Part shown: in pieces, positions 1 through 10,290 of the stretch
Layout of the letters: each line of letters starts with the position of its first letter
Position numbering within the stretch: position 1 is the stretch's first letter
Source: a virus
DNA length: 10,290 nucleotides
Virus genome (UHGV): UHGV-1550242
Strand: one strand, 5' to 3'
Notes under the pieces: model-generated
The model's database searches: none
Told to the model about the DNA's origin: nothing
The model's input: the letters and a program-made list of their open reading frames with translations, nothing else
Position numbers and translations under genes: made by a program

Positions 1-161
1 CTTTTCAGATTACCTTTCAAGAAAACCTTCTCAGAACCTGAAAGAGATGAATTGTCAATTAACCTGTTCATTCTCTCAAACAACTTCTGTTTACGGTTCT
101 TGATAGTTTCCTTTGAAGCACCTTTCATCATCGCTGCATGGGTTCTTCCACGGTGGCTCAT
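1..161 (-). CDS. Hypothetical protein, 5' part only (gene continues past the left edge of the window)
   Basis: Not in the ORF track because it has no stop in the window. ATG at 161..159 on the minus strand is preceded by GGAGGG with 4-nt spacing (plus-strand 165-170 ccctcc). My manual translation gives MSHRGRTHAAMMKGASKETIKNRKQKLFERMNRLIDNSSLSGSEKVFLKGNLK... with no stop up to position 1. It lies directly downstream of the HNH gene on the same strand. I recognise no family. Confidence 0.4.
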   Translation of the reverse strand, partial: MSHRGRTHAAMMKGASKETIKNRKQKLFERMNRLIDNSSLSGSEKVFLKGNLK

Positions 162-212
162 AAGCCCTCCTATACAAGATACAGTATAAGGTACTCTTCC
201 CTGAGCACCTTG

Positions 213-725
213 TCAACTTAGTTTTGCAAACTCTCCGTGGAGTTTAATAGCAGCTTCACAGTAAGCTTTATGGGCTTCTTCTTCCGTTGTGTATGTCCCT
301 ATATGCACTGTCTTGCCATTATGGTTAATCTGTGCTTTCCACTTACCAGATTTGCTTCTACTTGTACCTTTCAAGTTTTTTGATGTTCTAGGTTGTCTCC
401 TATTAGACATATTCTGTTCTTTTGTGGCCTCTCTAAGATTGTCCCAAGCATTATTCAAACCATCTCCATCTTTGTGGTCAATGTGTTTATCAGGCCACTT
501 ACCTGTCATCCAGAACCAAGCAATTCGGTGATTGCCTGTCCTGTATCCTAAAATCTGTGTGTGCATATACACACCAGACCTTGTGCGCTTAATTGCTCCG
601 GCTTGGCTTCCAATAACCACCCTACTACTATGTGGAGGTCTGCTAATCCATGTTAAGACCCCTGTTTCGGGGTCATAATCTAACCAAGATTTTAACTGTT
701 CATGTGTGAATCCACAATCTCTCAT
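213..725 (-). CDS. HNH homing endonuclease with N-terminal NUMOD4-like motif, HNH_3-type nuclease motif and C-terminal AP2-type DNA-binding domain
   Basis: Track ORF 213..728. I prefer the ATG at 725..723 over the TTG at 728..726. Translation shows LDYDPETGVLTWI (NUMOD4-like), HRIAW...HIDHKDGDGLNNAWDNLREAT (HNH_3-type motif) and SGKWKAQINHNGKTVHIGTYTTEEEAHKAY (AP2-like). GAGGT lies 6 nt upstream of the ATG, inside the polymerase 3' end. The ATG overlaps the polymerase TGA stop by 1 nt (TGATG). Confidence 0.85.
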   Translation of the reverse strand: MRDCGFTHEQLKSWLDYDPETGVLTWISRPPHSSRVVIGSQAGAIKRTRSGVYMHTQILGYRTGNHRIAWFWMTGKWPDKHIDHKDGDGLNNAWDNLREATKEQNMSNRRQPRTSKNLKGTSRSKSGKWKAQINHNGKTVHIGTYTTEEEAHKAYCEAAIKLHGEFAKLS

Positions 726-3424
726 CAATGTACCTCATACCACGACTTACCAACCTTACCAGTACCAGTTACCAGTGTTTCACTCTTTAGCCCTAAGTTC
801 TTAGAGGCTTGTCCGTAATACCAATCAGTGACAGCCTTCACCTCTGCCGTCATACTTTCTGGGCATTCCCAACTTGTCTCGTCGTGATAGGAGCACAATA
901 AACGAGCACCAATAGCTGGTTTACGCCCATTTAACTTCATCAAGCCTTCGTCAATCATACGACGGCAAGCAAGGTTAATTGCCTCATTTTGAATCTGAGC
1001 CTCTGAACCCATGAGCAAATAATTCAACAACTTATGTGGAGATTTACACCACAACCAAGCTCCAGCAACCTTTACAAAACCCCCTTTAGAGATTGCAGCA
1101 GTCTTACCAAACACCTCTTCAAGTGCCTTTTTAGTTGCTTTGTAGTCAGCTTCCAAGTCATCTAACAGCTTCTTAATTTTAGGCAAACGGATAAAGTAAG
1201 TCTGTTTAGTCAGCGCACCTTCCTGAGTAGTTGCAGCCTTAATCGTCTTAGCAAACTTCTCATCACCTGCACCGAACAGCAGTGCATAGATACCATTCTT
1301 AGCTTTCTTACGGCCTTTGCTAATCTCATGAAGAAGATTCTCATCCTGAGTAGCTCGACAAGTCAAGATATCCTGCTCATCATTCAAGCTAAAGTAAATA
1401 CTGTTCAATGTATGTGCATCAGTCCCTGAATAGACAACGTACAGGTCATTCTCAGAGTCATAGCGAAGGTACTTATCAATCTCTGGGTTGAGGTACTCAT
1501 CAAAATGTTTGCAGTAATAGCGTCCATCTTCTTGACGAATGAACTCAATTTCTTCTTTACCTTGCGTTACCGCTTTGGTGAAGTCTTTATCACCCATAAA
1601 GTTACAAAGAAGAACTAGCTGGGCTGAGTTCATATCTACAGAGACAACGTTAGTACCTTCCTCACAAATCCATACTGCCCTCATTGGTTCCCCATAGACA
1701 GCAGCACCAGACGGTACGTTTACAATACCATATTGTGTCATACGTCCAGTTGAAGTACCAAACACCATTGCACCAGCACTAAGGCGACCATCAGGACGAA
1801 TCTGGTTCAACCAACCTTTTTCATCATCCTTTGAGTTCTCAATAGTTCTGCGTCGGTGCATCAAAGTATAGTACTTAGCAATCTTCTGTCCAAGCTCACC
1901 TTCAATCGTATCATAAGATGATTCAGTAAGTTTTGGTGAAGTACGGATTAAGCAAGGCTCAAGCAAATCTGTGTACTTCTTCACAGACCAGTTATGCTCA
2001 ATGTACTGAACACCTTCATGTTCAACATAACTTAAACCACAACGTTCTACCATCTCCTGCCACTTAGGATGTTTTGTAATCATCTTTTTATTGTCTTTGA
2101 AACGACAAACTTTGACAGGGCGACCATCTGAGTCTTTCTTGTAGTTCCAGTCATCTGGAATCCAACCAACTGATTTCAAGTAGTCTTTAACAACTGCTAC
2201 CTGAGTCATACGAGAAACTTCAAACTCAATTGGTGTATATGGTGCATCAATCAAACCTGTGTAGCGACTCGACTCAAGCTCAAAGTGGTTAACAACATGA
2301 CTGTTATAGTACTTCACAGTTTTAACTGTTTTTACTGGCTTCCAGTCTTTGCATTTCTTACCAATCTTTGCATTCAACTCATTGCAAATTGCACGAGCAT
2401 CCTTCATTGCTACAAAGCCTTCCTTGTACTCTTCACCAGTTACGGAGTTGGTTGGTGTATAGCAATTTCTCTTTTCAATATTAAAAATCTTTGTAGTTGG
2501 CTTACCAAATGGTTTGATTTCGTATGTCTGCATCTCACCGTTACGTACCTGCTGACGGTACTTTGTCTTAGGGTACTTGGTAATTCTCTTCAGTCCATCT
2601 GCATGACCAAATGTTTCAACATACTCATTCCAAGCTTTTGCAAACTCTTCTCCAGTGACTTTACCTTTGGTCTTAATAGTTGGAGGTAAATGTGGTTCAA
2701 CCTCTGAAGCAAGCTCATTAGTCAACTTGTCAAGTTCCTTTACATGGAACTCCATAAGCTCTTTATCAGCTTTCCAACCATTGATAGCTTGCTGGCTCAT
2801 CCAGAAAGATGTTTCTTTAGCTCGCATGTAAGTTTCATAAGTGTCTATACCACACTTCTTAAGCTTGAGATACTCATTATCAAGTGCCCGTTTAGTTTTG
2901 GCGTTAATACGGATATCTTCTACAACACGAGTGAAGATTTCTGCATTCCACACACCCCAATGCTCAATCTCTGGTTTACGAACACCAACACGAGCACCCC
3001 ATGCAGCCAAGCCATGAGCACCTTTATAACCCTTTGGAGTTGGTCTATCCATCCACTGAACACGAGACTGGATAAGAGAGTCCTGAAAGAAATTACTCCA
3101 CGGTTTACACTTTGGATTATCAAAGTTCCATAAATCAGGTGCAATGTGATTGAAAACCCACCAGTCATAACCGAGACCATTATGGATGCAAAGACGTTTT
3201 GCCTTTAACGCAAACTCAATACCTTCACGTAAGCCACCCTTAATGTACTTGGTATACTTGTGACCGAGGATAGGTTCATCTGTAAAGACCCATACAGGCG
3301 GCTCTTCATCGTCAGATTTATAGTCTGCGAAAGCCATTACGTGCACTTTAGTGAACTCAAGGAGTAAACCATCAGTTTCTGTATCACCAACTAAATGTAA
3401 GTTTTTAAAATCTACGTTTTCCAT
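725..3424 (-). CDS. DNA polymerase, family A (T7 gp5-like), with N-terminal 3'-5' proofreading exonuclease domain
   Basis: Track ORF 725..3454. I prefer the internal start at 3424..3422 (MENVDF...) because GAGGGAG sits 5 nt upstream, whereas the ATG at 3454 has no Shine-Dalgarno. Motifs read by eye: Exo I VGDTETDG; GAHGLAAWGARVG (compare T7 GSHALEAWGYRLG); YTPIEFEV (T7 YTPVEHVV); motif A VDMNSAQLVLLCNFM (T7 DASGLELRCLAHFM); motif B RKKAKNGIYALLFGAGDEKF (T7 NAKTFIYGFLYGAGDEK); motif C SYHDETSWEC (T7 WVHDEIQVGC); C-terminus ...GKSWYEVH (T7 ...GPNWAICH). Confidence 0.9.
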   Translation of the reverse strand: MENVDFKNLHLVGDTETDGLLLEFTKVHVMAFADYKSDDEEPPVWVFTDEPILGHKYTKYIKGGLREGIEFALKAKRLCIHNGLGYDWWVFNHIAPDLWNFDNPKCKPWSNFFQDSLIQSRVQWMDRPTPKGYKGAHGLAAWGARVGVRKPEIEHWGVWNAEIFTRVVEDIRINAKTKRALDNEYLKLKKCGIDTYETYMRAKETSFWMSQQAINGWKADKELMEFHVKELDKLTNELASEVEPHLPPTIKTKGKVTGEEFAKAWNEYVETFGHADGLKRITKYPKTKYRQQVRNGEMQTYEIKPFGKPTTKIFNIEKRNCYTPTNSVTGEEYKEGFVAMKDARAICNELNAKIGKKCKDWKPVKTVKTVKYYNSHVVNHFELESSRYTGLIDAPYTPIEFEVSRMTQVAVVKDYLKSVGWIPDDWNYKKDSDGRPVKVCRFKDNKKMITKHPKWQEMVERCGLSYVEHEGVQYIEHNWSVKKYTDLLEPCLIRTSPKLTESSYDTIEGELGQKIAKYYTLMHRRRTIENSKDDEKGWLNQIRPDGRLSAGAMVFGTSTGRMTQYGIVNVPSGAAVYGEPMRAVWICEEGTNVVSVDMNSAQLVLLCNFMGDKDFTKAVTQGKEEIEFIRQEDGRYYCKHFDEYLNPEIDKYLRYDSENDLYVVYSGTDAHTLNSIYFSLNDEQDILTCRATQDENLLHEISKGRKKAKNGIYALLFGAGDEKFAKTIKAATTQEGALTKQTYFIRLPKIKKLLDDLEADYKATKKALEEVFGKTAAISKGGFVKVAGAWLWCKSPHKLLNYLLMGSEAQIQNEAINLACRRMIDEGLMKLNGRKPAIGARLLCSYHDETSWECPESMTAEVKAVTDWYYGQASKNLGLKSETLVTGTGKVGKSWYEVH

Positions 3425-3454
3425 TTTTACTCCCTCTAAAATCATTAACCTCAT

Positions 3455-3681
3455 ACATTACTGCAAAAAATTATAAAAAGCAAGTTGACAATGCACTTGA
3501 CAAGGTGTTAATCTTTGCGAAGTGGGTTTTTACTTAAAAGGTTACTTAACAGTTTAACTATACAGATACTTTAAAACTCTTAAAAGATTATTTAATAGCT
3601 TTTAAAAAGCTTTAAAGTATAACGTATAGAATACGTTAAGATAAAAGATTAAAACTTAATAGTTACTTAAAAGAGGCTTAC
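3455..3681. promoter_or_regulatory. Divergent AT-rich intergenic control region between the leftward polymerase gene and the rightward operon
   Basis: 227 bp of non-coding, very AT-rich sequence between divergent start codons (3424 minus, 3682 plus). Contains tandem TTGACAA boxes (3485-3491 and 3497-3503), a candidate -10 TAATCT at 3509-3514 (18-nt spacing from the first box), a minus-strand TATAAT (plus 3470-3475) upstream of the polymerase start, an 8-bp inverted repeat (3620-3638) and TTACTTAAAAG direct repeats. Exact promoter assignment is uncertain. Confidence 0.5.
3620..3638. promoter_or_regulatory. Inverted repeat TAACGTAT-aga-ATACGTTA (candidate operator or RNA hairpin)
   Basis: Perfect 8-bp arms at 3620-3627 and 3631-3638 with a 3-bp spacer. 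The core contains TAGAAT (3627-3632), the same hexamer used as -10 in the two clear promoters downstream. It lies 44 bp upstream of the ATG at 3682. Confidence 0.3.
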
Positions 3682-4104
3682 ATGCAGAAAATGTTTGTTC
3701 ACCCAGACATAGCTGACTTTGTTAGAGCTTTGCAGAAGTTGGAAGAACTTGACATTGCTGCTCAACGGGAATATGCTCACCATCACAGGAGGATGGTTGA
3801 TATACAACATGAAATAGAGTTGTCTGAAAACTATGAAGATGACTTAAAATGCTCTGTATTTGAGCATATGAAAGATGTTGCTACAGCGAGACGCAAAGCT
3901 AAAGACACAGTTGCTTTACTAGATTCTCTTAAAAAGAGGTTGCAAAGTGGTACAGACCTGTGTAATCTAGCGTCACTGATTAACGATGTTGAAACTTCTT
4001 GGGATAGGCACTATTATCCACGTTCTGAAAAGACACTTGACTTTTCTTCATCCGAAAACTTAAAATGTTCTAGAAAGAAACTTAACCAACTGAGAGAGAA
4101 ATAA
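3682..4104 (+). CDS. Hypothetical protein (140 aa), first gene of the rightward operon
   Basis: Track ORF. AAGAGG at 3671-3676, 5 nt upstream of the ATG. Stop TAA at 4102-4104 lies 1 nt before the next ATG at 4106. No recognisable motif; the sequence looks mostly helical and charged. Confidence 0.6.
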   Translation: MQKMFVHPDIADFVRALQKLEELDIAAQREYAHHHRRMVDIQHEIELSENYEDDLKCSVFEHMKDVATARRKAKDTVALLDSLKKRLQSGTDLCNLASLINDVETSWDRHYYPRSEKTLDFSSSENLKCSRKKLNQLREK

Positions 4105-4105
4105 T

Positions 4106-4906
4106 ATGAATATCGATGTAGAAAAGATGCTTGAAGAGAAAGGTGTTGATGAAGCATTCTTAATCAATGCCGTAGAAAGCATGGCTATGATTCTTCGTGG
4201 TAATAACTACACAGAACAGTTTATGCCTGCAAGCTATAACTTGCCTGAAGACAAGTCTGATAACGGTGCTTTTGCAGAACAGGTTAATATGATGTTGACA
4301 GACACTACACTTGCTCTGGCATCTATTGCGGTTGGTGTTGATGCACTTGCTGAGTTCATTTTTTATGAAATGCAAAAGAATGACTATATCAGGATGTCAG
4401 ACGAAGATAAGGAACTGTTGCTGACTAAGGACACTGATTTCATTATTGATACGCTTATCTCATCAACGAGTGCTGTAATGGCTGCTCTTGAGAAGCGAAT
4501 GGAAGAGAAGTTGTCACGATATGAAAAACTTGATTGGGGTGTAGAAGAACTAAGCCCACGAATCAAAGAGATTATCCAGCAAACTAAAGATTCTTTGGAA
4601 GAAGCTGTTGAAAATGACTCTGTAGCTGATATAGAGCCACTTCAGGTGAAAGTTGCACTGATGATTCCAGCTATCTCTACGATGATGAATATTGTTGCAC
4701 TAATCCAACTTTCACAGATGATGGGTGTGAGTATTGAGTTCATTGAAGAGATGACTGGTGGCGTTAGTATGCAAGCAATCAATGATGTTTTGGTGAACAT
4801 TGGCGCTTCAATCATTGAAGAGAAACTACGCATTAACTTCGGTGATGATTTTGTGAAGCAAATCTCAGCTATGGCTGAAAAAGAGTCTGCTGAGCAACTG
4901 CACTAA
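4106..4906 (+). CDS. Hypothetical strongly acidic protein (266 aa)
   Basis: Track ORF. GAGAGAGAA at 4092-4100 precedes the ATG at 4106. My manual count gives roughly 50 Asp+Glu against roughly 20 Lys+Arg (approximate). Antisense ORFs within it (4160..4375, 4384..4566, 4642..4833) are treated as shadows. No family recognised. Confidence 0.65.
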   Translation: MNIDVEKMLEEKGVDEAFLINAVESMAMILRGNNYTEQFMPASYNLPEDKSDNGAFAEQVNMMLTDTTLALASIAVGVDALAEFIFYEMQKNDYIRMSDEDKELLLTKDTDFIIDTLISSTSAVMAALEKRMEEKLSRYEKLDWGVEELSPRIKEIIQQTKDSLEEAVENDSVADIEPLQVKVALMIPAISTMMNIVALIQLSQMMGVSIEFIEEMTGGVSMQAINDVLVNIGASIIEEKLRINFGDDFVKQISAMAEKESAEQLH

Positions 4907-4924
4907 GTCTTTATAAATCTTACA

Positions 4925-4948
4925 AGCCTCCTTAGTTGGGGGCTTTTT
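4925..4948 (+). terminator. Intrinsic (Rho-independent) terminator hairpin
   Basis: AGCCTCC (4925-4931), loop TTAGTT, GGGGGCT (4938-4944): a 7-bp stem with one G-U pair, followed by TTTT (4945-4948). It lies between the 266-aa gene stop and the dNMP kinase ribosome-binding site. Confidence 0.6.
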
Positions 4949-4967
4949 AGTAATTAAGGGAGATAAA

Positions 4968-5711
4968 ATGAGTAATATTATTGCATTTACTGGAAAGGCA
5001 CGTTCTGGAAAAGACACCTCATGTTCTATTGTGAAGAATATCTTAGAGGATGAATACGGCTATAATGTTGAAGTAATGGCCTTTGCAGACAACCTTAAAC
5101 TATCTGCATCAAAGATATTTGACTTGACTTGGAATGACCTGTACGGTGAAACTAAAGAGACTCCACAGGTTTTTGACTTATCATATCCTGAACTGATGTT
5201 TAAAGTTACGGAAGCTATGGAGTTCACCTTCAGAGATGAACGTTACCATATGGACTTCAAGCTTATGTCAGAGTTAACCGGACGATTAATCATGGAGCTT
5301 AAGAAGGTTGCTAAACCGACTCTATTGACACGTCTGGGGTTTAGTAAAAAGTATAAATTCTCATCAAGACAAATTCAACAGATTTGGGGTACTGAAGTTG
5401 TCCGTAAAGTAATGGGCGACAAGTTCTGGTCTAAAGACCTTGAAAAAAGAATGGTTAGATTCCATGAAATGTGCTCACTTAGAAATCAATATGGTTTTGT
5501 CTTAATCAGTGATTTAAGATTTGACTCTGAAGCTGAATGGCTGAGTAGATTTGCACACCAAACTATTGAAGTAAAAAGAGACAATGTGGACAAAGTTTCA
5601 TCACATGTTTCAGAAAATGGGATTTCTACAAAATATGAGCGTGACATTATTCATAATAATGGTACTCTTGCAGACCTTGAGAACAAGCTAAGAGCCATCA
5701 TTAAAGTTTAA
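4968..5711 (+). CDS. Deoxynucleoside monophosphate kinase (T4 gp1-like P-loop kinase)
   Basis: Track ORF. AAGGGAG 5 nt upstream of the ATG. Walker A IAFTGKARSGKDTS matches T4 gp1 LSGVKRSGKDTT as I recall it. Further collinear similarity: RQIQQIWGTEVV (T4 RRLMQALGTDLI), DLRFDSEAEW (T4 DTRQDHEMDA) and a C-terminal NNGTLADLENKL (T4 NDGSLEELFSKI). Confidence 0.7.
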   Translation: MSNIIAFTGKARSGKDTSCSIVKNILEDEYGYNVEVMAFADNLKLSASKIFDLTWNDLYGETKETPQVFDLSYPELMFKVTEAMEFTFRDERYHMDFKLMSELTGRLIMELKKVAKPTLLTRLGFSKKYKFSSRQIQQIWGTEVVRKVMGDKFWSKDLEKRMVRFHEMCSLRNQYGFVLISDLRFDSEAEWLSRFAHQTIEVKRDNVDKVSSHVSENGISTKYERDIIHNNGTLADLENKLRAIIKV

Positions 5712-5719
5712 AAGAGAGA

Positions 5720-5920
5720 ATGAAGATGAGAGTAAAAGATAATTTTAAAGTTATTGACCATCGTTTAGTGGAACTCTCATCTCTTTCCAATGAGGTAATG
5801 ATTGAACGTCTTAAGAGAGTTGAATCACGAAGGAAAGAGATTGCAGATGAGATTCATGAACTGGACAAGATTGAAAATGGATTGAAGGCAGAACTACAAC
5901 GAAGAGGTGCTAATGTCTAA
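5720..5920 (+). CDS. Hypothetical small protein (66 aa; 64 aa if it starts at the ATG at 5726), predicted coiled coil
   Basis: Track ORF. AGAGAGA directly abuts the ATG at 5720, so the ATG at 5726 may be the real start. The 3' end overlaps the primase-helicase start by 8 nt (ATGTCTAA), suggesting translational coupling. No motif recognised. Confidence 0.45.
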   Translation: MKMRVKDNFKVIDHRLVELSSLSNEVMIERLKRVESRRKEIADEIHELDKIENGLKAELQRRGANV

Positions 5921-7898
5921 AGGTCGTAAATTGAAAGAGGCTGGTCAGTTTGTTGGTCATTGTGCATGTCCACGTTGTGGTTCATCAGATGCTGGTTCAA
6001 TCTACCATCACGACGATGATTCTTATTCAATGACTTGCTTTAGTTGTAATAAAGGTTTCCCAGAGTGGGATTTTGATAAAGGACAAATTGTGAGCACTTA
6101 TTCTACTGGTTCAGATAATAAAAACCGTACTTTCCGTGGAATGGATTTAGACGATGTAAAAGAAAACCTTGAAGCAATGGACTTGAAAGACAGGAAGATT
6201 CCTGCAAAAGTTCTTGAACGCTTAGGTATCAAGGTTGACATTGACAGTGATGGTGAAATTGATGCACATTTCTATCCGACTTACAAACGTAATGAAGATG
6301 GCAAACTAGAACATGTTGGCTACCGTGTTCGTCACCGTTACCCAGAGGACCATCCAAAAGAACACCTACGTGGTAAGCTAAAAGACTTTTCAGGTGGTGT
6401 TGGAGACATTAAAGGTGAACTGGCAATGTTCGGTTCATGGATTGCTCCAGAAGGTGGCAACCGTCTATTCATCTGGGAAGGTGAGATGGAATGTGCTACG
6501 GCAATCTACATGACTTCTCTGGCAATTAAAGATAAGTCTCGTCGTAAGAACTACTGTCACGTATCTGTTCCATCGGGTGCAAACATTAAGTCTATCAAAG
6601 ACAACTATCAGTACATCACATCATTTGATGAGATTTACTTGTGCTTTGATAACGATGAAGCAGGTGCTAAAGCTACCAAAGAGGCTGCTGGTATCCTTCC
6701 GATTGAGAAGGTTCGTTTATTCCAGTATCCAGAAGGTGTAAAAGACCTTAATGAATGGTGGACAAAGTTCTATAAAGAGAAAGACACAGTTCTGGAAGGA
6801 TTTAAGCAGCGTATCTACAATGCACCTCGTTACTGTCCTGCTGGTATCAAGAACTTTGCAGACGGTTTTGAGGCAATGAAGAATCGTGGTCAGATTCCAT
6901 TGATTCCTTTCCCAGAATCTTTCGGGGATTTGAACAGATTGACTTATGGTGGTTACGGTTTAGGTGAGATTACGACTATTGCAGCCCCATCTTCGGTAGG
7001 TAAGTCAGCTTACACTCGTGAGATGATTTATTCAGCTTGGAAAGAAACTGATTATAATATCGGTGTAATTCCTGTAGAAGATACCTATGAAGAGTTGATG
7101 GAGATGCTCTGTGCAATCCACCTAAGCAAGCAGATTTCTGAGATTCCTTATGATGAACGAGATTGGGATGAATTAAAGGGAGCACACGCAGAGCTTTCAA
7201 AAGGTCGTCGCATCCATATCGTTGACCATCAAGGGGCGATTGACCAAGATAACCTGCTGGAGTTTGTTGACTATCTTGTTAACAGTTTAGACTGTAAGAT
7301 TATTATTCTTGACCCTATTACATTGGCTCTGTCACGTTCTGATACGGATGAAGAGGAAGTCTTGTCTGAACTATTGCGTCGTTGCAAACGCTACCAGTAT
7401 GCACAGGTAAACGTTTGTCACGTTCGTAAGAGTGCAGGTGGTCAGAAAGCTAACTCTGAAGGTGGAGATATCTCTGAAGAGGATATTAAGGGTTCTGGTG
7501 CGTATTTCCAGATTTCCATGAACAACATTCTGTTAATGCGTAACAAGGTTGACCCAGACCCTGTTAAGAAAAACTTGACAAAAATCAAGTTAACTAAGTG
7601 TCGTCGTCATGGTAAGTCAACAGGTATTGCTGGTCATACTTGGTACAATCCAGACACAGGACGTCTTATCAAAGCTTCTGGATGTGGTGTTGACATTGAT
7701 GGTGCAGCAGAAAATATTCGTCAACAGTTTGGTATTGGTGAAGCTGAAGACCATTATGACGACTCTTTACCTCATTATGAAGATGAAGTGTTTGACCGTG
7801 AGACTGGTGAAGTCTATACTGAAGAACAGCGTCAAAGCTCAACGATTCCACCTGTATTAAGTGAGGATGCAGATGACTGCCCGTTTGAAACTGAGTGA
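5913..7898 (+). CDS. Bifunctional DNA primase-helicase (T7 gp4-like: zinc ribbon, TOPRIM primase, DnaB-family helicase)
   Basis: Track ORF 5907..7898 begins at a GTG. I prefer the ATG at 5913 with AAGAGG at 5901-5906. Cys4 zinc ribbon CPRCGSSD...CFSCN (T7 CDNCGSSD...CYVC); TOPRIM WEGEMECATAIYM and LCFDNDEAGAKATKEAAGILP (T7 TEGEIDMLTVMEL and MFDMDEAGRKAVEEAAQVLP); Walker A APSSVGKSAYT; Walker B KIIILDPITLALS (T7 DVIILDHISIVVS); KCRRHGKSTGIAGHTWYNPDTGRL (T7 [23 protein letters not shown]); acidic C-terminus ...SEDADDCPFETE. Confidence 0.9.
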   Translation: MSKGRKLKEAGQFVGHCACPRCGSSDAGSIYHHDDDSYSMTCFSCNKGFPEWDFDKGQIVSTYSTGSDNKNRTFRGMDLDDVKENLEAMDLKDRKIPAKVLERLGIKVDIDSDGEIDAHFYPTYKRNEDGKLEHVGYRVRHRYPEDHPKEHLRGKLKDFSGGVGDIKGELAMFGSWIAPEGGNRLFIWEGEMECATAIYMTSLAIKDKSRRKNYCHVSVPSGANIKSIKDNYQYITSFDEIYLCFDNDEAGAKATKEAAGILPIEKVRLFQYPEGVKDLNEWWTKFYKEKDTVLEGFKQRIYNAPRYCPAGIKNFADGFEAMKNRGQIPLIPFPESFGDLNRLTYGGYGLGEITTIAAPSSVGKSAYTREMIYSAWKETDYNIGVIPVEDTYEELMEMLCAIHLSKQISEIPYDERDWDELKGAHAELSKGRRIHIVDHQGAIDQDNLLEFVDYLVNSLDCKIIILDPITLALSRSDTDEEEVLSELLRRCKRYQYAQVNVCHVRKSAGGQKANSEGGDISEEDIKGSGAYFQISMNNILLMRNKVDPDPVKKNLTKIKLTKCRRHGKSTGIAGHTWYNPDTGRLIKASGCGVDIDGAAENIRQQFGIGEAEDHYDDSLPHYEDEVFDRETGEVYTEEQRQSSTIPPVLSEDADDCPFETE

Positions 7899-8154
7899 TA
7901 GTTATAAAAGAGAGGGGTTCATACCCTTCTTTGAAGAAAAAAGTTTAAATGAATTTCAGGAAGAGTGTTTGACAAAGGTTGATAGGTTCTATAGAATGCT
8001 CTACATGAAATGTGATGGAGGCGTTGAGGTAGAAGAAAAGTTCCATCACAGTATGATAACAGTCACTATTACTATACCTCGACATAATATTGGTTGGCTG
8101 TTTATAATTAAAGAAAATGTGTTTGAATATCAAGTATATCGGAGAATATCATGA
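7873..8154 (+). CDS. Hypothetical small ORF, start uncertain (93 aa from ATG 7873; alternative 49 aa from ATG 8005)
   Basis: Track ORF 7861..8154 begins at a GTG inside the primase-helicase 3' end. The ATG at 7873 has GAGGA 5 nt upstream but overlaps the helicase end, and the ORF would contain promoter P1. The in-frame ATG at 8005 sits at the predicted P1 transcription start and has no Shine-Dalgarno. Stop TGA at 8152-8154 overlaps the next ATG (ATGA). It may be non-coding leader. Confidence 0.25.
   Translation: MTARLKLSDSYKREGFIPFFEEKSLNEFQEECLTKVDRFYRMLYMKCDGGVEVEEKFHHSMITVTITIPRHNIGWLFIIKENVFEYQVYRRIS
7969..7997 (+). promoter_or_regulatory. Sigma70-type promoter P1: TTGACA (7969-7974), 17-nt spacer, TAGAAT (7992-7997)
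   Basis: Consensus -35 hexamer, 17-nt spacing and a -10 with the key positions. Flanks match promoter P2 (TGTTTGACAA ... TAGAAT). The predicted transcription start is about 8004-8005, directly at an ATG (8005). Confidence 0.55.
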
Positions 8155-8300
8155 AACACTCTAAAGCATTTGAACAAGTTTTTGGGGATTCCTTAAAAGC
8201 CACTGCTGGTAAACCAGCAAAATACTATGAAGAGAAGCGTGTAAGAACTGGAAAAACTGCACGTAAAACAGCTTCTAAAGATAAGCACAACTTCCAGTAA
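8151..8300 (+). CDS. Hypothetical small lysine-rich protein (49 aa)
   Basis: Not in the ORF track (below its length cutoff). ATG at 8151 with GGAGA at 8141-8145 (5-nt spacing). My translation: MKHSKAFEQVFGDSLKATAGKPAKYYEEKRVRTGKTARKTASKDKHNFQ, stop TAA at 8298-8300. It fills the otherwise unassigned gap before promoter P2. Confidence 0.45.
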   Translation: MKHSKAFEQVFGDSLKATAGKPAKYYEEKRVRTGKTARKTASKDKHNFQ

Positions 8301-8307
8301 TTAATGT

Positions 8308-8336
8308 TTGACAATAGATTATCAACAAATTAGAAT
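8308..8336 (+). promoter_or_regulatory. Sigma70-type promoter P2: TTGACA (8308-8313), 17-nt spacer, TAGAAT (8331-8336)
   Basis: Same architecture and flanking bases as P1 (ATGTTTGACAA ... TAGAAT). It sits 36 bp upstream of the ATG at 8373, with GAGG at 8361-8364. Confidence 0.55.
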
Positions 8337-8372
8337 TGGTACTCTTCATAAATTGAGATAGAGGTTTAAATA

Positions 8373-9230
8373 ATGTCTAAAGTTGTTAAAATGAAAGCTC
8401 CGGTAGAGAAGTACAATGGTACTGAACGTCAAACTCTGCGTTACCTTCTGAAAGATGTTTGGTTTTATTACCTGAACACTTCACCACGTCCGGGAAAAGG
8501 TAAATCTATTGATAAGAAATTCCCAGGCAAAGATTGTAACTACAGTGTTTCAATTCTGGCAGAAGATGGTAACAAGCTGTTTAAAGAGTTTACTAAGTCT
8601 AAGAAAAACCCAGAAGGTTGGGATAAAGTTACTACTGAAGCAGTTGATGCAGATGACTTCGAAGAGAAGTTTGGTTGCAAACCACCATTTGAAGCAGACA
8701 CTTACTACATCTTGAAAGTAAGTCGTGCAGCAGCTTATAAAGATGGTGCTGTGTGGACAGCTAAACAGTCATTCCCTGTAATGCTTATTGAAGAAGTAAA
8801 TGGTAAGCGTGTAGCTGTTAAGCAGCCGATGAAGAAAATCAAAGCTCAAGCATCTGATAAACATGAAGATGATAAGAACTATGATGTAATTCATCCAGAT
8901 ATTGCAGTTGGCAACGGTTCTTTTGGTAGTGTGATTCTTTCTACTCACTTCTACACTTTTGAGAACAATGTTCTGACAAAACCTATTCAGGAACAGTTTA
9001 TCATTGATACTCTTGTACCTTACACTGGTGGTAACGGTGCTAACGGTGAACCTGAACTGGATGAAGACGAACTGGCTATGCTTGGTCTTGATGGTGTCGA
9101 AGATAACGGTGAAATCACTGAAGAAGACGCAACAGACCACAAACCTTCTAACGGTTCTGATGATGGTGACGATGAAGATTTGCCAGACCCAGATGACGAA
9201 GAAGATGAAGACTTCGATACAGAAGACTAA
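8373..9230 (+). CDS. Hypothetical protein (285 aa); candidate ssDNA-binding protein with acidic C-terminal tail (T7 gp2.5-like role)
   Basis: Track ORF with its own promoter and ribosome-binding site. The N-terminal two thirds are lysine-rich and globular-looking. The last ~60 residues are an Asp/Glu-rich, low-complexity tail ending ...DPDDEEDEDFDTED, with a Phe near the terminus, as in the T7 gp2.5 tail (...EEADEDGDF). The gene sits between primase-helicase and exonuclease. The confidence given is for the functional call; confidence that this is a real gene is higher (about 0.85). Confidence 0.45.
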   Translation: MSKVVKMKAPVEKYNGTERQTLRYLLKDVWFYYLNTSPRPGKGKSIDKKFPGKDCNYSVSILAEDGNKLFKEFTKSKKNPEGWDKVTTEAVDADDFEEKFGCKPPFEADTYYILKVSRAAAYKDGAVWTAKQSFPVMLIEEVNGKRVAVKQPMKKIKAQASDKHEDDKNYDVIHPDIAVGNGSFGSVILSTHFYTFENNVLTKPIQEQFIIDTLVPYTGGNGANGEPELDEDELAMLGLDGVEDNGEITEEDATDHKPSNGSDDGDDEDLPDPDDEEDEDFDTED

Positions 9231-9250
9231 TCTCTAAAAGTTACTTTAAA

Positions 9251-9276
9251 GCCCTGTACTTAGTATGGGGCTTTTT
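9251..9276 (+). terminator. Intrinsic (Rho-independent) terminator hairpin
   Basis: GCCCTGTA (9251-9258), loop CTTAG, TATGGGGC (9264-9271): an 8-bp stem with two G-U pairs, followed by TTTTT (9272-9276). It lies immediately after the SSB-candidate stop and before the exonuclease ribosome-binding site. Its overall shape resembles the terminator at 4925-4948. Confidence 0.6.
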
Positions 9277-9292
9277 CATATGGAGAGCCATA

Positions 9293-10290
9293 ATGGAGAA
9301 GTACACATTAACAAAACTTCCCGATTCAGTTACACATGTTTTTATTGACTCTGACAGTATTGCCTATAAAGGTGCTTGTGTAGTTGAGAAAGCAAAATAT
9401 AAATACGTCAATAAACTCACAGCAGAAGAATCTGAGCCATTTGATAATGCGAAAGATGCTGCAAGATGGTTAGCAGACCAGAGAATCCTTGTGGAAGAAC
9501 TTGGCCTGACATTTGATGAAGATGAATGGGAAAGACAGACTTGGAAAGAAGCTAAGAGTGAAAAAGAAGCTATCATGGCTACTCAACAGGTTCTTCAGGA
9601 ATGGCTTAAGGTGGTTGGTAAAGAGAGAACTTGGGTAGGTTACTTAACAGAGAAAGGTGTGCATAAACACAAAGACATTAAAGGTCTTGAGCACCAATAT
9701 CAAGGTAACCGCAAAGATGCTGTCACACCAACACACTTAGTTGCTTGTCGTGAGTATCTTCTGTCAAGACCAGAGTTCAAATTGATTCTTGATGGATTTG
9801 AAGCTGACTCTATCGTTATTGCTAAAGCTGAAAAAATGGGAAAAAAGGCTGCATTAATGAGTATTGATAAAGACCTTCGCCAAGCTGAAGGGACTTACTG
9901 CATTGATATGACCTATGAAAAGTCGCCTTTGATTTTCATTGCTGATAACAACGTTGGTGAAATTTGGGATTGTCCAATAAAATCGACACCAAAAGCTAAG
10001 AAGACAGTTGGGGTAGGTTTTAAATTTCTTTGTTACCAAGCTGTGGCTGGTGATAATGCGGATAATTATTTTGGTTTAAAGGGTGTTGGTAAGGTTACTA
10101 TAATGAAAGCCCTTGAAGGTAAAACCACTTACAAAGAGTGTCTTGATGCAATTTATGAGCTTTATGCTAAGAAAGAGTCATACACTTATGTCTCGTGGGA
10201 TGGTCAAACAATTACCAGAACACCTTTAGAGTTAATGCAGCAACACTTTTTCTTAGCTTATCAGGAAAGAAACAAGAAAGACGATTTCAC
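9293..10290 (+). CDS. 5'-3' exonuclease (T7 gp6-like, FEN/PIN-fold family), 3' end beyond the window
   Basis: Not in the ORF track because it has no stop in the window. ATG at 9293 with GGAGAG at 9282-9287. My manual translation is open to the right edge. Collinear similarity to T7 gp6 as I recall it: VFIDSDSIAYKGACVVE (T7 VMDGDWLVFQAMSAAE); QYQGNRKDAV...EFKLILDGFEADSIVIAKAE (T7 NYKANRKAVK...REPMLEGDDVMGVIAS); MSIDKDLRQA (T7 ISCDKDFKTI). Confidence 0.8.
   Translation, partial: MEKYTLTKLPDSVTHVFIDSDSIAYKGACVVEKAKYKYVNKLTAEESEPFDNAKDAARWLADQRILVEELGLTFDEDEWERQTWKEAKSEKEAIMATQQVLQEWLKVVGKERTWVGYLTEKGVHKHKDIKGLEHQYQGNRKDAVTPTHLVACREYLLSRPEFKLILDGFEADSIVIAKAEKMGKKAALMSIDKDLRQAEGTYCIDMTYEKSPLIFIADNNVGEIWDCPIKSTPKAKKTVGVGFKFLCYQAVAGDNADNYFGLKGVGKVTIMKALEGKTTYKECLDAIYELYAKKESYTYVSWDGQTITRTPLELMQQHFFLAYQERNKKDDF

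Follow-up and report, generated by a model that had tools for sequence, protein, structure and literature searches.

The gene that follows the DNA polymerase gene in the 10,290-nucleotide stretch of viral DNA analyzed here (UHGV virus genome UHGV-1550242; hereafter, the window) is most probably a free-standing homing endonuclease gene (HEG) that is still active and is propagated by intronless homing. Its probable target is the junction at which the polymerase stop codon meets the downstream intergenic region. This reading comes from comparisons of sequence: the site after the polymerase gene is occupied in some relatives and empty in others, a population pattern that supports the selfish element proposed in the initial annotation and from which we infer cutting itself. 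Over 3.5 kb the window, a Felixounavirus, shares 96.6% identity with phage ASO1A; the name "HNH homing endonuclease" is already given to the HEG in that genome and in dozens of further records.

The longest ORF of the HEG spans positions 213–728 on the minus strand and opens with a TTG (728–726) followed by an ATG (725–723). Read from this ATG to the TGA at 215–213, the gene (213–725, minus strand; allele A) has 170 codons and encodes a protein of 170 residues. Two Pfam domains lie in this product: an HNH_3 nuclease domain (PF13392; residues 66–106, positions 408–530; E = 1.3e-14, 53.9 bits against a cut-off of 24.8) and an AP2 DNA-binding domain (PF00847; residues 122–164, positions 234–362; E = 2.7e-9, 37.6 bits against a cut-off of 33.3). 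The protein also matches PHROG 99, "HNH endonuclease" (8.9e-64), and the 90% cluster to which it belongs comprises 154 sequences. An Asp-His pair and two Asn residues, assigned by the residue roles in I-HmuI, are present with canonical spacing that matches the I-HmuI active site (D83-H84, positions 479–474; N96, 440–438; N105, 413–411); across 114 homologues D83, H84 and N96 never vary, and conservation of N105 is at least 90%. In the phmmer alignment of the HEG protein with I-HmuI (1u3e) the offset is 9, and H84 falls on I-HmuI H75.

The AF2 model of the protein is of high confidence (pLDDT 94.5). Its HNH region contains strands 81–84 and 97–100 followed by a helix (102–107), and its AP2 region shows a sheet-on-helix arrangement of strands 121–123, 129–135 and 138–145 with helix 148–166. 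Foldseek matches the model to I-HmuI (1u3e_M; prob 0.95, E = 9.6e-3) with a global rmsd of 14.5 Å, a high value because the domain arrangement differs. The AP2 region superimposes on 1gcc_A with an rmsd of 1.2 Å over 52 columns and on 7et5 with 1.6 Å (prob 1.00 in both cases), and its sequence matches in the PDB include WRI1 (6e-9) and AtERF1. On the basis of sequence and model, the product is predicted to be an I-HmuI-like HNH (His-Me finger) nuclease with a C-terminal AP2 DNA-binding domain.

The HEG lies directly downstream of an uninterrupted family-A DNA polymerase gene, whose longest ORF covers 725–3454 on the minus strand (GenBank relatives start at the equivalent of 3445) and whose product matches DNA_pol_A in Pfam at 2.5e-15. 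The polymerase gene ends AAG TCG TGG TAT GAG GTA CAT TGA (K S W Y E V H *). Its stop codon (727–725) overlaps the HEG start codon (725–723) in the sequence TGATG (723–727, minus strand), with the A at 725 common to both; the overlap is one base, and would be four if the HEG started at the TTG. The same TGATG occurs in ASO1A, Meda and Michonne, and in the GenBank annotation of ASO1A the polymerase and HEG coding sequences have one coordinate in common. The sequence read, the ORF list and the ASO1A annotation therefore confirm that the endonuclease gene directly follows the polymerase with its ATG on the polymerase stop. The term "fused" in the initial annotation is misleading, because the two genes lie in different frames with a one-base overlap, and no fusion protein is implied. 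The HEG lies beyond the polymerase stop in another frame, outside any intron or intein, and is free-standing; an Rfam scan of the window returned no family at threshold.

Transcription of the HEG together with the polymerase gene is well supported by the sequence, because intergenic space is absent and same-strand promoter-like sites are not above chance: counts of internal promoters and terminators between the two genes are at or below shuffle expectation, with none at the junction. A putative Shine-Dalgarno sequence, GAGG (733–736, minus strand), lies within the polymerase Glu-Val codons 7 nt upstream of the HEG ATG, and a ribosome_binding_site is annotated at the equivalent position in Michonne and Meda. 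A hairpin sequestering this site, as in T4-style translational control, was considered and rejected, the local fold being weaker than that of shuffled sequence (z = +1.7). Translational coupling through the TGATG is possible but, because GAGG stands 7 nt upstream of the ATG, would not be required. The overlap thus allows coupling, as first proposed, but it does not imply that HEG expression depends on polymerase translation: the GAGG is unstructured, and the endonuclease genes of three other lineages found at this site start 3 or 10 nt past the polymerase stop or, inside the polymerase gene, 19 nt short of its end.

On its 3′ side the HEG is bounded by a conserved intergenic region (162–216, minus strand), which alignments identify as the right edge of the insertion and which directly follows the polymerase stop in empty alleles. 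Its TTGACA (216–211) includes the HEG stop codon and is followed by TATACT and TAGGAGG ahead of the next ORF. Considered as a sigma-70 promoter, this TTGACA has no −10 element at a spacing of 16–18 nt (TATACT is 22 nt away), so we make no promoter claim for it. The next small ORF, a homologue of Felix01p174, is represented by its 5′ part (1–161, minus strand; ATG at 161–159, following the ASO1A and Felix O1 annotation); a Pfam search of this ORF gave no match, and it is a neighbour outside the mobile element. These surroundings bear on the suggestion that the HEG product is a packaging-associated HNH protein that assists the terminase (HK97 gp74 type). The protein is a small HNH protein of a tailed phage, as such a role would have it, but its gene, flanked by the polymerase gene and small early ORFs, belongs to the replication module, is not adjacent to the terminase and is absent from 103 relatives. 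Neither terminase adjacency nor conservation in all relatives, the marks of a terminase-associated HNH protein, was found; moreover, natural HEG-less relatives package normally, and the HEG protein has a sequence-specific AP2 DNA-binding domain. We therefore consider a packaging role scarcely credible.

To describe occupancy of the site quantitatively, we used a census of approximately 264 phage-database records that hold the polymerase. In 103 records the junction is empty, with the polymerase stop directly joined to the conserved intergenic region (C600M2, wV8, EC6, BPS15Q2 and Mordin are examples), and about 50 records carry allele A. Three other HNH-AP2 lineages occupy the same site in 18, 58 and 28 records (∼104 in all); these counts are approximations, since partial matches also come from paralogous HNH genes at other places in the same genomes. 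The empty junction reads CTT GAA GTA CAC TAA TTAGTA TTGACAAGG, and alignments place the insert between the polymerase stop and the conserved TTGACAAGG. The alignment with relatives called for at the outset thus yields both endonuclease-free alleles and a defined insertion point, and allele A is polymorphic for presence and absence at one precise site among close relatives. The original claim that the insertion follows the gene holds in that the insert lies outside the polymerase ORF, which ends in VH* in every allele; it needs amending in that the cassette brings its own last five polymerase codons. In phage ST11 the last 113 nt of the HEG are joined to a truncated polymerase gene, an arrangement that we treated as a deletion or assembly artefact.

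These last five codons (725–739, minus strand) read TAT GAG GTA CAT TGA in the HEG-bearing form and CTT GAA GTA CAC TAA in empty alleles. The HEG-linked recoding changes Leu to Tyr in the polymerase and creates the GAGG ribosome-binding site where empty alleles have GAAG. The difference is seen within a single species, Mooglevirus mordin, in which Michonne is occupied and Mordin is empty: the flanks are 96–100% identical, but the final 15 nt of the polymerase gene contain 7 differences and a tract of ∼300 nt downstream is replaced. The same recoding pattern recurs across 16 loci, and positions 725–739 form the left edge of the mobile cassette and probably one half of the disrupted target. The association of those substitutions with the HEG is not strict: TAT GAG GTA is already present in phage mio, whose allele is empty. 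Sharp boundaries of identity are also seen in phiWec172 and 35FD, where the HEG is 94–100% identical but the adjoining polymerase 3′ regions are only 66–85% identical, with identity resuming ∼34 nt ahead of the polymerase stop in phiWec172. Both the Michonne/Mordin pair and these two phages thus display flank co-conversion or hitch-hiking, with mosaic boundaries at the element.

The following sequence of events, based on the intronless homing pathway (PMC3984707), would produce this pattern. Translation of the HEG would use either its own GAGG, which lies among the final polymerase codons, or re-initiation at the TGATG. When a HEG-less relative infects the same cell, the enzyme would nick or cut the rival genome, most likely at or near the junction of the polymerase stop codon and the conserved intergenic region, and repair templated by the HEG-bearing genome would copy in the HEG together with short flanking tracts. 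Two features would protect the HEG-bearing genome itself: the insertion interrupts the junction, and the final five codons of the polymerase gene are recoded. We infer cleavage, target position and the immunity mechanism from sequence, with two kinds of comparison only pointing to the target position; the candidate target is the empty junction given above. Literature searches turned up no cleavage, nicking or co-infection data for the window protein or for any Felixounavirus HNH-AP2 gene, and the presence/absence pattern could stem partly from ordinary recombination and deletion, not from endonuclease-driven conversion.

The evolutionary record of the gene itself might suggest a different history, in which the HEG product is a domesticated nuclease or DNA-binding protein, no longer mobile and kept because it is useful to the phage. 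Possible roles for such a protein are the exclusion or degradation of competing phage or host DNA, or AP2-mediated regulation of the downstream intergenic region. All seven extracted allele-A copies are intact 170-codon ORFs, and six relatives, each compared with the window copy, give dN/dS values of 0.05–0.08, so the HEG is not a chance ORF, and this selection also counts in favour of the homing reading; such constraint, with every copy intact, is unusual in a decaying selfish gene. A foreign base composition was looked for and not found (GC 0.41–0.43, equal to that of the flanks), indicating full amelioration, and the HEG stop codon lies within a strongly conserved downstream element. Strong purifying selection and flank-like G+C are just as compatible with a gene of long residence that is of benefit to the phage, and domestication of HEGs is documented (discussion in PMC10448857; AP2-containing CasPR regulators, bioRxiv 10.64898/2026.02.23.707548). 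The population data, in contrast, show that ∼40% of close relatives have no gene at the site and that even same-species pairs differ, so the HEG is dispensable; furthermore, four divergent lineages alternating at one site with sharp mosaic boundaries are the signature of ongoing mobility. All catalytic residues are kept, whereas pure regulators such as CasPRs lack HNH; a CasPR-like AP2 repressor was rejected on these grounds, CasPRs being CapR plus AP2 without an HNH domain. We therefore consider domestication unlikely, although benefit to the phage and mobility are not mutually exclusive.

The same polymerase gene contains a second, separate mobile-element site, which suggests another way in which the HEG could act. 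A group I intron insertion site at polymerase motif B (1283–1284, minus strand; KNGIYA|LLFGAG) is empty in the window by alignment but occupied in many relatives. Some of these carry an ORF-less 268-nt group I intron, the Meda intron matches Rfam RF00028 at 62.4 bits, and a long form carries an Endonuclease_7 ORF. In collaborative (trans) homing, the HEG protein would cut intron-less polymerase genes at this motif B site, 555 nt upstream, and so mobilise the ORF-less intron, as F-CphI does for psbA in cyanophage S-PM2. The geometry is that of the known cases (PMC3984707, PMC6083498), with a HEG directly downstream of a gene that has an ORF-less intron in some relatives. The window and ASO1A, however, are HEG-positive and intron-less, and from −29 to +38 their site does not differ from that of C600M2, a genome with neither HEG nor intron, so an enzyme aimed there would cut its own genome; this indirect test argues against allele A as one half of a collaborative pair. 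Intron and HEG states assort freely, every combination of the two being represented, and the long intron form has an endonuclease gene of its own. Collaborative homing is therefore very improbable, and homing into the polymerase-stop/intergenic junction remains our preferred reading.

Comparison of the four lineages at this junction could point to a more elaborate history. The lineages are divergent, with amino acid identities of 41–56%, and the AP2 β-strand residues differ among lineages. A block of 69 nt at the 3′ end of the HEG (213–281, minus strand; the last 22 codons plus the stop) is nevertheless identical in all four: it matches Felix O1-, SP22- and LMP25-type genes at 100% over query positions 1–69/70, but the remainder of those genes is not alignable to allele A at the DNA level. 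The Felix O1-type gene is exemplified by Felix01p176 (ORF95) of Salmonella phage Felix O1, one of six HNH HEG copies reported in that phage (PMC3185647). It has the locus, the HNH-AP2 architecture and the last 69 nt in common with the window HEG, but the proteins are 41% identical, and Felix01p176 starts 19 nt inside the polymerase gene without the TGATG overlap. It is a different lineage, probably with a different DNA specificity, because the AP2 β-strand residues differ. As a tentative proposal, which we think possible but rather doubtful, homing elements may contend for the site behind the polymerase gene in Ounavirinae, with four lineages displacing one another as well as the empty allele. 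Recombination would then use two arms, a fixed downstream one made up of the 69-nt block and the conserved intergenic region, and an upstream one provided by the polymerase 3′ end; the complete identity of the block would be kept by repeated gene conversion rather than by selection on the protein, and each lineage would be expected to cut junctions made by its rivals.

It is instructive to compare the window HEG with known systems. Its closest counterparts are ASO1A_093, Meda_038, Michonne gp037 and the gene in BPS17L1, all annotated "HNH homing endonuclease", which do not differ from it in site or in the TGATG overlap and represent the same gene; amino acid identity is 95–98% to the Felixounavirus copies and 87% to Michonne. 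The window shows no material difference from these annotated Felixounavirus and Mooglevirus genes and represents another isolate. I-HmuI of Bacillus phage SPO1 (PDB 1U3E) has an HNH_3-type core, an elongated multi-domain fold and a phage DNA polymerase host gene in common with the HEG, but it is an intron-encoded HNH nicking enzyme with a C-terminal helix-turn-helix, whereas the HEG is free-standing and has AP2; sequence similarity between the two is marginal (E = 0.12). The HNH-AP2 proteins are a recognised HEG family, according to the passages in which PMC3022922 and PMC10448857 cite Magnani et al. 2004. Members of the family and the related IPA-HNH genes of Vibrio phage ICP1 resemble the window HEG in being free-standing, with an N-terminal HNH and a C-terminal AP2 domain, and often lie beside DNA polymerase genes and at genetic-exchange boundaries; IPA-HNH genes are near DNA polymerase genes in 29% of surveyed neighbourhoods (PMC10448857). 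IPA-HNH domains are, however, too divergent to match Pfam HNH_3 (PMC10448857), which the window HEG matches strongly. The free-standing HEGs of phage T4 (mobE and the seg genes; PMC2790892, PMC2988022, PMC3984707) are likewise intergenic beside essential genes and variably present among relatives, with flank co-conversion and with immunity through sequence differences in the HEG-bearing genome. They differ in that Mob proteins combine HNH with zinc-finger-type DNA-binding regions instead of AP2, and in that T4 homing was demonstrated experimentally, whereas homing of the window HEG is deduced from the population pattern.

The HEG is therefore known in kind and correctly labelled in GenBank; only the turnover of four lineages at one site is mildly new. 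Taken by itself, the gene is of little importance, being a textbook free-standing HEG. The population picture offers more: a concrete candidate target of ∼40 bp, at the polymerase-stop/intergenic junction, for an HNH-AP2 enzyme yet to be characterised, and an insertion that rewrote the last codons of an essential gene (Leu to Tyr). If the four lineages do contest this locus, it would provide a natural system for studying competition among homing endonucleases. Across roughly 260 therapeutic-type Felix O1-like phages, ∼60% carry one of four interchangeable endonucleases at this site, which makes it relevant to recombination and marker exclusion in mixed-phage cocktails.

The window derives from a Felix O1-like myovirus, a Felixounavirus in the Ounavirinae: its positions 1-3500 match 264 phage records in total, among them Escherichia phage vB_EcoM_ASO1A (96.6% identity). 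A family-A DNA polymerase gene (725-3454, minus strand; Pfam DNA_pol_A, 2.5e-15) ends in ...TGG TAT GAG GTA CAT TGA (W Y E V H stop), and a reading of the sequence places its stop and the start of the homing endonuclease gene (HEG) in a TGATG at 727-723 (minus strand). The HEG was listed as an ORF of 170 aa on the same strand, from ATG 725-723 to TGA 215-213. The initial annotation, an HNH-AP2 gene fused by TGATG to the end of the polymerase gene, is borne out in every particular except the word "fused": the two genes lie in different frames and have a single base in common. The longest polymerase ORF starts (window 3445-3454) 9 nt upstream of the start in GenBank relatives, giving 909 rather than 906 aa.

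Two Pfam domains of the endonuclease protein exceed their curated cut-offs: HNH_3 at residues 66-106 (E=1.3e-14) and AP2 at residues 122-164 (E=2.7e-9). The protein falls in PHROGs family 99, "HNH endonuclease" (8.9e-64). In an alignment of 114 homologues, 36-95% identical to the window protein, residues D83, H84 and N96 never vary, and conservation of N105 is 90% or more. With phmmer, a weak hit to I-HmuI, the intron endonuclease of SPO1 (1U3E, E=0.12), pairs residues 70-117 with 61-107 of the 1U3E chain, placing D83-H84 on D74-H75, N96 on N87 and N105 on N96, the active-site residues of I-HmuI. The AlphaFold2 model obtained from this alignment is confident (pLDDT 94.5, pTM 0.84), and in Foldseek the C-terminal third of the model matches AP2/ERF domains of plants, including AtERF1 (1GCC; rmsd 1.2 Å over 52 columns, probability 1.00) and TEM1 (rmsd 1.6 Å, probability 1.00). 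Over its full length the chain resembles I-HmuI at a Foldseek probability of 0.95; the global rmsd is poor, as is to be expected when domains are packed loosely one after another. The HEG product is thus predicted to be a His-Me-finger nuclease whose active site is intact and which is joined to an AP2 domain that reads DNA sequence. The passages of PMC3022922 and PMC10448857 that cite Magnani et al. (2004) treat this HNH and AP2 architecture as a recognised homing-endonuclease family. Metagenomes contain very many members of the wider family (263 proteins at E<=1e-5, most with both domains).

We queried the relatives with a composite "empty-site" sequence, window 1-212 joined to 729-1128, and found that the length of the interval varies greatly. 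Single-piece matches just 14 nt over the query length correspond to empty sites, in which the polymerase stop is joined directly to the conserved intergenic region; other relatives are ∼220 nt longer, with an extra small ORF, and further ones ∼490-540 nt longer, with an endonuclease gene. The ∼220-nt excess (UAB_69, JH2, PK6 and others) reflects an extra ORF as in HEG-less mio, where 210 nt with no Pfam hit (mio L007 1658-1867) separate the conserved intergenic element from the Felix01p174 homologue. A probe of 60 nt spanning the C600M2 empty junction, with an E-value out of reach for a half-match, matched 103 records, among them wV8, the O157 typing phages, VpaE1, EC6, BPS15Q2, UAB_Phi87 and the Citrobacter phages Moogle and Mordin; the HEG-less alleles that the initial annotation had proposed to seek are therefore present. 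The same interval holds the window's own lineage (allele A) in 50 records at a coverage of at least 80%, and endonuclease genes of Felix O1 type in ∼18, SP22/HY02 type in ∼58 and LMP25 type in ∼28. These counts are approximate, summing to 257 against ∼264 records with the polymerase, and indicate a site empty in ∼40% of relatives and occupied by one of four HNH-AP2 lineages in ∼60%. In ST11 (MF370225, L003 4001-6198), the final 113 nt of the HEG adjoin a polymerase gene that is ∼1 kb too short; either a deletion has broken the polymerase or the assembly is wrong. GU169904.1, labelled "Staphylococcus phage SA1" (147 kb), carries at 95042-96140 both the HEG and the 3' end of the polymerase gene in their Felix O1-type form (98.8% identity); chimerism or contamination of this record is probable. 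Two records labelled "Campylobacter" are also among the hits.

On the coding strand, empty alleles read ...TGG CTT GAA GTA CAC TAA TTAGTA TTGACAAGGTGCTC..., and the window reads ...TGG TAT GAG GTA CAT TGA TG-(HEG)-...AAACTAAG TTGACAAGGTGCTC.... Their alignment defines the insertion point, as had been suggested, between the polymerase stop and the conserved TTGACAAGG, a gap that the HEG almost exactly fills; the HEG stop TGA falls within TTGACA (216-211). The proposal that the gene was inserted after the polymerase gene holds for the space behind the stop, but the cassette carries its own last five polymerase codons. The clearest contrast is that of Michonne (occupied) with Mordin (empty), two members of Mooglevirus mordin: identity over the 600 nt upstream is 96-100%, save in the final 100 nt (89/100), where seven differences fall within the 15 nt that end the polymerase gene (TAC GAG GTA CAT TGA vs TTA GAA GTC CAC TAA). 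Downstream, a stretch of ∼300 nt that covers the first small ORF is replaced too, followed by 100% identity. Across 16 loci compared, TAT/TAC GAG GTA CAT TGA is common to HEG-A phages and HY02, and CTT/TTA GAA GTA/GTC CAC TAA/TGA is found in four of five empty alleles; the fifth, mio, is intermediate, with HEG-type TAT GAG GTA codons but CAC TAA. Together these recoded ends indicate that the last five codons are part of the cassette, in a version that changes Leu to Tyr and GAAG to GAGG.

Identity also jumps at the HEG edges elsewhere. The HEGs of phiWec172 and 35FD are 94-100% identical to that of the window, with polymerase identities of 80-85% at 726-800 and 66% at 801-1000; in phiWec172, identity resumes ∼34 nt before the polymerase stop. 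In ASO1A, the small ORF downstream falls to 86%. The element thus lies at boundaries of genetic exchange, as phage HEGs generally do (PMC10448857). That small ORF (window 1-157) is swapped for unrelated sequence in some relatives (EC6 L006, HY02 L011, PHB11), where homology to the window begins only at ∼position 158, a mosaic boundary adjoining the element.

The most likely explanation is a free-standing HEG spreading via intronless homing, a pathway reviewed in PMC3984707 and PMC2988022. We infer that the enzyme cleaves, and that its target would most economically be the polymerase-stop/intergenic junction, because this is the sole place of consistent difference between HEG-bearing and HEG-less phages in the two pairs compared (window vs C600M2; Michonne vs Mordin) and because the insert physically splits it. 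In many relatives, motif B of the polymerase gene is interrupted by a group I intron (Rfam RF00028, 62.4 bits) that separates KNGIYA from LLFGAG (between window 1284 and 1283, minus strand). The intron is either 268 nt long and ORF-less or ∼805 nt long with an Endonuclease_7 gene (Pfam 6e-20) whose product shares its catalytic type with F-CphI; examples are Meda (L012 2829-3061) and GEC_vB_B1 (L015 2989-3474). The window polymerase gene has no intron, and window 1001-1700, only ∼76% identical to intron-bearing phages as against ∼96% elsewhere, looks like intron-linked exon co-conversion. This intron makes collaborative homing conceivable, with the free-standing HEG acting at the intron site. 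We rate this as improbable, since the window and ASO1A (HEG-bearing, intron-less) are identical to C600M2 (HEG-less, intron-less) from -29 to +38 of the site, so that an enzyme aimed there would cut its own genome; moreover, every combination of intron and HEG state is found.

All seven allele-A copies extracted are intact, and dN/dS for the other six against the window copy is 0.05-0.08, even for Michonne (dS=1.16), indicating strong purifying selection on the protein. The G+C content of the HEG equals that of its flanks. Such selection also fits a domesticated HEG with a beneficial role, a less likely reading that would have to coexist with clear evidence of dispensability and turnover. A GAGG (736-733, minus strand) lies 7 nt upstream of the HEG ATG, and ribosome-binding sites are annotated at equivalent positions in Michonne and Meda. 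Around the start, 111 nt form a less stable fold than shuffled sequences do (z=+1.7), so that nothing is predicted to sequester the start. Promoter- and terminator-like hits in window 1-3700 were no commoner than in shuffles, and none fell between the two genes, which gives good support to co-transcription of the HEG with the polymerase gene. Expression had been proposed to depend on polymerase translation: coupling via TGATG is possible but not required. In the other three lineages the HEG starts 3 nt after the polymerase stop (HY02), 10 nt after it (SP22 and LMP25) or 19 nt before the polymerase gene ends (Felix O1). A conserved intergenic element at 162-216 (TTGACA AGG TGCTCA GGGAAGAGTACCT TATACT ... 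TAGGAGG) follows the polymerase gene in empty alleles and the HEG in occupied ones. Its TTGACA-TATACT spacing of 22 nt rules out a canonical sigma-70 promoter; the TGCTCA-13 nt-TATACT geometry bears some resemblance to a T4 middle (MotA-type) promoter.

The four lineages share just 41-56% protein identity, against 87-89% within a lineage, and differ in the residues of the AP2 beta-strands; the AP2 sheet contacts DNA (AtERF1 complex, 1GCC). At ...GAAGAAGCCCATAAAGC... the alignment switches abruptly from unalignable to identical: the last 69 nt of the HEG (window 213-281) are identical in Felixounavirus representatives of all four types (Felix O1, SP22/HY02, LMP25 and window), with a few differences in HY02 and 88% identity in Michonne. 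In the intergenic region downstream, those Felixounavirus allele-A phages that were measured share 96-98% identity. Each genome has the block in a single copy, and it thus belongs to the locus rather than to the gene family. In the simplest reading it would provide the downstream arm of homology for the replacement of one HEG allele by another, kept uniform through gene conversion; alternatively, it may act in cis on downstream expression.

The HEG finding is real and rightly interpreted, but ordinary. Dozens of GenBank records label this position "HNH homing endonuclease", the paper on the Felix O1 genome reported six HNH copies, which it showed not to be inteins (PMC3185647), and the tendency of the HNH-AP2 family to adjoin DNA polymerase genes is published (PMC10448857); our literature search found no experimental work on any Felixounavirus member. 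The only new element, and a modest one, is the turnover of four lineages at a single site with a common 3' block.

What the first reader, a model, noticed from the sequence alone, without database searches (positions are those of the whole stretch)
3682..4906. Two uncharacterised genes head the replication operon; the second is strongly acidic
The first two genes transcribed rightward (140 aa and 266 aa) match nothing I recognise. They are translationally linked (stop at 4104, ATG at 4106) and are separated from the dNMP kinase by a terminator hairpin. The 266-aa product is strongly acidic by my manual count (about 50 Asp+Glu, about 20 Lys+Arg). First-in-operon, family-less proteins in phage early or middle regions are where host-takeover factors, DNA mimics and anti-defence proteins tend to be found. 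That placement is the only basis for the suggestion; I have no direct evidence of function.
Basis: partly seen in the sequence, partly recalled or inferred. Interest (0 to 1): 0.55.

Follow-up and report, generated by a model that had tools for sequence, protein, structure and literature searches.

The report
Conserved phage gene pair, function unknown
Two real but uncharacterised genes of a Felix O1-like phage form a conserved two-gene unit beside the replication genes; one is almost invariant, while the other is acidic, fast-evolving, of unmatched predicted fold and wrongly labelled "minor tail protein" in databases.

Summary
ORFs 3682-4104 (140 aa) and 4106-4906 (266 aa; 50 Asp+Glu, 21 Lys+Arg, pI 4.2, net -29) exist, lie 1 nt apart, and are followed by an intrinsic terminator.

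The window is a Felixounavirus. The genes are Felix O1 gp97 and gp98 (PHROG 4039 and 4251).

The two genes evolve in opposite ways:
- **ORF140** is a core gene, present in every lineage examined, with dN/dS 0.03.
- **ORF266** diverges fastest of the genes compared (43% identity where the polymerase keeps 95%). It keeps its acidity but not the acidic positions, is missing in Yersinia phage P778, and is frameshifted in some assemblies.

The layout (promoter, repeat-rich leader, ORF140, acidic ~260-aa gene, terminator) is conserved across lineages.

The "minor tail protein" label is unsupported by published virion data.

The best guess, at low confidence, is two non-enzymatic binding proteins: ORF140 a core regulator or organiser, ORF266 an accessory acidic host-facing binder.

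The parts
3485..3514 (+). Candidate early sigma-70-type promoter: -35 TTGACA at 3485-3490, an 18-nt spacer, and an extended -10 TGtTAATCT at 3506-3514. A second invariant TTGACA lies at 3497-3502.
   Evidence: Read from the sequence. The same coordinates are annotated as a promoter in AYO145A (locus 6006-6035 equals window 3485-3514). The block AAAGCAAGTTGACA...CTTGACAAGGTG is invariant and the adjoining stretch to ...CGAAGTGGGTTT nearly so in five lineages. The tool's own consensus scan did not report it because the -10 hexamer matches only 3 of 6, so this is an inference.
3520..3681 (+). AT-rich leader (the whole 3455-3681 intergenic region is 26% GC) with six copies of the near-palindromic motif CTTWAMAG, starting at 3533, 3545, 3579, 3610, 3655 and 3666. 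It also contains the strong Shine-Dalgarno sequence AAGAGG.
   Evidence: 15 matches in the window against 5.6 expected, six of them here. Motif positions are conserved in SUSP2, Mordin, L038 and L045. The motif is also present in the Pectobacterium, Erwinia and Yersinia relatives. This is the densest 200-bp window for the motif, and the lowest-GC window, in the whole Felix O1 genome. It has the lowest nucleotide diversity of the 6 kb compared.
3682..4104 (+). ORF140, equal to Felix O1 gp97, Bas63 gp48 and phrog_4039. It is a core Ounavirinae protein with a helical hairpin (residues 8-47 and 53-88) and a conserved C-terminal segment W..R.Y.PR..K.LDF...L..SR.
   Evidence: 33 invariant positions across homologues of 43-75% identity; pLDDT 82; dN/dS 0.03.
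4106..4906 (+). ORF266, equal to Felix O1 gp98, Bas63 gp49 and phrog_4251. It is an acidic (pI 4.2), Met-rich (19 Met), all-alpha protein of 13 helices. The database label "minor tail protein" is unsupported.
   Evidence: (pLDDT 85, pTM 0.85).
4382..4465 (+). Hypervariable patch of ORF266 (codons 93-120), with two main allele classes within the genus.
   Evidence: Nucleotide diversity peaks at 0.21 in 4401-4500. Here pN is 0.20 and dN/dS 0.29, against 0.07-0.23 elsewhere in the gene.
4924..4948 (+). Intrinsic terminator: an 8-bp GC-rich stem, a 6-nt loop and a T-run. It closes the two-gene unit, 20 nt before the dNMP kinase start codon.
   Evidence: An equivalent hairpin plus T-run follows the second gene in all 11 lineages examined, with different stem sequences. 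It is annotated in AYO145A and Mordin.

Best explanation
**Shown**
- The two ORFs are expressed genes of a Felix O1-like myophage (gp97 and gp98).
- They form a cassette conserved across the subfamily: early promoter, a roughly 160-nt leader with a CTTWAMAG repeat array, ORF140, an acidic gene of about 260 aa that is tightly packed or overlapping with it, then an intrinsic terminator. This sits just upstream of the dNMP kinase and the T7-like primase/helicase.
- Neither protein resembles any known family in sequence or predicted fold.
- ORF266 has no pattern of catalytic-type invariant residues.
- ORF266 is not a virion protein.

**Inferred**
- Both are probably non-enzymatic binding proteins. 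Because the terminator attenuates downstream transcription, they are likely made in larger amounts than the downstream replication enzymes.
- They have different jobs.
  - ORF140 is a core component. It works without ORF266, since Yersinia phage P778 keeps it alone. It most likely acts in phage DNA replication or transcription control, by binding a conserved partner or nucleic acid.
  - ORF266 is an accessory, rapidly evolving polyanionic helical protein. It most likely acts as a host-facing binder, a decoy or inhibitor for a basic, nucleic-acid-binding host protein such as a nuclease, a defence protein or a nucleoid protein. Its general negative surface matters more than the exact positions of the acidic residues.
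For: **Identity and synteny.**

**Cassette architecture.** The terminator is conserved in 11 lineages with different stem sequences. The leader and promoter are conserved.

**ORF140 is a core gene.**
- It is present in all lineages examined.
- It has 33 invariant residues.
- Its dN/dS is 0.03.

**ORF266 looks accessory and fast-evolving.**
- It is 43% and 39% identical to its SUSP2 and Mordin counterparts, where the polymerase is 95% and 93% identical.
- It has the highest dN and nucleotide diversity among the genes compared.
- The gene is absent in phage P778.
- Frameshifted alleles occur in EC6 and in a Logan lineage whose truncated product is seen in 3 contigs.
- The family is tiny: only 10 representatives among 1.84 billion proteins.
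- Net charge is kept at -14 to -29 across the family, but only 11 columns are consistently acidic and only 7 positions are invariant.
- The same slot in more distant phages holds acidic proteins (pI 4.5-4.8) of 253-283 aa. One such group is remotely homologous: hhalign probability 76%, P 2e-5, collinear over the full length, with a reversed-sequence control of P 0.7.

**No known fold or family.**

**Not in the virion.** The Felix O1 mass-spectrometry list lacks gp98. The main text of the Bas63 cryo-EM study, which models 22 of at least 23 gene products, never mentions gp49.

**Expression.** Felix O1 ORFs 96-99 and 101 all peak at 25 min by RT-PCR.
Against: - There is no direct functional evidence of any kind.
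- The charge density of ORF266 (-0.11 per residue) is about half that recalled for classical DNA mimics such as Ocr. This comparison is from memory.
- No structural match to any mimic or anti-defence protein was found.
- dN/dS is below 1 everywhere, including the hypervariable patch (0.29). Positive selection typical of an arms race is therefore not demonstrated.
- Rapid divergence could simply reflect weak structural constraint.
- Tight packing with ORF140 and strict synteny with the replisome genes fit a replication role equally well.
- The RT-PCR timing (maximum at 25 min) is the same as for most Felix O1 genes and does not mark the pair as immediate-early.
- The frameshifted alleles may be assembly errors. 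The cryo-EM authors suspect the EC6 portal and long-tail-fibre sequences of being incomplete.
Confidence: 0.35

Rival explanations
1. Replication or early-switch organiser pair. ORF140, as a dimer, binds the near-palindromic CTTWAMAG arrays in the AT-rich divergent region, which would be an origin or operator. ORF266 is its acidic adaptor, linking it to the T7-like replisome. In that replisome the acidic tails of the primase/helicase and ORF285 suggest electrostatic docking on the basic polymerase. The arrangement would be analogous to the lambda O/P genes sitting next to their iterons.
For: - The arrays lie immediately upstream of ORF140 in every lineage.
- This is the lowest-GC and motif-densest site in the Felix O1 genome. 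A second array region shows 11-bp phasing.
- This DNA is the least variable of the 6 kb compared.
- Synteny with the polymerase, dNMP kinase and primase/helicase is strict.
- The pair shares an expression class with those genes.
- ORF140 has many invariant polar and basic residues, including H35, D40, Q42, H43, E44, E46, R70, R71, K74 and R109.
Against: - No DNA-binding fold was recognised in ORF140.
- ORF140 homologues are neutral to acidic (pI 5.5-6.7), which is unusual for a DNA binder.
- The phage has another annotated transcriptional regulator that could bind the arrays (ORF85).
- ORF266 is missing in P778 and diverges far faster than the replisome it would have to dock on.
- T7-type helicases load themselves. 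This point is from general knowledge.
Confidence: 0.25
2. ORF140 is a lambda-Gam-like inhibitor of the host RecBCD nuclease that protects the linear phage genome ends.
For: - Its size is similar to lambda Gam (140 vs 138 aa) and it is helical.
- Weak profile matches all fall in the same register: phrog_259 "gam-like" in 3 of 33 family members (best E 0.0019), Pfam Gam PF06064 in 1 of 33 (E 0.0053), and hhalign aligning residues 31-61 with Gam 55-85.
- No RecBCD inhibitor is annotated in the Felix O1 record.
Against: - None of the matches is significant after allowing for 33 queries. The hhalign P is 0.06, and the scores are far below Pfam's threshold.
- The invariant motif VDxQHExELS has no counterpart in Gam.
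- The Gam family in the phage collection is too narrow (mostly above 80% identity) to build a better profile.
Confidence: 0.07
3. ORF266 is a minor tail (virion) protein, as labelled in most GenBank/RefSeq records and in PHROGs.
For: The label "minor tail protein" appears in the majority of the listed records and in phrog_4251. The Bas63 cryo-EM map contains one unassigned helical density at the tip of the tail puncture apparatus.
Against: - Felix O1 virion mass spectrometry identified 17 structural proteins and gp98 is not among them.
- The main text of the Bas63 cryo-EM study never mentions gp49, and it attributes the unassigned density to a gene of the baseplate module.
- The gene sits in the replication cluster, about 10 kb from the structural module.
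- It shares its expression class with the polymerase and primase, not the 60-min late class of the tail genes.
- No fold similarity to any tail protein was found.
- The wV8 paper, apparently the source of the label, reports no such identification in the part read (part 1 of 2).
Confidence: 0.02

Closest known systems
Felix O1 gp97 (NP_944959) and gp98 (NP_944960); Bas63 gp48 and gp49; PHROG 4039 and 4251
   Same: These are the same protein families. ORF140 is 100% and ORF266 97% identical to the Felix O1 proteins, with the same position and order.
   Different: Nothing differs. These database entries carry no experimentally supported function, and the "minor tail protein" label on gp98 is unsupported.
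DNA-mimic anti-restriction proteins (T7 Ocr, ArdA)
   Same: Like them, ORF266 is acidic, helical, non-enzymatic-looking, cytoplasmic, and encoded in an early or middle, promoter-proximal gene.
   Different: - ORF266 is about twice as large and about half as charge-dense (comparison values recalled from memory).
- Its acidic positions are not conserved: 11 consistently acidic columns out of 37-50 acidic residues per protein.
- No fold similarity was found.
- No target is known.
Lambda Gam (RecBCD inhibitor, PF06064)
   Same: ORF140 has a similar length and helical character, and shows weak profile matches in a consistent register.
   Different: The matches are statistically insignificant, ORF140's invariant motif is not shared, and ORF140 is not acidic.
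Lambda O/P-type initiator plus adaptor gene pairs next to iterons
   Same: Two adjacent, tightly packed genes lie next to an AT-rich repeat array at the head of the replication genes.
   Different: There is no sequence or fold relationship. DNA binding by ORF140 is untested, and the downstream helicase is of the T7 gp4 type.
PHROG 2717 (unknown function)
   Same: 32 of 33 ORF140 family members match it (best E 4e-7), with ORF140 residues 36-116 aligning to profile positions 92-176 of 193. This is the only reproducible remote relative found.
   Different: It is a longer protein (193 positions) of unknown function, and its member phages could not be identified with the tools at hand.

Membership tests
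PHROG 4251 / Felix O1 gp98 family | Full-length profile match | tested here: met
   E 3e-145, residues 2-265 against profile positions 1-264 of 266; 97.4% identity to Felix O1.
PHROG 4039 / Felix O1 gp97 family | Full-length profile match | tested here: met
   E 3e-83, residues 1-140 against 1-140; 100% identity to Felix O1.
Minor tail protein (virion structural protein) | Presence in purified virions | tested here: not met
   Literature only. The Felix O1 virion mass-spectrometry list lacks gp98. gp49 is not mentioned in the main text of the Bas63 cryo-EM study.
Minor tail protein (virion structural protein) | Location in the structural module, late expression, or a tail-protein fold | tested here: not met
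   The gene lies in the replication cluster. Its expression peaks at 25 min together with the polymerase. No tail-protein fold match was found.
DNA-mimic proteins (Ocr/ArdA type) | A conserved surface array of carboxylates imitating DNA phosphates | tested here: inconclusive
   Net charge is conserved at -14 to -29, but only 11 columns are at least 80% acidic. The surface geometry of the model could not be analysed because no coordinates were available.
DNA-mimic proteins (Ocr/ArdA type) | Structural similarity to a known mimic | tested here: not met
DNA-mimic proteins (Ocr/ArdA type) | Binding and inhibition of a DNA-binding enzyme | not testable with these tools
   This needs pull-down and activity assays.
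Lambda Gam (PF06064) | Profile match above Pfam's gathering score | tested here: not met
   Only 1 of 33 family members matched, at E 0.0053. The hhalign P was 0.06.
Lambda Gam (PF06064) | RecBCD inhibition | not testable with these tools
   This needs genetic or biochemical assays.
Known anti-phage-defence-related or CRISPR proteins (PADLOC) | A profile match shared by family members | tested here: not met
   The Csn2 hit (E 2.6e-4, below cut-off) is seen in only 1 of 14 members and is taken as chance.
Intrinsic (rho-independent) terminator | A GC-rich hairpin followed by a T-run, at the end of a transcription unit | tested here: met
   The feature is present after the second gene in all 11 lineages examined, with different stem sequences.

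The most novel reading that the evidence does not exclude
The cassette is a two-part early control module, not yet recognised as such, that is shared by the Ounavirinae lineages examined. ORF140 would be the sequence-specific binder of the phased, near-palindromic CTTWAMAG arrays and would define the replication origin or early-to-middle switch of Felix O1-like phages. ORF266 would be a new-fold polyanionic inhibitor of a host nuclease or defence protein, evolving quickly to track host variation.
Probability: 0.12. Interest if true: 0.65.

Novelty: new variant of a known kind. Interest (0 to 1): 0.4.

Why it matters
Felix O1-like phages are widely used for Salmonella typing, biocontrol and phage therapy. 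Yet the published Felix O1 genome paper states that their temporal regulation is unknown, and it reports no replication origin.

- **ORF140** is among the most constrained genes in the compared region, and it sits beside the most conserved non-coding DNA of that region. That makes it a priority target for finding the missing regulator or initiator.
- **ORF266** has a confidently predicted fold with no specific match in the PDB or among predicted viral structures. It is acidic, variable and probably dispensable, which is the profile of a candidate host-interaction factor.

There is also a practical point. The "minor tail protein" label is propagated through many of the roughly 260 related genome records, and into PHROGs under the "tail" category. 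It appears to be an annotation error and should be corrected.

Tried and rejected
- **Family searches.** Pfam, NCBIfam, PADLOC and PHROGs scans of single proteins and of whole alignments gave no consistent family other than each protein's own PHROG and phrog_2717.
- **Csn2 hit for ORF266.** Rejected, because only 1 of 14 members matched.
- **PDB sequence searches with profiles.** Nothing found.
- **Foldseek against BFVD for ORF266.** Only its own family was hit.
- **Profile search of 1.84 billion representative proteins.** Only ORF266's own family, 10 hits.
- **Lambda Gam lead for ORF140.** The register is consistent but the matches are insignificant, and the Gam family is too narrow for a better profile.
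- **Finding members of phrog_2717.** A permissive tblastn search failed.
- **Internal repeats in ORF266.** None found.
- **Rfam on 3400-5000.** Nothing found.
- **Leader RNA structure.** Only mildly better than shuffled sequences, z -2.05.
- **Positive selection in the hypervariable patch.** Not supported, dN/dS 0.29.
- **Homology of the Erwinia-phage slot protein to ORF266.** Not detected, P 0.15.
- **Per-gene essentiality of Bas63 genes 48 and 49.** The PhageMaP study text does not mention them and its supplements are not held. Two other essentiality studies do not include this phage group.
- **DRT7 trigger.** The DRT7 trigger in Bas63 is gene 035, not these genes.
- **Sequence test of ORF285 as a T7 gp2.5-like single-strand-binding protein.** Nothing found.
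Full report
**Identity of the window.** The 1.5 kb around the finding is about 98% identical to many Escherichia and Salmonella Felix O1-like myophages (Felixounavirus, Ounavirinae), such as Andreotti, EC6 and AYO145A.

The window encodes the following genes:

| Coordinates | Strand | Gene |
|---|---|---|
| 213-728 | - | HNH-AP2 endonuclease |
| 725-3454 | - | family-A DNA polymerase |
| 3455-3681 | | 227-nt divergent intergenic region |
| 3682-4104 | + | ORF140 |
| 4106-4906 | + | ORF266 |
| 4968-5711 | + | dNMP kinase |
| 5720-5920 | + | 66-aa ORF |
| 5907-7898 | + | T7 gp4-like primase/helicase |
| 7861-8154 | + | 97-aa ORF |
| 8151-8300 | + | 49-aa ORF |
| 8373-9230 | + | ORF285 |

In Felix O1 itself the two genes are ORF97 (gp97) and ORF98 (gp98). 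In the BASEL phage Bas63 they are bas63_0048 and bas63_0049.

**Checking the observation.**
- The coordinates, lengths and 1-nt spacing (TAA-T-ATG) are correct.
- ORF266 has 50 Asp+Glu and 21 Lys+Arg, pI 4.20 and net charge -29. ORF140 is near neutral.
- The hairpin between ORF266 and the kinase is a canonical intrinsic terminator at 4924-4948.
- Both ORFs are real genes. They are conserved across many lineages and are under purifying selection, with dN/dS 0.03 and 0.15 among 22 Felixounavirus genomes.
- There are two caveats. The primase/helicase (-27) and ORF285 (-26) are also strongly negative, so acidity alone is not exceptional in this window. The proteins are also not family-less in the strict sense: they are phrog_4039 and phrog_4251.

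**Searches for a known relative.**
- Pfam, NCBIfam and PADLOC gave nothing meaningful. Scanning every member of the family alignments gave no consistent family. The only tempting hit, Csn2 for ORF266, occurs in 1 of 14 members and is chance.
- Profile searches of PDB sequences were empty.
- A profile HMM of ORF266 homologues, searched against 1.84 billion representative proteins, found only 10 proteins, all from its own family.
- The AlphaFold2 models are confident. ORF266 has pLDDT 85 and pTM 0.85, with 13 helices. ORF140 has pLDDT 82, with a long helical hairpin at 8-47 and 53-88 plus short helices.
- Foldseek against predicted viral structures hit only ORF266's own family.
- The one reproducible remote link is ORF140 to phrog_2717, matched by 32 of 33 members with best E 4e-7. 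That family also has no known function.

**The two genes evolve in opposite ways.**

*ORF140:*
- It is 100% identical in most Felixounavirus records.
- It is 75% identical in Suspvirus, 62% in Mooglevirus and 44-57% in Erwinia, Pectobacterium, Yersinia and metagenomic relatives.
- It has 33 invariant positions, including Y31, H35, the VDxQHExELS motif, RRxxKDT and W..R.Y.PR..K.LDF.

*ORF266:*
- It is 85-99% identical within the genus but only 43% in SUSP2 and 39% in Mordin. In those same phages the polymerase is 95% and 93% identical and the primase/helicase 96% and 92%.
- BLAST cannot detect it in the Pectobacterium and Erwinia phages.

*Within the genus:*
- Nucleotide diversity is lowest over the intergenic region and the 5' part of ORF140 (0.003-0.015). 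It jumps to its maximum, 0.21, inside ORF266 at 4401-4500.
- That hypervariable patch (codons 93-120) exists as two main allele classes. Its dN/dS is 0.29, so positive selection is not shown.

*Composition of the ORF266 family:*
- Net charge is maintained at -14 to -29, but only 11 alignment columns are consistently acidic and only seven positions are invariant (K12, E24, N33, G77, K240, G246, F249).
- This points to a binding or physico-chemical role rather than an enzyme.
- The window protein is also unusually Met-rich, with 19 Met residues.

**The cassette is conserved.** In every relative examined, the polymerase is read leftward and the ORF140 homologue rightward. A tightly packed or overlapping gene of 253-283 aa and pI 4.2-4.8 follows, then the dNMP kinase and the primase/helicase.

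With better profiles, the Felixounavirus-type proteins and the Pectobacterium/metagenomic type align collinearly over their full length. The hhalign probability is 76% and P is 2e-5, against P 0.7 for a reversed-sequence control. Most members of both groups end in a C-terminal His or Gln. They are therefore probably one very fast-evolving family. The Erwinia version could not be linked (P 0.15).

An intrinsic terminator follows this second gene in all 11 lineages, with different stem sequences. The terminator's function is thus conserved rather than its sequence. The pair forms its own bicistronic unit, and the downstream replication enzymes must depend on read-through.

The exception is informative. 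Yersinia phage vB_YenM_P778 has the ORF140 homologue overlapping the dNMP kinase start directly, with no second gene. Its ORF140 is the only one of 33 that lacks the otherwise conserved W107.

Two assemblies carry frameshifted ORF266 alleles, leaving an ORF that starts at M89:
- EC6 has a +G insertion near codon 86.
- A Logan lineage has a -1 deletion near codon 67, and its truncated product is seen in three contigs.
- These suggest dispensability, but they could be assembly errors. The cryo-EM authors suspect the EC6 portal and long-tail-fibre sequences of being incomplete.

**The database label.** Most records, and PHROGs, call ORF266 a "minor tail protein". I found no support for this.
- The Felix O1 virion proteome lists 17 proteins without gp98.
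- The part of the wV8 proteome paper that I read (part 1 of 2) identifies only the tail fibre.
- The Bas63 cryo-EM study models 22 of at least 23 virion gene products. Its main text never mentions gp49, and it notes other mis-annotations in the genus.
- Felix O1 RT-PCR places ORFs 96, 97, 98, 99 and 101 together in the 25-min class, not with the 60-min tail genes.

**The upstream control region.**
- The promoter block is nearly invariant in five lineages whose ORF266 proteins are only 30-43% identical. It consists of TTGACA at 3485-3490, a second TTGACA at 3497-3502, and the extended -10 TGtTAATCT. It coincides with a promoter annotated in AYO145A.
- The roughly 160-nt leader carries six copies of the near-palindromic motif CTTWAMAG. 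The copy positions are conserved across genera.
- In the complete Felix O1 genome this is both the densest 200-bp window for the motif and the lowest-GC window. A second array region lies in a 1.6-kb non-coding gap at 12.3-13.9 kb, where some adjacent copies are spaced 11 bp apart.
- This looks like a protein-binding array, either an operator or an origin. Which protein binds it is unknown. ORF140 is a candidate purely by adjacency.

**Interpretation.** The architecture, the evolutionary pattern, the absence of any known fold or family, and the absence from published virion proteomes are established. The function is inferred.

I favour, at about 0.35, a split reading:
- ORF140 is a core, non-enzymatic regulator or organiser of the intracellular replication and transcription programme.
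- ORF266 is an accessory polyanionic binder directed at a variable, probably host, target.

The main rival, at about 0.25, is that both are parts of a replication-initiation or organiser module acting at the repeat array. A lambda-Gam-like role for ORF140 rests on weak matches in a consistent register and is only a lead, at about 0.07. The tail-protein reading is essentially excluded.

**Verdict.** This is a real and correctly described feature. Its conserved architecture and the contrast between the two genes are unusual, and the predicted fold of ORF266 has no specific match. It remains functionally unassigned. Interest is moderate, at 0.4. It is a good experimental target and an annotation correction, not a demonstrated new system.

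Noticed in passing
window 3520-3681; Felix O1 (L041) 12300-13930: There are arrays of the near-palindromic 8-mer CTTWAMAG. Six copies lie in the ORF140 leader, with positions conserved across genera. A second, larger array region lies in a 1.6-kb non-coding gap of Felix O1, where some adjacent copies are spaced 11 bp apart. This is a candidate protein-binding array (operator, origin or packaging-related) with no known binder.
   Followed up: partly
window 3400-3800: This stretch has the lowest nucleotide diversity (0.003-0.015) of the 6 kb compared among 22 Felixounavirus genomes. Synonymous divergence in ORF140 (dS 0.08) is 3-5 times lower than in neighbouring genes. That suggests constraint at the DNA or RNA level, or a recent sweep.
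   Followed up: partly
window 8373-9230 (ORF285) and 5907-7898 (primase/helicase): Both proteins end in strongly acidic tails that contain an aromatic residue (...EDEDFDTED and ...DADDCPFETE). From memory, this resembles the C-terminal tails of T7 gp2.5 and gp4 that dock on the polymerase. ORF285 (phrog_3877, unknown function) may be the phage single-strand-binding protein, but a PDB sequence search found nothing.
   Followed up: partly
L039 (Yersinia phage vB_YenM_P778) 4001-5184: This is the only relative examined in which the ORF140 homologue is followed directly by the dNMP kinase (4-nt overlap), with no acidic second gene and no terminator. Its ORF140 alone lacks the conserved W107.
   Followed up: partly
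L002 (Erwinia phage SunLIRen) 5452-6859: Erwinia Kolesnikviruses carry two acidic genes in the slot: gp115 (187 aa, pI 4.5) and gp116 (283 aa, pI 4.5). Neither is detectably related to ORF266.
   Followed up: partly
L046 (EC6) 301-1111; L047 1238-2049: ORF266 is split by different frameshifts in EC6 (+G near codon 86) and in a Logan metagenomic lineage (-1 near codon 67). Both leave an ORF starting at M89. These are either real dispensability or assembly errors.
   Followed up: partly
window 5720-5920 (orf66): This small gene between the kinase and the primase/helicase is also extremely conserved: 2 protein variants in 22 genomes, dN/dS 0.01, dS 0.075. Its end overlaps the GTG start called for the primase/helicase ORF (5907).
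   Followed up: no
public records MG065664 and MG065668 (Campylobacter phage A132 and A126); Staphylococcus phage SA1: The two Campylobacter-phage records are about 98% identical in DNA to this E. coli/Salmonella Felixounavirus region. Staphylococcus phage SA1 carries an ORF266 homologue that is 88% identical in protein. They are probably contaminant or mislabelled records.
   Followed up: no
window 213-728: An HNH-AP2 homing-type endonuclease gene overlaps the 3' end of the polymerase gene by 4 nt. Related phages carry a homing or HNH endonuclease at the same place (Bas63, SUSP2), on the other side of the polymerase (SunLIRen), or none there (AYO145A, Mordin, Wc4). This is consistent with a mobile element.
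   Followed up: no
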